Assembly: GCA_022647725.1 (NCBI GenBank)
Contig: JALCLG010000001.1
Location: 66,931 to 130,930, forward strand
Direction of reading: 5' to 3'
Length of the DNA: 64,000 bases
Source: Bacilli bacterium
GTDB taxonomy: Bacteria > Bacillota_I > Bacilli_A > RFN20 > CAG-288
Program-made: the position numbers and the translations under genes
Part shown: positions 1 to 64,000 of the stretch, piece after piece
How the letters are laid out: the number at the start of each line of letters is the position of its first letter
How positions within the stretch are numbered: the first letter of the stretch is position 1
The notes under the pieces: generated by a model
Database searches by the model: none
Seen by the model: the letters and a program-made list of their open reading frames with translations, nothing else
What the model was told of the DNA's origin: nothing

Positions 1-41
1 GCCACATAGATTTTTGAATTTTTAAATCCGTTAATTTTCAT
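1..41 (-). CDS. 5' end of an unidentified gene that leaves the window
   Basis: ATG at 41-39 on the minus strand with a purine-rich SD-like AGAGAGGAAAAAC just upstream. Only 13 codons (MKINGFKNSKIYV) are visible. Confidence 0.3.
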   Translation of the reverse strand, partial: MKINGFKNSKIYV

Positions 42-245
42 GTTTTTCCTCTCTTTGTGAAAAGATTTTTAATATAAGCAACTTTTATAGATTCATAAGG
101 GCTTTTAATGGATTTTATAGAAAGTCCTTTGAGCTTGGAAGAAACAAAGCAAAATTCTTTTTCGCTCTTATTATTTTACCACAGGAAGGCTATAACGGAC
201 TGGTAATCTATGATAAAATAGACGAAGGAAAAAGAGGACTTTTCT

Positions 246-983
246 ATGAACAATACGGATGCCAAAAAAGCTGTTTTCTTTGACTGCTGGGGTACCGTGA
301 TGGCATTCCACACCAAAGAAGATGACTGGAATACCCGACCCTTGAAAAACCATTGCCTGAATTCTGGCCATGTGGACTGGGCCAAAGTCGATCAATTCGG
401 CAAAGATTTTCTTGACCAGTATTATGAAAACAACCACGCTTATGAGATTACGGCAGCTGCCTATCTTCGTCTTATCACCAAGCTCTTTGACATTGCCCTT
501 GACTGCCCTCCGGAAGTCTGTGCCAAGGAAATTCTTTCCTTCCTCGATCCCAAACCCATTTCCGGCATTGAGCGTTTCCTGACATATTTGGATGACCATC
601 ACATCTATTACGCCATTCTTTCCAATACTATTTACACCGAAGAAGAGACCAAGAAGATTCTGAATCAGCAGTTCCCGGGAAATCATTTTGGGTATTTCTT
701 TGCTTCCAGCGATATCGGAGTGAAGAAACCCAACCCGCTTTTCTTCCAGGCTTCCATCAAGGATTCTGGACATGCTATTCAGGATTCCTATTATATCGGA
801 GACTCTCCGATCGAAGATGTCTATGGTTCATTCAAGGCCGGGTTCAAGAAATCCGTTTGGATCAATTCCCGGCAGTTATCGATGGAAGATTACCATAAGT
901 TTTTCAATCCGGATGAGATCGGCTATCTAGAAGCCGATTCCTATGATGGCATTATCCAGGCCTTTGAAAAAGGTCTGCTTTAG
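246..983 (+). CDS. HAD-superfamily hydrolase, haloacid-dehalogenase-like subtype
   Basis: 245-aa ORF. Motif I variant FFDCWGT (DxYGT-like), LSNT, KKPNP and YIGDSPIEDV motifs. About half identical by eye to the ORF at 39831-40577. Confidence 0.8.
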   Translation: MNNTDAKKAVFFDCWGTVMAFHTKEDDWNTRPLKNHCLNSGHVDWAKVDQFGKDFLDQYYENNHAYEITAAAYLRLITKLFDIALDCPPEVCAKEILSFLDPKPISGIERFLTYLDDHHIYYAILSNTIYTEEETKKILNQQFPGNHFGYFFASSDIGVKKPNPLFFQASIKDSGHAIQDSYYIGDSPIEDVYGSFKAGFKKSVWINSRQLSMEDYHKFFNPDEIGYLEADSYDGIIQAFEKGLL

Positions 984-995
984 AAAGGAGCACGT

Positions 996-2402
996 ATGAT
1001 TCAATTTGGAACAGGTGGATTCCGAGGCATCATTGCCGATGACTTCTGCAAAACAACCGTCAAGCTGATCACCCAGGCGGTTGCCAACATCATTCATCAG
1101 GAAGGCAGTGAGAAAATCGTTTATGTTGGATATGACTTCCGTTTTGCTTCCGATGAAGCGGCCATTTGGATCAGCAATACCCTGGCAGCCAACGGAATCC
1201 ATGTCGTGCTTTCCGACCAGCCGACCCCGACGCCGACCGTCATGAGTGCCTGCAAAGCCCATCATGCCGATTTCGGTTTCATGGTGACTGCTTCCCATAA
1301 TCCGTACTGGTATAACGGCGTCAAGCTTTTTCAGAAAGACGGCATGGATGCTGATGTCGTTCTGACGACCCGGCTGGAGAAGGAGATTGCCTCTCTCAGT
1401 TCGTTCAAGACCATGGATTTTGCTGAAGCCAAGGAAAAGAAGCTGATTGTCCTAGAAAATATCCTGGACCCCTACCTTGCCAACATTCTGACCTTCCTGA
1501 AACCATCAACCCCGAAGAAGCAGATTCACCTTCTGTTGGATCCGATTCACGGAACGGGGGCGGTGACGCTGAAGCGTCTTTGCCAATCCATGGGCATTAA
1601 GAATACTGACATTCTCCATGAAAGCCATGATGCTTTCTTCGGATATCGGATTCCTAACCCGATTAAAGCCAATATGATGGAAGATGCGGATTTAGTCCGC
1701 AACGGCCACTATGATCTCTGCATCGGAACGGATTCGGACTGCGACCGTATTGCCGTGTTGGATGAAAACGGCAATTATGTGGATGCCAACGAGATCTTAG
1801 GTGTCCTTTATTATTACCTGATCCGTTACCGCGGTGAGAAGGGCGATATCATCAAGAACCTGGCAACCTCCAACCTGATCGATGCCTTAGCCAAGAAACT
1901 CGGATACCAGTGCCATGAAGTCGATGTTGGCTTCAAGAACATTTCCCAGGGAATGAAAGACTATGATGCGCTCTTAGGCGGGGAAAGTTCCGGCGGTCTG
2001 ACAATGCGCGGCTACCTCTTTGGCAAGGATTCCACTTTCGCCTCAGCTCTATTCTTGGAAATGATTGAGCAAATTGGTAAACCCGTCAGTGCCATTCTTA
2101 ACGAAATGAAAGAATTTGCCTGTTTTCATCAGATCATTCAGGAAGATTCTGTTATCTTTAAGGACCGCACCAAAGTCTTTGACTATGCCAAGACCCATCT
2201 TCCGGCATTTCCGCAGTCCGGAGTCACCCGGAAGCCAATCACCAATAATTTCAAGTATTACTTTGCCAATGGTGACTGGGCCCTGCTCCGCTTTTCCGGA
2301 ACCGAACCTTTAGTCCGGCTCTTTGCCGAAACTGCTTCTGAGGCCGATGGCAAAGAAGATATTCAGGCAATCCGTCAAATGATTCTTGAGGCTGAGAAAT
2401 AG
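996..2402 (+). CDS. phosphoglucomutase/phosphomannomutase-family phosphohexomutase
   Basis: 468 aa. Catalytic Ser loop TASHNP, metal site GTDSDCDR, sugar loop GGESSGG. AAAGGAG SD upstream. Confidence 0.9.
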   Translation: MIQFGTGGFRGIIADDFCKTTVKLITQAVANIIHQEGSEKIVYVGYDFRFASDEAAIWISNTLAANGIHVVLSDQPTPTPTVMSACKAHHADFGFMVTASHNPYWYNGVKLFQKDGMDADVVLTTRLEKEIASLSSFKTMDFAEAKEKKLIVLENILDPYLANILTFLKPSTPKKQIHLLLDPIHGTGAVTLKRLCQSMGIKNTDILHESHDAFFGYRIPNPIKANMMEDADLVRNGHYDLCIGTDSDCDRIAVLDENGNYVDANEILGVLYYYLIRYRGEKGDIIKNLATSNLIDALAKKLGYQCHEVDVGFKNISQGMKDYDALLGGESSGGLTMRGYLFGKDSTFASALFLEMIEQIGKPVSAILNEMKEFACFHQIIQEDSVIFKDRTKVFDYAKTHLPAFPQSGVTRKPITNNFKYYFANGDWALLRFSGTEPLVRLFAETASEADGKEDIQAIRQMILEAEK

Positions 2403-2404
2403 CT

Positions 2405-3235
2405 ATGGAGTTTCGCATCCCGAAAGAAAGTCTCGCCACCGTCAAAGCCTTCTTCTCTGATATCGATGGAACCTTGATTGACAACCATAGTCAGCTCCAT
2501 GACACTACCCGACAGGCCATTGCTTCCTTGAAGCTGCCTTTTTCCTTGGTCAGTGGCCGCAGCGGCCGTGGACTGAAGAAATTCTATGACCTGCTTTCCC
2601 TGACGACGCCGATGCTGACTCTGAACGGCGCCATCATCCTCCAAGACGGCAAAGTCTTGTATTCCGACTATCTTCCACAGTCGGATGTCCGGGATATCCT
2701 GACCCTGCTTTGGAAAAAGTATGGTGACGCCATCTCTTTGGAGACCTATGATGCTACTCGCTGGTATGCCAATACCCTGGCGAATCCTTATCTGAAGTAT
2801 GAGGCCAAAGTATTGGGTTTCAATCCCGATGTTGTTTTCGCTGATCCCAATGAGATTTCCTCGCTGCCGATGGCAAAGATCATGGCCATCGGTGAAAGTT
2901 CAGCCTGTGACGCCATCGAAAAAGACCTTGCTCCGTTCAAAGAACGGTTGCAGGTCATCCGCAATCACGATACCTATATTGAGATATTCACCCAGACCGC
3001 TTCCAAAGGCAATGCCATTCGCAAAGCCAGTGAAATCCTGAAAGTCCCGCTGGAGCAGACCCTCTGTGCCGGCGATTCTCCCATTGATCTGTCCATGTTT
3101 CTGACCTGTCCGTTCCGGGTAGCCGTCCGTAACGCCGACCCGATTATCAAGGCTCATGCCAACATCATCACGGAATCCAATGATGAGGATGGCATTGCCA
3201 AGATCATCGAAGCTATCTTGGAAGCCCGTCATTAA
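2405..3235 (+). CDS. Cof-type HAD-IIB phosphatase
   Basis: 276 aa. Motif I FSDIDGTLI, motif IV CAGDSPIDLSMF. Starts 3 nt after the preceding stop. Confidence 0.85.
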   Translation: MEFRIPKESLATVKAFFSDIDGTLIDNHSQLHDTTRQAIASLKLPFSLVSGRSGRGLKKFYDLLSLTTPMLTLNGAIILQDGKVLYSDYLPQSDVRDILTLLWKKYGDAISLETYDATRWYANTLANPYLKYEAKVLGFNPDVVFADPNEISSLPMAKIMAIGESSACDAIEKDLAPFKERLQVIRNHDTYIEIFTQTASKGNAIRKASEILKVPLEQTLCAGDSPIDLSMFLTCPFRVAVRNADPIIKAHANIITESNDEDGIAKIIEAILEARH

Positions 3236-3247
3236 GCCAATCCTTAG

Positions 3248-3280
3248 GCCCTGAGCTGTTCCGGCTCAGGGCTTTTTATT
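3248..3280 (+). terminator. intrinsic terminator after the HAD/PGM/Cof cluster
   Basis: GCCCTGAGC / GCTCAGGGC 9-bp stem followed by TTTTTATTT. Confidence 0.8.
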
Positions 3281-3439
3281 TATCGTAAAAAAGTAAGCGC
3301 TTATTTAAGGAAGCCGTTTTGAAATGAAAGATTGAAAACAACGACAACAATCGAAAGTTTTTATTTAAATCGGAAAGGCTATTGCGGTATACTAGTAGCA
3401 GTGATGTGAAACGCTTACAAACAAAAGGAGGAAGAAAAG

Positions 3440-5497
3440 ATGAGCAATTCACCCGAAACCATCCGTAACATTGCTATCGTCGGCCATCAGGGAAGCGGCA
3501 AGACCAGTCTTGTGGAGTCCTTATGTTTTAAGTCCGGGTTGATTAAAGAGAAGGGTTCCGTCGAAAAAGGAACGACTCTCTCCGACTACCTGCCGGAAGA
3601 GAAGAAGAAGCAGATTTCCCTCTCCAGTTCCATTATCCCGATCACCTACCATGACTATAAGCTGAATCTGATCGATCTTCCTGGCAACGATGATTTCATT
3701 GATGAGACCATCGGCATTACCCGTCTGATCAAAGGTGCTGTCCTGGTGATTGATGCCGGCAAAGGCGTGCAGATCGGCACCATCAAGAATTTCAATCTTC
3801 TGAAGAAGCGTGGCGTCCCGATCTTCATCTTCGTCAACAAGATGGATAAGGATAACATCGACTTCGCTGCCCTCTTAAATGAGATTGAGACCAAGCTGGA
3901 TCCGAAGAAATGCGTACCTTTCTCCTATCCGTTAGGCCGCAAAGAGAACTTCGATGGCTTTGTCAATGTCGTGGAGCTCAAAGCCCGGAAATACAATGGC
4001 GTCACCTGTGAGGATGATGTCATCTATGAAGACAAGAAGCCGCTGATCTTTGCTCTGCATAACCGTCTCTGTGAAGCCGTCGCCACCACCAATGATGAGA
4101 TGCTGGAGAAGTTCTTCTCCGGAACCCCCTTAACCAATGAAGAAATCAAGAAGGGTCTTCGGGAAGGCGTCCTCAAAGGTGAGCTGTATCCGGTCCTGGT
4201 GGGTTCAGCCCTCAAGGATATCGGCATCAACACCTTGCTGGAGATGATGATTGATTATCTGCCTTCGCCGATGGATCTGAAGCCGGTCAAGGCAACGGAT
4301 GACAAAGGCAACGAAGTCGACATCAAGACGGATCTGGCTTTGCCGGTTACCGCCCAGGTCTTCAAGAATTACTATAACCCGTATCAGGGTCTGGTCTCGA
4401 TCTTCAAGGTTCAGTCCGGAACCATCCATTTCGGTCAGGAACTCCTTTGCCCCAACAACCAGCGCCTTTATAAGGTGACCTCCCTCTTCCAGGTGCAGGG
4501 TGAGAAGCTCGTTCCGGTTCAGGAAGTCGGTGCCGGCGATATCGGTGCCATCACCAAGCAGGAAGAAATCCATCTCTCCTATACCCTTTGCGACAAGGAT
4601 AATCCGGTGACCTTCAAGATGGTCAATTATCCGACGCCGGTCTATTTCAAAGGCATTGTTCCGACGACCAAGAAAGATTCCGATAAGCTCTTCCCGGCCA
4701 TCGCCAAGATGGCTTTGGAAAATCCGACCATCACGCTCCGCAAGGAAGAGACGACGGATCAGATTCTCTTAGGCGGTCTCTCCACGACGCACTTAAGCTA
4801 CGTCATGGAAAAGCTCGTCAATGACTATGGCATTTCCTTCACCACCGAACCGATGAAGGTCTCCTATCGTGAGACCATCACCCGGGCTGCCACGGCCGAA
4901 GGCCGTTACATCAAGCAGACCGGCGGATCGGGTTACTATGGCGTCGTCACCATGGAGTTTGCGCCGGCAGAGCAGACCTCGTTTGAATCCCAGGTCTTCG
5001 GCGGCCACATCGACAAATCGTATTATCCGGCCGTGGAGAAGGGCTTCATGGATGCCTTGCAGAAAGGCGGCCTGGTCCAGGCTCCGGTCATCAATGTCCA
5101 CGCCATCTTAAAGGATGGCAAGCAGCATTCCGTCGATTCCAACGAAATGGCCTTCAAGAATGCCGCGGCCTTAGCCTTCAAGGAAGCTTATCCGAACTGC
5201 GGTCCGGTCTTACTGGAACCGTACAACCGTCTGATCGTCAATGTCCCCAGCGAGTATCTGGGTCCGGTCTTAAGCGATCTCACCAAACGCCGGGGCAAGA
5301 TTCTTTCCACCGATGAAGCCAGCGGCGGCAATCTCGATGTCACGGCCATCGTCCCGCAGGGCGAAATCCTCGAGTATGCCAATGAGCTGAAATCCATCTC
5401 CAAGGGCACGGCTTTCTTCAATATGACCTTCGAAGATTATGAGGAGATGCCGAAAGCCTTGGCTGACCGGGTCGTGCAGGAACATCAGGTCCATTAA
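3440..5497 (+). CDS. EF-G2-like translational GTPase (elongation factor G paralog)
   Basis: 685 aa. G1 GHQGSGKT, G3 DLPGNDDF, G4 NKMD. Full EF-G domain length. AAAGGAGGAAG SD upstream. Confidence 0.85.
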   Translation: MSNSPETIRNIAIVGHQGSGKTSLVESLCFKSGLIKEKGSVEKGTTLSDYLPEEKKKQISLSSSIIPITYHDYKLNLIDLPGNDDFIDETIGITRLIKGAVLVIDAGKGVQIGTIKNFNLLKKRGVPIFIFVNKMDKDNIDFAALLNEIETKLDPKKCVPFSYPLGRKENFDGFVNVVELKARKYNGVTCEDDVIYEDKKPLIFALHNRLCEAVATTNDEMLEKFFSGTPLTNEEIKKGLREGVLKGELYPVLVGSALKDIGINTLLEMMIDYLPSPMDLKPVKATDDKGNEVDIKTDLALPVTAQVFKNYYNPYQGLVSIFKVQSGTIHFGQELLCPNNQRLYKVTSLFQVQGEKLVPVQEVGAGDIGAITKQEEIHLSYTLCDKDNPVTFKMVNYPTPVYFKGIVPTTKKDSDKLFPAIAKMALENPTITLRKEETTDQILLGGLSTTHLSYVMEKLVNDYGISFTTEPMKVSYRETITRAATAEGRYIKQTGGSGYYGVVTMEFAPAEQTSFESQVFGGHIDKSYYPAVEKGFMDALQKGGLVQAPVINVHAILKDGKQHSVDSNEMAFKNAAALAFKEAYPNCGPVLLEPYNRLIVNVPSEYLGPVLSDLTKRRGKILSTDEASGGNLDVTAIVPQGEILEYANELKSISKGTAFFNMTFEDYEEMPKALADRVVQEHQVH

Positions 5498-5506
5498 GGA
5501 ACGTCA

Positions 5507-5540
5507 GGGAGCCGCCCCCAGCGGCTCCCTTTCTTTTCCT
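5507..5540 (+). terminator. intrinsic terminator after the EF-G2-like gene
   Basis: GGGAGCCGC / GCGGCTCCC stem, CCCCA loop, TTTCTTTTCC tail. Confidence 0.8.
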
Positions 5541-5568
5541 TTGATATGGCGACGGAAAAACGTATAAT
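5541..5568 (+). promoter_or_regulatory. sigma-A-type promoter for the OST-HTH/DUF3825-like gene
   Basis: TTGATA (5541-5546), 16-nt spacer, TATAAT (5563-5568). Confidence 0.55.
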
Positions 5569-5601
5569 AAGAGCTGTTCAAAGAAAGGACAAGACACCAT
5601 A

Positions 5602-7656
5602 ATGCTGACTCGTCAAAACAAATTAGCTATTTATGGTCTCTTGAGTCAAAGCTTCCAAAAGAACAGCGAGTACCCCTTAGCTAAGGTCGCTCTTTATCTA
5701 AAAGACCAGGGACTCAATTACGAGGAATACGGTTATCCCAAGATGAAGTCGCTCTTAGGCGACTTGAAAGAATTCCTCACGCTGGTAACGCACGACTCAG
5801 AAGATCATAAACGTCGGAACGAATTCGTTGTTTTTCATGATTATAAGGAAAATGCCGGCTCTTTTCAGCCGGCCATGTCGCAGCCTCATCCGCAGCAGAC
5901 TCATTCTCAGCCGGCTCCGGTGAATAATGTCACCGTAAGCCATTCGTCGCAGCCGTCTCATAACGGCCAGAAGACTGTCAGCAAAGCGGACCAGGAGAAG
6001 ATTTACGGACTCTTAAAGGATCATCTCGACCTCCATCAGGAAGCCCCGATGGCCAAGGTCTCCAAGATTCTCTTGGGCCATGAGGTCGACTATAAGGCGT
6101 TAGGGTTCTCCAAAATGAAGAACCTGCTTTCCGCTTTGCCGTTCATCCGCCTCCGGGAAGTCAATCTGAACGGCGTTCCCCAGGCCTTGGTCAGCGTCGT
6201 CGTCAAGAATAATAATACGAACCCGGCTCAGCCGGCCCGGCCCAACACCAACCGCCGGAATCCGCAGGCCTCCGCCCAGCGTCATAATCCGCTGCCTGCT
6301 TCCAATAACAACAAACCTCAGACCCGTCCGACTCCGAACGCGAAACCGCAGGTTTCGCATCCGGCCCCCAGCGTAAAAACAACGCCGGCTCCGACTCCGG
6401 CCCCAACCGCGCCGGCTGCCGTCCATCCGATTCCGGTCAAGGAAGATCCGGTCTTCGAAGAAATGGAGCCGAAAGACATTTCCATTCCGGAGAAGCTGAT
6501 TCTCTCCTTGAAGGAGACTACCGGCTTAGGCCTCGATAACGGATCCTTCACGGATCTCATCATCGAAGATCTCAACAGTGCCATCAAGAGCAATACCTTG
6601 GTATCCCGGGAGGATGCCTTCCTCTTTCCGCTGTCGCTGAAGACCAAGACCGGCGAACGGCTTTTGGGTTCCTTCAAAGAGGCTGCCCATGGCTGCAGCT
6701 ATGGCTACTACATCAACTTCATCGGCACCGACAAGGAAAAGCCTCGCGATATCCTGAAGAGTCAGATTCATTTCGATGATTATGATGCCGCCGTCAAATC
6801 CTTGGCCGACTTAGCCAAGAAGGAGAGCTGGGGCTATCTGCATTCGAAGGATCCTTACATCATTCTGAAGATCTACCTGCAGTATACCTACTACCGGATT
6901 GCCTCCCAGAATAAGGTGATGGTCGATGAACAAAGCGGCTTCGCGTCGTTCAATACCGGACTGGTCACTCCCAACTATGACGACATCTACTGTGTCCTTT
7001 TGAAGAACAAGGATGCCTCCATTGACGAGACCTATCTTTTCCAGGGCTTCACCGTCAGTGGCAGCCAAGGATTCGGTAAGGTTATTGTTGAGCATTTCTC
7101 ACCGCTTCCGGAAAAAGCAACTTATATTGAAAAGCCGGAAGATATTTACTTTGATACCACTAAGCCTATCCATACCGACTATAACCACATCATCAGCGAC
7201 AACCTCTCCCGCTTCCCGCTGGATTTCCTGAAGACGCTGATTGTCTCCTTCCCGGATGAGAACAAGCTGCTCACCCAGATTGAGAAGACCAACAACGACT
7301 ATGCCCGCGACCGTCTCTTCACCAAACTGGAAGACGATGTCATCAAGAACAGTACCCTCTTCACGATTCTGAAGGCCTGCTTCGACAGCGCCGTCGAAAC
7401 CTCCCTGAAGATGGCTCGCTATGATTTTAGGACGGTTCTTCCTTCCTTCTTCCCGACCCGCAACGTCATGTCGATGATGCTGCCTCTGGTCTTTGACAAG
7501 TCCAAAGGTCCGCAGGCCGTGCTTTTGGTGGAGCTGACCCCCAGCGGCAACTACCAGGGACAGACGATTCTGACCCTGAAGCAGTGCTATGCCAATGCCC
7601 GGATCATCGCCCCGGTCGAAAACACCTTCCTCCGCGCGGAGGACATCGAGGACTAG
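5602..7656 (+). CDS. protein with two OST-HTH/LOTUS-like N-terminal repeats, a Pro/Gln-rich linker and a DUF3825-like C-terminal domain
   Basis: 684 aa. Internal repeat: KLAIYGLL...YPLAKVALYLKDQGLNYEEYGYPKMKSLLGDL matches EKIYGLLKD...APMAKVSKILLGHEVDYKALGFSKMKNLLSAL. Residues ~200-265 are P/A/Q/N-rich. The domain names come from memory of Pfam families, not from a search. Confidence 0.7.
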   Translation: MLTRQNKLAIYGLLSQSFQKNSEYPLAKVALYLKDQGLNYEEYGYPKMKSLLGDLKEFLTLVTHDSEDHKRRNEFVVFHDYKENAGSFQPAMSQPHPQQTHSQPAPVNNVTVSHSSQPSHNGQKTVSKADQEKIYGLLKDHLDLHQEAPMAKVSKILLGHEVDYKALGFSKMKNLLSALPFIRLREVNLNGVPQALVSVVVKNNNTNPAQPARPNTNRRNPQASAQRHNPLPASNNNKPQTRPTPNAKPQVSHPAPSVKTTPAPTPAPTAPAAVHPIPVKEDPVFEEMEPKDISIPEKLILSLKETTGLGLDNGSFTDLIIEDLNSAIKSNTLVSREDAFLFPLSLKTKTGERLLGSFKEAAHGCSYGYYINFIGTDKEKPRDILKSQIHFDDYDAAVKSLADLAKKESWGYLHSKDPYIILKIYLQYTYYRIASQNKVMVDEQSGFASFNTGLVTPNYDDIYCVLLKNKDASIDETYLFQGFTVSGSQGFGKVIVEHFSPLPEKATYIEKPEDIYFDTTKPIHTDYNHIISDNLSRFPLDFLKTLIVSFPDENKLLTQIEKTNNDYARDRLFTKLEDDVIKNSTLFTILKACFDSAVETSLKMARYDFRTVLPSFFPTRNVMSMMLPLVFDKSKGPQAVLLVELTPSGNYQGQTILTLKQCYANARIIAPVENTFLRAEDIED

Positions 7657-7657
7657 C

Positions 7658-8140
7658 ATGGTCCTGAGAACAGCAAGGCTTCTTCTCAGGGCAGTCGATT
7701 CCGGCGATAGTGCGCTTTATGAAAGTCTCAGAAAAGATGAGTTTTCTGGGACTTTTTTTGCGGTTAGGAATCATGGGCCTCGCTCTTTTAAAGAAATCCT
7801 GGCTTTATCGGGATCCAATGCCCTTTTTTATGGAACAATCTGCTATCTTAAAAGCGGGCTCCCGCACGGATTCTTCCTGGTGGAGAAGAATCCTAGCTAT
7901 ACTCTTTTATCCTTCTTGGCCCCCAAAGACCACCAGGGCCATGGCTATTGCAAGGAAGCCTTAAGTGCTCTCTTGAAAGCCAGTCTCGACGGCCGGCCCG
8001 ACGGCCAGGTGCTGCTGTTAGTCAGTTCGAAACATCCCTGGGATTACCATCTTGGCCTGACCTTAGGCTTCCATGACCTGGATCCCGATCTGGTGACGCC
8101 GGGGAAGAAGATTCTGACCCTCTTCGGAGAGCTGGTATGA
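7658..8140 (+). CDS. GNAT-family N-acetyltransferase (RimJ/RimL-like)
   Basis: ATG at 7658, 1 nt after the upstream TAG. N-terminal TARLLLR signature and HQGHGYCKEAL loop. The ORF-track start at 7589 lies inside the upstream gene. Confidence 0.65.
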   Translation: MVLRTARLLLRAVDSGDSALYESLRKDEFSGTFFAVRNHGPRSFKEILALSGSNALFYGTICYLKSGLPHGFFLVEKNPSYTLLSFLAPKDHQGHGYCKEALSALLKASLDGRPDGQVLLLVSSKHPWDYHLGLTLGFHDLDPDLVTPGKKILTLFGELV

Positions 8141-8170
8141 AAAAAGCTGCCTCGCGGGCAGCTTCTTTCA
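8141..8170. terminator. bidirectional terminator between the GNAT gene and mnmG
   Basis: AAAAAA-GCTGCC-TCGCG-GGCAGC-TTCTTT hairpin between convergent genes. Confidence 0.7.
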
Positions 8171-10081
8171 TTTCTTAGGTTCGTCTTTCTTCAGCGTGTA
8201 ATCCTGATAGCGGACATGGAAGGAGAGACAGTCGATGTCGGCCGGATGGACGTTGGTGATGCGGCTGGCTTCGCCTAAGGTCTTCGGCCGGAAGAGATCC
8301 AGCTTTTCCCTGGCTTCCAGGGAGAGGCCATCCATATGCTTGTAGTCAATTCCCTCCGGTAAAGGCAGGGATTCATAGCTTTCACGGCGCTCACAGTCCT
8401 TCCGTTCCTGCTCAATATAGCCTTCATAGCGGACTTCCGTCTCCAGCTTGAAGGCTTGTTCGTCATCGAGTTGGGGGAGATCGGGAAGGCAGGTCTTCAG
8501 TCCCTGATAGGTGACGTTCTGGCGCTTCAGGGTCTGTTTCAGAGTCTCGTTGCCGTTGGGTTCCGGGAAGCCTAAGGACTTCAGGTAATCCCGGACAGGC
8601 GTCTTAGAGGCAATCTGCTCATGGTCCAACAACTCAATGGTCTTGGTGATGGCTTCGTTGCGGCTGTTCAGGCGGTCAAAGCGTTCCTTGGGGACCAGGC
8701 CGACATCATAGCCCTTCTTGAGAAGACGGACATCGGCATTGTCGTTGCGGGTGATAAGACGGTACTCGCTTCGGCTGGACAGCAGCCGGTACGGTTCATG
8801 GGTGCCCTTGGTGACAAGGTCATCGATCATGATGCCGATATAGGCTTCATCCCGGGCTAAGACGAGCGGCTTTCTGCCTTCGATCCAGAGGGCGGCATTG
8901 ATGCCGGCCATCAGACCTAAGGCGGCGGCTTCCTCATAGCCGGACGTGCCGGCTATCTGACCGCAGACATAGACGCCCTGATAACCTTTGACGGCCATCG
9001 TGTGATCCAGCTGACTGGGTTCGACGGCATCATATTCAATGGCATAGGCATACTTCAGGAATTCGGCATGCTCAAGTCCGGGCAGGGAATGGACCATCTC
9101 GGTCTGAACCTCCACCGGCATCGACGTCGAGAATCCCTGCAGGTAGATGGAATCGAATTCCAGGGATTCCGGCTCGAGGAAAAGCTGATGTCTCTTCTTA
9201 TCCGCAAAGCGGACAACCTTATCCTCAATCGAGGGACAGTAGCGAGGTCCGACGCCTTTAACAACTCCGCCATACATGGCGGAATCGAGGAGGTGGGCAC
9301 GGATGATCTCATGGGTGTGTTCGGTCGTATACGTCAGATAGCACTTCACCATCTCGGACTGCGGCATGAACCAGGTGGTATCGTAGCTGAAAGCATACTT
9401 GCCGCTATCGCCTAACTCGACTTCAAGATGGGAATAGTCGATGGAATCCGGTTTGATCCGCGGCGGGGTGCCGGTCTTGAGACGGAGCATGTTGAGACCG
9501 AGATTGCTGATGGTCTTGGATAAGCCATGCGAGGGTCTTTCGCCATCCGGTCCTTCATCCTTGGCCACATGGCCACGGAGAATCCTGGCTTCCATATGCG
9601 TGCCGGTAGCTAAAATAACCGCCTTGGCATGGAGATAGGTCCCATCTTCTAAAATAACGCCATCGGCCATCTTGTCTTTGACGACCAGGGCCTTGGCTTC
9701 ATGCTCGGCGATGTCGAGATTGTCGACCGTCAGCAAATAGTTCTGGACATTCCGGGGATAGCCGCGCTTATCTTCCTGCGCCCGGTAGCAGCGTACCCCA
9801 GGGCCTTTGGAGGTATTGAGAACCTTCATCTGGAGAATGGAGCCCTTCATATCGGCTAGTTTTGCCATGATGCCGCCGAGCGCATCCATCTCCCGGACGA
9901 CTATGCCTTTGGCGGAACCGCCGATGGTGGGATTGCAGGCCATATTGGAGACCATCTTGTAATTCAGGCAAAGCATCAGGGTCTTCAAACCTAAGGCCGC
10001 ACACGCATGGGCTGCCTCTACGCCGGCATGACCGCCGCCGACGACGATGACGTCATACTCCTTAGCCATCTGATTGAACAT
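8168..10081 (-). CDS. mnmG: tRNA uridine-5-carboxymethylaminomethyl synthesis enzyme MnmG (GidA)
   Basis: 637 aa. N-terminal FAD fold YDVIVVGGGHAGVEAA. Full-length collinearity with the MnmG family as I recall it. Confidence 0.95.
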   Translation of the reverse strand: MFNQMAKEYDVIVVGGGHAGVEAAHACAALGLKTLMLCLNYKMVSNMACNPTIGGSAKGIVVREMDALGGIMAKLADMKGSILQMKVLNTSKGPGVRCYRAQEDKRGYPRNVQNYLLTVDNLDIAEHEAKALVVKDKMADGVILEDGTYLHAKAVILATGTHMEARILRGHVAKDEGPDGERPSHGLSKTISNLGLNMLRLKTGTPPRIKPDSIDYSHLEVELGDSGKYAFSYDTTWFMPQSEMVKCYLTYTTEHTHEIIRAHLLDSAMYGGVVKGVGPRYCPSIEDKVVRFADKKRHQLFLEPESLEFDSIYLQGFSTSMPVEVQTEMVHSLPGLEHAEFLKYAYAIEYDAVEPSQLDHTMAVKGYQGVYVCGQIAGTSGYEEAAALGLMAGINAALWIEGRKPLVLARDEAYIGIMIDDLVTKGTHEPYRLLSSRSEYRLITRNDNADVRLLKKGYDVGLVPKERFDRLNSRNEAITKTIELLDHEQIASKTPVRDYLKSLGFPEPNGNETLKQTLKRQNVTYQGLKTCLPDLPQLDDEQAFKLETEVRYEGYIEQERKDCERRESYESLPLPEGIDYKHMDGLSLEAREKLDLFRPKTLGEASRITNVHPADIDCLSFHVRYQDYTLKKDEPKK

Positions 10082-10102
10082 AGTTCTTGGTTTCTTCTTC
10101 GG

Positions 10103-11515
10103 TTAACCGATGGATCCATTCATATCGAATTTGATCAGCTGATTGAGCTCGACGGCATATTCCATCGGAAGCTCCTTGCTGAACGGCTCAAGGAAGCCCA
10201 TCACGATCATCTGCGTCGCGCCGGCTTTGGAAAGCCCGCGGGACATCAGGTAATAGAGCTGGTCTTCGTTGATCTTGCTGACGGAAGCCTCATGTTCGAG
10301 GTAGGAGGTCGCGTTCTCCACGACATTATGCGGAATGGTATCGGAATAGGAATGGTCGTCCAGAATCAGGGTATCGCACTCTTCGTGAGCCTTGGAACCG
10401 GTCGCCAACGGCGAAATCCGGATCTGGCCGCGGAAATTGGCGGTGCCGCCATTGCGGGCGATGGACTTGGAGATGATGGTCGACGAGGTATCCTTGCCGA
10501 GATGGATCATCTTGGCCCCGGTATCCTGCATCTGGCCCTGACTGGCCACGGCCACCGAGATCACGCTGCCCCGGCTGCGGTCACCTTTGAGGACACAGCA
10601 AGGATATTTCATGCAGGTCTTGCTGCCGATATTGCCATCGACCCATTCCATCAGGCCGTCGTCATCGACGATGGCGCGCTGGGTGACGAGGTTCAGAATG
10701 GAGTTGGACCAGTTCTGAATGGTGGTATAACGCATCTTGGCACGCTTGCCAACGAAGATCTCGACGATGGCGGCATGGAGGGACTCTTCGGAATACATCG
10801 GGGCGGTGCAGCCTTCGACATAGGTGAGCTCGGCATCGTCATCGACGATGATGAGCGTCCGCTCAAACTGTCCGGAACGGCGGTTGTTGATGCGGAAATA
10901 GGACTGCAGCGGCTTTTCCAGATGGCAGCCTTTCGGAACATAGATGAAAGAGCCGCCCGACCAGACGGCGCTGTTGAGAGCCGCATACTTGTTGTCAGCC
11001 GGCGGAACCAGCTTGCCGAAATACTTCTTGAAGATCTCCGGATACTGCTTCAGTCCCGAATCGGTATCCAGGAAGATGACGCCTTTCTCTTCGACTTCCT
11101 TCAGCATGTTGGAATAGACGGCTTCCGACTCATACTGGGTGGTGACGCCGGAAAGGAACTTCTGCTCCGCTTCCGGAATGCCAAGCTTGGCAAAGGTGTT
11201 CTTGACGGTGGAAGGGACTTCCTTCCAATCGGTGGCAATCTTGTCGCTGACCTTGGTGTAGTAGGTATAATCCTGGAAATTGATGCCGGAAAGATCCGGT
11301 CCGAAGGTCGGCTGATGATGATGGAAGAACTCTTTAAGGGACTTGAGACGGAAGTCGAGCATGAACTCCGGTTCGCCTTTCATCTTGGAGATGGTACGGA
11401 CCGTCTCCTCATCCAGACCTTTCGGGGTCTTGAAAATAGCGACATCCTTGTCCTGGAATTCGTACTTGGCCCGGTCATCGCTATCCAAAAGCTTCTTTTC
11501 CTGATCTTTATTCAT
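10103..11515 (-). CDS. sufB: Fe-S cluster assembly protein SufB
   Basis: 470 aa. Last gene of a sufC-D-S-U-B array. Conserved C-terminal [10 protein letters not shown]...A block. Confidence 0.95.
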
Positions 11516-11969
11516 GAGGAGTTCCTTCTTTCTTCTCGGCTTCGCTGAAAGCCTTCTTCAGTCCCCGCCAGGAAATGTTGGCGCAGGTGATACGGCTGGG
11601 CTGCCTGTTGACGTTCATGAAGCAGACGGCTTCGCCTAACGTCTCTTCGTCAAAAGGCTGACCGGCCAGCATCTTGTTGAACTCATCCATCATCTGGTTG
11701 GCCTCGGCCATCGGCTTGCCTTTGATCATCTCCGACATGATCGAGGTGGACGCCGTCGAGATGGCGCAGCCTTTGCCATGCCAAAGACAGTCTTCCACGA
11801 CCCCGTTAACGATCTTCACCTGAATATAGATGTCATCGATGCAGGAGGCCGAATCCATATGGATGGTGATATAGGAGGGATCCTGGGTCTCTTTGAAATT
11901 CCGGGGATACGTATAGTTGTCCATGATGATTTCTCTCATCATGGCCGGATCATCAATTGAAAAAGACAT
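11508..11969 (-). CDS. sufU: SUF-system Fe-S scaffold/sulfur acceptor SufU
   Basis: Start chosen at [24 protein letters not shown] (ATG 11969), which matches the usual SufU N-terminus. Cys ligands appear in [17 protein letters not shown]. The ORF-track start at 12050 is a read-back into sufS. Confidence 0.85.
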
Positions 11970-13185
11970 CGAGAAAATCCTCCGCATGCGAACTGGCTTC
12001 CACCAGAGCATCGACATCGGCCTCATCGTTATAGAAATAGAGGGAGGCACGGACGGTGGCCTGCTCCTTTAAAAACTCCGGAAGAATCTTCGCACAATGC
12101 TGTCCGGAGCGGACATAAACACCTTTCGAACCTAAGTAACTGGCGACATCCTGAGCAAAAACATCCTTGACGTTGAAGGTAATGATGCCAGCTTCGCTAT
12201 CGGGATTGTAGAGAGTGATCTTCGGGTTGGCACGAAGACCGTCGACCATCCGTTTCTTCAGTTTGGTTTCCTGCTCATGGATGGCAGCAAAGCCGACCTG
12301 CTTCAGATACTGACAGGCACTGGCCAGGCCCATCGCCCCGGCGATATCCTGCGTCCCGGCCTCAAACTTCAGTGGGGTCTCTTCCAAGGAGACCTTGCCG
12401 CAGCTGTTGAAGCGGGCATTCATCTCTCCGCCCGAGAAGAGCGGATCCATTTTGTCTAAGAGAGCCTTCTTCCCATAGAGGACGCCAATGCCGGTCGGGC
12501 CTAGCATCTTATGGCCGGAGAAGCAGAGGAAATCGACATCCAGGTCTTTGACATCGGTAGCCGTATGCGGCACTGACTGAGCACCGTCATCGACATATAA
12601 GGCACCCACGGAGTGGGCCAATTGGCAGAGTTCCTTTGTCGGCAAAGCATAGCCTAAGACATTCGTCACCGAGGCTAAGGAAACAACCTTGGTCTTATGA
12701 GACAGAACCGACTTCAGAGCCTCGGGCGTCACCCTTCCTTCGGGTGTCAAAGGCACATACTTGATGATGGCACCGCTCAGTTTGGCAACTTTGAACCACG
12801 GCAGGACGTTGCTGGCATGCTCGGCAAAGGAGAGAACGATCTCATCGCCGGTCTTTAGGAAAGGCAATAAACCATAGGCCACTTCATTCATGCCCATGGT
12901 ATCGCCGCTGGTGAAGACAACTTCGTCCGTTTCGGCGTGGATGAAATCGGCGATGGTCTTCCGGGCGCCGTCAAAAGCCTTATCGGCTTCCTGCGCCAGA
13001 GGATAGTCGCCCCGATGGGTATTGGCCGTAATATCCTGATAATAATGAAGGACGCTATCGATCACACTTTGCGGCTTAAACGTGGTGGCAGCATTGTCGA
13101 GATAATGAAGCGGCAGCCCACAGGCCTGGCCGTTGTTCCGATACATCGGGAAATCCTTGCGGATCGTTGCAATATCCAGACTCAT
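11953..13185 (-). CDS. sufS: cysteine desulfurase SufS (class V PLP enzyme)
   Basis: 410 aa. PLP-Lys motif FSGHKMLGPTG and active-site RSGQHCA. Confidence 0.95.
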   Translation of the reverse strand: MSLDIATIRKDFPMYRNNGQACGLPLHYLDNAATTFKPQSVIDSVLHYYQDITANTHRGDYPLAQEADKAFDGARKTIADFIHAETDEVVFTSGDTMGMNEVAYGLLPFLKTGDEIVLSFAEHASNVLPWFKVAKLSGAIIKYVPLTPEGRVTPEALKSVLSHKTKVVSLASVTNVLGYALPTKELCQLAHSVGALYVDDGAQSVPHTATDVKDLDVDFLCFSGHKMLGPTGIGVLYGKKALLDKMDPLFSGGEMNARFNSCGKVSLEETPLKFEAGTQDIAGAMGLASACQYLKQVGFAAIHEQETKLKKRMVDGLRANPKITLYNPDSEAGIITFNVKDVFAQDVASYLGSKGVYVRSGQHCAKILPEFLKEQATVRASLYFYNDEADVDALVEASSHAEDFLDVFFN

Positions 13186-13862
13186 AAGACAAAGCTCCCC
13201 AGAACCTTCTTGGCTTCGTCAATGCGGTTCTTGTCCTGTAAAGACTCAATCACCGGAAGAAGGTTGCCGAACGTGATCAGCTTCTTGCTCTCATCGAGGG
13301 AAAGCCCGCGGGACATCAGATAATAAAGAACATCCGGATTGTAGGCGCCTAAGGCTGCGCCATGGCTGGCCTTGACATCGTTCTCTTTGATCAGGAGAGC
13401 CGGCGAAACCTCGCTGTGGCTGTTCGGGGAGAGATTGGTGATCTTGCCTTCCTGACGGGTATCCGACCCGCTGGCACCGTTCTGAATATAGGAGTTGCCT
13501 AAGAACTTCAGCGACGAGGAGCCGAGATTGATGCCGGCCATCGTCGTCCGGGAATAGGACTTCTTGCCGAAATGATTGACATTGATGCTGAAGATCTTGT
13601 CGGCGCCTTCCGGGCAGAGCGAGGCGACTTTCACATCGGCCTTGCTGCCTTCCTGAAGATCGACCACCACCGACAGCGTGAGAGGCGTGGAAAGGAGGTC
13701 CACGAAAATCAGCGTCAGGGAAACATTCTTGGCAACCGTGAAATGAAGGCTGGTCTTCGGACTTAACGCCTTCGCGTTAAGGAAGAAGTCCAGCTGCGTA
13801 TCCTGATGGATGGCATTGTCCGTTATCGAGAGCGCGGAGAAATCCAAATAAGTCGTAGCCAT
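13182..13862 (-). CDS. sufD: Fe-S assembly protein SufD, unusually short form
   Basis: 226 aa. C-terminal [23 protein letters not shown] block, paralogous to SufB. Sits between sufC and sufS. Confidence 0.8.
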   Translation of the reverse strand: MATTYLDFSALSITDNAIHQDTQLDFFLNAKALSPKTSLHFTVAKNVSLTLIFVDLLSTPLTLSVVVDLQEGSKADVKVASLCPEGADKIFSINVNHFGKKSYSRTTMAGINLGSSSLKFLGNSYIQNGASGSDTRQEGKITNLSPNSHSEVSPALLIKENDVKASHGAALGAYNPDVLYYLMSRGLSLDESKKLITFGNLLPVIESLQDKNRIDEAKKVLGSFVL

Positions 13863-13863
13863 G

Positions 13864-14679
13864 TTATTTGTTGATGACCTGCTTGATGGCGCATTCGCCG
13901 ATCGAGGCCTGTTGCTTCTCTTCCTTGGCTAAGGAGATGCCATCTTCCTTTTCCAGGAAGGAGTAGCCTTCGGTGGATATTCTCTTGGCTAAGGCCATAT
14001 CGCCTTCCAAAGCAATCCTGCCGTTGACCATCACAGCCGTACGGTTGGGCGTAATAAGATCATAAAGCCTGTCGTAGTGGGAGATGACGATGAACGTCGT
14101 TCCCTGAGCCTTCAGTTCGTTGATGGTCTTGGCAATGAGAGCCAGGGCATCGACGTCCAAACCGGAATCGATCTCATCCAAGAAGACAAGACTGGGTTTC
14201 AGCAAGAGCATCTGCAGGATCTCGTTGCGTTTCTTCTCACCGCCGGAATAGCCTTCGTTCAGATGCCGGCTGGCCATCGACGAATCCAGGCCGACTTCCT
14301 CATAGGCCTTCGTGGTCTCTTTGTAGAAACTGAAAAGCGAGACCGGCTTCTCCTGATGGGCATTGATGGAGGCACGGAAGAAATCCATGGTGACGACGCC
14401 GGGGACATCCGGCGGGTTCTGGAAGGCCATGAAAAGACCTTTCTTGCTGCGGGTATCGACGCTTTCCTTCAAAAGATCCTCGCCGTCGAGAGTGACGCTT
14501 CCGGAGGTCACATGATAGCGGGGCGATCCCATCAAGACATTGAGCAGGGTCGACTTGCCGTGACCGTTGGGTCCTAAAAGAGCGAGCATATCGCCTTTGT
14601 TCACAGTGAGTGAGAGATTCTTGAGAATCTCGTTTCCTTCCGCCTCGGCGGAAAGGTTGGTGATGACGAGCTTATCCAT
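13864..14679 (-). CDS. sufC: Fe-S assembly ATPase SufC
   Basis: Walker A GPNGHGKST, ABC signature YSGGEKKR, Walker B LVFLDEIDSGLD. GGAGG SD upstream. Confidence 0.95.
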   Translation of the reverse strand: MDKLVITNLSAEAEGNEILKNLSLTVNKGDMLALLGPNGHGKSTLLNVLMGSPRYHVTSGSVTLDGEDLLKESVDTRSKKGLFMAFQNPPDVPGVVTMDFFRASINAHQEKPVSLFSFYKETTKAYEEVGLDSSMASRHLNEGYSGGEKKRNEILQMLLLKPSLVFLDEIDSGLDVDALALIAKTINELKAQGTTFIVISHYDRLYDLITPNRTAVMVNGRIALEGDMALAKRISTEGYSFLEKEDGISLAKEEKQQASIGECAIKQVINK

Positions 14680-14706
14680 AGATGGCCTCCTTGAAAATCA
14701 GCTCTA

Positions 14707-14737
14707 CTATTCTATTAAGAATAGAAGAGATAGGCAA
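14707..14737 (-). promoter_or_regulatory. suf operon promoter with an overlapping dyad operator
   Basis: Minus strand: TTGCCT (14737-14732), 17-nt spacer, TAGAAT (14714-14709). A perfect 7-bp inverted repeat CTATTCT-n4-AGAATAG (14707-14724) covers the -10. Confidence 0.5.
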
Positions 14738-14780
14738 ATGATATGATTATTTTCCGTCTTGAAAGAAGCCGGAAAAGGGT

Positions 14781-15200
14781 CTACAGGCTCTTCTTCAGCG
14801 TATCGGCCAATAAGAGCAGTTCCTTGTCCTCAATGGCTTGCGGCTTGAACTCCAGCTTCAGGCCATCGTTGTCATAGCGGGGAATGACGTGGATGTGGAA
14901 ATGGCTGATGGACTGTCCGGCGCTCTTGCCGACATTGGAAAGGATGTTGACGCCACTGGCACCTAACTCATGCATCTGCGCCTGGGCGATCATCTGCGCC
15001 ACCTCATAGCAATGGTCCATCACCGCCTTCGGGCAGGTGACAAACGAGGAGAAATGCTCCTTGGGAAGGACAAGCGTGTGGCCTTTGCTGGACGGATTGA
15101 TGTCCAGGAATGCCAGACAGATATCATCCTCATAGACTTTGTAGGACGGGATTTCGCCCCGGGCAATACGGCAGAAGATACAGCTATCGTTTTGGGTCAT
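14781..15200 (-). CDS. HIT-family nucleotide hydrolase/transferase
   Basis: 139 aa. Histidine triad HFHIHVIPR. Confidence 0.9.
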   Translation of the reverse strand: MTQNDSCIFCRIARGEIPSYKVYEDDICLAFLDINPSSKGHTLVLPKEHFSSFVTCPKAVMDHCYEVAQMIAQAQMHELGASGVNILSNVGKSAGQSISHFHIHVIPRYDNDGLKLEFKPQAIEDKELLLLADTLKKSL

Positions 15201-15235
15201 AAAAAGCCTCCTGATGATGCTTCTTTTATTATAGT

Positions 15236-15264
15236 CAAAAAGAGAAGGCTTTTCAGCCTTCTCT
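15236..15264 (-). terminator. intrinsic terminator after the lipoprotein pair
   Basis: AGAGAAGGC / GCCTTCTCT 9-bp stem with a T-run on the minus strand. Confidence 0.7.
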
Positions 15265-15271
15265 TGGAAGT

Positions 15272-17071
15272 CTAGTCGAACCAGCTGCCGAAGTTGAGAT
15301 TGGCGATGGAGATCTTGTCTTCGCTATCGACGGAAGACGTGGTCTTGAAGAGATCCTTGTAGTTGGTCTTCATGTAGGTAAGGAAGGCATCATCGGAGTA
15401 GCTGATCTTGGTCCGACGGAGCCAGTAGATGGCGCTATCGGTCTTGTAGGTGCCGGTCGTCGACATCGCATAGGCGATCTGACGGGCAAAGTAAGCTTTC
15501 TGATCCGCCGAGTACATGGAATCGGTATTGGTCGTGGAGAGCGAGGACGAGGAAGCCACATCGAGGATCCGGACCAGGTAATAGGTCTTGGAAGAGGAAT
15601 CGTAGTAGATGATGTTATCAGTATCGGAACCGTTGAGGGTGCCGGTCTTGGTGACATAGCGGAAGCCATCCTTCTCATAGACGGTGATGGAATCCTTCGA
15701 GGTATCCGGATTGGCCTTCATATAGGTGATGTCATCGGCAGACGTCGTCATATCCAAGGAGAAGACACGTTCCTTGAGGGCTGTCGGTAAGGAAGAAAGA
15801 CCATCGCTCTTCAGGTAGACGCCCTTGGTGACTAAGCTCTTGGTGGCAATATCATCGATGGCCTTGCGGACACCGGTGGCAATATCGTAGGTGTAGCTGC
15901 CCGTATACGTCGACTCCAGCGTGGTATCGGCCTTGTTGAGATCAGCAATGCCCTTGTCGAGCGTATCCTGATCCTTGGTGACCTTGCCAGCCAGCGTGTA
16001 GTTGTTCTGACGGACATCGTCGCCGATCAGACCGTTGGTCTTGAGCCAGGCCTTCTCGTCATCGGTCAAGACGACGGAAGTGCTGTTGCGGGTGCCGTTG
16101 ACTAAGCCATAACGCTTCTCGAGATCCGCATCCGTATCGGTGGTAGAGACGCCATCGATCACATCCTTGCTGATACCCTTCCAAAGACGGGAGAGCACCG
16201 AGAAGTCCTTATCGGTGCCAACCAGGTTGGTGACCGTGCCGCTGCCCTTGATGTAATCGCGGACATAAGCATCCAGCAGCTTCTTGGCCGAACCGATGGC
16301 CTGTTCATCGCTGCGATCGGTCAAGGCAATCACCTGCACGTTGCGGGCATTGCTGTTGCCGATGGCGGAATAGGTCTTGTTGTAGATGTATTCGGAGGTA
16401 AGGTAATTGATCTGCATATCCTCATAGAGGGAATTCTTGAAGTAGTACTGATAACGGGTGATGTTATCGTTGTTCTTGCTGTCCGTGCCATAGATGTTGT
16501 CGTAGGTCATGAAAGGGGTCACGAGCAGACCATTAAGGTCATTGAGGGTGACGTCGGCATTGCCGGCGCCTAAGGTGAAGTTCTCTTTGAGCGAGGTGAG
16601 GAATTTGTTTTCGTAGAAGAGGTTGTCTTTGGCGTAAGTGCCGTTACGGGAGGTCGATTCCATGGAAAGCTTGGCACGGTTCTGCAGGTTCTCGTTCTTG
16701 GCGGATAAGGTGGGAAGGGTGGTGCTGTCTAAGACGGACGAGGCCGTGATGGCATCGCTGGAGACAGCATTGACGTTGGTGCCGGTCTTGGTCGTGGCAT
16801 CATAGTTATGGGCTTCGGAGGCAATGGCCAGAAGAATCTGGTTGACGGCTTCCTTGTAGACGCCCTCGGTCGAAAGAACGTTCTTGTAGTACTGTTCCTT
16901 GTTGTTCTCGACGACCGTCACTGCCTTATCGGCAGCAAAGGTATCGACATCGCTGTACAAGGTCGAATTGTAATCGGTAGGATACTTGATCTTGGTGGTG
17001 GAGCAGGAAGCCAGAGTCAGCATGGCTAAGGCTAAAAGACTTGTCGCAATACGATGATTACTTCTTGACAT
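15272..17071 (-). CDS. large secreted lipoprotein, function unknown
   Basis: Start at ATG 17071, preceded by GAGGAGGAA. Signal peptide with lipobox LTLASC. S/T/N/D-rich mature part. Confidence 0.75.
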   Translation of the reverse strand: MSRSNHRIATSLLALAMLTLASCSTTKIKYPTDYNSTLYSDVDTFAADKAVTVVENNKEQYYKNVLSTEGVYKEAVNQILLAIASEAHNYDATTKTGTNVNAVSSDAITASSVLDSTTLPTLSAKNENLQNRAKLSMESTSRNGTYAKDNLFYENKFLTSLKENFTLGAGNADVTLNDLNGLLVTPFMTYDNIYGTDSKNNDNITRYQYYFKNSLYEDMQINYLTSEYIYNKTYSAIGNSNARNVQVIALTDRSDEQAIGSAKKLLDAYVRDYIKGSGTVTNLVGTDKDFSVLSRLWKGISKDVIDGVSTTDTDADLEKRYGLVNGTRNSTSVVLTDDEKAWLKTNGLIGDDVRQNNYTLAGKVTKDQDTLDKGIADLNKADTTLESTYTGSYTYDIATGVRKAIDDIATKSLVTKGVYLKSDGLSSLPTALKERVFSLDMTTSADDITYMKANPDTSKDSITVYEKDGFRYVTKTGTLNGSDTDNIIYYDSSSKTYYLVRILDVASSSSLSTTNTDSMYSADQKAYFARQIAYAMSTTGTYKTDSAIYWLRRTKISYSDDAFLTYMKTNYKDLFKTTSSVDSEDKISIANLNFGSWFD

Positions 17072-19286
17072 GGCAGAGTTCCTCCTCTTCGGCATTGATC
17101 ACGCCGCTCTGGAAATAACTGACGCAGACAGTCGGAATGATACGCTTGGGCTGCATCTCTTCGTTAAGGACGGTGGAATTGACGTAAGTTTCCCAGGACG
17201 AATCCAGGGTATCGTTAGCAGTCGTCGTCGCACTCTCGCGGGTGTAGGTGACGTACTCATCAATCAGTGACTTGATGGTGACGGTTTTGCCGGCTCTGTC
17301 CTTGGTATTGCCAAGCAGGTCGCCGAAATCCTTGCCGTACATCGTCTTGAACTTGGCCAGGTTGGCTTCCCAGATCTTGAAGTCAGTGTTGGAATCATAG
17401 GCACCGATCAGCGAACGGATCTTGGAGATACGGTCGTTGTAGGTGGTTTCGTTGCCTTTGCCGTTCTTTAAGTCGCCCTTGACGAAGTTGACGACGCTCG
17501 GATTGACGGAATAATCGGACGTGTAGGCTGTATCGGTCGCACCCTTGTTATCATCCGGAATGTTGACACGATAGTAACGATAGGCATAGGCGCCTTCGTT
17601 GTTCTTCTTATCAGTAGCATCATCGCCGGTACCCCAGGAACTGCGGTTGACCGTGATGAAATGAAGGCCCTGATAACCGGAATCACCCGAACCGGTACCT
17701 GCACGGGTGACCATGATCGGATAACCCTTCTCATCGACCAGGACGTTGTGAGCGGAAATGGCTTGGATGGAAGTCGAGCCGGCGGTCTTGATACCCGCAG
17801 TCTCGGTATAGTCGGTGGTATAGGCTTCGAGGTTGTCGCTGACATTGGTAACCGTCTTGAACTTGGTCTCATCGACCGGCGAATCACTGGAAAGCTTGGT
17901 TCCGGTCGTCGGATCCAGACCAATCAGAGCGCAGACCTGCTTATAGGCCTTGTAGCGTTCGGTCAGATCGGAGCAGGCAGCAATCAAAGCCAGCTTCGCG
18001 GTGGTATCGGAAGCGGCACTGACAGCAGCCACCAAAGCAGCCGCCCGCGTGGCCGTCACGGTATCGCTCGAATTGACAAGATTCTTCTCAAAGTCCAGAG
18101 CTTCTTCGATGAAGCGGGTCGCATACTCGCTGCGATCATCGTAGACGAAGCTTAAGGCATGGTTATTGAAATAATTGTTGAAGAGGACATTCCGAGGATA
18201 CTGATCGGCGCTTACCGTGTATTTGTCTTCACTGACGGTGGCATAGCCGCTATCGGCCTTATCCTGATCGGCAACCTGGCTCAGTTCAATGGCAACCGAA
18301 AGCGGAATGCCATAAGCCTTGGACTTGCCGAAACTGGTGTTGGCAATGTTACTGGCAACCGCCGACGAGGTGATCTCGCCCGTGGCCGTTCCCGGAACAC
18401 GTAAACCGGACTTGACCGCAGTGTTGCTCTTGGTCGTCGGATTGATGAAGGCATCATAAGCAAAGAGGCCAAGCTTGAATTCATTGACATAAGAGGTAGA
18501 GGTACCGACTAAGGTGCCGCTCGAACCGGCAAAGAGATCGCCATAGCTGGTGTTGGAGGAATCATCGGAAAGCAGCTGAGCGGTATCGCCGAAAGAAGAC
18601 GAGGAAATCAGGCCCTTGACGACGTTGGTGATCTGGTTAGCATCGGTGGAGCTGATTTCACCTTTGTAGGTGCCTTCACCGCCGCTGGCCGCATCGACCT
18701 TGACGAGAATATGAGAGACATGGTACGGATGGACGGTATCCACGTACTTCTGGGTCTCTTCCTCGGAGACATAATAAGAATAGGTGGTATCATCGGCGCT
18801 GGCGCCGTTGATGGTGGTCACCGTGCCGAAGTTATCTTCGGTATAGGCGGTCTTGTTATCGCTGACCTGTTCGGCCGCAATCCATTTATCACGGAGAGCG
18901 TCCTCATCGATGACGCCTTCGCTGTCGAGCGTCTTCTGCATTTCTTCCTTATAAGATGTGTTGTTGGTCGAGGCATTCTTCTTCCAGGTCTGTTCCTGTT
19001 CGGAGATCTTGCTGTCGATGTGAGCAATAATCGAATCGGTCCGCGGCGTCACGAACTGAGCAATCAGATTCTCAGCCGTGCTGAAATAAGCCTTGACCGA
19101 ATCCTTCTTATCGCTGAAAAGAGTGTAGACGTCAGAAAAACCGACGGTTTTGCCGCCGACAGTAGCCACGACACCGTCCGTCCAACTTGCATCCGGATAG
19201 GTGTAGTCCTTACTGCAGGAAGCGAGGCTGCCGGCAGCTGTTACCAAAGCAAGCAATAATGCCAGCGATTTGAAACCTTTTCTCAT
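17058..19286 (-). CDS. PrsA/SurA-like foldase lipoprotein with a split parvulin-type PPIase domain
   Basis: Start at ATG 19286 with AGGAGG 6 nt upstream. Lipobox SLASC. SurA-N-like VVATVGGKTVGFSDVY. Parvulin signature VSHILVKVD...YGDLFAG...FKLGLFAY, with the closing GYQGLHFITV about 250 aa later. Confidence 0.7.
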   Translation of the reverse strand: MRKGFKSLALLLALVTAAGSLASCSKDYTYPDASWTDGVVATVGGKTVGFSDVYTLFSDKKDSVKAYFSTAENLIAQFVTPRTDSIIAHIDSKISEQEQTWKKNASTNNTSYKEEMQKTLDSEGVIDEDALRDKWIAAEQVSDNKTAYTEDNFGTVTTINGASADDTTYSYYVSEEETQKYVDTVHPYHVSHILVKVDAASGGEGTYKGEISSTDANQITNVVKGLISSSSFGDTAQLLSDDSSNTSYGDLFAGSSGTLVGTSTSYVNEFKLGLFAYDAFINPTTKSNTAVKSGLRVPGTATGEITSSAVASNIANTSFGKSKAYGIPLSVAIELSQVADQDKADSGYATVSEDKYTVSADQYPRNVLFNNYFNNHALSFVYDDRSEYATRFIEEALDFEKNLVNSSDTVTATRAAALVAAVSAASDTTAKLALIAACSDLTERYKAYKQVCALIGLDPTTGTKLSSDSPVDETKFKTVTNVSDNLEAYTTDYTETAGIKTAGSTSIQAISAHNVLVDEKGYPIMVTRAGTGSGDSGYQGLHFITVNRSSWGTGDDATDKKNNEGAYAYRYYRVNIPDDNKGATDTAYTSDYSVNPSVVNFVKGDLKNGKGNETTYNDRISKIRSLIGAYDSNTDFKIWEANLAKFKTMYGKDFGDLLGNTKDRAGKTVTIKSLIDEYVTYTRESATTTANDTLDSSWETYVNSTVLNEEMQPKRIIPTVCVSYFQSGVINAEEEELCHVKK

Positions 19287-19427
19287 GTGTGTCCTCCTAA
19301 ATGAATAGCTCGCGCACAATTTCAGTCTTAATTAATATAGTAGTTTTAGCTCTCTATTTCAAGAAAAACCAAGTGTTTAGCAACTTTGGGCCTAAAATGA
19401 CGTGTTGCTATGCTAAAATGTTGGTGT

Positions 19428-20222
19428 ATGAGTGAAATTATCGCAATCGCAAATCAGAAAGGCGGTGTCGGCAAAACGACGACCAGTTACAACCTCGCCA
19501 GTGCCCTCAGCCGCTATAACAAACGGATTCTCTTGATCGACCTCGATACCCAGGGAAATTGTTCGTTGGCTATTGGTATCGACTCCACGATTTCGAAGAA
19601 GACCGTCTCCGAACTTCTTTTAGGTCAGATCGATTTAAGGAAAGCCATCCGCAAGACGGACTACGAGAATATTTCGATTATCCCGGCCAACCTGACGTTG
19701 GCCATGGTGGAATCCACCTTGACCAGCCAAGGCAAAAGCGCGGCTGTCACGCTCTTGAAGGAAAAGCTGAAAGACCGGGCCAGCCAGCTCTTTGATTTCA
19801 TCATCATCGACTGTCCGCCTTCCTTAGGCTTTTTAAGCCTCAATGCCCTGACAGCAGCGGACTCTCTCTTGATTCCGGTGAACTGCGAATACTTTGCTTT
19901 GGATGCCTTGGCTCAGCTTTTAGCTACCGTCACCCAGGTGCAAAGGACCACCAACCCGAAACTGGACATCATGGGAATCTTACTCACGATGATGGATCCC
20001 CGGACCAAGATCAGCACCGATATCGCCCAGGAAATCCGCGGTCAGTTCAAAGACAAAGTCTTTACCACCGTCATCCCCAGGAATGTCTCGGTGGCGGAAG
20101 CCATCTCCAAAGGGATGCCGGTCAATGCCTATAAGCCGTTAAGTGCCGGGTCGCTGACGTATGCCAGTTTAGCCAGGGAGGTTATGGAATTTGTCGAAAA
20201 GAAAGAACAGCAGCGATCTTGA
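19428..20222 (+). CDS. parA: ParA/Soj chromosome-partitioning ATPase
   Basis: Start at MSEIIAIANQKGGVGKTT (deviant Walker A). The earlier ATG at 19410 sits inside a TGcTAAAAT -10-like element. Confidence 0.9.
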   Translation: MSEIIAIANQKGGVGKTTTSYNLASALSRYNKRILLIDLDTQGNCSLAIGIDSTISKKTVSELLLGQIDLRKAIRKTDYENISIIPANLTLAMVESTLTSQGKSAAVTLLKEKLKDRASQLFDFIIIDCPPSLGFLSLNALTAADSLLIPVNCEYFALDALAQLLATVTQVQRTTNPKLDIMGILLTMMDPRTKISTDIAQEIRGQFKDKVFTTVIPRNVSVAEAISKGMPVNAYKPLSAGSLTYASLAREVMEFVEKKEQQRS

Positions 20223-20991
20223 AGGTCTCTTAGACCGCTATCAGCGCCTCAGCGTCGTCAGTGAGATTGAGAAGAATCTTTCCAGCGAGCATAAGAGCAA
20301 CTATCTGGCCTCGTCCCTCTATCTCTCCGATCTTTATGATGCCAAAAATTATGACCTGAAAGCCTATCCGACCTTGGAAGAGTCCCTGAAGAAGGATGGT
20401 TTCCTCATTCCGCTGATCATCGTCAAAGGGACGAAAGACGGCACCTTCGAAATCATCAACGGCGTCAAACGTTTCCTCTTCTCCCAGAAGCTGGGAATGA
20501 GCGAGGTGCCCTGCGTCTTAGCCGACATCTCTCCGGAGCGCAAAGTCGCCTATGTCGTGGAGAACATCATCGAGGAAGGCGGCTGTCCGTTAAGCAAGAC
20601 CACCTGCTTCGAACGGCTGAAGAGTCAGTACGGCTACACCGAGGAGATGATCGGGTCTTTGACGCACCTCTCCTTAAGCCAGATCCGGAATCTTTTACGG
20701 CTTAGCAAACTTCCGGAAAGCATCAAAGACGGCCTCCGGTCCTATAAGATCAGCTACGGCGAAGCCAGAGTCTTAGTCTCCTTAGCTCCCAGCAAGCAGG
20801 AAGAGATCTATCAGGAGCTTTTGACCGGCCGGCTTTCCGTCCGGGAGCTGGAAGGCAAGAAGCGCAGCTATCTTGGCAAAGCCAGGAAAACCAGCGCCGT
20901 CCTCAAAGGACGCCGCGTCATTCTCACCTTCCAGAACGAAAACGACGCCAAAAGGGTCTATCCGAGAATCGTCAAGGAATTCTCCGACTGA
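20191..20991 (+). CDS. parB: ParB/Spo0J-like partition protein, divergent
   Basis: TTG start with GGGAGG SD. ParB N-domain and HTH (LSLSQIRNLLRLSKLP). The GERRxR box is replaced by NGVKRF. Confidence 0.7.
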   Translation: MSKRKNSSDLEGLLDRYQRLSVVSEIEKNLSSEHKSNYLASSLYLSDLYDAKNYDLKAYPTLEESLKKDGFLIPLIIVKGTKDGTFEIINGVKRFLFSQKLGMSEVPCVLADISPERKVAYVVENIIEEGGCPLSKTTCFERLKSQYGYTEEMIGSLTHLSLSQIRNLLRLSKLPESIKDGLRSYKISYGEARVLVSLAPSKQEEIYQELLTGRLSVRELEGKKRSYLGKARKTSAVLKGRRVILTFQNENDAKRVYPRIVKEFSD

Positions 20992-21641
20992 GTCTTAGCT
21001 GCTTTCTGTGCTTCCCGCTCGTTAAGCGAGGGAAGACAGCCGCAGTAGTCCTGCCGGTAAAGATGATACTGTCTGGCTAAGAGGATGCCCTTCAGCTGGC
21101 CCTCCTCTTTTTTGAAATCGGAATAAAGGTAGGCGGTCTCCGGGTAGGCTTTGGCCAGCTGGAAGGCAATCTCATTCAGTTCCCGGCTCGGCTTCTTGCA
21201 GCTGACGGTCATCACGGTCGTGAAATAATCGAAGTGATGGCTGGCGGCATACTGATACGCCAGTCCCATCCGGTAGGCATGGCACTTCAGGCAGGTCGCC
21301 CCGCCTTCCTTGTCCTGGTAACGCTGTTTGAACGCCGACTGATAGGCCAGAAAGTCGTCCTCGTTGACGACGAGCGGAATCGCGGTGTGCTGATCCTTGC
21401 CATAGGCGGCCAGGAAATCTTTTAAAGTGGCTAGGCGTTTCTGATACTCGCTTTCCGGGGCGATGTTCGGATTGAAAAAACCGACCGTCACCTGAAAAAC
21501 GGGAAGCAGGATGCTTAACGGATAAGTAAGACAGGGTCCGCAGCAGGCATGGAGGAAAAGGGTCGGCTTCTTTCCGGAAGCCTGGATCTTGCTGACAAGA
21601 TCCTTGAATTCCTGGTTGTAGTTATGGGGCTTGTCGTTCAT
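20958..21641 (-). CDS. queH: epoxyqueuosine reductase QueH (DUF208 family)
   Basis: 227 aa. HACCGPC motif plus CLKCH and YCGC cysteines. Directly downstream of queA. Confidence 0.8.
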   Translation of the reverse strand: MNDKPHNYNQEFKDLVSKIQASGKKPTLFLHACCGPCLTYPLSILLPVFQVTVGFFNPNIAPESEYQKRLATLKDFLAAYGKDQHTAIPLVVNEDDFLAYQSAFKQRYQDKEGGATCLKCHAYRMGLAYQYAASHHFDYFTTVMTVSCKKPSRELNEIAFQLAKAYPETAYLYSDFKKEEGQLKGILLARQYHLYRQDYCGCLPSLNEREAQKAAKTQSENSLTILG

Positions 21642-22723
21642 CAGTCCAACGTATCCTTCTTGATGAACATGCTGTCGCCGAAGGAGAAGAAGCGGTAGTG
21701 GTTAGCGACGGCATGCTTGTAGGCGTTTAAGACATTGTCCCGGGTAGAGAAAGCCGAGACCAGCATCACCAGCGTCGATTTCGGCAGGTGGAAGTTGGTG
21801 ATCAGACAGTCGATGGCTTTGAATTGGAAACCCGGATAGATGAAAAGTTTCGTATCGCCCGAACATTCCTTGAAAGTGCCGTATTTCTGCATCACCGATT
21901 CCAAGGTGCGGGTCGGAGTTGTTCCAATGGCAATGATGCGGCGATGCTCGCTTTTAGCTTTGTTGAGACTCGCGGCAGCTTCCTTGGACATCATATAGAA
22001 TTCCGAGTGCATGTCGTGCTCGCGGATATCATCGGTCTTGACCGGGCGGAAGGTTCCTAAGCCGATGTGCAGGGTGATGTCAACGACCTCGACGCCTTTG
22101 GCCTTCAGACGGCTGAAGAGCTCTTCGGTGAAATGGAAGCCGGCCGTCGGAGCGGCGGCGCTGCCTTCGATCTTGGCATAGACGGTCTGATAACGGGAGT
22201 TGTCGCCTAACTGCTTATGGATGTAAGGCGGCAGCGGCATCCGTCCCAGCTGTTCCAGGACTTCCATGAAGATGCCCTGATAGCTGAACTTGAAAAGACG
22301 GAGTCCTTCTTCCTGGACTTCCAGGCAGGTAGCCACCAGTTCATCGTTCGTGCCGAAATGGATCTGGGTGCCGACCTTGACGGCATGGGCATTGCCGACC
22401 AGGCACTGCCAGACATCCTTCTGATCCTTGATCTCGTTAAGAAGAAGCAGCTCCACATGGGCATGGGTCTCTCTCTTTTCGCCTAAGAGGCGGGCCGGAA
22501 TGACCTTGGTGTTGTTGCGGACCAAGACATCGCCGGCATGAAGATACTTCTCGATCTCATAAAAGTAGGGTTCATCGGTCAAAGCACCGGTGGCTCGGTC
22601 CATCACCAAAAGACGGGAATGGTCCCGCTGCTGAGCCGGCGACTGAGCAATCAGCTCTTCCGGCAGCTCATAGTCATACGAGCTTAACGAATAGATATCA
22701 TAATCAAAGCCAGGTGTATTCAT
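21641..22723 (-). CDS. queA: S-adenosylmethionine:tRNA ribosyltransferase-isomerase QueA
   Basis: 360 aa. PLPPYI motif. Collinear with the QueA family. Confidence 0.93.
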   Translation of the reverse strand: MNTPGFDYDIYSLSSYDYELPEELIAQSPAQQRDHSRLLVMDRATGALTDEPYFYEIEKYLHAGDVLVRNNTKVIPARLLGEKRETHAHVELLLLNEIKDQKDVWQCLVGNAHAVKVGTQIHFGTNDELVATCLEVQEEGLRLFKFSYQGIFMEVLEQLGRMPLPPYIHKQLGDNSRYQTVYAKIEGSAAAPTAGFHFTEELFSRLKAKGVEVVDITLHIGLGTFRPVKTDDIREHDMHSEFYMMSKEAAASLNKAKSEHRRIIAIGTTPTRTLESVMQKYGTFKECSGDTKLFIYPGFQFKAIDCLITNFHLPKSTLVMLVSAFSTRDNVLNAYKHAVANHYRFFSFGDSMFIKKDTLD

Positions 22724-22725
22724 GG

Positions 22726-23862
<1,137 letters not shown>

Positions 23863-23908
23863 TTATTATACACTTTCCCGGCCGGTTTCCGACCCATCCC
23901 ATCGGGCG

Positions 23909-23934
23909 AAAAAACGGAAGCCGGCCGGCTTCCG
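23909..23934 (-). terminator. intrinsic terminator after gatB
   Basis: CGGAAGCCGG / CCGGCTTCCG palindromic stem followed by T6 on the minus strand. Confidence 0.8.
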
Positions 23935-23946
23935 CTTTGCTTTTTC

Positions 23947-25389
23947 CTACTTCGGCTTGACGCAGGGTCCGATCACCTTGATGATCAGCTCCTTGGCCAG
24001 ACTCGGATTGGCTTTGCCATGGCTTAAGGCCATGACCTGGCCGACCAGATAACCGAGCGCGTGGTCTTTGCCATGCTGCCAGTCACTGACGGACTGCTGG
24101 TTCTTGGCTAAGACGGCATCGACCAACGACTGCACGGCCGAGGCATCGGAGATCTGCTCCATGCCTTTGGCCTTGACGACATCGGCGGGATTGGCGCCGG
24201 TGGCCAGCATCTCTGCCAAGACTTCCTTGGCCTGCTTGGAATTGATCTTGCCGCTGTCGATGAGATTGATGAGGCTGACGAAGGCTTCCTTGGTGAAAGG
24301 CAGCTTATCCAAGGTCTTCTCGTTCTTGTTGAGCCAGCTCTGAGTATCCACCATCAGGTAGTTCCAAAGCAGGGTCGGATTCTTGGCCCCTAAGGTCAGG
24401 CAGTCCTCGAAGTAGACCACAAAGTCGCGGTCTTTCAGAAGCGCCTGGGTCTCATAGTCGTCCAGACCGGCTTTTTTCAGCTCGCTCCGGTATTCGTTGG
24501 GGAGCTTGTTCATCGAATGGATGGCGTCATAGATGAAACCGTCGCTTAAGTCGATCGGGACAATGTTCGGTTCCCGGAAATACTTGTAGTCGATGGCATT
24601 GGTCTTCTTACGCATCAGGACGGTCTGCTGGATGGACTCATCGAAACGACGGGTCTCCTGCTCGACCTTGCCACCCTCATTGAGGATCTTCGACTGCCGG
24701 CCGATTTCAAAATCGACGGCGGTCTTGATGTTCTGAATGGTGTTGAGGTTCTTGCACTCGCACTTGGTGCCTAAGACGTTGGAGCCTTTCGGGCTTAAGG
24801 AAATATTGATATCGCAGCGCATCGAACCATCCTCCATCTTGCCATCGCTGATGCCAAGATAGGTGACGATCTCCCGGAGGGACTCCACATACTTCATGGC
24901 TTCCTCGCCGGAATGCATATCCGGCTGGGAGACGATTTCAATCAGCGGAATGCCGGCCCGGTTGAAGTCCAGCAAGGTGATATCGTTGAGGTGGATCTCC
25001 TTGGCCGTATCTTCCTCGAGATGGGCATTGTCGACCCGGATCTTACGGATCTCGCCGTTATCCAACGTGATTTCGACCAGACCGTCTTTGCCAATCGGGA
25101 AGAACTGCTGGGTGATCTGGAAACCCTTGGTCAGATCCGGATAGAAGTAATTCTTCCGGTCGAACTCCAAGGTCTTACTAATCGTCATATGCAAGGCAGA
25201 GCAGAGCTTGATGCCATAGACGACGGCTTCCTTGTTGACCACCGGCATCGTGCCCGGAAAAGCCATATCCAGCGGAACGACTTCGCTGTTCGGCGTCTGA
25301 CCGAAGGTATTGGGCGCCTTCGAGAACATCTTGGAGGCGGTCTTCAGCTGGACATGGATTTCCACGCCAATCGTCGGTACGAATTCCAT
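23947..25389 (-). CDS. gatB: Asp/Glu-tRNA amidotransferase subunit B
   Basis: Start at MEFVPTIGVEIHVQL, the typical GatB N-terminus. Abuts the gatA stop. Confidence 0.93.
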   Translation of the reverse strand: MEFVPTIGVEIHVQLKTASKMFSKAPNTFGQTPNSEVVPLDMAFPGTMPVVNKEAVVYGIKLCSALHMTISKTLEFDRKNYFYPDLTKGFQITQQFFPIGKDGLVEITLDNGEIRKIRVDNAHLEEDTAKEIHLNDITLLDFNRAGIPLIEIVSQPDMHSGEEAMKYVESLREIVTYLGISDGKMEDGSMRCDINISLSPKGSNVLGTKCECKNLNTIQNIKTAVDFEIGRQSKILNEGGKVEQETRRFDESIQQTVLMRKKTNAIDYKYFREPNIVPIDLSDGFIYDAIHSMNKLPNEYRSELKKAGLDDYETQALLKDRDFVVYFEDCLTLGAKNPTLLWNYLMVDTQSWLNKNEKTLDKLPFTKEAFVSLINLIDSGKINSKQAKEVLAEMLATGANPADVVKAKGMEQISDASAVQSLVDAVLAKNQQSVSDWQHGKDHALGYLVGQVMALSHGKANPSLAKELIIKVIGPCVKPK

Positions 25390-25390
25390 G

Positions 25391-26848
25391 TTACTTAGCC
25401 TCCTTGACGAGATCATGAAGACCGGTCAGGTCTTCGATCTCCTTTGCTAATCCAAAGACATAGCCATCTTCGAAGACCCGACCGGTCACGTTGAGTCCGA
25501 TTGGCATGCCGTCGACATAGGTCAAGGGCAGCGTCAAGGACGGATTGCCGCCGAAATTGCCTAAAGTGAGGATGTTGTCGAGGAAATCCGGCTTCAAGGA
25601 CCAGGCCGTGGAAAGCTCACTGATCTTCTTGGGCTTGCTGTAGGCGGCCGGAACGACGAGGTAATCAATGGTATCAAAGAACTTGTTCAGCTCGTTAACG
25701 ATCATCCGTCGGGCCTTCTGGGCCCGGACGAACATCTCTTCCTGGTTGGCACTGAGCAAGGAGAAGCTTCCGATGACGAAGCGGCGTTTGATGAGATCGG
25801 AGAAGCCAGCCGTCCTTGTCTGGGTCATATACTCTTCCCAGGTCTTGGGATCCTCTTGGGCCTTCGGGCCGAAGCGGATGCCATCGAGGTTGGCATCATT
25901 GCTGGTGGCCTCGGCGCAGCTGATCAGCATGTAGGTCGGATAAAGAGCATCCAGCAAGGCGACCGGGTAGTCATAGGAAACCACCTCATAGCCCTTCTTA
26001 GTCAGTCCTTCCAGAACATCGTTGTAAGCCTTCTTGATGGCAGGATCACTGATGCCGTCCATCACCGCCTTGAAATAGCCGACCTTCTTCAGGGTCTTAT
26101 GCCCTAAGACATAGTCCTGATATTTCTCTTTCTTGCGGTACGAGGAGGACATATCCTGAGGATCGTGTCCGGCCAGAGCCGAAAGAACATAGCTGGAATC
26201 CAGCACGTTGCGGGTAAAATAACCCACGGCATCCAGCGAGGGAGCAAACGGGAAAAGGCCGTACCGGGAGATGCGTCCCCAGGTAGCCTTATAGCCAACC
26301 AATCCGGCATGGCTGGCCGGTTTACGGACGGAATCACCGGTATCCGAGCCTAAGGCCAGCGGCGCGATGCCTTCCGCCAGAGCGGCGGCCGAGCCACAGG
26401 AAGAACCGCCGACGATCCGGGTCGGATCATAGGGGTTGGTGGTGTTGCCTTTATGGCCGGTGGTGCCGGTACCGCCCATGGCCAGTTCATCCATGGTGGT
26501 CTTGGCGACCATAATCATCCCCTGCTGAGCCAGCTTATGGATGACGGTGGCATCAAAAAGCGGGACATAGCCTTCCAGGATCTTACTGGAAGCCGTGGTC
26601 TCGATGCCTTTGGTCGAATAGTTATCCTTGGCCAGATACGGAATGCCTTTCAGCAGGTCGTCTTTGCCAATCTCAGAGATCTTCTTAGCCTGAGCCCTAG
26701 CCTGGTCAAAGGCCGTGGCTTCAAAAGCGTTGTTCTTATCCGCCTGAATGCCGGCGATGCAGTCTTCGACGAGGTCACTCGGCGTGACTTCTTTATTGAC
26801 TAAGAGCTCATGGAGCTCCGTGAGCGATTTATTCATCCACTTCGTCAT
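25391..26848 (-). CDS. gatA: Asp/Glu-tRNA amidotransferase subunit A
   Basis: 485 aa. Amidase signature GGSSCGSAAA. Confidence 0.95.
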   Translation of the reverse strand: MTKWMNKSLTELHELLVNKEVTPSDLVEDCIAGIQADKNNAFEATAFDQARAQAKKISEIGKDDLLKGIPYLAKDNYSTKGIETTASSKILEGYVPLFDATVIHKLAQQGMIMVAKTTMDELAMGGTGTTGHKGNTTNPYDPTRIVGGSSCGSAAALAEGIAPLALGSDTGDSVRKPASHAGLVGYKATWGRISRYGLFPFAPSLDAVGYFTRNVLDSSYVLSALAGHDPQDMSSSYRKKEKYQDYVLGHKTLKKVGYFKAVMDGISDPAIKKAYNDVLEGLTKKGYEVVSYDYPVALLDALYPTYMLISCAEATSNDANLDGIRFGPKAQEDPKTWEEYMTQTRTAGFSDLIKRRFVIGSFSLLSANQEEMFVRAQKARRMIVNELNKFFDTIDYLVVPAAYSKPKKISELSTAWSLKPDFLDNILTLGNFGGNPSLTLPLTYVDGMPIGLNVTGRVFEDGYVFGLAKEIEDLTGLHDLVKEAK

Positions 26849-27149
26849 TGGTGTTACCTACGACTTTCGGAAGCTTGACCTGCGTGCCAAGCTTGGTATT
26901 GGAATTCTTCAGGGCATCCTTGGGGGATAAGGGTTTACTGGGTTTGTCTTCCCGTAAGAAAGTCTGATGCTCCCGGTAAGGGAAGGTCATCGGGGAAAGA
27001 CTGTCGACGCCCGGGATGGACTTAAGGAAGTCGATCTGAGCTAAGACCGTATTGAATTCGGAATAAATGACGTCATCCTGACCCGGCGCCAAGCTGAACA
27101 TCAGATTCTTGGCACAGAGGTTGATGACATCCTTCGTGACTGTGATCAT
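26829..27149 (-). CDS. gatC: Asp/Glu-tRNA amidotransferase subunit C
   Basis: 106 aa. First gene of the gatCAB array. GGAGA SD upstream. Confidence 0.8.
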   Translation of the reverse strand: MITVTKDVINLCAKNLMFSLAPGQDDVIYSEFNTVLAQIDFLKSIPGVDSLSPMTFPYREHQTFLREDKPSKPLSPKDALKNSNTKLGTQVKLPKVVGNTNDEVDE

Positions 27150-27170
27150 GTGGGTATCTCCTATTAAGAC

Positions 27171-27187
27171 AAGTTATTATATAACTT
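27171..27187 (-). promoter_or_regulatory. -10 box embedded in a perfect AT-rich palindrome upstream of gatC
   Basis: AAGTTAT-n3-ATAACTT. On the minus strand it contains TATAAT about 30 nt upstream of the gatC ATG. Confidence 0.35.
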
Positions 27188-27203
27188 ATCTTCTCTTTTG
27201 AAA

Positions 27204-31575
<4,372 letters not shown>

Positions 31576-31598
31576 GCGTGTGTTTTTCTTTCCTTAAA

Positions 31599-31607
31599 AT
31601 TATACCA
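31599..31607 (-). promoter_or_regulatory. extended -10 promoter upstream of pcrA
   Basis: Minus strand TGgTATAAT, about 24 nt upstream of the pcrA ATG. Confidence 0.45.
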
Positions 31608-31763
31608 AAAAAGAGGCCTTCTCTGACAGGAAAAAGGAAGGAAAAAGAGGGGGTGGATGAACCTCTTTCTCCCTGGGGTTAAGTTGCTTTGACTCGCTTT
31701 GGCTGTCCGGCCTTGATTTTGGGCAGAAAAGACACCTTGAAAGTCGAGTCGGAGAACCGGAAG

Positions 31764-31797
31764 GAAAAAGAAAAAGGCCCTCGGTTGGAAGGACCTT
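31764..31797 (-). terminator. terminator after tRNA-Gln
   Basis: Minus strand AAGGTCC-n10-GGGCCTT (one G.U pair) followed by TTTTTCTTTTT. Confidence 0.6.
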
Positions 31798-31809
31798 GCT
31801 TGATACAAA

Positions 31810-31884
31810 TGGCTGGGGTACTTGGATTCGAACCAAGGCATCGCAGATTCAGAGTCTGTTGTCTTACCGCTTGACTATACCCCA
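31810..31884 (-). tRNA. tRNA-Gln (anticodon CUG)
   Basis: 75 nt cloverleaf folded by hand. Acceptor UGGGGUA/UACCCCA, anticodon loop CUCUGAA, T-loop GGUUCGAAUCC, encoded CCA. Confidence 0.9.
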
Positions 31885-31896
31885 AGGGCGTTAAAA

Positions 31897-31925
31897 AGTA
31901 TAGTTTAAAACCAAGGTATTGTCAA
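31897..31925 (-). promoter_or_regulatory. strong sigma-A promoter for tRNA-Gln
   Basis: Minus strand TTGACA (31925-31920), 17-nt spacer, TATACT (31902-31897), about 12 nt before the mature 5' end. Confidence 0.65.
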
Positions 31926-31963
31926 CAAAGAATGACGGAAAAGAAGCAAAAACAAAGTCCCGG

Positions 31964-32440
31964 TTATTTATCGTAGCTCTCCCCGGAAAGAATCTTGAAG
32001 GAACGGTAGACCTGCTCCAGGGTCACCAGCAAGGCCAGGTAATGGGTGAAGGTGAGAGGCGAAAGCGAGAAAGCGACATCCGCCCGCCTACGAAGGCTGT
32101 CATCCAAGCCATAGGAGGAGCCTAAGAGAAAGACGAGGTTTCCTTGGGTGGCGACTTTGGTCTGCAGCTTCTTGGCCAGCTCTTCCGTCGAGACGAGCGG
32201 CGCATGGATATCGATGAGGAAGAGACAGTCGCTGGCTTTGATCTGCCGCAAGGCATTTGCGGCTTCTTCGGCCAAGGCTTTGGCAATCTCGCCGCTACTG
32301 GGCGTCTCCGGAAGGGATACTTCGGGTAACCAGACCAGACTCGTCTTGGCAAAGCGGCTCAGCCGCTTCAGATATTCCTCATAGCCTTCCGTAAGATACT
32401 TCTCCCGGGCTTTTCCGGGAATGAGGAACTTCAGGGTCAT
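31964..32440 (-). CDS. rlmH: 23S rRNA (pseudouridine1915-N3)-methyltransferase RlmH
   Basis: 158 aa SPOUT protein. Typical position downstream of a YycJ-like MBL gene. Confidence 0.85.
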   Translation of the reverse strand: MTLKFLIPGKAREKYLTEGYEEYLKRLSRFAKTSLVWLPEVSLPETPSSGEIAKALAEEAANALRQIKASDCLFLIDIHAPLVSTEELAKKLQTKVATQGNLVFLLGSSYGLDDSLRRRADVAFSLSPLTFTHYLALLVTLEQVYRSFKILSGESYDK

Positions 32441-33201
32441 AGCTCATCGCCACCTTTGGTTTCGTGGCTGTCGCTGGCGGTTTTAAGAAGAATATCCGGC
32501 ACATACCCGAGCTGCGTCTGCATCACCCGTTCATAGGTGCTGGTGGCTTTCTCCGGGGTATTGCAGTCGTCACTGAGATGGGCGAGGACGATCTCCTTGG
32601 TGTTGTCGGTGATGAGATTGGCCAGATAGTAGGCGCTGTCGGCATTGTTGAGATGGCCTTTGTCGGAGATGATGCGGCGGATCAGATAATCCGGACGGCC
32701 GCTGTTGAAAAGCATCTCCGGATCATGGTTGGATTCGAAGATATAGTAAGTCTCCCCTTTGATGGCCGGGAAGAGCTTCTCGGCAATGAAGCCGGTATCG
32801 GTGATATAGGCTAAGGATTCTTGGCCGTCATTGACGACAAAGCCGACGGTATTCTTGGCATCATGGCTTAAGGGAATCGGAAGAATGGAGAAGCCAGCCA
32901 GGGAAACGGATTTCATGGGCAGCAGCAGATGATCGGCGGCAATCGTCCCGTCAAGCTTGGGCAAGGTCTGGGAGGAAGCATAGAGCTTTTCCCGCGGGGC
33001 ACAATAGGCATTGGAGGCATGGTCGGAATGATCGTGCGTAATGAAAACACCTTGGATGTCGTTAAAGCCCATCCCATAGCCTTTGAGCGCGTTATCAATC
33101 CGGCGTTTAGGAATGCCAAAGTCGAGAAGTATGCAGGTGTTATGAGAAAAGACGAGAGTAGCATTTCCTTTGGATCCGGAAGAAATGACATCGAACTTCA
33201 T
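32437..33201 (-). CDS. MBL-fold metallo-hydrolase (YycJ/WalJ-like)
   Basis: 254 aa. HxHxDH motif ITHDHSDH. Confidence 0.8.
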   Translation of the reverse strand: MKFDVISSGSKGNATLVFSHNTCILLDFGIPKRRIDNALKGYGMGFNDIQGVFITHDHSDHASNAYCAPREKLYASSQTLPKLDGTIAADHLLLPMKSVSLAGFSILPIPLSHDAKNTVGFVVNDGQESLAYITDTGFIAEKLFPAIKGETYYIFESNHDPEMLFNSGRPDYLIRRIISDKGHLNNADSAYYLANLITDNTKEIVLAHLSDDCNTPEKATSTYERVMQTQLGYVPDILLKTASDSHETKGGDEL

Positions 33202-34679
33202 CCAGGGAAAGGCTCCTCGTCCGGACCGTCATGCTGCGTATCGACGATGTTGAAAGCGCAGTGCTCCTTATCGAAGCTGTACTGCAGGTCGCCGATCTTG
33301 CCGTTACGGTTCTTCAGCAAGGTGACATCGACCTGCGAGATGGGGTTGTTGTAGTCGGCCTGGGCATGGGAGGAAGTGCCCTCTTCGCCCGGATGGTCAT
33401 AATAGTCCTTGCGGTAAAGCATCAGGATCATATCGGCATCCTGTTCAATGGCGCCGGAATCACGGAGGTCGCTTAACTGCGGCTTATGATCTTCACGCTT
33501 TTCGGTCTCACGGCTTAACTGCGAAAGCGCGATGACCGGCACGTTGAGGTTACGGGCCATCTGCTTGATCTGACGGGAAATATCGGCGACTTCCTGCTGA
33601 CGTCCGCCATTGGCATTGGCTTTGGTCGGGGCAGTGATGAGGCCCAAGTAATCGATGGCGACTAAGCCGAGGTTGGGAAGCAGGTTCTTCAGTTTCTTGC
33701 ATTTGGCGGCAATATCCATGATGACACTGTTGGACGTATCATCGATGTAGAAGGGAAGCGAGTTGATTTCCTCTAAGCCCCGAGCCAGTTTGCTGACCAT
33801 GGCCTTTTCCCGGTCATCCTTGGCATCGACCAAAAGAGCATCGCGGGAAGAGCCTTTGAGGAACTCGAGCGAATTGATTTCAAGATCGGAGAGTCCCGAC
33901 GTCTTCTCCAACAGACGCATGCCAATGGAGGCAGCGCTCATTTCCAAGGAGAAGAACACGACCGGCGTGCCTTTCTTGGCGACATTGTAAAGCAGGTTGA
34001 TGGCAAAGGCCGTCTTGCCGACACTCGGGCGGGCGCCGATGACGATCATCTCCTGCGGCTTCCAGCCTTTGGTCAGAAGATCCAAGGGCTCATAGCCGGT
34101 TTCAATGCCGGTCACGCCATTGGGCTTCTTGCCGTTCTTTTTGAAGAAATCGGTCTGTTCGACCAGCTGATTGACGATGGTCGACGAGACATCCGACATC
34201 TTGACGACATCGCTGACCCGGCGTTCCTTGGTGACGGTGAGAATATCCGATTCCGCTTTTTCAATGAAATCGGAAATATCTTCGATCGGCTTGGTCTGGG
34301 CATCATTGGAAATGGTGTTAAGGGTCGCAATGAACCGGGCTAACAGCGCCTGGTCACGGACGGCATTGACGGAAGTCATCACCGGAGCCATGGAGGTGAA
34401 GTTGGTTAAGAGATAGGTGATGTAATCATAGCCGCCAGCATCCTCGAGAACCTTGTTGTGGTCCAGTTCGGTGGCTAAGGCGGTGGGGTTAGGCTGGATG
34501 CCCTTCTTGTTCATATCCAAGAGGGTCTTGTAGATGATGCTGTTTCGCGGATCCAGGAAATCTTCGACTTTCAGCAACGGAGCCACGGTCAAAAGATCCG
34601 CCCCGGTCTTATCGTGGAGGATATCGGCTAAAATGCTGGCTTCGTTAAGGGAGGTTGTGGAGCTCTGACCATCGGCCAT
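33198..34679 (-). CDS. dnaB: replicative DNA helicase
   Basis: 493 aa. Walker A GARPSVGKT, RecA-like C-domain, downstream of rplI. Confidence 0.95.
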   Translation of the reverse strand: MADGQSSTTSLNEASILADILHDKTGADLLTVAPLLKVEDFLDPRNSIIYKTLLDMNKKGIQPNPTALATELDHNKVLEDAGGYDYITYLLTNFTSMAPVMTSVNAVRDQALLARFIATLNTISNDAQTKPIEDISDFIEKAESDILTVTKERRVSDVVKMSDVSSTIVNQLVEQTDFFKKNGKKPNGVTGIETGYEPLDLLTKGWKPQEMIVIGARPSVGKTAFAINLLYNVAKKGTPVVFFSLEMSAASIGMRLLEKTSGLSDLEINSLEFLKGSSRDALLVDAKDDREKAMVSKLARGLEEINSLPFYIDDTSNSVIMDIAAKCKKLKNLLPNLGLVAIDYLGLITAPTKANANGGRQQEVADISRQIKQMARNLNVPVIALSQLSRETEKREDHKPQLSDLRDSGAIEQDADMILMLYRKDYYDHPGEEGTSSHAQADYNNPISQVDVTLLKNRNGKIGDLQYSFDKEHCAFNIVDTQHDGPDEEPFPG

Positions 34680-34682
34680 AGG

Positions 34683-35141
34683 CTATTTTTTCTCCTTGAG
34701 GGAGACATGGATCGTCACGACGCCGACGACATCCTTGGTCAAAGCGACCCGCAGGGTCGTCTTGCCAAAGCCATTGACGATGACATCCTTGTCCAGGATG
34801 CTGTCCTTGGTGATGGCAATGTCGTACTTCTCTTTGAGGGTCTTGATGATCTCCTTCGAAGAGACGGTACCGATCATTTCGCCCCGGCGGCCGGCACTGG
34901 CTTCGAACTCCAGCGTAATGGTCTTAAGCTTCTCAGCCACCTCTTCGGCCTTAGCCTTGAGAATGGCGTCCTGCTTGGCCTGCTCAGCCAGCTCCCGCTG
35001 ATATTCCTTCTGGGCGCCTTCGTTATAAAGAACCGCAGCACCGCGAGGGATGAGGAAATTGGCGCCGTAGCCATCGCTGACCTCGACGACTTCGCCTTTC
35101 TTACCTACTTTACGGATATCTTCCTTCATTAAGACTTTCAT
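34683..35141 (-). CDS. rplI: 50S ribosomal protein L9
   Basis: Start at MKVLMKEDIRKVGKKGEVVEVSDGYGANFLIP, the canonical L9 N-terminus. Confidence 0.93.
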   Translation of the reverse strand: MKVLMKEDIRKVGKKGEVVEVSDGYGANFLIPRGAAVLYNEGAQKEYQRELAEQAKQDAILKAKAEEVAEKLKTITLEFEASAGRRGEMIGTVSSKEIIKTLKEKYDIAITKDSILDKDVIVNGFGKTTLRVALTKDVVGVVTIHVSLKEKK

Positions 35142-35166
35142 GATGTCATCCTCCTTGTTTGCCTGA

Positions 35167-37182
35167 CTAATTGGCATCCTCATCGACCGTCTTCGTCGTC
35201 GCCTCTTCCAGATAATCGGCCAGAATCGCCTTCAGCTTCGTCTTGACCTGGTCGACCGTCAGGTCGGCTAAGGTCGCACCGGAAGCGGAGAACTTTCCGC
35301 CGCCGCCTAACTTCTGCATCAGCATCTGCACATTGACCGTTCCGTCGCCGCGGGCCGAGACGCCGATGGCATGCTCGGAGGTTCTCCCGATGCTGAAGCA
35401 AGAGGAGATGCCACGGATGCTGACGGCTTCCTGCGACACGGTCGCTAAGACCGTCTGCTGAACAATCTCATCCTCGGGCGACGTGCAGAGAAGACAGCCA
35501 TAATACGGGGTTTCGGAGTTGTTGAGAATGGCAATCTTCTGCCGGTAATCCTCGAGGTTCTCCTTGAGGAAGTCATCGACCTTGCTGCTGTCGGCATTGA
35601 AGTTCTTCAGCGCCGAGCAGGCTTCAAACGTACCCATATCCGTCTTGACGTGGAAGAACTGGGTATCCAGGGCTATGCCGGCGAGAAGGAACGTAGCTGT
35701 CCTAGGATCGACCTTGATGGCTTCCAGCGAATAGAGAATGTAGGACGTCAGCAGTTCGCTGGTGCTGGAAGAGGCGGAATCGATGCCGTTGAAGACCGGA
35801 TTGACGACCGTCTTCTTGTCTTCCGGACGGTGATGATCCACGACGGCAATCGACATCATCTTCTTGGTGATCTCCGGGAACATCGAGCTCATGGGATTGT
35901 TGTGATCGACCATCACGAGAAGCGTATCCTTGCTGATCCATTCGGAAACGGACTTGTAATCGATAAAGATGGAGGCCATGTCCTCTTCGGAATACTGCGA
36001 CTGAACGGCAATACGGCACTTGTTCTCAACATGCTGGTCTTCCCAGCAGATTCTGGCTGGAACCCCGACATGCTGACAAAGCAGATAGACGCCTAAGGCT
36101 GAACCGATGGCATCGAAGTCGGCATTGTCATGGCCCATGATCAGGACCTTGGGATAATGTCTGAGAATCGTGAGGAAGGAGTTGGAAATGGTGCGCATCT
36201 TGACCTTGTTGCGGGCCGGTTTCATCTCGCTCTTGCCGCCGATATAGACCAGGGCCTGGCCAAAGGGAGAGATGACTGTCTGATCACCGCCGCGGGACAG
36301 AGCAACATCGATGGCCGAGGAGGCCAGTTCGCCGAGTTTGGAATAATCATCGAGGTTATACGAGATACCTAACGACAGAGTGAAGCCGTTGGGGAAAGCA
36401 TTGCGGACTTCATCGACAATCGGGAATTTGTCCCGCTCGAGGTTTTCAAAGTTTTCCTGGGTCGTGATGAAGAAATAACGGTCATCCCGAAGCTTGCGAA
36501 GCATTGCTTTATAGGTAACGGAGAATTCCTGAATCATGGCAGCCAGCCGGCTAGCCATATCACCGAACTTGGCTTCATCGGAAACCGACATCTGCACATC
36601 GGAATAGTTATCGACGGCAATATAGCCGACCACCGGCTTCTCTTTGGTCGTGGTCGTGATGATGTTCTCGTAGTTGGTGACATCCTTGAAGAGATAAAGG
36701 CCGACATCCCGGAGAACTTCGACTTCATAGGACTTGGTCTCAAAATTGAAGTTGATGGAGCTCTTGTTGCTGTTAGGATTGACAATCTCGGCTAAGCCGG
36801 GGAAGACATCCAGCAGCTTCTTATCGACGATATCCGGGCAACGCTGGGAAAGGAAGTCGTTGATCCAAAGAATCTCGTTATCCTTGTTGACGACCGCCAT
36901 ACCGATCTGACCGAACTGATACGCTTCGTTAAGCTGCCGGCCGATGATCTCGGCACTGGTCTGCTCCGTACGGGCCTTGGCCCGGTAGACTTTCATGTTG
37001 AAGACAATCGCCAGGATGAAATCATAAAGCAGAATGACCGCCAGCAGTCCTAAGGCAATGTAGAAAAAGCCCTCATAGGAGGGATAGAAGAAATACAGGA
37101 TGCCTAAGCCCGTCAGCAAGAGGGTCTCAATGAAGAGGGAATAGCTCAGCCAACGGCGCTGAAGACGAAGAAGTTTATTCAT
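35167..37182 (-). CDS. gdpP: GdpP/YybT-type DHH-DHHA1 phosphodiesterase (c-di-AMP PDE family)
   Basis: 671 aa. Two N-terminal TM helices, a PAS-like and a degenerate GGDEF-like region, DHH motif (MGHDNADFDAIGS), DHHA1 GGGG loop. Confidence 0.85.
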   Translation of the reverse strand: MNKLLRLQRRWLSYSLFIETLLLTGLGILYFFYPSYEGFFYIALGLLAVILLYDFILAIVFNMKVYRAKARTEQTSAEIIGRQLNEAYQFGQIGMAVVNKDNEILWINDFLSQRCPDIVDKKLLDVFPGLAEIVNPNSNKSSINFNFETKSYEVEVLRDVGLYLFKDVTNYENIITTTTKEKPVVGYIAVDNYSDVQMSVSDEAKFGDMASRLAAMIQEFSVTYKAMLRKLRDDRYFFITTQENFENLERDKFPIVDEVRNAFPNGFTLSLGISYNLDDYSKLGELASSAIDVALSRGGDQTVISPFGQALVYIGGKSEMKPARNKVKMRTISNSFLTILRHYPKVLIMGHDNADFDAIGSALGVYLLCQHVGVPARICWEDQHVENKCRIAVQSQYSEEDMASIFIDYKSVSEWISKDTLLVMVDHNNPMSSMFPEITKKMMSIAVVDHHRPEDKKTVVNPVFNGIDSASSSTSELLTSYILYSLEAIKVDPRTATFLLAGIALDTQFFHVKTDMGTFEACSALKNFNADSSKVDDFLKENLEDYRQKIAILNNSETPYYGCLLCTSPEDEIVQQTVLATVSQEAVSIRGISSCFSIGRTSEHAIGVSARGDGTVNVQMLMQKLGGGGKFSASGATLADLTVDQVKTKLKAILADYLEEATTKTVDEDAN

Positions 37183-37266
37183 GGACAGGATTGCCTCCGA
37201 TAACTCAAAAAAGAAAGTAAAGAAGTAACTTACTAATTATAAATGAAAACCTATCCTTTTGAAAGT

Positions 37267-37905
37267 CTAACCTTGGATGGATTGATCCCCCGTATGACCG
37301 TTATCCATCAGAATCAGGCCTTCCACCTGCTTCGGATGCAAGGAAAGGATGGCGTCATAGCTGGATTTCAGTGTAGCTCCAGAGGTAAAGACATCGTCAA
37401 AAAGAACGACTTTTTTCCCCTCTAAAGATGGAGTAGCCGGGATCACGCTGATTGCTTTCGGCGCATTCCGCCTCGAACCAGAAAGCCACTTCTGTTCTTC
37501 CTGGTTTCCTTTAGAGAGGCAGGCCGTAAAAGGAAGATGCGAGGCAGAAAGCATGAGGTCGAGGTGGGCAAACCCCCGCTTCTTCACCCGGTCCGGACTC
37601 GAGGGCAGCGGAATGAAGAGACGGCCCGGAAACCGAAGCCGTATCAAGGGTAAGAACGTTGCCAGGAAACAGGGGGCAAGAACGACATCGCCGTACTCTT
37701 TGAAATTCATCAGCCACGTCTTGAATATTCCGTCGTAACTTGAAAGGAACAAGGTCTTGAAACCGAATGTATTCCGTTCTTCCAACTTGATGATTATTTT
37801 TGAAAGGCAATCGTCACAAAGCAAGGGCGTTCCTTCCAGGATTTCCCGGATGGGACTCGGGGTGAAAGGCTGACAGCAGCTCAGGCAGACATAGGAGGAT
37901 TTCAT
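37267..37905 (-). CDS. comFC: ComF-family phosphoribosyltransferase-like protein
   Basis: 212 aa. N-terminal Cys4 (CLSCC...CDDC) and PRTase loop VVLFDDVFTSGAT. Confidence 0.85.
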   Translation of the reverse strand: MKSSYVCLSCCQPFTPSPIREILEGTPLLCDDCLSKIIIKLEERNTFGFKTLFLSSYDGIFKTWLMNFKEYGDVVLAPCFLATFLPLIRLRFPGRLFIPLPSSPDRVKKRGFAHLDLMLSASHLPFTACLSKGNQEEQKWLSGSRRNAPKAISVIPATPSLEGKKVVLFDDVFTSGATLKSSYDAILSLHPKQVEGLILMDNGHTGDQSIQG

Positions 37906-39053
37906 AGGCCGGCCTTCTGGTTATAGTCCTGAATCGACTGGATGGCTTCCTTAATGGTCTCATTCTCTTCCTGAGCCATCAGGAGAACCTGACCGCCGGT
38001 GGCTCCCAGTTTCCGTCCCACCCGGCCGGAGATCTGCACCAAACTGGCTGCCGTATAGAGGTCATGGTCTGCCTGATAGACGATCACCTGCAGATCCTTG
38101 ACCGTCACCCCGCGTTCGAGAATCGAGGTCGTCACCAGATAGGAGAAGCCCTGCTCCTTGAAACGGGCAATGTCCACCTTCCGCTCCTCTTCCTCGGAGG
38201 AGACGAAGCGGCCGTCGGTGAAAAAGAGATGGAGGAAACGATACAGTTCCTTGCCTAAGGCGATGGTCGGGGTAAAAATGAAAACCGGTTTGCCTGCCTT
38301 TCTGAACTGACGCAAAGCCCACAGGACTTTGGCATATCCGGTCAGAGGATTGATGGGGACATACTCCGGGACCGGCAAGGGCTGGTGATGGTAGCGTTCA
38401 AAAAGTTCCACAACCTCGCCATTATCCCTTTTGATGGCGGCCAAGTCCTGCCGGGAGGGTGTGGCCGATAAAAGCACATAGTGGCCGCGGACGCTGTGAC
38501 GGAAGAAGGTCTGAAGCATCTCATTGTCCCGGAAAGGAAAAGCATCGATTTCATCAAGGACCAGCAAATCAAAGTACTCTTCATAGCGGTAGAGTTGATG
38601 GGTAGTCAGGACGATGATGTCTCCTTCCAGCAAAGCGTTATGTTCACCATAGACCGCGATGGTCTTTGCCTGGGGAAAGGCTTGCTGAATCCGAGGGAGC
38701 AGATCGATAACAACATCCTTCCGTGGGGTGGCAAAGCCAACATGTCCGCCCTTTTGGAGGTAGGTTTCCATGGCCGCATAGACGAGCTCCGTCTTGCCGG
38801 CTCCGGTCACGGCGTGAATCAGAACATTATGACCCGTTGCCAAGAGGTGGAGAACGGCTTGGGAGACTTCCTGTTGCTTGGGACTCAAGGGATAATCCAG
38901 CACCAGACGGATGCCGGCTTTGACCGGATAGCCCTTGTCAGCGTTCTTGCCGGCAAAGGAAAGACATTTCCGGCAATAGGGACGTCCTTGGCGGTACCCG
39001 ACATAGCGGGGATCTTTGTTTCCGCAGCGCGGACAGACAAAAGGGATAGTCAT
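37902..39053 (-). CDS. comFA: ComFA-like DEAD/DEAH-box helicase
   Basis: Start at MTIPFVCPRCGN (ATG 39053). Zn finger, Walker A AVTGAGKTE, DEID box LVLDEIDAF. Confidence 0.85.
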   Translation of the reverse strand: MTIPFVCPRCGNKDPRYVGYRQGRPYCRKCLSFAGKNADKGYPVKAGIRLVLDYPLSPKQQEVSQAVLHLLATGHNVLIHAVTGAGKTELVYAAMETYLQKGGHVGFATPRKDVVIDLLPRIQQAFPQAKTIAVYGEHNALLEGDIIVLTTHQLYRYEEYFDLLVLDEIDAFPFRDNEMLQTFFRHSVRGHYVLLSATPSRQDLAAIKRDNGEVVELFERYHHQPLPVPEYVPINPLTGYAKVLWALRQFRKAGKPVFIFTPTIALGKELYRFLHLFFTDGRFVSSEEEERKVDIARFKEQGFSYLVTTSILERGVTVKDLQVIVYQADHDLYTAASLVQISGRVGRKLGATGGQVLLMAQEENETIKEAIQSIQDYNQKAGL

Positions 39054-39087
39054 CTCACCTAGTATTAGGAAAAAGAAAGGCTTTTGT

Positions 39088-39834
39088 TCAGTAATCGAAG
39101 CGGACGGCAAAGGAAAGGCTTTGGTCCGACTTATAACCCATGAAGACAGAAGAACCCGGTTGGTCCTTGCGGAAGATCCGCAAGGTTTCGCCCAGCCGGC
39201 ATTCCTTCTCATAATTGATTTCCAGTGAACGGATTAGCTGTGTCAAACCTTCTTCCTGAACCAACCGCAGATAGACTGTATTATTCATATGGTTGTTGCT
39301 ATCCAGATCATCCGCGGTGACGATATGATCCTGATAGGGAAGACCGGCAGTACTTGGTAAATCCAGCTTTTCCAGCCGTTCCGTGAAGAGCGGCGACAGG
39401 ACTTGCCCCTGAAAATAGCTGTCCTGCTTGGCTTTGGCCTCGGTGGTCAAGGCCAGTCTCCGGGAATCAAAGTCAATCAGCACCCACAGCGAATGAAGGC
39501 GCAGCACTTCCTTGCCTTGGTCGTCCAAGACATAGGCTTCCCGGTACATTTCCAGTTTCCCTGGTTCCAGAGGATAGGTAAAGAGAGTATAGAGTTTGCC
39601 GGTCACCATCTTCGCTAAGAAGATGAGCTTCTCCCGGCAAAGCACAAAAGCCCGGCGGCGCAGGACACGGAAATAGCTGTCTCCCAGACCGAAGAGGGTG
39701 ACATGGGCTGTGGCAGCTTGCTGGAAAGAGAGAAGGATATCGCTGAGCCAGGGATTGCCTTGGGCATCCGTCTTTTCCAGTTTAAAGGATAACGGATATC
39801 GAAGAATCGGCTGAGCTGAGGTTGCATCGCTCAT
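39088..39834 (-). CDS. acyl-ACP thioesterase
   Basis: 248 aa double hot-dog pattern. DLDSNNHMNNTVYLRL catalytic block. Confidence 0.75.
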   Translation of the reverse strand: MSDATSAQPILRYPLSFKLEKTDAQGNPWLSDILLSFQQAATAHVTLFGLGDSYFRVLRRRAFVLCREKLIFLAKMVTGKLYTLFTYPLEPGKLEMYREAYVLDDQGKEVLRLHSLWVLIDFDSRRLALTTEAKAKQDSYFQGQVLSPLFTERLEKLDLPSTAGLPYQDHIVTADDLDSNNHMNNTVYLRLVQEEGLTQLIRSLEINYEKECRLGETLRIFRKDQPGSSVFMGYKSDQSLSFAVRFDY

Positions 39835-40577
39835 AAGGCTTCCCCTTTCTGAAAGCAGGCCAGCAGTTCGTCATAGGAGGCCACTTCCTGATGTTGGACA
39901 CATTTCTGTAACAGCTGATCCTGAGGATTGGTAAGACTCAGTTTCTTCCAGTTGAGCCAGAAAGCCTTGCCAAAGCCCGCCTGCGAGGCACCGTTGATAT
40001 CCTGAAAGAAGGAATCTCCGATATAGACACAATGATGAATGTCTTTGCCGGAAAGAGCGACACCAGCCTGGAAGAACAACGGATTGGGTTTCTTGACACC
40101 GACATCGGCAGAACCAAAGTAATAACCAAAGGAATGATGAGGATAGAGAGACCTTACCAGATCCAAGGATTCCTCCTCACCATAGAGGGTATTGGAAAGG
40201 ATGGCATAAAAGCAGGATGACCGGTCAAGATAAGTGAGGAAGGCATCGGCACCCGGTAAAGGTTTAGGATCCAGTCCGGAAAGAATCTCCCGGGCACACT
40301 CCGGAAGAGAACAGTCCAAGTCAATATGGAAGAGACGGGTCAGCAAGGTCAGATACTGAACGGCATTGATCTCATAAAGGGAGCGGGAACGATAATAGCC
40401 ATGAAGAAAGTCTTCACTGCAGCTATCGACCTTGGCCCAGTCAATCGAATTGGACTTCAGAGCGTGACGCTTAAGAGGTAGGGTGTTCCAGTCGGGGCTT
40501 TTCTTCTGAAAGACAAGCAAGGTATCCCAGCAGTCGAAGAAGACAGCTTCCGGAAAATGATTCATTTCTGTTTTCAT
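39831..40577 (-). CDS. HAD-superfamily hydrolase, paralog of 246-983
   Basis: 248 aa. FFDCWDT, LSNT, VKKPNP, YIGDSFFQDI. The start may instead be the MNHFPE codon at 40565. Confidence 0.8.
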   Translation of the reverse strand: MKTEMNHFPEAVFFDCWDTLLVFQKKSPDWNTLPLKRHALKSNSIDWAKVDSCSEDFLHGYYRSRSLYEINAVQYLTLLTRLFHIDLDCSLPECAREILSGLDPKPLPGADAFLTYLDRSSCFYAILSNTLYGEEESLDLVRSLYPHHSFGYYFGSADVGVKKPNPLFFQAGVALSGKDIHHCVYIGDSFFQDINGASQAGFGKAFWLNWKKLSLTNPQDQLLQKCVQHQEVASYDELLACFQKGEAL

Positions 40578-40586
40578 ATCGGAATA

Positions 40587-40614
40587 ATTTTAGCATACTC
40601 CGATTTTTTGCCAA
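40587..40614 (-). promoter_or_regulatory. promoter abutting the HAD start codon (leaderless-type)
   Basis: Minus strand TTGGCA (40614-40609), 16-nt spacer, TGcTAAAAT (-10 at 40592-40587). Only 9 nt lie between the -10 and ATG 40577, with no SD. Confidence 0.5.
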
Positions 40615-40788
40615 CTGTTTTTTTAAAAAACTAAACAAATTTGCTGGAATTGGCTAAAAGCAACTTTGTCCATTACCTATTATCCCAAAAGTTTTTTGTC
40701 GTTTTCCCGTTGCTTTTAAAAAGAAAATAAGTTAGGATAAATATGCTGTTAAGCGTTGCTAATTAAATTCTATTGAATAGCACACAAG

Positions 40789-40826
40789 AAAAACCCACTC
40801 GATTATTCATTAACGGGTGGGTTTTT
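40789..40826. terminator. orphan bidirectional hairpin in a 400-nt AT-rich intergenic region
   Basis: ACCCACTCG-n12-CGGGTGGGT (9 bp, one G.U pair), flanked by A5 and T5. No annotated gene ends at it on either strand. Confidence 0.4.
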
Positions 40827-40911
40827 CTAATGTTTTCAAAAACGGCTGACATCTTGACAATCATCAAAGTTGTTTCTTGAAAAAATATATAAAAAATAAA
40901 GTAAATCTATC

Positions 40912-40941
40912 TTGTATATTGCTTAGAAATCGTGATATATT
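40912..40941 (+). promoter_or_regulatory. candidate promoter of the PEAK-repeat membrane protein gene
   Basis: TTGTAT, 18-nt spacer, TGaTATATT extended -10. About 55 nt upstream of ATG 40999. Confidence 0.4.
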
Positions 40942-40998
40942 AGTTTCAAATACCTTCCTGACCTCTTTTGTTTTTTGCCAAAAGGAGACAAATCAATT

Positions 40999-43317
40999 AT
41001 GAATGAGAAGAAAGAAAAGATGAAGACGGAAGAGCCCGGACGAGGTGCTGTCACTTTCCGGATTCTCTTCATTGTGCTTTGGGTCCTGGCCATTGCTTTT
41101 GGAATCGCGATGTTCTTCTTGCCTCGCTATTCCTCGAGAATCGGTGCCAGCGGATTCACACAGTTCTGTGCCAATGTTGCCACCAGTGTTTCTTCTCATC
41201 TTCATACTTTATTCCTCTTTAATACAACTTTTCGGTCTCGCAGTGTCCACCAGACCGGAGCTCTGGAGTTTGCCTGCCTGGTTCTCGTGGCAATCATGCT
41301 GATTTACTTTATCTTCAAACCGGTCGTCCTTATGGGTTATGTCAAACGGGCTCATAAGAAGAACCTGAAGCTTCGCAACACTTTCTTCTCTATCATGATT
41401 GCTCTCAACGTGCTGATCGTTGCGGTCGGTCTCCTGATTTGTTTCCGCAACTATGTTGCCGCTGTCGGCGGTCCGCTCTTCAAAGCCTATAAGGGTGCTG
41501 TGGATGGAATCATCGGCTTTGCCAAAGGCCATGCCCGCATCCACTTCCTCTTCACCTTCGGCAACCGTTTATCTGACTATGCCTCTGCCTTTGCTTGGTT
41601 AGCTGTGGCTGTCTTAGTCTTCAACATCCTTTGCGATTGCCTGATTGCCCTTTGCGGCAAGCGGGAAAGTGCCGCAGTTGCTGCTGCTCCGGAAGCCAAC
41701 AAAGCCGAAGAAGAGAAGGCACCGGTGGCTCAGGCTGCCGAAGCCAGTGCTGCTGCTGTCTTAGTCGAGGCAGTCAATCAGGCTCCGTTAGCCAGTGAAG
41801 AGAAGCCTGCCGCTGAAGTTCCTCCGGTCAAAGAAGCTGTTCCGGCTGGCGAGAAGTTGGTCCCGACCCGTCGGGATATGGCCATTCTCGATACCTTGGA
41901 ACCGTTCGATATCCAGTCTTTGGATGTCTTACCGGGTCTCTATGAAACCAATGTCGATCAGGTCATTGAAGACCTGGAGCCTTCGACGCTGAAGGAAGCT
42001 GAGATTCCTGAAGCCAGCGAGACTGAGAAGAATGCTCTGAAAGAGCCGGTCCCGTCCACACCGGTGAAGGTCTTGCCAGGCGTCGATGAAACCAATGCCA
42101 ATCCGTGGAATGAAGAAAAGCAGGTCAAGGCCGAAGAAGAAAAGCCGGTCCTGGCCCAAAAGGAAGAGACTCCTAAGGAAGATCTGACCGCTCAGGCCAA
42201 ACCTGCCGAAACTGAGAAGCAGGTCGTCACCGAAGCCAAGCCGGCCGAAACCAAACCGGCAGAGAAGCCGGCTGAGAAACCGGTTGAAGAGGCCAAACCT
42301 GCCGAGGAGAAGAAGCGTCCTTGGATTGCCATCAACGATCTGCCAAAGGATGATAAGCGTCCTCAGGAAGAAGATCATCCTGTCACTCAGGAAGCCAAGT
42401 CCGATGGCAAGCAGAAGGCTTATGCCAACAACAATGACCACAATGAAATTGTGACGAAACCGACAACGGTTACCAATGATTGGAAGCTTCCGGAGTATAA
42501 GGAGGAAGCTAAGCCAGTCGAAGCTCCTAAGCCTGTCGAAGAAGCCAAGCCAGTCGAGAAACCGGCTGAGAAACCTGCTGTCAAGCCGATGGCTCCGTTT
42601 GCTCCGATTCACAAACCGGAAGGTAATCGTCCGACAGGTCCCATCAATTTGGTCAATCCGATGAAGCATGAAGAAGCCAAGCCGGCCGAGGAAGAAAAGA
42701 AGACCATTGCTCCAATCAAAGGACCGATGCATTCCATCAACACCAACAAGAAAGACATCAAACCGGTTGAAGCCCGTCACGTCAAATTCGATCTGAAGCG
42801 TTACCAAGTCAAGACCTACAGTGGCAACCTCACGCCTGAGGAAGCCTTCAGCAAGGGTGTCACAAAGGTTCAGCCGCTGGTTACGCCGGTCATCGGCGGC
42901 AACCAGGGCGATGCCTCTTCCTGGAAGGCCAAGCGCCGTCAGGAAGATCTCCGTGCCAATGGTTACGAGAATGTGACGACGGTCGAAACCTTGACGCCTG
43001 TCAAGCCGCAAGCCAAGACCAACGATGCCACTGCCAATGCGACGTCGTTACGTGATCTGGCTAAGGCCAATAAGGCTAAGGAAGAAGCCGCTCCGGCCGA
43101 GACTCCTGCCACGCCGGAAGCTCCGAAGCCGATCCGTCCTATTGCTCCGGTCCAGCCGGTCAACAACGAGACAAAGCCTGCCGCTGCCAAACCTGCCGAG
43201 GAGAAGAAGCCGGAACCTGTCAAACCGATGGCGCTCAATCCGGTCAATCGTCCTGCTCCGGCTAACAAGCCTAAGCCGATTGCCCCTATCAAGCCCGTCA
43301 CTCCGGTCAAGAAGTAA
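40999..43317 (+). CDS. membrane-anchored protein with a long Pro/Glu/Ala/Lys-rich repetitive tail
   Basis: ATG 40999 with AAAGGAG SD. About 6 hydrophobic spans in the first ~230 aa. The next ~540 aa are low-complexity with AKPAE/KPVE repeats. Confidence 0.8.
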   Translation: MNEKKEKMKTEEPGRGAVTFRILFIVLWVLAIAFGIAMFFLPRYSSRIGASGFTQFCANVATSVSSHLHTLFLFNTTFRSRSVHQTGALEFACLVLVAIMLIYFIFKPVVLMGYVKRAHKKNLKLRNTFFSIMIALNVLIVAVGLLICFRNYVAAVGGPLFKAYKGAVDGIIGFAKGHARIHFLFTFGNRLSDYASAFAWLAVAVLVFNILCDCLIALCGKRESAAVAAAPEANKAEEEKAPVAQAAEASAAAVLVEAVNQAPLASEEKPAAEVPPVKEAVPAGEKLVPTRRDMAILDTLEPFDIQSLDVLPGLYETNVDQVIEDLEPSTLKEAEIPEASETEKNALKEPVPSTPVKVLPGVDETNANPWNEEKQVKAEEEKPVLAQKEETPKEDLTAQAKPAETEKQVVTEAKPAETKPAEKPAEKPVEEAKPAEEKKRPWIAINDLPKDDKRPQEEDHPVTQEAKSDGKQKAYANNNDHNEIVTKPTTVTNDWKLPEYKEEAKPVEAPKPVEEAKPVEKPAEKPAVKPMAPFAPIHKPEGNRPTGPINLVNPMKHEEAKPAEEEKKTIAPIKGPMHSINTNKKDIKPVEARHVKFDLKRYQVKTYSGNLTPEEAFSKGVTKVQPLVTPVIGGNQGDASSWKAKRRQEDLRANGYENVTTVETLTPVKPQAKTNDATANATSLRDLAKANKAKEEAAPAETPATPEAPKPIRPIAPVQPVNNETKPAAAKPAEEKKPEPVKPMALNPVNRPAPANKPKPIAPIKPVTPVKK
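42196..42315 (+). repeat. in-frame tandem KPAE-type coding repeats
   Basis: AKPAETEK...EAKPAETKPAEKPAEKPVEEAKPAEEKK encoded by reiterated aagccggc(n)gag units. Confidence 0.7.
42505..42588 (+). repeat. second block of KPVE/KPAE coding repeats
   Basis: EAKPVEAPKPVEEAKPVEKPAEKPAVKP. Confidence 0.7.
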
Positions 43318-43323
43318 GCCTTA

Positions 43324-43353
43324 AGCGGCACCTTAAAATGGCGCCGCTTTTTC
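43324..43353 (+). terminator. terminator after the repeat-protein gene
   Basis: AGCGGC / GCCGCT stem followed by TTTTTCTTT. Confidence 0.6.
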
Positions 43354-43421
43354 TTTGCCTGGAAATGATAAAAACCTTGAAATCTCCGATGGGCTTTGCT
43401 ACAATACCTAGGCTAGTAAAT

Positions 43422-43498
43422 TGAGGCGTGGTGCAGCTTGGTAGCACGCTTGGTTCGGGACCAAGAGGTCATGGGTTCAAATCCCATCGCTTCAACCA
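43422..43498 (+). tRNA. tRNA-Pro (anticodon CGG), atypical U1-A72 acceptor end
   Basis: 77 nt cloverleaf folded by hand. Acceptor UGAGGCG/CGCUUCA (with G4.U69), D-loop AGCUUGGUA, anticodon loop UUCGGGA, T-loop UUCAAAU, A73, CCA. Confidence 0.85.
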
Positions 43499-43508
43499 GT
43501 GAGAAATG

Positions 43509-43540
43509 ATGACCGGGAAACCGGTCATTTTTCTTTTTCA
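43509..43540 (+). terminator. terminator after tRNA-Pro
   Basis: ATGACCGG-GAAA-CCGGTCAT followed by TTTTCTTTTT. Confidence 0.8.
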
Positions 43541-43545
43541 CCATC

Positions 43546-43568
43546 AAAAAAGGACCCCGAATGGGTCC
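43546..43568 (-). terminator. terminator after cysE
   Basis: GGACCC / GGGTCC stem with T6 on the minus strand, immediately after the cysE stop. Confidence 0.7.
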
Positions 43569-44408
43569 CTATTTTGTCTGCGGAGCGGTCACCTTGTCGA
43601 TGACGCGGATACCCGAATTGCCAAGATACACGATGCTGTCCTTGGGTACACTCGATGTGATGTAGACGTTGGCGCCGACCGTCGTGTTGTCCCCAATCAC
43701 GGTGTCGCCGCCTAAGATGCTGGCAGAGGAATAGATGGTGACGTTGTTGCCGATCGTCGGATGACGTTTCATGCCGACCAGCATTCGTCCCTTGGAAAGG
43801 GACCTCGCGCCTAAAGTCACGCCTTGATAAAGCTTGACGTTGTCGCCGATGAGGGCCGTCTCACCGATGACGATGCCGGTGCCATGGTCGATGAAGAAGT
43901 TCTTGCCGATGGTAGCCCCCGGATTGATGTCGATGCCGGTGGAGCGGTGGGCTTCCTCGGTGACGACCCGACTGACAAAGAGCAGCCCTAAGCCATACAG
44001 GCTATGAGCAATCCGATAATTCAGAATCGCGGCAAAACCCGGATAGCAGGTGACGATTTCTTCCCGGCTCTGAGCTGCCGGATCGCCGTTGAGGATGGCT
44101 TCGATGGTTCCGGAAAGCAGCTGTTTGAGGTTAGGAAGATCATTAAGGAAACTATCGGTCTTGGCCTGGCTTTCCTCAGCCTTGACGTCGGACTGGGCCA
44201 GGATCAGCTCCAATTTGGTCTTGATTTTTGCCAAGAGATCATCCATCATTTCTGTCGTGAAATCAGGGTTAAGATAATCCAAAGTCAGCAGACGTTTTGT
44301 GTCGTTGAGGAAGGAATACACCAAAGAGAGGTCCACCCGGACCGCCTTGGTCGTGTCACGATGGTACTCTTTGAGGAGTGTCTCACGTAAGGATTCGAGG
44401 TCTTTCAT
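43569..44408 (-). CDS. cysE: serine O-acetyltransferase
   Basis: 279 aa. SATase N-terminal helical region plus left-handed beta-helix hexapeptide repeats (IGKNFFIDHGTGIVIGETALIGDNV). Confidence 0.85.
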   Translation of the reverse strand: MKDLESLRETLLKEYHRDTTKAVRVDLSLVYSFLNDTKRLLTLDYLNPDFTTEMMDDLLAKIKTKLELILAQSDVKAEESQAKTDSFLNDLPNLKQLLSGTIEAILNGDPAAQSREEIVTCYPGFAAILNYRIAHSLYGLGLLFVSRVVTEEAHRSTGIDINPGATIGKNFFIDHGTGIVIGETALIGDNVKLYQGVTLGARSLSKGRMLVGMKRHPTIGNNVTIYSSASILGGDTVIGDNTTVGANVYITSSVPKDSIVYLGNSGIRVIDKVTAPQTK

Positions 44409-44522
44409 TTTTCCACTGGCTACGATTATAAAAGGAATGGTTGGAATAATAAAGCAATATGATTAACGGACCGGTTGTCATTTTTTCGTCCGGGGACAGG
44501 GCTCATTTGGTATAATTAATGT

Positions 44523-45683
44523 ATGAAACAAAGGAAATTATCATTGCTGATGGCTCTCCTTCTTCTCGTCACCTCATGTTCCGAAAAAAAAGCGACGGCC
44601 GCGGACTATCAGACCAGCCTTGACATCTTCAAGGCCCAAGAAGCCGTGAAGATCCTTCAGCTGACGGATCTTCATTGGTCCTTAGGGACGGATTTTACAA
44701 GACAGGAAGCCTATCTTAAGAAAGTCGTCGAGTTGGCCGACCCGGATATCGTGATTACCACGGGCGACAATGTGCTCTGCGCTTCCGACCGGGATTTTCA
44801 GCATCTCTTTTCCTTCTTCGACAGTCTGACCAACAGCAAAGGCCAGCCAGTTTATTGGTCGGTGACCTGGGGAAACCATGACCGCCAAGGCTTCTACGGA
44901 CCGGATTATCCCAGCAATCTTGCAAAGAGCTATTCCCTAGCCTCTTCCTATACCTATGGGCAGGCCAGCTCTCATCATGGACTTTATAAATGCCCCGAGG
45001 ATGAGGTGCAGGGTCGCTCGAATTATGTCGTCAATCTGACTGATGGCAACAAGACCTTATGGCAGCTTTGGGGCATCGATTCCAACTCCGACAGCTATAA
45101 TGGCTCCACCTATGACTATGATGTGATCCGCCAGAATCAGATCGACTGGTATACGTCCTTGGCCAAGACCACACGAGGCGAAGGAACTAACATTCCCGGA
45201 CTGGCTTTCTTCCATATTCCGCTTTTTCAAAGTGTCTACAGTTATGATGAAGCGAAAAAGACGAAAATCATCAAGGAAGGAGACTTCGGGGGCGAACTGA
45301 GGGAAAGCGAATGGGCTTCCTCGCCTTTAGCCAACCAAGGCTATGCCTCGACTGCCTTCTATATCGGCTATGAGGATACAGGGTTCTATCAGGCTGCCAA
45401 GGCGAACGGCATCAAAGGCATGTTCTACGGCCATGACCATATCAATGACTTCTGGGCTTTGTATGATGACCAGGCAACCGCCAGCAATAACCCCAATGGT
45501 ACTAGCGATGATATTCTTTTGGCGTATGGTACAAAGAGTGGTGACGGCCTTTATTACGATAAGGATATGATTGGAGGCAATCTTATCACGGTTCATAAAG
45601 ACGGCTCATTCAATGGTCATGAAGCCAGTCATGGAACAGACTTCCAATGGATTCATCTGACCTATGAGGAGGCCAACTTATGA
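44523..45683 (+). CDS. calcineurin-like metallophosphoesterase lipoprotein
   Basis: Signal peptide with LLVTSC lipobox. Motifs LTDLH, TTGDN, WGNHD, GHDH. Confidence 0.8.
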   Translation: MKQRKLSLLMALLLLVTSCSEKKATAADYQTSLDIFKAQEAVKILQLTDLHWSLGTDFTRQEAYLKKVVELADPDIVITTGDNVLCASDRDFQHLFSFFDSLTNSKGQPVYWSVTWGNHDRQGFYGPDYPSNLAKSYSLASSYTYGQASSHHGLYKCPEDEVQGRSNYVVNLTDGNKTLWQLWGIDSNSDSYNGSTYDYDVIRQNQIDWYTSLAKTTRGEGTNIPGLAFFHIPLFQSVYSYDEAKKTKIIKEGDFGGELRESEWASSPLANQGYASTAFYIGYEDTGFYQAAKANGIKGMFYGHDHINDFWALYDDQATASNNPNGTSDDILLAYGTKSGDGLYYDKDMIGGNLITVHKDGSFNGHEASHGTDFQWIHLTYEEANL

Positions 45684-46627
45684 AACGTTTACCTTCCTGG
45701 GTTCTCCCAGTCTTCTTGGCTGTCATGTTTCTAGGTGTCTCCGTTGCTTCCTATGAAGGCTCGTGGTGGCTTCTGAATGATCTCTGTGCCGGCCCCGATG
45801 GCAGCAAAGGCGCTTATCTCTCTACCTACTACCCTTATTATCTGACAGTCATCGAAAGCATCTATCTTCTCTTGGCGGTCCATGCTCTTTACCTTCCGGC
45901 CCCCGGGAAGGATCCCAGCAAGCATCTCTTCGTCCACGGCATTTTGCTGACTTCCTTTAGCGCCATCCTGCTGATCCTCAGTGTGATTAAGCTGATTCAG
46001 GGGAAGTATTATCTTGGGATGGCTACGCTCAGTGCCATCTTCCCGGTCGATCTTTTCCTCTTCCAGGGGCTCTTCCTTGCCCTAGGGATTCTGGCCCTTG
46101 TCTTCCATCAGAAGGTGGATCTATCCGGTACCTCCTTGCCGTTAACGACAAAGCCTGTGTTCCGGGTATTGCGCAATATCGGCTTTGGCATCATCCTATT
46201 CTTCACCCTCTTCTTTACCGGCGATGCCGTCAATACCTTCTGGACCTTTGACACCTCATTGAAATATTGGATCCCCATGTTCTTTGTCTATCTTGACCTA
46301 TGGCTTCCCTTAGCCATCGTCTTGGTGTATGAGTTAGGTTATCTGACCCGGAAAGATTCTTTGAAGCAGAACCATTTCCAGGTCATCAGCAGTGCCATCC
46401 TTTGCGGGATTTCCCTTCTCCTGTTTATCGGGATTGTCGTCAGTGAGAAGGTAGTTCCTAACTTCTTGACGGAAGCCGGAACCTCGCTCTTCCCGGTCGA
46501 TCATCAGCTGATGTCGTCCAAAGCCTTTGGTCCGATTATTCTGTTGCTGCTGACGTTCATTCCGTCAGCCGTTGCCCTGATTCAGGGAGTTCTCAAGCAA
46601 AAGAAAGCAGCCGTACAGTCGAAATAG
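45680..46627 (+). CDS. polytopic membrane protein of unknown function
   Basis: 315 aa with about 8 hydrophobic spans. ATGA overlap with the phosphoesterase gene. Confidence 0.65.
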   Translation: MKRLPSWVLPVFLAVMFLGVSVASYEGSWWLLNDLCAGPDGSKGAYLSTYYPYYLTVIESIYLLLAVHALYLPAPGKDPSKHLFVHGILLTSFSAILLILSVIKLIQGKYYLGMATLSAIFPVDLFLFQGLFLALGILALVFHQKVDLSGTSLPLTTKPVFRVLRNIGFGIILFFTLFFTGDAVNTFWTFDTSLKYWIPMFFVYLDLWLPLAIVLVYELGYLTRKDSLKQNHFQVISSAILCGISLLLFIGIVVSEKVVPNFLTEAGTSLFPVDHQLMSSKAFGPIILLLLTFIPSAVALIQGVLKQKKAAVQSK

Positions 46628-46630
46628 GTC

Positions 46631-46661
46631 TTGACTTGGAGTAGACTCTAAGTGCTTTACT
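46631..46661 (+). promoter_or_regulatory. MerR-type promoter with 19-bp spacer and dyad operator
   Basis: TTGACT (46631-46636), 19-nt spacer, TTTACT. The imperfect dyad ACTTGGAGT-ag-ACTCTAAGT (46634-46653) spans the spacer. Confidence 0.6.
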
Positions 46662-46682
46662 ACTCTTGAAGGAGGCCTTTTT

Positions 46683-47087
46683 ATGACCATTGCTGAAGCA
46701 GGAAAAGAATACGGATTTACGCCTGATACCCTTCGCTACTATGAAAAGATGGGGCTAATCAAGCCTCAACGCACCTCCGGCGGGATTCGCGACTATTCGG
46801 AGGACGACCTGAAACGGCTGGGCTTCATTCACTGCATGCGCCAAGCCGGTGTTTCCATCAAGGCCCTGACACAGTACCTTTCCCTTTTCAATGAACCCCG
46901 GGATACCTCCCAGGAAAGGAAAGCTATTCTTCTGGAACAGCAAGCCCTCTTGATTCAAAAGAAAGAGGCCATTGAGAAGACCTTGTCGCTGTTAGACTAT
47001 AAGATCAGCCATTATGACAAGATCATGGCCCAAAAAGGAGGCTGTCAACATGAAAAAACAAACGGCGGGACGGGATGCCCTCGGTGA
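46683..47087 (+). CDS. MerR-family transcriptional regulator
   Basis: 134 aa. N-terminal HTH IAEAGKEYGFTPDTLRYYEKMGLI and a coiled-coil dimerisation helix. Confidence 0.85.
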   Translation: MTIAEAGKEYGFTPDTLRYYEKMGLIKPQRTSGGIRDYSEDDLKRLGFIHCMRQAGVSIKALTQYLSLFNEPRDTSQERKAILLEQQALLIQKKEAIEKTLSLLDYKISHYDKIMAQKGGCQHEKTNGGTGCPR

Positions 47088-47781
47088 GATAGCTCCGGAA
47101 TTCGCCAAGCTCAACGATGACGTCCTCTTCGGCGAAGTCTGGTCACGGACGGACAAGCTGCCCTTGAAGGAAAGGAGCATCGTTACCGTCACCTGCCTGA
47201 TTTCCAAAGGACTTATCACGGATGCCCTGAAATACCATCTGCAGACGGCTAAGGCCAACGGCGTCAGCAAAACGGAGATGGTCGAGATCCTGACCCAGTT
47301 AGCCTTCTATGCCGGCTGGCCCAATGTCTGGGCTGCCTTCCCTTATGTCAAGGAAGTCTATAAGGACGAAACCGTTCATCCCAGCGACTCTCTCTTCGGC
47401 TTAGGACCTGAGAATGTCGCCTACAGCCAATACTTCACCGGAAAAAGCTACCTGAAGCTTCTCAACAAGGAGACCGGGCTGGCCAATGTCACCTTTGAGC
47501 CGGGCTGTCGGAACTATTACCATATCCACCATGTCGGCGGCCAGATTCTTCTCTGCACCGACGGAGTCGGCATTTATCAGGAAGAAGGCAAGGAACCTAG
47601 AAAGCTATTGCCCGGCGACGTCGTCTATATTCCGCCGGAGACCAAACATTTCCATGGTGCCCTGGATAACAGCTGGTTCACGCATGTGGCTTTTGGCGAA
47701 ATGAAGCCCGGGGCGACGACCACCTGGTGTGAGGAAGTTCCGGATACCTTGTATCATTCGCTCTGCGATAAAATACGCTGA
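47050..47781 (+). CDS. carboxymuconolactone-decarboxylase-like / cupin fusion protein
   Basis: Start at MKKQTAGRDALGEI. CMD/AhpD-like N-domain and a C-terminal cupin (YHIHHVGGQ...PPETKHFHGA). Confidence 0.7.
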   Translation: MKKQTAGRDALGEIAPEFAKLNDDVLFGEVWSRTDKLPLKERSIVTVTCLISKGLITDALKYHLQTAKANGVSKTEMVEILTQLAFYAGWPNVWAAFPYVKEVYKDETVHPSDSLFGLGPENVAYSQYFTGKSYLKLLNKETGLANVTFEPGCRNYYHIHHVGGQILLCTDGVGIYQEEGKEPRKLLPGDVVYIPPETKHFHGALDNSWFTHVAFGEMKPGATTTWCEEVPDTLYHSLCDKIR

Positions 47782-47784
47782 CCC

Positions 47785-47817
47785 AAAAAAGAGGAACGGT
47801 AGGTCCGTTCCTCTTTT
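47785..47817. terminator. bidirectional terminator between the cupin gene and hslO
   Basis: A6-GAGGAACGG-n5-CCGTTCCTC-T4. Confidence 0.8.
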
Positions 47818-48707
47818 CAGTTGTTTTTCTTCAGACTTTCCCGGATGGCCTTAACGTCGTCCAAAGGATAAACGTAGTGCTTGCCGCAGAAGTCACAGGT
47901 GATTTCCACCGGCTGCCCTTTGGCAATCAGCGCATCCAGTTCCTCTGTGCCCAGCTGTCTTAAAATCCGGGCTCCTTTGGCCTGAGAGCAGGAGCATTGG
48001 AAAGAAACGTCCTTGGTTCCATTGAAAGAAATGTCAAATCCTTTGAGGACCTGAGCCAGCAGGTCTTCCGGTTTCGGAGATACCCGTAATAAGTCCGTCA
48101 CACGGTGGATGGCTTTGATATTGGCTTCCAGTTGATCGATGACTTCGGAATCGGCAAACGGCATCAGCTGCACGAGATAGCCGCCGGCCTGAGAGACCTG
48201 GCCGGTCGTCTTATCAAAGAGCACTCCTAAGCCGACACTGGTCGGAGTCTGCTCGGATTGAGCAAAGTAGTAGGTCAGGTCATCGGCGATCTCGCCGGAA
48301 TGGAGTTCAATCTCCGAAAGATACGGTTCCTTCATTCCTAAGTCCTCTAAGACCGTCAGGGTGCCTTTCCCTAAGGCTCCGCCGACATTGAGGTGACCGT
48401 TAGGTTCCGGCGGCAGGACGACATCGCCGTTCTTCAAGGTTCCCCGGACATGGCCCAGGCTATCGGCCGTCACGACGAGATATCCGATCGGACCCTCGCA
48501 TTGGATCTGCAGGGTCAATTCATCGGTCGGATTCTTCAGCATATCGCCCATCAGCAGTCCGGCCGAAAGAAGCCGGCCTAAGGCCGCGGTGGCAATCGGA
48601 GAATAATGGTGGATGCTCCGTTCCATTTCGACAATGCCGGTGCTGTTACAGCCAAAAGCACGGATGGCGTCATGACAGGCCGTAGCCCGGACAAGATAAT
48701 CTTTCAT
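47817..48707 (-). CDS. hslO: redox-regulated chaperone Hsp33
   Basis: 296 aa. C-terminal Zn centre CSCS...CDFCGKHY. Confidence 0.9.
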   Translation of the reverse strand: MKDYLVRATACHDAIRAFGCNSTGIVEMERSIHHYSPIATAALGRLLSAGLLMGDMLKNPTDELTLQIQCEGPIGYLVVTADSLGHVRGTLKNGDVVLPPEPNGHLNVGGALGKGTLTVLEDLGMKEPYLSEIELHSGEIADDLTYYFAQSEQTPTSVGLGVLFDKTTGQVSQAGGYLVQLMPFADSEVIDQLEANIKAIHRVTDLLRVSPKPEDLLAQVLKGFDISFNGTKDVSFQCSCSQAKGARILRQLGTEELDALIAKGQPVEITCDFCGKHYVYPLDDVKAIRESLKKNN

Positions 48708-48751
48708 GAAGGTGTTCGTCCTTTTCGCTGCTTATTATAGTCAATTACGGA

Positions 48752-49111
48752 TTAATATGCGACCTGAGCCACGCTTAACAGGTAATAATAAAGAAGGCCG
48801 AAGAGGAAACTGAAGATATTGCTGGCCACCGTCAGCGGAATCAGCTCCGGATGACCTGGTGCCGCCCAGAAATACAAGGCCGTCTCACTGACCACGGCTA
48901 AGATTTCGCCGCTGACCAGAGCCAGCAGATAATACGGACTGCCCTGGCTTTCCAATAGCCAGAGCACATAATTCAAAATAAGATTGGTAGTCAGATTTCC
49001 GACGATGCAGGTGAGCACAAACTTCTTGCTGCGGAAACGGAAAATCAGGAAAAAGGACAGCTCAACAGCGACCGTCAATAAGGCACCGCCCAGAATGACA
49101 AGATGTCTCAT
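48752..49111 (-). CDS. small 4-span membrane protein (cassette gene 4)
   Basis: 119 aa. ATGA overlap with the upstream gene. Confidence 0.6.
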   Translation of the reverse strand: MRHLVILGGALLTVAVELSFFLIFRFRSKKFVLTCIVGNLTTNLILNYVLWLLESQGSPYYLLALVSGEILAVVSETALYFWAAPGHPELIPLTVASNIFSFLFGLLYYYLLSVAQVAY

Positions 49112-49326
49112 TTCTGTTTCGGATGACTGAGCTTCTCATTGATGAGAAGACCCGTCAGAACAGCGATGATGATGACAAGGAAAAGAATGGCCAACAGCCA
49201 CGGCAATATCTGCGTCAGGAAAGCCTGCGCCTCTTCAGGCGTCAAAGCGCTTACCGATGAAGCCGATGATGTCCCAGAGGTGGGATGAAAAGGAGCGGCA
49301 TCGAAAGCAATGGGAAAGCTCATCAT
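49108..49326 (-). CDS. single-pass membrane protein (cassette gene 3)
   Basis: 72 aa. GGAGGA SD inside the upstream gene and an ATGA overlap. One C-terminal TM helix. Confidence 0.55.
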   Translation of the reverse strand: MMSFPIAFDAAPFHPTSGTSSASSVSALTPEEAQAFLTQILPWLLAILFLVIIIAVLTGLLINEKLSHPKQK

Positions 49327-49580
49327 TTGTCCTCCGGTTTATCCGTCGGCGTCTTTTCCGTTGTCTCCGGAGTCTCGGGGGCCGGCGAAACAGCAGCGTT
49401 CTCCCTTGAATCCGACTTTGCAGTCTTCGTCGGTTTCAGCCGCGGAGCCGAGGGATTGTTCTTGCGTTTGTTGATGATGACCACCGCCACGATGACACAG
49501 ATCACCGCCAGCAGAACCAAGACAACAATGGCTATCGGGACAAAGACAACAATCGGCGATGCATCATAACTGATCCTCAT
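49323..49580 (-). CDS. single-pass membrane protein with a disordered tail (cassette gene 2)
   Basis: Start at MRISYDASPIVVFVPIAIVV (ATG 49580), GGAGG 8 nt upstream, ATGA overlap with gene 1. The ORF-track start at 49757 reads back into gene 1. Confidence 0.55.
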   Translation of the reverse strand: MRISYDASPIVVFVPIAIVVLVLLAVICVIVAVVIINKRKNNPSAPRLKPTKTAKSDSRENAAVSPAPETPETTEKTPTDKPEDK

Positions 49581-50623
49581 ACATGACCTCCTTTGGGAAG
49601 TAAGAGCGTCTTCAGACGGTTCTCCTTCCTCAGTGACAGACCGACAAAGACAAGCGACACCGTATTGACGATCATCAGCACAGGTGTCAGCCAATCCTGG
49701 AACGGAGCGGCCAAGACCAGACTGGCCCCGCCCAGATAGCCTAGCACCAGGAAGCAAGCTAACAGCCCGAAGCCAAACGCCCGATACGACGGCATGGCCC
49801 TCCGCATCAGATCCATGGTCAGGGCCATCAGCAGATTGACTCCGAAGACACTCAGAAGCGACATCCCAAGGCTCCCGGGGAAGAAGACACCCACCAGACT
49901 CAAGGTCAGGGAAACCAGTAACAGGGGCAGCACGCCTAAGACATCCAGGATGAACCCGCCGCAGGCCTTCCCGTCAAAGATGGCAAGACTTAGCCATAAA
50001 GCAACATAGCTGATGTCACTTGCGAAGGAGTAGTGGACATAAGGGCCGAAGAAGCCTCTTAGGAAGACGCCTAAGACGATCAGGACTAAGGGAAGAATCT
50101 TGGTTTTGCTTTGCTCCTTGGGAACTGAATAGGAGTAGTCAATCCGGGAGTAGTCGATAAAGCAGGAAGCAACGGTCAAGGCCACAAAGACCACCAGCAG
50201 GGAAAGGAAAAGATAAAGGTTGCTGAAGCTGAGAGCTAAGCCGACACCGACGGAACCGAAGGAGATGAAGACCCCTAAAGGAGAGGACACCTCAGCCTTA
50301 TCCAGGATGACCTTCCCCAGGCCGACATGGAAGAGACTGTTGCCCAGTCCCACCAGGATAATGGCGACGATTGGCTGTGGGATCAAGGCTCCCAGGATCA
50401 CGGCAAGACAGCCGATGGCTCCCCAATAGGGAAGCCTTCGGCTTCGCTCCAGCAGTGCTCCGAAGAGCGGCTGCGGAAGAAAAGCCAAGCCATCATAGGC
50501 AATGCTAAGAATGGCAAAGATTTCCGGATCAAAGCCCCAGGACTTGAAAGAGCACAAAGCATAGATGGAAAAGAAATCAACGACGAAATGAAGCAGGGAA
50601 GGAATCCAGAACTCTTTTTTCAT
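49577..50623 (-). CDS. polytopic membrane protein, MFS-like by eye (cassette gene 1)
   Basis: 348 aa with at least 9 hydrophobic spans. The GALLERSRRLPYW loop resembles MFS motif A. No SD upstream. Confidence 0.65.
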   Translation of the reverse strand: MKKEFWIPSLLHFVVDFFSIYALCSFKSWGFDPEIFAILSIAYDGLAFLPQPLFGALLERSRRLPYWGAIGCLAVILGALIPQPIVAIILVGLGNSLFHVGLGKVILDKAEVSSPLGVFISFGSVGVGLALSFSNLYLFLSLLVVFVALTVASCFIDYSRIDYSYSVPKEQSKTKILPLVLIVLGVFLRGFFGPYVHYSFASDISYVALWLSLAIFDGKACGGFILDVLGVLPLLLVSLTLSLVGVFFPGSLGMSLLSVFGVNLLMALTMDLMRRAMPSYRAFGFGLLACFLVLGYLGGASLVLAAPFQDWLTPVLMIVNTVSLVFVGLSLRKENRLKTLLLPKGGHV

Positions 50624-50629
50624 ATCTTC

Positions 50630-50658
50630 AGTATAAAGGATATTTCACGTTATGTCTA
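50630..50658 (-). promoter_or_regulatory. promoter abutting the cassette start codon (leaderless-type)
   Basis: Minus strand TAGACA (50658-50653), 17-nt spacer, TATACT (50635-50630), then 6 nt to ATG 50623. Confidence 0.55.
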
Positions 50659-50663
50659 GCAAA

Positions 50664-50701
50664 GAAAAAAGCCAACCCAAGAAAGGAAAGTCCGGGCTGG
50701 C
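50664..50701 (-). terminator. intrinsic terminator about 205 nt downstream of the hybrid kinase gene
   Basis: Minus strand GCCAGCCC-n15-GGGTTGGC followed by T6. Confidence 0.7.
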
Positions 50702-50905
50702 TACAAACAAGGGAGTCTTCTCAAAGGAGGAATTGAATTATCGTATGAGGGTCTTTCTTAAAAGCTTCGGTTCCTCTAAGCAAGATACCCCTATTATGCA
50801 AGTTGCCAAAACAAATGATAGTCTTATGGAAGAAGTGGTTATTTTTTTGGCGTAAGTGGTAAAGCAGAAACGGATGAACGGCACTTTCCTGGGGATAAAC
50901 GGCCT

Positions 50906-53900
50906 TTACGGAAGATAATGAGCCAAGGTCTCACGGAGCTTAGCGACATCAATCGGCTTGGTGATGTAGTCATTCATGCCGACCTGTTTGGCATGCTCGA
51001 TGGCGGTGGAGAAGGCATCGGCCGTCATGGCGATGATCGGAATCGTCGTGGCATCCTCCCGTTTCAGCTGTCGGATGGCCTGAGTGGCTTCATAGCCATT
51101 CATGATCGGCATCTGGATGTCCATCAGGATGGCCTGATAGGTATGAGGCTTGCTTTCTTCAAACGTTGTCAGTGCCGCTTTGCCGTTTTCGGCCTTCACC
51201 ACTGAAAGTCCCAGCACCGCTAAGAACCGTTTGGCAATCTCGACATTGATTTCGTTGTCCTCGACCAAAAGGATATTGCCTTTCAGAGGCTTGGCGGATA
51301 AGACCTGATCCAGCGGGGTGGTATGGCTGACGGCCAGATTCTGATCGACCTTGTCGAGCGGGAAGGAGACGACGAAATCGCTGCCTTTTCCTAAGGCGCT
51401 TTTAACGGTGATGGTGCCTCCCATCAGATCGACCAGCTTCTTGACGATGGAAAGACCTAAGCCGGTACCGGTCGTCGTCCTGTCGCGCAGCGGGTTGTCA
51501 TGTTCCTGAGTAAAGGGATCAAACATCACCTTCTGGAAATCCGGACTCATGCCGATGCCGGTATCCTTGATCTCAAGATAGCCCATGACTTGCCTGCCGT
51601 TCAGCGGACGGGTTCCGGAGGCAAAGAAGATGCTGCCGCCGGCCGGGGTGTATTTGACGGAATTGGTCAAGAGGTTGAGGACAATCTGATTGAGTCTCGT
51701 TTTATCGACCAGAATTGTCTTGGTATTGACGTCTTCCTTGACGGTGAACTTCAGATGCTTCTGGTCACAGAGCGGTTCAAGCATATTGCGGACGTTGGAA
51801 AGGAATTCCTGATAGGAGTAGGGTTCCGGCGAAAGCTTGATCTTGCCGGCATCGATCTTGCTGACATCGAGAACATCGTTGATGAGACTGAGTAAGAAGG
51901 TATTGGATACCTCGATCTTCTTCAGGTCATCGGAAAGCTTGACCGGATCATTCTTATCCTGAGTGGCAAAATCCGTCATGCTCTTGATGATGCTGATCGG
52001 GGTACGGATATCATGGGAGATACGGCTGACGAACTCCGATTTTGCCGTACTGGCCTTCTCGGCTTCAATCAGGGCATCCTGGAGCTGCTGGACCGTCTTC
52101 TGCTGCCGGAGATAGGTGGCAGTGACATCGGTCGTGAGCAGAAGAATCTCGCCAGCTTCCTTGTTGAGCCAGTGGTAATGGGCTTCGATGCAGGACAAGG
52201 AACCGTCGGCCAAAGTCCGCCGATATGAGAAGGTAAAGGAGTCTTTCTTGTAAAGCTCACCGACCACCGTCTGGAGGTTGGTCATCGCGGAATAGTATTT
52301 CTGTTCTTCGACATCGAGGAAGGTCTTGGAAACATAGTCCGCCCGTTGGCTATACTTCACCCGCTGATGGGTAAAGGGGAAGCCGACCGTCGGCTTTTCA
52401 TAAATCATTTCCATTGTCTCGCCTTCAAGACGGACAATGGCGATATAGTCAAATTCAGCCTTGGTAATCAGGCCAAATATCTGTTCTGCCAATAAAGCAT
52501 CCTGACTGTCAACACAGGAAACGGAAGTCTCGGTATCGCCCGTCATCGGATTACGGGCGGTGTTCAGATAGGCCTTGACCCAACGGGCTTCGTGGCTCTG
52601 AGGATCGAGGATACGGAAATCGCAGGACACTTCGCTCTTGCCGGCTTCAAAGAGAGCCAATAGGGACTGCCGGTTCAGGATATCCTGACAGCGCTGCCGG
52701 TCTTCATCGCCTAAGAGATGCCGGAGGCACTGAGCAAAATACTCATCAGCGGTCGTCAGGCCTTGGACCCGGGAGGCATACTGCGGAAGGGTCTGCTCTT
52801 CCAGGCATTGGTTCTGAGTGAGATTGAGGTGAACGATGTTGAGAACGTTGGCGCTGTTGAAGGAGAGGCCCTGAATCTTCCTGGCAAACTCCTCTTCCAG
52901 CTGCTTCTCTCCCGAGGTATCGGTAAAGATGACATAGCCGGTCTTGCTGCCGTCCATTTCAATGAAGGCCCGGCCTTCGGCCCGGATCCAATGATAACGG
53001 TCCTGGCCTTCCTCTTTGGTACGATAGACATAGGAAGTGGCATTGGCATCCGAGAACAGTCGCGCCAGTCCAGTCATAACGGTGTCATAGTCGTCCGGAT
53101 AGATGCCCACCTTCACCAGCTGGTCAAACGGCATGGACAGAAGCGTCTTCTCCTGGGCTTTCAATAGCTGGCAGAGGGAGCGGTTGACCATGACGATCTT
53201 CAAAGAATTCTCGGCCTTTTTGACGACGGCAATGCCGGCCGGCAAGGAGTTGATGGTCTTTTCCAGTCCGGCAATCTGCTGCTTCTGCTGTCTGACTTTG
53301 GCCTGCTTTTCCAGTTCTTTGCGCTGCTGCAGATAGGATTCCGTCACATCTTCCTGGGTTACCAGAATCGACCGATGGGTTTCATCCATCCAGACATAGT
53401 TCATCCGTTTGGCTTTTTCGTTGCCATCCACCACACAGTGAAGCACATAGTCATAATGATCGGAGTGTTTCAGCTGACTGACGACCTTGCTGACCGAGGT
53501 TTCCTCCAGGAAATCATCCACTCCCTGGACGGAATGAAGCTTGGCTGACGCTAAGTCTCTCACCTGGTCGAGGGTCTGTTCCTTGGCCATGATATCGACC
53601 GGTCCGGTCTTGCTGGCCACCAGCCGCAAAGTGCCATCGGAAACATGGAGAATCCCGATGTAGTCATAATTCTTTTCCGTCAGCCGATTGACGACGGTGC
53701 TCTTGATGACGGCTTCGGTGATGTTCTGGCCGATGCCTTTGGCACCGATGGGATCGCCATCCCCGTTGAAGGCAGTCACCAAAGAGATCCGGTCACAGCG
53801 CCGGGCCAGCGTCTCGGTCGGCTTCAGCCAGATTTCCGTGCTGGCTGAGGCTTCGCCTTGCCGTACCTTCTTGAAAAGATCAAGATAATCGCTAACGCAG

Positions 53901-54490
53901 GTATCTTCGATGATCGGAATTAGTGCTTCCGGGGCAAAGACGTTGGGAAGAGCATATGGGCTGGCATTGTACTGGGTTCCCGGATCCTTGGCTAAGGTGA
54001 CCTTATTGGTCTTCAGGTCATATTCCCATAGAGTAAGATTGCCTTCCTGAACGGCATTTTCATAAAGCTGATTGGTCTGGAGGAGTTCCTGCCGCTCTTT
54101 GACCATGCTATCGATATCATCGAAGATGGCATAGAAGCGTTCGCTCTGATCCGGCAGGGTGACATGACTGGCCCGGGCCGAGACCCAAAGATAACCCATA
54201 TCCTTGGAAAGGACACGGATCCGTAAGAAGAAAGGGCGATTTTCCTTGATGCTGTCATAGCCTTCCTTCAGGAAAGGCTTGCGGTCATCCGGATGGAGCG
54301 CTTCTAATACGTGTTTTTCAAGATACCCGTGCTCGGAACGGAGCTCGTGGGCCATCTGGTAGTAGCCTTCGTTGAGATAACGGACGATGACTTGGCCGTT
54401 GACCAAATCAAAAACACCCATTCCGGTCGGAATGGCATCCGTCAGTTCTCGCTCAAAAGGATTGCTCCTACCGTCGTCAGACATCCTCAT
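50906..54490 (-). CDS. multi-PAS hybrid sensor histidine kinase/response regulator
   Basis: 1194 aa. Reiterated PAS-like segments, H-box SHDIRTP, N/G boxes (GTGLGLSIVKKL), C-terminal receiver ILLVEDNEIN...DIQMP. Confidence 0.9.
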   Translation of the reverse strand: MRMSDDGRSNPFERELTDAIPTGMGVFDLVNGQVIVRYLNEGYYQMAHELRSEHGYLEKHVLEALHPDDRKPFLKEGYDSIKENRPFFLRIRVLSKDMGYLWVSARASHVTLPDQSERFYAIFDDIDSMVKERQELLQTNQLYENAVQEGNLTLWEYDLKTNKVTLAKDPGTQYNASPYALPNVFAPEALIPIIEDTCVSDYLDLFKKVRQGEASASTEIWLKPTETLARRCDRISLVTAFNGDGDPIGAKGIGQNITEAVIKSTVVNRLTEKNYDYIGILHVSDGTLRLVASKTGPVDIMAKEQTLDQVRDLASAKLHSVQGVDDFLEETSVSKVVSQLKHSDHYDYVLHCVVDGNEKAKRMNYVWMDETHRSILVTQEDVTESYLQQRKELEKQAKVRQQKQQIAGLEKTINSLPAGIAVVKKAENSLKIVMVNRSLCQLLKAQEKTLLSMPFDQLVKVGIYPDDYDTVMTGLARLFSDANATSYVYRTKEEGQDRYHWIRAEGRAFIEMDGSKTGYVIFTDTSGEKQLEEEFARKIQGLSFNSANVLNIVHLNLTQNQCLEEQTLPQYASRVQGLTTADEYFAQCLRHLLGDEDRQRCQDILNRQSLLALFEAGKSEVSCDFRILDPQSHEARWVKAYLNTARNPMTGDTETSVSCVDSQDALLAEQIFGLITKAEFDYIAIVRLEGETMEMIYEKPTVGFPFTHQRVKYSQRADYVSKTFLDVEEQKYYSAMTNLQTVVGELYKKDSFTFSYRRTLADGSLSCIEAHYHWLNKEAGEILLLTTDVTATYLRQQKTVQQLQDALIEAEKASTAKSEFVSRISHDIRTPISIIKSMTDFATQDKNDPVKLSDDLKKIEVSNTFLLSLINDVLDVSKIDAGKIKLSPEPYSYQEFLSNVRNMLEPLCDQKHLKFTVKEDVNTKTILVDKTRLNQIVLNLLTNSVKYTPAGGSIFFASGTRPLNGRQVMGYLEIKDTGIGMSPDFQKVMFDPFTQEHDNPLRDRTTTGTGLGLSIVKKLVDLMGGTITVKSALGKGSDFVVSFPLDKVDQNLAVSHTTPLDQVLSAKPLKGNILLVEDNEINVEIAKRFLAVLGLSVVKAENGKAALTTFEESKPHTYQAILMDIQMPIMNGYEATQAIRQLKREDATTIPIIAMTADAFSTAIEHAKQVGMNDYITKPIDVAKLRETLAHYLP

Positions 54491-54587
54491 CCCCCCTTGC
54501 TACGACAGGAAAGCGTCTAATACATTAGCTTCAGTTATTATATCCTACTTTTCACTTTGCTTTTATAGTTTTTTGACGGAACCATCG

Positions 54588-55331
54588 CTAAAAAACAAAA
54601 TTGGCTTTTTCTTTCATTAGGTTAAGAAAACGTTCTTTGGTCTCGTTGGCCTTGCGGCGGCTCATCGGGATGGTCTTGCCGTTGGTCAGAAGAATGTCGT
54701 CATCGCGGATAACGCTGATGAAACGATAGTTGACCATCACGCCTTTGTAGCAGGTGATGAAGCCATAGTCATCCAGTTCCTCTTCCAGCTTATTCATCGT
54801 GGAGGCCATCACATAAGGTTCCGGCTGGTCTTTGACATAGACCAGCTGATTCTTGCGTGAGCCTTCGATCCGGATCACATTGTCTAACGGGATGGCAATC
54901 GACTGTCCCCGGGTTGTGATGATGATCTGCTTCGGGGCTTCCTTGGTCTGAAGATCAAGGAACTGCTGAATGACTTTTGTGATATCGGTCAGGAAATTGC
55001 TTTTACGGATAAAACCGAAAGGATGGCTATCCAAAGAGTCAAAGACTTTGTCTTCCCGGTTGGACACGAAGATAATCGGAATCGCATTTCCTTTGGCCCG
55101 GAGATTCTTGCTGAAGGTGATGCCATCCATCTGCGGCATATCGATATCCAAAAAGAGCAGATCGAAGATGCTCGTCTCCATGGATGTGGCTAAAACCCGC
55201 ACATCAGAGAAAGGAACCGTCTCCGTCAGGACGCCATGACTGCGGAAGATGGAGTTAATTGAACTGGCCAGAATGTCCAGGGTGGCGGTGTTGTCATCGC
55301 AGATAGCAATTCGCATTTTCAGGGTCGGCAT
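54588..55331 (-). CDS. LytTR-family response regulator
   Basis: 247 aa. Receiver domain (IAICDD...DIDMP) plus a LytTR DNA-binding C-domain. GGAGGA 6 nt upstream of ATG 55331. Confidence 0.9.
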   Translation of the reverse strand: MPTLKMRIAICDDNTATLDILASSINSIFRSHGVLTETVPFSDVRVLATSMETSIFDLLFLDIDMPQMDGITFSKNLRAKGNAIPIIFVSNREDKVFDSLDSHPFGFIRKSNFLTDITKVIQQFLDLQTKEAPKQIIITTRGQSIAIPLDNVIRIEGSRKNQLVYVKDQPEPYVMASTMNKLEEELDDYGFITCYKGVMVNYRFISVIRDDDILLTNGKTIPMSRRKANETKERFLNLMKEKANFVF

Positions 55332-56662
55332 ATCGATTCCTCCTTGGGCTGAAGACTGGCCTGTGGCAAGGCCAGCATCACTTTGGCAACAAAGCAGTCG
55401 TCAACGACATCGAACGTGGCCAGGCCTTGATACTTCTGACTGACCGCACGGATGATCTTGGTCCCATAGCCGTGGTTGAAGCGTTCCTTTTTCGTCGACT
55501 TCAGACGCAAGGCTTTCTCTTTGGTGTTGCCTTCGGCCAGCGGATTGCGGATGACGATGACCAGGTAGTTGCCCTGATAGGTGAACTCCCCTTGAACTGA
55601 CTTTTCTTTCTGCTGGCACTGGCTCGTCTCTTCAATGGCATTGTCCAGCAGATTGGCAACCAGCGAAACCAGGTCGCTTTCCTCGATGGCTAGCTTAGAG
55701 GGGACAACCGCTTTGACCGTCAGGCTGACTCCTTTGCTTTCGGCTTTGGACTTCTCCAGATTCAGGATGCGGTTCAGAGCCTCATTGCCGCAATCGAAGT
55801 AGTCGACGGCAAAGTGGACTTTTTCCGAGAGATCGGAAAGATAGGTTTCCAGTTTTCCGTATTCTTTTTCCTTGACCAACTGATTGAGATACTCGAACTG
55901 ATTCTTGATATCGTGACGGATACGGTGCATTTCCTCATATTTGGAGTTGGAGACTTCCAGCTGGTTCTTCTCACTCTCGGCCTTCAAGGCAACAGCCTGG
56001 GAATCAATCACCTGGTTGTAACTGGCGATGGTCAGGAAGAAGAGCACATAAGCCAAGGTATCCAGAATAAGAAGGAAGGTACTTAAAAGGCCTTGATAAA
56101 GCTGGGTTTCTTTGGGATCCAGAAGGATTTCGCTGACAATGGGGATGATGTAGGAGACCAAAAGGATGCCATTGAGAATCAATAAGGAGCTCTTCTTGAC
56201 ATACTTGTATTTCCGGACGGACAGGGTCTTGAGGAGCAGCATCACGCTGACCACGACTGCAATCAGCAAATAGCTGGTAAGGTCGTTATAGACACTGCCT
56301 AAGCTGGCCCCGCTGGCTACCAGAACCAGAAAACCGAAGCTTCCAGATAACAGCAAATCCATGATCAGGAAGATAGAAGTGAAGGAAGCAATTGTCAGAC
56401 GTAAGGAGAGCCGGGTAGGCTTCCGCGGATAGAGAACATGAAGGAAACAGACAATCAGCCAGAGATAATACTTGGAATAAGGAAGGACGGAATCTGCCAC
56501 TCCCACTGTATTGAAGAACCAAAAATTGAAATCGGCAATGAAGAGCTGTGCCAGGAAAACGCAGGCGGTATCAATAAAGATTCGCAGAACGAATTTCCAG
56601 CTCTTCTCGAAGTCATTGAACATCAAGGCAACGACCAAACTGAAAAGGACAGCCGTTACCAC
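55319..56662 (-). CDS. AgrC/ComD-like (HPK10) GHKL sensor histidine kinase
   Basis: 447 aa with about 6-7 N-terminal TM spans. H-box RHDIKNQ, N-box NLLDNAIEE, G-box GYGTKI. GTG start without an obvious SD, so the start is uncertain. Confidence 0.8.
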   Translation of the reverse strand: MVTAVLFSLVVALMFNDFEKSWKFVLRIFIDTACVFLAQLFIADFNFWFFNTVGVADSVLPYSKYYLWLIVCFLHVLYPRKPTRLSLRLTIASFTSIFLIMDLLLSGSFGFLVLVASGASLGSVYNDLTSYLLIAVVVSVMLLLKTLSVRKYKYVKKSSLLILNGILLVSYIIPIVSEILLDPKETQLYQGLLSTFLLILDTLAYVLFFLTIASYNQVIDSQAVALKAESEKNQLEVSNSKYEEMHRIRHDIKNQFEYLNQLVKEKEYGKLETYLSDLSEKVHFAVDYFDCGNEALNRILNLEKSKAESKGVSLTVKAVVPSKLAIEESDLVSLVANLLDNAIEETSQCQQKEKSVQGEFTYQGNYLVIVIRNPLAEGNTKEKALRLKSTKKERFNHGYGTKIIRAVSQKYQGLATFDVVDDCFVAKVMLALPQASLQPKEESICRP

Positions 56663-56843
56663 GAAGGTAGGACCGAAAGCGAGGTGAAGATAATAGTCAA
56701 TGAAATATTCAAAAAAATTTATATGTTTCCTTATATTTTACCACTGAAAGAAGCATTCCGTTGGTATTTTATCAAGGAAGCAAAGGTTTGCAGATAGAGT
56801 CCTGATCAAAGAATCCGTTTGGTGACTTTCGAAGGGCAGGAAA

Positions 56844-58469
56844 TCAGGCTTTGTGAGTCTTGAAATCTTTCTGCCCGTCATAGAAGCCCATATTTTCAGG
56901 TCGCGTCGGATAGAGAGTATTGTATGTGCCTCCCGAAGGGAAGCCGACCGTTCCTAAGACAGTGTTGCTGACATAGGTCCGCACTTTTGAGAAAAGATGA
57001 CGTTCATCCTGATAACTCAGGCTTGCCTTATCCAGGCTTATCGGACCCGGCTTTTCACAGAGATCGGCCATTTCATGAAGATAGACGGCACCCCGAGTCA
57101 ACGAGGTGGTGACCGTAAGGGATTTGCCGGTCTTCAGCTTTTCCTGAATCGCCAGCAAGGTTCCCAAAGCCAAAATGAAGCCCGGGAAATAATCCAGCGG
57201 CACGCCATTAAGATTCTTCGGTTCAGCCAAGGAACCGTTGCGGACACTGAGGCCGGTGATATCCTCCGCTAACGGCGCCCAGCCCGGGCGTTCCTTCCAG
57301 ACGGAATCCGAGAAGCAGTTGAGATTGGCATAGATCACATGCGGATTGAGCTTCCGGATGGCATCCGGAGACAGCCCGAATTTGTCAAAGCAGCCGTTCT
57401 GATAGGAATAGGTGATGACATCCGCTTCCTTGATCAGTTCCTTCATCCGGTCCAGCTGTTCCGGAATGTTCAGATCCAGCTGAATGGAGTTCTTGCCAGC
57501 CCAGCCATCCAATTCCAGCATAGCCTGTTCCTGGGACAGGAAATTGCCACGCCGGACCAAAAGAACATCAGCGCCATATTCGGCTAAGATCCGCGAGCAG
57601 GCCGGGCCGGCAATGATATGGGTGAGGTCCAATACCTTGATGCCGGAAAGCGGTCCTTGGGAAGTGGTTCTTCCCCAATTAGGTAAAAGCGTCTCTCCTT
57701 TGTCTTCAAAACGGACGAGCGGCATGGCCATCACGGCCTTGCCGACAGCGGTGGCTTCCCACTCCTCACGGCTGCGGATCAGACAGCCGCAGGCGCCGGA
57801 GCTGAAAGCCAGATCCTCGAGCTCCTGTCCGGAATAATTCCGGAAGAACTTATTAAGATAATGCCGATCAAAAGGCGTGGAAGTGAAGGTAAACTTCTCG
57901 GATGCCTTCTTAAGATGGAGGGCCTCCACCAGCTTTTTCTGCTGGGACTGGTAATAGACATGGAACGACACTTCCCGGCCGTCCTTGGTGGGGTATTTGT
58001 AGAAAGAGCCATTGAGAGCATTGTCGACACGGATGGCCGACGCCGACCGTGCCTTCTTGAAATCCTTGTCCTGATAGTCAGCCAAATAAAGACGGATGGC
58101 CTGAGCACCGCTATAGGCAACATCGGTGGTGATCATCGGAACCTCGTGACTCTGGTCCCGTAAGATGCCAATCGAGGTAGCGACACTGGAGCAGCAGGTC
58201 AGAACGGCAGCAATGGCCGCCGTCTGAGGAATGGTCTCCGGTTCGAAGAGACGGGTGATGGCTTTCTTCCGTAAGGAGGTCAGCACCAGCGACAGAATTC
58301 CCGGGAAGGGATTCTCTTTGCTGGCCGAGGCCATGAACTCTTCCTGACGTTTCGGGTCTACAAGGAAGGTTGTCGGATAGGTCTGCTGAATCTGAAAACG
58401 CTGCAGCAGATCCTCGTAAATACGGATGGCATCGTTGGCCTTTTTGACCATAATATCATTGGTTTCCAT
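56844..58469 (-). CDS. family III CoA-transferase (CaiB/BaiF-like) with a ~270-aa N-terminal extension
   Basis: 541 aa. GIKVLDLTHIIAGPACSRILAEYGADVLLV Rossmann-like signature begins only at about residue 285. Confidence 0.7.
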   Translation of the reverse strand: METNDIMVKKANDAIRIYEDLLQRFQIQQTYPTTFLVDPKRQEEFMASASKENPFPGILSLVLTSLRKKAITRLFEPETIPQTAAIAAVLTCCSSVATSIGILRDQSHEVPMITTDVAYSGAQAIRLYLADYQDKDFKKARSASAIRVDNALNGSFYKYPTKDGREVSFHVYYQSQQKKLVEALHLKKASEKFTFTSTPFDRHYLNKFFRNYSGQELEDLAFSSGACGCLIRSREEWEATAVGKAVMAMPLVRFEDKGETLLPNWGRTTSQGPLSGIKVLDLTHIIAGPACSRILAEYGADVLLVRRGNFLSQEQAMLELDGWAGKNSIQLDLNIPEQLDRMKELIKEADVITYSYQNGCFDKFGLSPDAIRKLNPHVIYANLNCFSDSVWKERPGWAPLAEDITGLSVRNGSLAEPKNLNGVPLDYFPGFILALGTLLAIQEKLKTGKSLTVTTSLTRGAVYLHEMADLCEKPGPISLDKASLSYQDERHLFSKVRTYVSNTVLGTVGFPSGGTYNTLYPTRPENMGFYDGQKDFKTHKA

Positions 58470-58694
58470 GGTTTGAAGCTCCTTTGGCTTAGCTTGCTTT
58501 GATTATAACCTATTTGACCTTGCTTTCAGCTAGGAAAACAGCGTTGAAGATAAGGAGACGTTGAAAGACGTCAAGGAAAAGAGAAGACTTTGTTTTTCCG
58601 GAAAAGCCTATGGTAGACTTGAAGCGCGAGGAAATTCTTTTGGGTCTGGAGATAATCTCTCCTCCTCAGTAAGAATCAAAGGGTTTTCAGGAAC

Positions 58695-60185
58695 ATGACT
58701 TTACAGGATTGTCTTATCGCCTACGATGAGAAAACACCCAGCCATGTTTTTTTACGCGATGAAAAGGAAAGCTACACGATTCATGAGACGAGACTCTTTG
58801 TGGAAAATTTCACCCGGAGTCTCTCTTCCTCTGGCATCCAAGCCCAGGATCTGGTGGCTTTGAAAGCCGACCGCACCAAAGAGACCTTCCTTCTTTTCTT
58901 AGCCTTGCAGGCCCTGGGTGCTATTTCCTTACTGACGGATGCCCATTTATCCATCCAAGACTATCTTGCCAAAGAGAAAATCCATTTAAAGCCGGCTTTC
59001 CAGATTGAAAAGGATAGCCAGGGTCAGCTGAGGCTTTCGGATACGAAAGGTCATCAGGTTCCTTTGATCTTCTCCCAGAAAACAAATCCAGATGCTAAAC
59101 CTTTCTCTGAAATCTGTTCCCAGGACGGCTCGGTCGGAACGATTCTGATTCATACCTCCGGATCGACCGGCAAAGCCAAAGGTGTCTTCCTGTCCCAGGA
59201 AGCCTTCATCCGCAATTCTCAGGACACCTTTGCCTTAGCCGATTACCGTCCGGATGATGTGGCCTTAGCCTTTTTGCCTTTTCATCATGTCTTCGGCCTG
59301 GCTTTAGGCATCACGGCCTTAGTCAACCAGCATTCTCTTTTCTTCCCCTCGGTCACGGACCCCTTAGCGTTAGTGAAAGCCATTCAGACCTATGGCGTCA
59401 CCCGGATGAACGGCGTCCCAACCCTGTATCTGGATATGGCCAAAGCCAAAACAGAGAATCATCTGCCGTTAACCTGTCTCCGGACTGGTCTGATCGGCGG
59501 CGGTCCCTGGACCGAAAGCCAGTTCGGCTGGATCGAAAAGACCTTAGGCATCCATCTGATTCCGGTCTATGGCATGAGCGAATGCATCGCCATCAGCTGC
59601 GGACGGAGCCAGGATCCCTTGACGTACCGTCAAGGCTCCGTGGGTCCGTTCTATCCCCAGAACGAAGGCCTTTTCCTCGGGCCGGACGGAAGCCGTCTTC
59701 CCTTAGGTCAGACCGGCGAGATTGCCGTTAAGAGTCCGTTCATGATGACGGACTATTATCAGGATCCGGAAGAGACGAAAGCCTGTTTCACCAAGGATGG
59801 GTATCTGCTGACCGGTGATCTCGGTTATCTGGATAAGCTTGGCTTCCTGCATCTCTGTGGCCGGCGCAAGGACCTGATCATCCGGGCCGGAGAGAACATT
59901 GCTCCGTTAGCGGTTGAAAACGCCCTCTTATCCTTAGACGGCATTGAGCAGGCCTGTGTCTTCGCTGTCCCTTCTTTCCGGCTAGGAGAGAAGGTCAGCT
60001 GTGCCGTGGTTCTGAAGAAAGGCTCTTCGTTGACGGTCCGTCAGATTCAGGAGGCCTTAAAGCCGTTACTCACCAAGAATGAGATTCCGGAAACCATCCA
60101 TCTGCTTGGTAAGCTTCCTCTGCTGGCTAGCGGCAAAGTCGATAAGCAGTCCCTCAAAGAGACCTACGCGGCCGATGGAAAATAG
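58695..60185 (+). CDS. AMP-dependent acyl-CoA synthetase/ligase
   Basis: 496 aa. AMP-binding motif IHTSGSTGKAKGV, GDLG...D core and a C-terminal GK(V)D. Confidence 0.9.
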   Translation: MTLQDCLIAYDEKTPSHVFLRDEKESYTIHETRLFVENFTRSLSSSGIQAQDLVALKADRTKETFLLFLALQALGAISLLTDAHLSIQDYLAKEKIHLKPAFQIEKDSQGQLRLSDTKGHQVPLIFSQKTNPDAKPFSEICSQDGSVGTILIHTSGSTGKAKGVFLSQEAFIRNSQDTFALADYRPDDVALAFLPFHHVFGLALGITALVNQHSLFFPSVTDPLALVKAIQTYGVTRMNGVPTLYLDMAKAKTENHLPLTCLRTGLIGGGPWTESQFGWIEKTLGIHLIPVYGMSECIAISCGRSQDPLTYRQGSVGPFYPQNEGLFLGPDGSRLPLGQTGEIAVKSPFMMTDYYQDPEETKACFTKDGYLLTGDLGYLDKLGFLHLCGRRKDLIIRAGENIAPLAVENALLSLDGIEQACVFAVPSFRLGEKVSCAVVLKKGSSLTVRQIQEALKPLLTKNEIPETIHLLGKLPLLASGKVDKQSLKETYAADGK

Positions 60186-60590
60186 GACGTTTTGCTGAAA
60201 ATAGTTGATTTGCCAATTGAATAACGCCTGGCTAAATGATATATTTTTAGTTGCCTTTGCCTCTGTGTTGAAATTGGTATACAAGGCGGATTCAAAAGAA
60301 ACTCAAAAGAGTCTCGGGTCGCCAAAAACGCAATTTCAAAAAAGCCCGATATCATCGAACTTATTGAGATTACGCCAAACGAGGGCTGAGTGGAAAAAGC
60401 CACTAAAATGGCAAAATTACCCCTAAATTTCCACTCAAATGACTAAAAGCAGGGTCGAATTTACCTGAAATCAGTCAAAAAATAGGGGTGTTCAGAAAAA
60501 TTCGGATGTGACTGATTCGGTTCGTGTTGGTTCGTTAACACTTAAAAGAGTTTCGCTCCAAAAAAATGGTAGTGGAGCGCTGTATAAGTG

Positions 60591-60599
60591 TGATAGAAT
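60591..60599 (+). promoter_or_regulatory. extended -10 element upstream of tRNA-Leu
   Basis: TGaTAGAAT, 9 nt before the mature tRNA 5' end. No good -35. Confidence 0.4.
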
Positions 60600-60608
60600 C
60601 TCACTTAT

Positions 60609-60694
60609 GCAGGTGTGGCGTAATGGCAGCCGCGACAGACTCAAAATCTGTTGAACGTGAGTTCGTGAGGGTTCAACTCCCTCCACCTGCACCA
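60609..60694 (+). tRNA. tRNA-Leu (anticodon CAA)
   Basis: 86 nt. Acceptor GCAGGUG/CACCUGC, anticodon loop CUCAAAA, long variable arm, T-loop UUCAACU, CCA. Confidence 0.9.
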
Positions 60695-60707
60695 GATTTA
60701 AAGACCT

Positions 60708-60744
60708 AACCTCTTAGCTTAAACAACTAGGAGGTTTTTGTTTT
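60708..60744 (+). terminator. hairpin plus T-run after tRNA-Leu, overlapping the SD of the next gene
   Basis: AACCTC-n17-GAGGTT followed by TTTTGTTTT. The 3' arm is part of the AGGAGG SD of the AP2 gene. Confidence 0.45.
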
Positions 60745-61560
60745 ATGGATAAAGAAAAAGATTATGAGCATCGTCATTTGGGTTATGACCGTTATAAAGG
60801 AACAAGAATCAGCCAGATTGACCCTAACAGGCAATTATCAAGGCTTAATAAGTCTGGATGCTCTGGAGTCAGTTGGGACTCTAAATTCAATATGTGGAAG
60901 GCTCACTTCCGTTTTCAAGGAGTTCATTACTGGGTTGGAAGATTCGCGGAACTTGATGATGCTATAAAAGCCACAAAAGAAAAGAAGGAGGCATTGTACT
61001 CATTAGTTCTTTCTGAGCATCCAGTAAAAACAAAGGCAAGTATAAAGCATCTTCCTGGAACTACTATTGTTGACCTTACGGGTGTGAAGAAACCTCATTA
61101 TGAAGTCATCAAGTTTGCCGGAAGAGACAGAACCACATGTAGATGGGTTTGCAGATGTGAGTGTGGAAATACCTTTATAGCTACTTCCTCAGAGATTAAA
61201 AATGACAAAATAATATCTTGTGGGTGTGTGAGTGAAGAACGAAAGACTTATTCGTATCATCTATTCAGCAATTACAAAGATATCTTTGTCGATGGCACTA
61301 ACCTTTATAGCATGAATAAGAATGTCCCTTATTTAAGCAATGAGACATCTAAAGTCAGAGGCGTATATAAGCCAAGAAGAGGATCATGGTACGCAAAACT
61401 AACTTTTCAAGGTGTAGACCATCGCATTAAATGTGCTACAAAAGAAGAAGCTATAAAAGCCAGGGCAAGATTAGAGCAAGAGTATTACCTTCCTTTTATG
61501 AAGAAACATAGAAAAATCATGACTAAAGTAAAAAGAGCAGAAAGAAGTATGGTAAGATAA
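60745..61560 (+). CDS. double AP2-domain protein with a central CxCxCG...SCGC zinc ribbon
   Basis: 271 aa. AP2-like blocks SGVSWDSKFNMWKAHFRFQGVHYWVGRFAELDDAIKA and VRGVYKPRRGSWYAKLTFQGVDHRIKCATKEEAIKA. Cys cluster CRWVCRCECGN...SCGC. Confidence 0.75.
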   Translation: MDKEKDYEHRHLGYDRYKGTRISQIDPNRQLSRLNKSGCSGVSWDSKFNMWKAHFRFQGVHYWVGRFAELDDAIKATKEKKEALYSLVLSEHPVKTKASIKHLPGTTIVDLTGVKKPHYEVIKFAGRDRTTCRWVCRCECGNTFIATSSEIKNDKIISCGCVSEERKTYSYHLFSNYKDIFVDGTNLYSMNKNVPYLSNETSKVRGVYKPRRGSWYAKLTFQGVDHRIKCATKEEAIKARARLEQEYYLPFMKKHRKIMTKVKRAERSMVR

Positions 61561-61687
61561 ATATGCGTCATCTAGAGGGCGTATGACCTTTGGCCATTTG
61601 GTGTTAGCAATAACAATCACGTGTTTCATGCAGGATCCTAAGGCACGTTAAATGTTAGTGTCCTGGTGTGCATCACCTTAAAGGCAG

Positions 61688-61728
61688 AAGCCTTGTTGAG
61701 CTTATGTTTGATAAGGCTTTTATTTTTT
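61688..61728 (+). terminator. candidate terminator after the AP2 gene
   Basis: AAGCCTT-n18-AAGGCTT followed by TTATTTTTT. Confidence 0.45.
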
Positions 61729-61768
61729 AAAAAAATAGTAAAAAAACTATGTATTCCAACGATAAAAG

Positions 61769-61777
61769 TGCTATAAT
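61769..61777 (+). promoter_or_regulatory. perfect extended -10 promoter for the XRE/helicase pair
   Basis: TGcTATAAT, 28 nt upstream of ATG 61806. Confidence 0.6.
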
Positions 61778-61805
61778 CATGCTATAAGTCAATTAGAGGT
61801 TAAAT

Positions 61806-62024
61806 ATGAACTGGGCAAAACTCTTAAAAGATGTACGAACAATACTTGTTTTAACCCAAACAGAGATGGCAAATTATCTCGGTGTATCTTTTGCTTCGGT
61901 AAATAGATGGGAAAATGGGCATTGCGAACCAACTATGAAGGTAAAACGCAAACTTAAACAAGTTTGTAAAGATAATAATTTAAGCTTTGAATCTTATTTT
62001 TTGATTCAACCGGAAAGAAAATAG
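61806..62024 (+). CDS. XRE-family helix-turn-helix regulator
   Basis: 72 aa. LTQTEMANYLGVSFASVNRWENG HTH. AGAGGT SD upstream. Confidence 0.8.
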   Translation: MNWAKLLKDVRTILVLTQTEMANYLGVSFASVNRWENGHCEPTMKVKRKLKQVCKDNNLSFESYFLIQPERK

Positions 62025-62033
62025 GGTGGAACA

Positions 62034-64000
62034 ATGGCTTCATTTATAGACAACAAAACCAAATTACTTGGAGATGATTTGAAAAGTGACATTACTGTTG
62101 GAAGCAAAGTGCAAATAGTTGCTTCTTATTTTTCAATCTACGCTTACCAAGCATTAAAAGAAGCCCTAAAAGATATTAATGAGTTTGATTTCATCTTCTC
62201 TGAGCCCACATTTGTTGAAAATGAGATAAAGGGCTCTTTTAAGAAAGAAGCAAAAGAATTTTTCATCCCAAAGCAATTCAGAGAAAACGCCTTATATGGA
62301 ACCGAGTTTGAGATAAAACTTAGAAACCAAATGACGCAAAAGGCTATAGCGAAAGAATGCGCCGACTGGATTAAAGAAAAAGCGCATTTTAAGTCAAATA
62401 CATCCGATTCTAAGTTGCCCAATTTTATATCTGTTGATAATGGAATATCTAAAGCGGCTTATACAGGAATAGAAGGACTAAGTGCTTCTGATCTTGGGTA
62501 TGAACATAACGATAATCTTTATACAATCATTCAAAAAAGTGAAAATGATGAAACATCAAAGCATTTGTTTGAGTTATTTAATAAATTAAATCAGGATTCA
62601 CAGACTTTTAAGGATGTAACAGATTCTATAGTTGATTACATTTCTAATGTTTATAAAGAGAATCCGCCTTCCTTCATTTATTTTGTTACTCTTTATAATA
62701 TTTTCTCTGAATTTTTAGATGACTTGTTAAGTGAAGATTATATGCCTAATGACTTAACAAATTACAAAGATTCGATTGTTTGGAAAAAGCTATATGCGTT
62801 TCAAAGGGATGGAGCAGTTGGAGTAATAAACAAATTAGAAAAATACAACGGTTGCATTCTTGCTGATTCTGTTGGCTTAGGAAAAACTTTCACTGCTTTA
62901 GCAGTAATGAAATATTATTCAAATCGAAATAAGAATATTTTAGTTCTTGCCCCAAAAAGACTATCTGATAACTGGGCTCAGTATAAAAACAATGTTAAAA
63001 CAAACCTTTTCTATAATGACCATATTAGGTTTGATCTTCTTTATCACACTGATTTAGGGAGAAAAACCGGCAAGTCTGGTGACATCGATTTATCACAATT
63101 CAATTGGGGCAATTATGACTTAATTGTTATCGATGAGTCTCATAATTTCAGAAATGTCGGGCAATATAGAGATAGAGAGACAAGATACGATTTTCTCTTA
63201 AAGCATGTTATTGAGGAAGGCGTGAAAACAAAAGTGTTAATGCTTTCCGCCACCCCTGTAAACAACAGGTTTACGGATTTAAAAAACCAGTTGGCTTTAG
63301 CTTATGGCGAAAATCCAACCGAATTTGACGATAAACTTGATACCGCTAAAGGTGTTGACCTTGTTTTAAGAAATGCTCAAAGGGTGTTTAATGAATGGAG
63401 CAAATTGCCAAAAGCACAGCGTCATTCCAAAGACCTAATGGATAGATTAGATATTGATTTTTCAATCTTATTAGACAATGTGACAATCGCAAGAAGCAGA
63501 AAACATATTACCAAATACTATGATATGTCTGAAATTGGCAGCTTCCCAAAAAGGAAAACGCCTATTTCCTATTATATTGATGTTGCCGATAGAAGCGAGA
63601 CAATTGGATACAACGAACTGTTTGATAATTTGATGCAACTTACACAAGCTGTTTATGCTCCTATGGACTATATTCTTCCAAGCAGGTTGAAAAAATATGA
63701 AGAAAAATATGATGTTAAAGTAGGTAACGCTACTTTAAAACAAGTCAATCGTGAAAAAGCTCTTCAGCGACTTATGACAATAAATCTTTTGAAGAGACTC
63801 GAATCTTGTGTGGATTCATTTAGAATCACTCTAAAGAAAATTGCTTCCGTAAATGAAGATACTTTAAAAGCCATTCTTGCTTTCAAAAATAAAGAAAGTT
63901 TTGACCAGTCACATGATTTTTCAAACATCGATGTTGATGAATACGATAATGAAGAAGATTTCGACATCGATGAAGATAGTGGAACTTTAGGCAAAGTAAA
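62034..64000 (+). CDS. SNF2-family helicase with a ~260-aa N-terminal PLD/HKD-pattern region (3'-truncated by the window)
   Basis: Hand translation is open from ATG 62034 to the window end (655 codons) and is missing from the ORF track because it has no stop. Motif I LADSVGLGKT, motif II VIDESHNFRN, motif III LMLSATPVNN. N-terminal VQIVASYFSIY and an HFKSNTSD (HxKxxxxD) pattern. Confidence 0.8.
   Translation, partial: MASFIDNKTKLLGDDLKSDITVGSKVQIVASYFSIYAYQALKEALKDINEFDFIFSEPTFVENEIKGSFKKEAKEFFIPKQFRENALYGTEFEIKLRNQMTQKAIAKECADWIKEKAHFKSNTSDSKLPNFISVDNGISKAAYTGIEGLSASDLGYEHNDNLYTIIQKSENDETSKHLFELFNKLNQDSQTFKDVTDSIVDYISNVYKENPPSFIYFVTLYNIFSEFLDDLLSEDYMPNDLTNYKDSIVWKKLYAFQRDGAVGVINKLEKYNGCILADSVGLGKTFTALAVMKYYSNRNKNILVLAPKRLSDNWAQYKNNVKTNLFYNDHIRFDLLYHTDLGRKTGKSGDIDLSQFNWGNYDLIVIDESHNFRNVGQYRDRETRYDFLLKHVIEEGVKTKVLMLSATPVNNRFTDLKNQLALAYGENPTEFDDKLDTAKGVDLVLRNAQRVFNEWSKLPKAQRHSKDLMDRLDIDFSILLDNVTIARSRKHITKYYDMSEIGSFPKRKTPISYYIDVADRSETIGYNELFDNLMQLTQAVYAPMDYILPSRLKKYEEKYDVKVGNATLKQVNREKALQRLMTINLLKRLESCVDSFRITLKKIASVNEDTLKAILAFKNKESFDQSHDFSNIDVDEYDNEEDFDIDEDSGTLGKV

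What the first reader, a model, noticed from the sequence alone, without database searches (positions are those of the whole stretch)
60695..64000. AT-rich island starting exactly at the tRNA-Leu(CAA) 3' end with phage/defence-type cargo, cut off by the window
For about 60 kb the window is housekeeping DNA at roughly half G+C. From the base after tRNA-Leu the sequence becomes visibly AT-rich (about one-third G+C by eye) and codons switch to A/T endings. The genes also change character. They are a double-AP2 plus zinc-ribbon DNA binder, a 72-aa XRE switch-like regulator with a perfect TGcTATAAT promoter, and 9 nt later a very long SNF2 helicase ORF. tRNA 3' ends are classic integration sites. 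No integrase or att repeat is visible on this side, so the integrase, any partner genes (methylase, nuclease, ATPase) and the right boundary must lie beyond 64000. This is the most likely place for an undescribed system, but only its first genes can be seen.
Basis: partly seen in the sequence, partly recalled or inferred. Interest (0 to 1): 0.75.

Follow-up and report, generated by a model that had tools for sequence, protein, structure and literature searches.

The report
Conjugative element that replaces host tRNA-Leu
The AT-rich stretch is the left end of a 40-48 kb conjugative element that inserts into the anticodon loop of the host's tRNA-Leu(CAA) gene, destroys it, brings its own replacement tRNA and carries swappable anti-phage defence genes; this insertion strategy has so far been described only for a few phages.

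Summary
The G+C drop is real: 0.52 before the island, 0.35 inside it. The three genes are as described. The boundary is not.

Island-free strains of the same species carry an intact, different tRNA-Leu(CAA). In the window only its first 39 nt survive (60259-60297). The island therefore starts at 60298, and the tRNA-Leu at 60609-60694 is carried by the island.

Near-identical contigs show the rest, a 40-48 kb integrative conjugative element (ICE):
- a defence cargo slot holding XRE, an SNF2 helicase, DUF4391, two type III Mod genes, Res, a PHP-ATPase and Hachiman;
- relaxase, coupling protein and a VirB4-like ATPase;
- excisionase and a tyrosine integrase;
- attR.

attL, attR and attB share only GGATTCAAAA, and no tRNA is rebuilt at either junction. 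This matches phage "tRNA-dependent lysogeny" (Guerrero-Bustamante and Hatfull 2024), here in an ICE.

Junctions from a second host rebuild the same attP but use a second core 11 nt away.

The cargo systems are known kinds, although the widespread SNF2-DUF4391 accessory to type III restriction-modification is uncharacterised.

The parts
60217..60245 (+). Promoter-like site of the native (host) tRNA-Leu(CAA) gene. It is still present upstream of the truncated gene.
   Evidence: TTGAAT-17-TATATT with TG, from the consensus scan. It lies 14 nt upstream of the native tRNA start defined in island-free strains. Function is inferred.
60259..60297 (+). 5' fragment (nt 1-39 of 87) of the host's native tRNA-Leu(CAA). 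It is cut at the 3' edge of the anticodon loop.
   Evidence: Island-free strains L191, L192, L196 and L198 are 99.5-100% identical to the window up to 60297. They carry the full 87-nt tRNA there. No tRNA is detected here in the window.
60288..60297 (+). attL copy of the 10-bp common core GGATTCAAAA (3 nt of anticodon stem plus the 7-nt loop).
   Evidence: This is the only sequence shared by attB (L191/L211), attL (window) and attR (L213, L221).
60298..64000 (+). Left 3.7 kb of the integrative conjugative element. The element runs on for about 40-48 kb in near-identical contigs.
   Evidence: G+C is 0.353 against 0.518. This DNA is absent from island-free strains. It is shared at 93-97% with elements in two other hosts, starting at 60301.
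60301..60308 (+). Second, alternative att core ACTCAAAA. It is part of an imperfect palindrome, GAAACTC-AAAA-GAGTCTC, at 60298-60315.
   Evidence: In hosts L185/L224 and L003 the crossover is at this core. attL and attR of L185/L224 rebuild exactly the attP that the window species' junctions rebuild.
60388..60436 (.). Two candidate arm-type integrase sites, TTCCACTC, at 60388-95 (-) and 60429-36 (+).
   Evidence: Two of the window's three matches lie here. The same 8-mer occurs 3-4 times, clustered 140-205 nt from the core, in the other arm. L213 has 4 matches against 0.79 expected, and 0 of 100 shuffles reach 4. Binding is inferred.
60591..60599 (+). Extended -10-like TGATAGAAT, 9 nt upstream of the element's tRNA.
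   Evidence: Read and retained in the deletion variant L195. Function is inferred.
60609..60694 (+). Element-borne tRNA-Leu(CAA), 86 nt, with A73 and an encoded CCA. It is the replacement for the disrupted host gene.
   Evidence: ARAGORN and Rfam both call it. It matches the native tRNA only at scattered positions when aligned. It is 86/86 identical in all 17 fetched loci that hold the element's left end, including L185 and L003 from two other hosts (the contig of L209, the BREX-cargo variant, also has a tRNA-Leu(CAA) at this position), although the adjacent spacer differs at 3-5%.
60745..61560 (+). 271-aa AP2 / 4-Cys zinc ribbon / AP2 DNA-binding protein. It is a conserved left-end gene of the element.
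   Evidence: It is present in every variant of the element. It is a paralogue (34% identity, E 1e-20) of the 204-aa gene next to the integrase at the other end.
61662..61721 (+). Left edge of the variable cargo slot. Homology to other variants ends at about 61661, followed by a terminator-like hairpin at 61686-61721.
   Evidence: See (boundaries; hairpin).
61769..61777 (+). Extended -10 TGCTATAAT in front of the XRE gene.
   Evidence: Read. Function is inferred.
61806..62024 (+). 72-aa XRE-type HTH protein, the first gene of the cargo operon and probably its regulator.
   Evidence: HTH_3 at 1.2e-6. An XRE also lies upstream of the SNF2 gene in the two closest related loci, L012 and L066.
62034..64000 (+). 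First 655 of 1089 aa of an SNF2-family ATPase with an N-terminal extension (PADLOC 'HKD+Snf2'). It is the first enzyme of an SNF2-DUF4391-Mod-Mod-Res operon.
   Evidence: PADLOC C3a139 scores 3e-56 for the part in the window and 2.5e-105 over the full length. SNF2-rel_dom and ResIII match. The rest of the operon is seen in L001, which is 99.8% identical over 54001-64000.

Best explanation
The window ends 3.7 kb into an integrative conjugative element (ICE) of an uncultured 'Bacilli bacterium'.

How it integrates. A tyrosine integrase at the far end, with an excisionase-like partner, recombines the element's attP with the anticodon stem-loop of the host tRNA-Leu(CAA) gene. The shared core is only 10 bp (GGATTCAAAA). 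Integration therefore splits the host tRNA, and neither junction rebuilds it. The element makes up for this with a complete tRNA-Leu(CAA) gene of its own, which lies 311 nt inside attL and has its own promoter-like site. The attP holds a second core (ACTCAAAA) 11 nt from the first. That core is the one used in hosts whose tRNA-Leu has C instead of T at loop position 32.

Cargo. Between a conserved left module (tRNA plus the AP2/zinc-ribbon gene) and the conjugation module there is a slot holding different defence sets in different copies. In this lineage it holds XRE, an SNF2 helicase, DUF4391, two type III Mod genes, Res, a PHP-ATPase and Hachiman.

Shown by sequence: the junctions, the core, the absence of rebuilt tRNAs, the gene content and the existence of empty sites.

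Inferred: that the element's tRNA is expressed and compensates, that the TTCCACTC repeats are arm sites, and that the element still transfers.
For: Empty sites. Four island-free contigs of the same species are 99.5-100% identical to the window up to 60297. They carry an intact 87-nt tRNA-Leu(CAA), followed by GNAT, PocR-kinase and Opp genes at G+C 0.53.

Right end, on the same 527-kb contig as an occupied left end (L193/L213). In order: VirB4-like ATPase, ArdC-N, an excisionase-family protein (TIGR01764, 32 bits against a cut-off of 28.8), a 440-aa Phage_integrase (1e-19) and attR, which is followed by the missing 3' part of the native tRNA. The element is 39,769 bp there.

No rebuilt tRNA. 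None is detected at attL or at attR in two hosts.

A single attP. The same attP sequence is rebuilt from the junctions of two host species that use different cores.

Conjugation genes. MobL relaxase; a VirD4-like coupling protein of the CD1115 family (302 bits against a cut-off of 250); weak matches to pilin-like and MMCAP2_0566-like proteins.

Three alternative cargo sets lie between the same conserved borders.

The element's tRNA is invariant across hosts.

The published phage phenomenon has the same defining features (PMC10865867).
Against: - Everything beyond 64000 comes from other assemblies. They are 99.1-99.8% identical to the window where they overlap (96-97% for the variants L005 and L008), and strains differ in cargo.
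- No circular attP junction or transfer event was observed.
- Whether the host has another tRNA-Leu(CAA), or a tRNA-Leu(UAA) that could read UUG, is unknown, so dependence on the element's tRNA is unproven.
- Some copies look decayed: the 271-aa gene is frameshifted in L199 and L195, an IS cuts the element in L003, and it is truncated in L203.
- The relaxase and several conjugation proteins score below NCBIfam cut-offs.
- An 18-kb stretch of the 527-kb contig was not read directly.
Confidence: 0.85

Rival explanations
1. A classic genomic island or prophage integrated at the 3' end of tRNA-Leu(CAA). The tRNA at 60609-60694 would be the host gene and its 3' segment would be duplicated at the far end.
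For: The tRNA directly precedes the first island gene, and G+C falls around it.
Against: Island-free strains have a different tRNA-Leu(CAA), and homology stops at 60297, inside it. The 60609 tRNA and 308 nt upstream of it travel with the element in other hosts. attR carries the native tRNA's 3' part, not a repeat of the 60609 tRNA. No phage structural genes were seen.
Confidence: 0.02
2. The element's tRNA is not a compensating replacement. Instead it supplies UUG decoding for AT-rich element genes, or counters tRNA-targeting defences. Under this view, loss of the host tRNA is harmless because other tRNA-Leu species cover UUG.
For: TTG makes up 17% of Leu codons in island ORFs and 11% in host ORFs. 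The phage paper raises the anti-defence idea. Host tRNA redundancy is unknown.
Against: The codon shift is small: 13.9 against 11.5 per thousand codons. The tRNA has exactly the isotype and anticodon of the gene the element destroys, in three host backgrounds. It sits at the att site rather than among cargo and is invariant.
Confidence: 0.2
3. The copy in this window is a fixed, no longer mobile remnant that now serves only as a defence island.
For: Decayed copies exist: frameshifts in L199 and L195, IS truncation in L003, and a deletion in L203.
Against: Occupied and empty sites coexist within one series of consecutively numbered samples (3300053040-3300053042) and differ by less than 1% in the flanks. 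The integrase, excisionase, relaxase, coupling protein and VirB4-like genes are intact in L181, L213 and L219-L221. The 271-aa gene is intact in the window.
Confidence: 0.15
4. A mobilizable or chimeric island assembled from unrelated pieces, so that the composite picture built from several metagenome contigs is misleading.
For: The element was pieced together from overlapping contigs of different samples. Assemblies often break at the core or in cargo (L219 ends at the core).
Against: Single long contigs hold both ends: Ga0530621_0019 (L193 and L213), Ga0455828_0014 (L185 and L224) and Ga0455823_0120 (L004 and L220). Consecutive NCBI accessions MCI1734219 to MCI1734254 between the two flanks fit the composite gene order; for example, the 18th gene is the pilin-like protein MCI1734236.
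Confidence: 0.03

Closest known systems
tRNA-dependent lysogeny of actinobacteriophages (Fionnbharth and other K4 and L cluster phages; Guerrero-Bustamante and Hatfull, mBio 2024, PMC10865867), and the Lj965 prophage of Lactobacillus johnsonii cited there
   Same: A tyrosine integrase. An attB inside a host tRNA gene. Only about 10 bp of common core. No functional tRNA rebuilt at either junction. [quoted passage not shown]
   Different: This element is conjugative (relaxase, coupling protein, VirB4-like ATPase), not a phage. The host is an uncultured Bacilli lineage. The target is tRNA-Leu(CAA). The attP appears to hold two alternative cores. A requirement for the tRNA has not been tested.
ICEBs1 (Bacillus subtilis) and TnSmu1 (Streptococcus mutans), ICEs that integrate into a tRNA-Leu gene (PMC3715440, PMC10098952; details from my own knowledge)
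   Same: Firmicute ICEs with a tyrosine integrase and excisionase that target a tRNA-Leu gene.
   Different: Those elements integrate at the 3' end and restore the tRNA with an identity segment. Here the anticodon loop is cut, nothing is restored, and a whole tRNA gene is supplied instead. Here the integrase is at the end away from the tRNA 5' part.
Defence hotspots inside ICEs and other mobile elements (for example SXT ICE hotspots, from my own knowledge; pipolins, PMC11551731)
   Same: A slot between conserved modules holds alternative defence sets: type III restriction-modification with Hachiman, GmrSD-like genes, or BREX with Hachiman.
   Different: A different element family, with a second small variable slot next to attR.
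Type III restriction-modification (EcoP15I type)
   Same: The Mod genes match PADLOC MTase_III (1e-185 and 1e-190). Res matches PADLOC REase_III (3e-297) and has ResIII plus RE_endonuc domains.
   Different: There are two tandem Mod genes. The operon is preceded by an SNF2-family protein and DUF4391, a combination conserved in 35 of 36 related loci and on E. coli plasmids, with no functional study found.
DISARM DrmD, and PADLOC 'HKD+Snf2' (C3a139)
   Same: An SNF2-family ATPase linked to a methylase. The PADLOC C3a139 model matches over the full length (2.5e-105).
   Different: The DrmD models match only the helicase core, far below cut-off (130 bits against 610). No DrmA or DrmB (DUF1998) is present. 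The partner is a type III Res/Mod pair.

Membership tests
tRNA-dependent integration (features that define tRNA-dependent lysogeny, PMC10865867) | Tyrosine-family integrase | tested here: met
   A 440-aa protein matches Phage_integrase (1e-19) and Phage_int_SAM_3 (8e-13), and sits next to an excisionase-family protein. It lies outside the window, on near-identical contigs.
tRNA-dependent integration (features that define tRNA-dependent lysogeny, PMC10865867) | attB overlaps a host tRNA gene | tested here: met
   In the empty sites the crossover falls at nt 30-39 of an 87-nt tRNA-Leu(CAA).
tRNA-dependent integration (features that define tRNA-dependent lysogeny, PMC10865867) | Only a short common core (about 10 bp) | tested here: met
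   GGATTCAAAA (10 bp) in the window species and ACTCAAAA (8 bp) in a second host.
tRNA-dependent integration (features that define tRNA-dependent lysogeny, PMC10865867) | No functional tRNA rebuilt at attL or attR | tested here: met
   ARAGORN and Rfam find nothing at attL. ARAGORN finds nothing at attR in L213, L221 and L224.
tRNA-dependent integration (features that define tRNA-dependent lysogeny, PMC10865867) | [quoted passage not shown] | tested here: met
   tRNA-Leu with the same anticodon, CAA, at 60609-60694.
tRNA-dependent integration (features that define tRNA-dependent lysogeny, PMC10865867) | The host tRNA is essential and the element's tRNA is needed for viable integrants | not testable with these tools
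   This needs the whole host tRNA set and genetics.
tRNA-dependent integration (features that define tRNA-dependent lysogeny, PMC10865867) | The element is a temperate phage | tested here: not met
   Conjugation genes are present, and no gene with a phage structural annotation was seen in about 40 kb. It therefore works like the phage case but is filed as an ICE variant.
Integrative conjugative element | Relaxase, coupling protein and VirB4-type ATPase | tested here: met
   MobL (Pfam); NCBIfam MobP2 scores 99 bits, below its cut-off of 200. The VirD4-like CD1115 family scores 302 bits against 250. An 861-aa protein has DUF87 and P-loop_TraG.
Integrative conjugative element | Site-specific recombinase, att sites and empty sites in relatives | tested here: met
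Integrative conjugative element | Excision and transfer shown | not testable with these tools
   No reads or experiments are available.
Type III restriction-modification | A Mod methyltransferase plus a Res helicase-nuclease in one operon | tested here: met
   See PADLOC MTase_III and REase_III. NCBIfam PRK15483 gives 358 bits, below its cut-off of 564. These genes lie outside the window.
DISARM | DrmA and DrmB (DUF1998) together with DrmD | tested here: not met
   No DUF1998 or DrmA gene is in the operon. The DrmD models match only part of the protein.
PLD/HKD nuclease domain at the SNF2 N-terminus | PLD fold with an HxKxxxxD motif | tested here: inconclusive
   HFKSNTSD can be read at about residues 117-124, and the PADLOC model is labelled HKD+Snf2. 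There is no Pfam PLD match, and the single-sequence model failed (pLDDT 35).
AP2 DNA-binding domain (271-aa protein) | A three-stranded sheet packed on a helix, matching AP2 profiles | tested here: inconclusive
   Pfam AP2 gives 16 bits against a cut-off of 33. PHROG HNH-AP2 families match at 4e-27. The model shows two sheet-plus-helix units. AP2 structures are among the weak fold matches, with probability up to 0.95 but E above 0.04. NCBI names the paralogue an 'AP2 domain-containing protein'.
Hachiman | HamA (DUF1837) plus the HamB helicase | tested here: met
   HamB scores 3e-261 and HamA 1e-88 in PADLOC. Both lie outside the window.

The most novel reading that the evidence does not exclude
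This ICE family uses a 'bring your own tRNA' strategy. It is free to destroy its tRNA target because it carries a replacement. Its attP holds two tandem alternative cores, so one element can enter hosts whose tRNA-Leu(CAA) anticodon loops differ at position 32. If the destroyed tRNA is the host's only UUG reader of that kind, the element's tRNA becomes indispensable to every integrant. Paralogous AP2/zinc-ribbon proteins encoded at both ends may be new accessory factors for this recombination.
Probability: 0.35. Interest if true: 0.75.

Novelty: new variant of a known kind. Interest (0 to 1): 0.6.

Why it matters
Integration into tRNA genes is usually explained by elements restoring the gene with an identity segment. 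The opposite solution, destroying the gene and supplying a whole new one, was recognised only in 2024, and only for phages. I found no report of it for a conjugative element in the held literature.

Finding it in an ICE has several implications:
- The strategy would not be tied to lysogeny.
- It would give tRNA genes on ICEs a concrete role.
- Target choice would need only about 10 bp of the conserved anticodon stem-loop, which could widen host range. The two-core attP points the same way.

There is also a practical warning. Island finders that anchor on tRNA 3' ends will misplace the boundary, as happened here, and will count the element's tRNA as a host gene.

Separately, the survey shows that SNF2-DUF4391 is a constant companion of one large clade of type III restriction-modification systems, including on E. 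coli plasmids, and has no known role. That makes it directly testable.

Tried and rejected
- Search for a repeat of the 60609 tRNA's 3' end in downstream loci: none found.
- Metagenome scan with Res: only 50-61% relatives. It was useful for the neighbourhood survey but not for extending the contig.
- Four scans of viral contigs (native tRNA 3' half, element tRNA, coupling protein, DUF8208 protein): no hits. The element is not in the viral collection.
It became possible after obtaining ids through cluster look-ups.
- A 3' tRNA fragment in L003, and an attR in the truncated copy L203: neither found.
- Structure of the SNF2 N-terminus from a single sequence: failed, pLDDT 35.
- Fold search with the whole 271-aa model: no significant match, only weak AP2 hits.
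- Codon-supply explanation for the tRNA: only a small effect.
- Literature: DUF4391 appears in two papers, neither functional. No relevant hit for 'TrlF'. No paper on an ICE with a compensating tRNA.
- DISARM membership: rejected because DrmA and DrmB are absent.

Full report
**1. The observation**

ARAGORN finds tRNA-Leu(CAA) at 60609-60694 on the + strand, and Rfam agrees at 56.6 bits. G+C is 0.45-0.56 in all thirty 2-kb windows up to 60000, then 0.39 and 0.33. It is 0.518 for 1-60297 and 0.353 for 60298-64000.

- The 271-aa ORF is at 60745-61560.
- The 72-aa HTH_3 protein is at 61806-62024, preceded by TGCTATAAT at 61769-77.
- The SNF2-family ORF starts at 62034, 9 nt after the XRE stop, and is open to the end of the window.

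The 271-aa protein has no Pfam hit above threshold; AP2 scores 16 bits against a cut-off of 33. PHROG families of HNH-AP2 endonucleases match its AP2 and zinc-ribbon parts at 4e-27, and no HNH domain is present. Four cysteines (C138, C140, C159, C161) are invariant. An AlphaFold model (pLDDT 81.7) shows two three-strand-plus-helix units flanking a ribbon. AP2 structures appear among weak fold matches.

**2. The boundary is elsewhere**

Looking up the flanking AMP-binding protein returned contigs of the same species, some with the island and some without.

The island-free contigs (L191, L192, L196, L198) are 99.5-100% identical to the window up to base 60297 and then diverge. At that point they carry an intact 87-nt tRNA-Leu(CAA). 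Its sequence differs from the tRNA at 60609, and it is followed by a terminator and by GNAT, PocR-kinase and Opp genes at G+C 0.53.

The window keeps only nt 1-39 of this native tRNA (60259-60297), cut at the 3' edge of the anticodon loop. Neither ARAGORN nor Rfam detects a tRNA there.

The island therefore begins at 60298. The tRNA-Leu(CAA) at 60609-60694 lies 311 nt inside it. Elements in two other host backgrounds (L185, L003) share DNA with the window from 60301 onward. Each is joined to the 5' half of a different native tRNA-Leu(CAA).

**3. What lies beyond 64000**

L001 is 99.8% identical to window 54001-64000. In L001 the operon continues with:
- the SNF2 protein, 1089 aa (PADLOC C3a139 'HKD+Snf2', 2.5e-105 over the full length);
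- DUF4391, 233 aa;
- two type III Mod genes (1e-185 and 1e-190);
- Res (3e-297).

Walking further through overlapping contigs gives:
- an 842-aa PHP plus AAA ATPase, TrlF-like at 208 bits (below its cut-off of 350) and Ppl-like at 1e-21;
- a 92-aa ORF;
- Hachiman on the opposite strand: HamB (3e-261), HamA (1e-88) and an HTH_26 protein.

The conjugation module follows:
- a small sigma-70 region-4 protein;
- a 170-aa ORF;
- a MobL relaxase;
- a VirD4-like coupling protein of the CD1115 family (302 bits against a cut-off of 250);
- a 1631-aa surface-type protein;
- a pilin-like protein;
- a DUF8208 / MMCAP2_0566-like membrane protein;
- a VirB4-like ATPase (DUF87 / P-loop_TraG);
- ArdC-N;
- a primase-polymerase-like protein;
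- several unknown proteins;
- an excisionase-family protein;
- a 440-aa tyrosine integrase.

**4. The right junction**

The right flank became reachable through cluster look-ups of the GNAT gene seen in the empty sites. On the 527-kb contig that also holds an occupied left end (L193), attR reads, in window orientation...CCAGCGTT[GGATTCAAAA]TCCACTGATAGC...GGCACCA. The second half is the missing 3' part of the native tRNA. A second strain gives the same junction (L221).

attB, attL and attR share only GGATTCAAAA, which is 60288-60297 in the window. ARAGORN finds no tRNA at attR. From the contig coordinates, the element is 39,769 bp on that contig. It is about 48 kb in a strain with extra genes before attR: a 1799-aa glycosyltransferase/SLOG protein, a PHP protein and a sugar dehydrogenase.

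NCBI accessions support the composite. The left-flank proteins and the XRE of the window are exactly MCI1734217, MCI1734218 and MCI1734220 ('MAG: Bacilli bacterium', a 2.08-Mb contig). Other assignments from the cluster look-ups are:

| Protein | Accession |
|---|---|
| Pilin-like protein | MCI1734236 |
| Excisionase-like protein | MCI1734249 |
| Integrase | MCI1734250 |
| GNAT (right flank) | MCI1734255 |

Consecutive numbering implies 36 genes between the flanks. That step is an inference.

**5. Two cores in one attP**

In the second host (L185 and L224, one 642-kb contig) the junctions are:
- attL: ...GCGTTGG[ACTCAAAA]GAGTCTCGGG
- attR: ...CCAGCGTTGGATTCAAAAGAA[ACTCAAAA]TCCAATG...GGGGCACCA

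No tRNA is detected there either.

Joining the element sides of these junctions gives ...CCAGCGTT GGATTCAAAA GAA ACTCAAAA GAGTCTCGGG.... This is exactly the attP rebuilt from the window species.

One attP therefore recombines at GGATTCAAAA with a tRNA whose loop starts with T32, and at ACTCAAAA, 11 nt away, with tRNAs that have C32. This explains the 11 'extra' bases at 60298-60308.

The 8-mer TTCCACTC occurs 3-4 times, clustered 140-205 nt from the core, in the integrase-side arm. L213 has 4 matches against 0.79 expected, and 0 of 100 shuffles reach that number. It occurs twice, 91-139 nt from the core, in the window. These are candidate arm-type sites; binding is inferred.

**6. The tRNA**

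The element's tRNA has the isotype and anticodon of the gene it displaces, A73 and an encoded CCA. An extended -10-like TGATAGAAT lies 9 nt upstream (read). It is 86/86 identical in all 17 fetched loci that hold the element's left end, including L185 and L003 from two other hosts, while the adjacent 308-nt spacer differs at 3-5%; the contig of L209, the BREX-cargo variant, also has a tRNA-Leu(CAA) at this position. The codon-supply alternative is weak: TTG is 13.9 per thousand codons in island ORFs and 11.5 in host ORFs.

These features match, point by point, the definition of tRNA-dependent lysogeny (PMC10865867):
- a tyrosine integrase;
- an attB inside a tRNA gene;
- a core of about 10 bp;
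- no tRNA rebuilt at either junction;

The differences are that this element is conjugative and that the need for the tRNA is untested. I found no ICE example in the held literature. Subscription journals are not covered.

**7. Cargo**

The conserved left module ends at about 61661, just before a terminator-like hairpin at 61686-61721. The conserved right module starts 174 nt upstream of the sigma-like gene. Between these borders different copies carry:
- the type III, PHP-ATPase and Hachiman set (this lineage);
- an IS plus a GmrSD-like protein, PDC-M30-like genes and an M78-HTH protein (L185);
- an HTH protein, type 1 BREX, an AAA_21 ATPase and Hachiman (L201, L209).

The slot is a defence hotspot inside an ICE, which is a known kind of arrangement.

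The first system is less ordinary. Among 80 loci with Res homologues at 50-61% identity, 35 of the 36 with enough upstream DNA have the SNF2 gene. In 36 of 41, a DUF4391-like ORF directly follows it. The same four genes sit on 141 plasmid records, including E. coli IncFIB plasmids, and are annotated only generically. DUF4391 has no functional literature in the held library. The N-terminal HKD/PLD assignment of the SNF2 protein could not be verified.

My working model for this cargo operon is inferred. XRE controls the operon. Mod/Res act as a type III enzyme. SNF2-DUF4391 add a second DNA motor, possibly with a nuclease, to it.

**8. Verdict**

The cargo is made of known kinds. The element itself is a new variant of a known kind: an ICE that destroys and replaces its tRNA target, apparently with a two-core attP.

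The structural conclusions rest on several independent junction sequences, and I give them a confidence of about 0.85. The functional steps (tRNA compensation, arm sites, current mobility) are inferred.

Noticed in passing
L011-L090 (metagenome loci); L200 = CP095457.1 1-15480 (E. coli plasmid pJH51-3): SNF2-family protein, DUF4391, Mod and Res form a four-gene module. It is conserved in 35 of 36 related loci and on 141 plasmid records across phyla. The regulator varies (XRE here, WYL on some plasmids). No functional study was found.
   Followed up: partly
L001 14144-18015, compared with L171, L002 and L004: There are two tandem type III Mod genes. Between strains the middle of the second one (about L001 16746-17359) is replaced, and Mod lengths vary (645/643, 664/630, 640/600, 486/630). 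This looks like swapping of the target-recognition domain. No simple-sequence repeats that would suggest phase variation were found.
   Followed up: partly
L213 11407-12021 (-); window 60745-61560: The 204-aa gene next to the integrase is a paralogue of the 271-aa left-end gene (zinc ribbon plus AP2; 34% identity, E 1e-20). In the circular form the two genes would flank attP. Their role is unknown.
   Followed up: partly
L224 14398-14470 and about 16111-16170: In the second host, two further 3' fragments of tRNA-Leu lie downstream of the element's attR, separated by short AT-richer stretches. They look like remnants of earlier integrations at the same tRNA.
   Followed up: no
L219-L221 (e.g. 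L221 6921-13950): There is a second variable slot between the 204-aa gene and attR. Some strains carry a 1799-aa glycosyltransferase/methyltransferase-like/SLOG (LDcluster4) protein, a PHP protein and a UDP-sugar dehydrogenase. Others carry a 375-aa ORF or a fragment of it.
   Followed up: no
window 60298-60562 compared with L195/L005: One strain lacks these 265 nt. The native tRNA fragment is fused directly to the region just upstream of the element's tRNA, between short CAAAA repeats. A core-like repeat, ACTTAAAAGAGTTTCG at 60540-60555, resembles 60301-60316.
   Followed up: partly
L005 4624-5173 and L181 4570-5119: A repeat of about 550 nt (99% identical) is inserted both in a host sensor-kinase region and inside HamB of the same strain. 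It is probably a small mobile element.
   Followed up: no
L003 11060-11869; L199 12091-12871; L203 6662: Some copies of the element are decayed. An rve-family IS cuts the SNF2 gene at codon 276 and the rest of the element is missing (L003). The 271-aa gene is broken into three ORFs (L199). One copy is truncated inside the 1631-aa gene (L203).
   Followed up: partly
L171 11913-14697: An 842-aa PHP plus AAA ATPase, related to TrlF and Ppl but below both family cut-offs, overlaps a 92-aa ORF that has no match in the family libraries searched (Pfam, NCBIfam, PADLOC, PHROGs). This may be a two-gene variant of a single-gene defence system.
   Followed up: no
L181 19495-20467; L213 19125-20237: Several conjugation proteins have their only matches, all weak, in NCBIfam families defined from Mycoplasma ICEs (Mbov_0395, MMCAP2_0566, Mbov_0389). 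This hints at a link between this element's transfer genes and those of mollicute ICEs.
   Followed up: no

What the first reader, a model, noticed from the sequence alone, without database searches (positions are those of the whole stretch)
62034..64000. Unlisted long ORF: HKD-pattern N-terminus fused to an SNF2 helicase, paired with an XRE regulator
The six-frame track misses this ORF because it runs off the window. My translation gives at least 655 codons with SNF2 motifs I, II and III in frame (GLGKT at about 62880, DESH at 63132, SATP at about 63250). The first ~260 aa are not helicase-like. They contain a VQIVASYFSIY beta-strand-type start and one HxKxxxxD match (HFKSNTSD, 62385-62408), as in phospholipase-D-family nucleases. 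PLD-nuclease plus SNF2 combinations are known components of several anti-phage systems such as DISARM-type loci. Here the gene sits in a tRNA island behind its own HTH regulator with no methylase yet in view. Whether it belongs to a known or a new system depends on the missing downstream genes.
Basis: partly seen in the sequence, partly recalled or inferred. Interest (0 to 1): 0.7.

Follow-up and report, generated by a model that had tools for sequence, protein, structure and literature searches.

The report
Helicase partner of type III restriction system
The open reading frame is real, but its "HKD nuclease motif" is a chance match: the gene encodes an SNF2 motor protein with a dead phospholipase-D-like domain, and it opens a widespread but unstudied four-gene version of a type III restriction-modification system.

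Summary
The ORF (62034-64000, 655 codons, no stop) and SNF2 motifs I-III are confirmed at the stated coordinates. A contig 98.6% identical to the window continues it to 1,089 aa. That contig also supplies the missing genes: HTH, SNF2, DUF4391, two type III Mod methyltransferases, then the start of a type III Res.

The N-terminal domain does have a phospholipase-D fold. Its best structural matches are SauUSI and NgoAVII. However, HFKSNTSD is fortuitous: His118 occurs in 3 of 198 relatives. It also lies one strand upstream of the true catalytic position, which reads L-P-N here. The GSxN element is missing too. A relative with an intact motif shows what was lost.

The cassette SNF2-DUF4391-Mod-Res is conserved. 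DUF4391 follows the helicase in 71 of 71 loci, Mod in 62 of 63, and Res in 52 of 53. It occurs in at least 586 species and 123 plasmids.

It is therefore not DISARM and not a PLD nuclease effector. It is a type III restriction-modification system with a conserved, uncharacterised helicase/DUF4391 accessory pair. No paper I could search describes that pair. How it works is inferred, not shown.

The parts
60609..60694 (+). tRNA-Leu(CAA); left boundary of the low-GC island
   Evidence: ARAGORN. GC drops from about 0.50 to 0.32-0.35 downstream of it.
60745..61560 (+). 271-aa island ORF: two AP2-type DNA-binding repeats flanking a Cys-rich zinc-ribbon-like segment, with no HNH domain. Probably a remnant or cargo of a mobile element, not part of the restriction cassette.
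   Evidence: PHROGs HNH-endonuclease families match only their AP2/DNA-binding portions (phrog_374 E 4e-27, phrog_99 E 7e-24). Pfam AP2 is weak. The same gene sits at the same place in L001.
61686..61721 (+). Terminator-like hairpin plus T-run that separates the 271-aa ORF from the HTH-SNF2 transcription unit
   Evidence: Consensus scan. This is a pattern match only.
61769..61787 (+). Direct repeat TGCTATAA / TGCTATAA (61769-61776 and 61780-61787, 11 bp apart). Each copy resembles an extended -10 element. Candidate promoter or operator of the cassette.
   Evidence: Read directly from the sequence. Its function is inferred and was not tested.
61806..62024 (+). 72-aa XRE-family helix-turn-helix regulator, 9 nt upstream of the helicase gene
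   Evidence: Pfam HTH_3 E 1.2e-6, above cutoff; PADLOC HTH_VI E 4e-7. A homologous HTH is in the same position in L004 (44% identity). An annotated HTH regulator of similar size sits in the same position in Lactococcus plasmid L087. In other loci the upstream regulator is HTH_17, HTH_26 or WYL instead.
62034..64000 (+). First 655 of about 1,089 codons of the PLD-fold + SNF2 ATPase protein (PADLOC family C3a139, 'HKD+Snf2')
   Evidence: Translation. P0001 is 99% identical and 1,089 aa long. PADLOC PDLC01075 E 3e-56 for the fragment and 4.6e-105 over 1-947/948 for the full length.
62034..62663 (+). N-terminal PLD-fold domain (about aa 1-210), predicted catalytically inactive
   Evidence: AF2 model, pLDDT 71.9 with the core above 85. 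Foldseek: SauUSI 7clg E 1e-5, NgoAVII 4rct E 2e-5, PssA, TDP1, PLD3. Homolog P0245 hits Pfam PLDc_2 at E 6e-11.
62385..62408 (+).
   Evidence: Model strand E117-122.
62415..62441 (+). aa 128-136, LPNFISVDN: the segment that aligns with the genuine HxK(x)4[D/Q] strand (LHAKMYHIQN) of the HKD-intact relative. Asn130 replaces the catalytic Lys, and the catalytic His falls in a one-residue gap between Leu128 and Pro129.
   Evidence: Alignments A2 and nt.aln. Model strand E131-135.
62874..62888 (+). SNF2/SF2 motif I (Walker A), GLGKT
   Evidence: Invariant in 29 of 29 and 21 of 21 aligned homologs.
63132..63143 (+). Motif II (Walker B), DESH
   Evidence: E368 and S369 are invariant; D367 and H370 are conserved in at least 90%.
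63246..63257 (+). Motif III, SATP
   Evidence: Conserved in at least 90%.

Best explanation
The ORF is the 5' 60% of a roughly 1,089-aa protein. That protein has a catalytically degenerate phospholipase-D-fold domain (about aa 1-210), an intact SNF2-type ATPase core (about aa 250-860) and an uncharacterised C-terminal domain. It is the first structural gene of a tightly packed, co-directional cassette: XRE regulator, SNF2 protein, DUF4391 protein, type III Mod (two copies here, with different target-recognition domains), type III Res. The cassette lies in a low-GC island beside tRNA-Leu.

Shown: the domain composition, the loss of the HKD catalytic residues, the intact ATPase motifs, and the near-invariant four-gene linkage across phyla and plasmids.

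Inferred mechanism: Mod methylates its asymmetric site to mark self DNA. Mod-Res recognises unmethylated sites, and the PD-(D/E)xK domain of Res does the cutting. The SNF2 protein, working with DUF4391, acts as an ATP-driven double-strand DNA translocase or remodeller that cooperates with Mod-Res on foreign DNA, for example by clearing bound proteins or supplying directional movement. Its dead PLD domain would serve as a dimerisation or DNA-binding module rather than a nuclease. The HTH gene probably controls expression of the cassette.

My confidence differs by claim: about 0.9 for identity and genomic context, about 0.75 for functional coupling to the type III system, and about 0.35 for the specific translocase-helper role.
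For: The ORF and motifs are confirmed. Full length and downstream genes come from L001, which matches window 58514-64000 at 98.6% nucleotide identity with no gaps. In L001 the genes are separated by 2-12 nt or overlap. The downstream genes hit PADLOC MTase_III at E 4e-185 and 1e-190, and the first 66 aa of the next gene match REase_III at E 6e-6, the same model that the full Res of L002 hits at E 3e-295. In GTDB species genomes, at least 586 loci encode a relative. Among the 80 fetched, DUF4391 follows the helicase in 71 of 71, type III Mod in 62 of 63 and Res in 52 of 53, all on the same strand. The same order is annotated on E. coli, Enterobacter and Lactococcus plasmids, and 123 PLSDB plasmids carry a homolog. 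For the PLD fold, see Foldseek and the PLDc_2 hit in homolog P0245, which sits in the same operon. For loss of catalytic residues. The ATPase motifs I-III are conserved across the family, and Helicase_C is detected in the full-length protein and in 18 of 21 diverse relatives scanned.
Against: The window stops at codon 655, so every downstream gene is inferred from a near-identical contig, not from the window itself. Nothing here shows that the SNF2 and DUF4391 proteins physically or functionally interact with Mod-Res. In 19 of 66 loci, 0.6-4 kb of other genes separate DUF4391 from Mod. One locus (L057) has SNF2-DUF4391 without recognisable Mod or Res, so the pair may be a separable module. The DUF4391 model is confident (pLDDT 89) but has no structural match, and the C-terminal domain of the helicase gave no sequence match. 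There is therefore no positive clue to the biochemical role. Classical type III enzymes need no extra helicase. Inactivity of the PLD domain is predicted from an alignment and a medium-confidence model (pLDDT 71.9), not measured.
Confidence: 0.7

Rival explanations
1. The N-terminus is an active HKD (PLD-family) nuclease fused to an SNF2 motor, making a nuclease-helicase effector like SauUSI, the DISARM PLD component or the Type-2 BREX-related helicase.
For: The fold is PLD-like, with best matches to restriction nucleases. PADLOC labels the family 'HKD+Snf2' (from Shah 2018, PMC6546367). One relative, P0245, keeps H-x-K and GSSN and passes Pfam PLDc_2. HKD-Snf2 effectors are described for Type-2 BR systems (PMC12839542).
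Against: HFKSNTSD is not conserved (His in 3 of 198) and lies on the strand before the catalytic one. At the aligned catalytic positions the window protein has Leu/Pro/Asn and G-I-E-G in place of H-x-K and GSxN. Zero of 198 family members, and 1 of 125 representatives, have the canonical motif. The window protein gets no Pfam PLDc hit even at E of 1 or less. The cassette already encodes a nuclease, the RE_endonuc domain of Res.
Confidence: 0.07
2. SNF2 + DUF4391 is a self-contained two-gene defence system. It merely travels next to type III R-M genes as a defence-island neighbour or co-selected pair, and does not work with Mod-Res.
For: L057 carries SNF2-DUF4391 with different downstream genes. 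In 19 of 66 loci, unrelated genes are inserted between DUF4391 and Mod, for example an ATP-dependent endonuclease plus DUF2130 in L085. The family was first flagged next to type III CRISPR-Cas loci.
Against: Linkage to type III Mod (62 of 63) and Res (52 of 53) holds across Pseudomonadota, Bacillota, Actinomycetota, Verrucomicrobiota, Planctomycetota and other phyla, always on the same strand and in the same order. Spacing is operon-like. Without an active nuclease domain, the pair has no evident effector of its own.
Confidence: 0.15
3. It is a housekeeping SNF2/RapA-like remodeller or a type III CRISPR-Cas accessory protein (the meaning of the C3a139 label).
For: There is weak similarity to RapA and DrmD ATPase cores. 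The PADLOC family name derives from a CRISPR-accessory survey.
Against: The gene lies in a low-GC island and its relatives are carried on plasmids. The E. coli plasmid allele is present in only 10 of 5,426 complete E. coli genomes, by near-identity search only. RapA scores 44.5 bits against a cutoff of 576. No cas genes appear among the called genes of L001, L002 or L084; the neighbours are R-M genes.
Confidence: 0.03

Closest known systems
Classical type III restriction-modification systems (EcoP1I, EcoP15I; Mod + Res)
   Same: The downstream genes are bona fide type III Mod (N6_N4_Mtase; PADLOC MTase_III E about 1e-185) and Res (ResIII + RE_endonuc; NCBIfam PRK15483 E 5e-107, below its curated cutoff, for the L002 ortholog). 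The expected logic is also the same: asymmetric-site methylation and ATP-dependent restriction.
   Different: Two extra, almost invariably linked genes precede Mod: a 1,089-aa PLD-fold/SNF2 protein and a roughly 230-aa DUF4391 protein. Neither the 2014 historical review of type III enzymes (PMC3874151) nor the 2025 lactococcal R-M survey (PMC12418389) mentions them.
SauUSI (type IV, PLD nuclease + SF2 helicase; PDB 7clg)
   Same: It is the best structural match of the N-terminal domain (Foldseek E 1e-5), and the domain order is the same: PLD fold, then helicase-like ATPase.
   Different: SauUSI has an active HKD site, a non-SNF2 helicase and an SRA-like reader, and it acts alone on modified DNA. 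Here the HKD site is lost, the motor is SNF2-type, and the gene is tied to a methyltransferase and a Res nuclease.
Type-2 BREX-related (BR) systems / Hma: HKD-Swi2/Snf2 helicase + N6-MTase + DUF499 ATPase + small DUF3780 protein (PMC12839542; Hma PMC11232893)
   Same: Both have an N-terminal PLD-family domain fused to an SNF2 motor, a neighbouring adenine methyltransferase and a small conserved protein of unknown fold. Both tolerate other defence genes embedded in the locus.
   Different: No DUF499/BrxC-like ATPase and no DUF3780 were found. HmaA matches only the helicase C-lobe (E 1e-20, against 4.6e-105 for C3a139). The nuclease here is a separate type III Res, and the PLD domain is degenerate rather than the primary effector.
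DISARM class 1 (DrmD SNF2 helicase, DrmMI, DrmA, DrmB, DrmC-PLD)
   Same: It combines an SNF2-family ATPase, an adenine methyltransferase and a PLD-family domain in one defence locus.
   Different: DrmD models score 130.6 and 87.3 bits against cutoffs of 610 and 950. There is no DrmA or DrmB (DUF1998). The PLD domain is fused and inactive rather than a separate DrmC.
Lactococcal AbiR (AbiRc: SauUSI-like N-terminal domain + Snf2-like ATPase; requires the LlaKR2I methylase)
   Same: According to the 2026 review (PMC13064643), AbiRc has the same two-domain architecture. AbiR also depends on a cognate methylase and is toxic without it.
   Different: Its partners differ (sigma70-like AbiRa and ParB-like AbiRb; a type II methylase). 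I could not obtain the AbiRc sequence, so homology was not tested.
PADLOC PDLC01075 'C3a139' (Shah et al. 2018 type III CRISPR accessory candidate, exemplar Tthe_0931)
   Same: End-to-end HMM match (1-947 of 948, E 4.6e-105). This is the protein family to which the ORF belongs.
   Different: The label implies an HKD nuclease and a CRISPR association. Neither applies here: the motif is lost and the neighbours are type III R-M genes.

Membership tests
PLD / HKD nuclease superfamily | PLD alpha/beta fold | tested here: met
   AF2 model of aa 1-262 (pLDDT 71.9). Foldseek top hits are all PLD-superfamily: SauUSI E 1e-5, NgoAVII 2e-5, PssA, TDP1, PLD3.
PLD / HKD nuclease superfamily | Conserved catalytic HxK(x)4D(x)6GSxN motif | tested here: not met
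   The only HxKxxxxD (aa 118-125) is non-conserved and misplaced. The aligned catalytic positions read L/P/N and GIEG.
PLD / HKD nuclease superfamily | Match to Pfam PLDc / PLDc_2 profile | tested here: not met
   No PLDc hit for the window protein at E of 1 or less. Homolog P0245 does hit PLDc_2 (42.7 bits against 27), which establishes common ancestry.
SNF2-family (SF2) ATPase | Motifs I, II and III in the N-lobe, and a profile match above cutoff | tested here: met
   GLGKT, DESH and SATP. SNF2-rel_dom scores 42.6 bits against 24.9.
SNF2-family (SF2) ATPase | C-lobe (Helicase_C, motifs IV-VI) | tested here: met
   This lies outside the window. In the 99%-identical P0001, Helicase_C is E 6.7e-13 at aa 711-836, and QRFGRIDRIG is conserved in the family consensus of the close homologs.
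Type III restriction-modification system | Mod: N6-adenine/N4-cytosine methyltransferase of type III architecture | tested here: met
   L001 genes 7435-9372 and 9375-11306: Pfam N6_N4_Mtase, PADLOC MTase_III E 4e-185 and 1e-190. This comes from a 98.6%-identical contig, not from the window.
Type III restriction-modification system | Res: SF2 ATPase + C-terminal PD-(D/E)xK endonuclease | tested here: met
   L001 holds only the first 66 aa (REase_III E 6e-6). Full Res is present in L002 (E 3e-295; ResIII + RE_endonuc) and in 52 of 53 other loci.
Type III restriction-modification system | Two-gene sufficiency (Mod + Res only) | tested here: not met
   The cassette carries two further conserved genes, SNF2 and DUF4391 (71 of 71 loci). 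Whether they are required is not testable here.
DISARM | DrmA helicase + DrmB (DUF1998) core, plus DrmD above the model cutoff | tested here: not met
   No such genes appear in L001, L002 or L084. DrmD scores 130.6 bits against 610.
Type-2 BREX-related / Hma systems | DUF499 (BrxC-like) ATPase and DUF3780 next to the HKD-Snf2 helicase | tested here: not met
   Precomputed Pfam families listed for the called genes of L001, L002 and L084 include neither. HmaA matches only aa 630-839.
Type III CRISPR-Cas accessory (C3a139) | Full-length match to PDLC01075 | tested here: met
   E 4.6e-105, profile 1-947 of 948.
Type III CRISPR-Cas accessory (C3a139) | Adjacency to a type III cas cassette | tested here: not met
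   No cas families among the called genes of L001, L002 or L084. The downstream neighbours in 80 loci are R-M genes.
R-M controller (C) protein | Small XRE HTH directly upstream, with a palindromic or repeated operator at its own promoter | tested here: inconclusive
   HTH_3 is above cutoff, but the PADLOC Control_protein match is only E 0.046. A TGCTATAA direct repeat lies upstream and was not tested. The regulator family varies between loci.

The most novel reading that the evidence does not exclude
The SNF2(dead-PLD)/DUF4391 pair converts a type III enzyme into a mechanistically distinct four-component restriction machine. One possibility is that a true translocase is recruited by Mod-Res to unmethylated DNA, allowing restriction of targets classical type III enzymes cannot cut (single or head-to-tail sites, protein-coated or modified phage DNA) or resisting anti-restriction proteins. 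DUF4391 would then be a new-fold adaptor. The rare HKD-intact relatives would be the ancestral nuclease-helicase state.
Probability: 0.3. Interest if true: 0.7.

Novelty: new variant of a known kind. Interest (0 to 1): 0.45.

Why it matters
Type III restriction enzymes are textbook two-subunit machines. Their "helicase" domain acts as a switch for one-dimensional diffusion rather than as a motor. A large and phylogenetically broad subset of type III systems always carries a genuine SNF2 motor with a decayed nuclease domain, plus a protein of unknown fold. This subset spans at least 586 species and includes plasmids of Listeria, Enterococcus, Bacillus, Lactococcus, Acinetobacter and E. coli. 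Defence-annotation tools count only Mod and Res, and one of them mislabels the helicase as a CRISPR accessory 'HKD' nuclease. If the pair proves to be required, it would define a new sub-type of restriction-modification. It would also bear on how R-M, DISARM, BREX-related and SauUSI-like systems exchange modules. For this particular window the practical message is more modest: the locus is an ordinary member of that widespread cassette, not a new PLD-nuclease system.

Tried and rejected
- **Sequence search for a solved relative.** A family profile of the N-terminal domain, a profile of the C-terminal 245 aa and the HKD-intact homolog were each searched against PDB sequences. Only generic SNF2 cores were found.
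- **DUF4391 function.** A high-confidence AF2 model (pLDDT 89) gave no significant Foldseek match in PDB or BFVD. PADLOC, NCBIfam and PHROGs gave no hits.
- **Literature.** 'DUF4391' returned two irrelevant papers, one apparently a typo for DUF7941. 'PF14335' returned none. COG co-mentions, 'type III + SNF2' and Listeria plasmid searches found no description of the cassette. The 2014 historical review of type III enzymes (PMC3874151) does not mention accessory genes.
- **AbiR.** Yang et al. 2006 on AbiR is not held, so AbiRc homology could not be tested.
- **DISARM, Zorya ZorD, Dpd DpdE, BREX BrxH, RapA.** All match only the ATPase core, far below the NCBIfam cutoffs or far weaker than the family's own PADLOC model. 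Rejected.
- **Promoter scan.** It found nothing above shuffle expectation. The extended -10-like repeat was read by eye only.
- **Exceptional locus L057.** Its partner ORFs gave no PDB sequence match and no methyltransferase motif.
Full report
**1. The observation**

The frame from ATG 62034 to the last base of the window is open for 655 codons. It is preceded by a GGTGG Shine-Dalgarno sequence.

- GLGKT, aa 281-285, nt 62874-62888
- DESH, aa 367-370, nt 63132-63143
- SATP, aa 405-408, nt 63246-63257
- HFKSNTSD, aa 118-125, nt 62385-62408

Pfam places SNF2-rel_dom and ResIII above their gathering cutoffs at aa 257-410 and finds nothing in the first 250 residues. The upstream 72-aa ORF (61806-62024) is an XRE-type HTH. 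tRNA-Leu(CAA) lies at 60609-60694. GC drops from about 50% to 32-35% immediately after it. The genes upstream of the tRNA are ordinary chromosomal ones: an AMP-binding enzyme, a CoA-transferase, two-component systems and Hsp33. So the ORF, the SNF2 assignment, the regulator and the island context are all real.

**2. The rest of the gene and its neighbours**

The protein has thousands of relatives of about 1,087 aa. The closest, P0001, is 99% identical and 1,089 aa long. It lies on an 11.5-kb metagenomic contig, L001, that overlaps window 58514-64000 at 98.6% nucleotide identity without gaps. L001 contains the same AMP-binding gene, 271-aa ORF and HTH as the window, so it is a close variant of the same locus.

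Downstream of the helicase gene, separated by 2-12 nt or overlapping, L001 carries:
- a 233-aa DUF4391 protein;
- two type III Mod methyltransferases of 645 and 643 aa (PADLOC MTase_III E 4e-185 and 1e-190);
- the first 66 codons of a type III Res (REase_III E 6e-6).

The two Mods share about 52% identity in their N- and C-terminal thirds and have unrelated middles, so their target-recognition domains differ. A 74%-identical relative lies in the cassette SNF2, DUF4391, Mod, full-length Res (ResIII + RE_endonuc, E 3e-295), HEPN-domain ORF.

**3. How general the arrangement is**

A scan of one genome per GTDB species found at least 586 loci encoding a relative. The 80 kept are full-length, 50-63% identical, and come from many phyla, including Pseudomonadota, Bacillota, Actinomycetota, Verrucomicrobiota, Planctomycetota and Acidobacteriota.

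Among loci with enough downstream DNA:

| Gene after the helicase | Loci with it |
|---|---|
| DUF4391 ORF | 71 of 71 |
| Type III Mod | 62 of 63 |
| Type III Res | 52 of 53 |

All are on the same strand. Ten ORFs that tblastn had missed scored Pfam E 1e-31 to 1e-62 for DUF4391.

In 19 of 66 loci, 0.6-4 kb of extra genes sit between DUF4391 and Mod. On an Enterobacter plasmid the insert is an ATP-dependent endonuclease plus a DUF2130 protein.

123 PLSDB plasmids carry a homolog, from Listeria, Enterococcus, Bacillus, Escherichia, Acinetobacter and Lactococcus. RefSeq annotates the four genes as 'helicase-related / SNF2-related protein', 'DUF4391 domain-containing protein', 'site-specific DNA-methyltransferase' and 'DEAD/DEAH box helicase family protein'. 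A lactococcal plasmid reproduces the window's layout, with a small HTH regulator gene in the same upstream position and two Mod genes.

The upstream regulator is frequent but variable. Among the 54 upstream ORFs scanned (53 homologous loci plus the window's own), there are 8 HTH_17, 6 HTH_26, 4 HTH_3 and 3 WYL.

**4. The N-terminal domain**

- His118 is K/R/Q/T/V in 26 of 29 homologs of at least 64% identity, and is present in 3 of 198 family members, all from the window's own lineage.
- At least one such match arises in 8.4% of shuffles of this protein.

Even so, the domain is PLD-related.
- A 36%-identical family member, P0245 (E 8e-37 over aa 4-259), passes Pfam PLDc_2 (42.7 bits against 27) and matches the NgoFVII PLD domain.
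- Its genuine motif, LHAKMYHIQN...IIGSSNLT, aligns to L128-P129-N130-FISVDN...TGIE-GLS in the window protein.
- P0245 sits in the same SNF2-DUF4391-Mod-Res operon.
- An AlphaFold2 model of aa 1-262 has mean pLDDT 71.9, with the core strands above 85. Its best PDB matches are SauUSI (E 1e-5), NgoAVII R protein (2e-5), phosphatidylserine synthase, TDP1 and PLD3.
- In the model, HFKSN forms strand 117-122. The strand equivalent to the catalytic one is 131-135.

Only 1 of 125 cluster representatives, and 0 of 198 other members, keep H-x-K plus GSxN. The domain is therefore a PLD fold whose catalytic residues have been lost in nearly the whole family. Other positions remain invariant among close homologs, including D6, N7, F33, E93, C109, W112 and G155. 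This fits a retained non-catalytic role, which is my inference.

**5. The motor and the remaining parts**

Motifs I-III are conserved across the family, and Helicase_C is detected in the full-length protein and in 18 of 21 diverse relatives scanned. This points to a working ATPase.

The last roughly 245 residues gave no sequence match to any solved structure.

DUF4391 models confidently (pLDDT 89, pTM 0.80) as an alpha/beta domain followed by long helices. It has no significant structural neighbour in PDB or BFVD and no hit in PADLOC, NCBIfam or PHROGs.

**6. What it most likely does**

Shown: the gene is the helicase member of a conserved four-gene cassette whose other recognisable parts are a type III Mod and Res. 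Its nuclease-like domain lacks the catalytic residues. Its ATPase is intact.

Inferred: Mod marks self DNA, and Res cuts with its PD-(D/E)xK domain. The SNF2 protein, together with DUF4391, supplies ATP-driven translocation or remodelling that cooperates with Mod-Res on unmethylated DNA. The dead PLD domain acts in dimerisation or DNA binding. PLD nucleases such as SauUSI work as dimers; I take that from established knowledge, not from a test here. The HTH controls expression.

The near-absolute linkage and operon-like packing support functional coupling, which I put at about 0.75. The specific role of the pair is a guess, at about 0.35.

The main rival is that SNF2-DUF4391 is a separable module. 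One locus, L057, pairs them with other genes, and its DUF4391 is fused to a roughly 500-aa helical tail. The embedded cargo in 19 loci points the same way.

**7. Comparison with known systems**

- **PADLOC family.** The family has a PADLOC model, PDLC01075 'C3a139, HKD+Snf2', which the full-length protein matches end to end (E 4.6e-105). The label comes from a 2018 survey of genes near type III CRISPR-Cas cassettes (PMC6546367). Neither the 'HKD' nor the CRISPR association holds here.
- **DISARM, Zorya, Dpd, BREX-helicase and RapA.** These models hit only the ATPase core and fall far below their cutoffs.
- **Type-2 BREX-related systems** (PMC12839542). This is the nearest described concept: an HKD-Snf2 helicase with an N6-methyltransferase, a DUF499 ATPase and a small DUF3780 protein. 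The window's cassette lacks DUF499 and DUF3780 and uses a type III Res.
- **Lactococcal AbiR** (PMC13064643). Its AbiRc has a SauUSI-like N-domain plus an Snf2 ATPase and depends on a methylase. Homology could not be tested.
- **Literature coverage.** The reviews and surveys of type III systems that I could read do not mention the two extra genes. 'DUF4391' and 'PF14335' return nothing relevant.

**8. Verdict**

The locus is an ordinary member of a widespread cassette, best described as a variant of type III restriction-modification with an uncharacterised helicase/DUF4391 accessory pair. The cassette as a class is under-described and worth an experiment. This instance adds no feature beyond its relatives.

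The main caveat is that everything beyond codon 655 rests on a 98.6%-identical contig rather than on the window itself.

Noticed in passing
window 60745-61560 (+): The 271-aa ORF directly after tRNA-Leu has two AP2-type DNA-binding repeats around a Cys-rich segment. It matches only the DNA-binding parts of phage HNH endonuclease families (phrog_374 E 4e-27, phrog_99 E 7e-24) and has no HNH domain. It may be a stand-alone DNA binder or the remnant of a homing endonuclease.
   Followed up: partly
window 61769-61787 (+): TGCTATAA is repeated 11 bp apart, about 20-37 nt upstream of the HTH start codon. Each copy looks like an extended -10 element, so this may be the promoter or operator of the cassette. 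The consensus promoter scan did not report it.
   Followed up: no
window 60609-64000: GC content falls sharply from about 50% to 32-35% at tRNA-Leu(CAA). No integrase is visible before the window ends, nor in the 11.5-kb contig L001.
   Followed up: partly
L001 7435-11306: There are two tandem type III Mod genes. Their N- and C-terminal thirds are about 52% identical and their central (target-recognition) regions are unrelated. The system may therefore methylate two different sites.
   Followed up: partly
L085 13003-16295 (Enterobacter plasmid pAR0468_1) and 18 other loci: Other genes are embedded between DUF4391 and Mod in 19 of 66 loci. In L085 these are an 'ATP-dependent endonuclease' plus a DUF2130 protein. 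The cassette seems to tolerate, or attract, inserted defence-like cargo.
   Followed up: partly
L057 9995-20045 (Pseudoxanthomonas sp. Root630): This is the only locus without recognisable Mod or Res. DUF4391 is fused to a roughly 500-aa helical extension and is followed by 582-aa and 949-aa ORFs with no PDB sequence match and no methyltransferase motif.
   Followed up: partly
L002 16497-16949: A 150-aa HEPN-domain ORF (Pfam E 1e-4, just above cutoff) lies directly after Res in the 74%-identical relative's cassette.
   Followed up: no
protein P0214 (802 aa, cluster representative): This representative joins the PLD-like N-terminus and the start of the SNF2 core to a C-terminal RE_endonuc domain (E 9e-35) of the Res type. 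It could be a natural deletion fusion between the first and last genes of the cassette, or an assembly artefact.
   Followed up: no
L085 8099-9004; H17, H18: In the Enterobacter plasmid (L085) a WYL-domain regulator gene, rather than an XRE HTH, ends at the helicase start codon. WYL-domain genes are also annotated adjoining the helicase on the Citrobacter and Raoultella plasmids. Regulators of different families occupy the same slot in other loci.
   Followed up: partly
PHROGs phrog_26785: A phage protein family of unknown function (profile length 1,087) matches the N-terminal domain at E 9e-27. The helicase family is therefore also found in phage or prophage genomes.
   Followed up: no
bioRxiv 10.64898/2026.04.21.720040: The two mentions of 'DUF4391' in the Goslar phage structure preprint appear to be slips for DUF7941. 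They are unrelated to the protein discussed here.
   Followed up: yes
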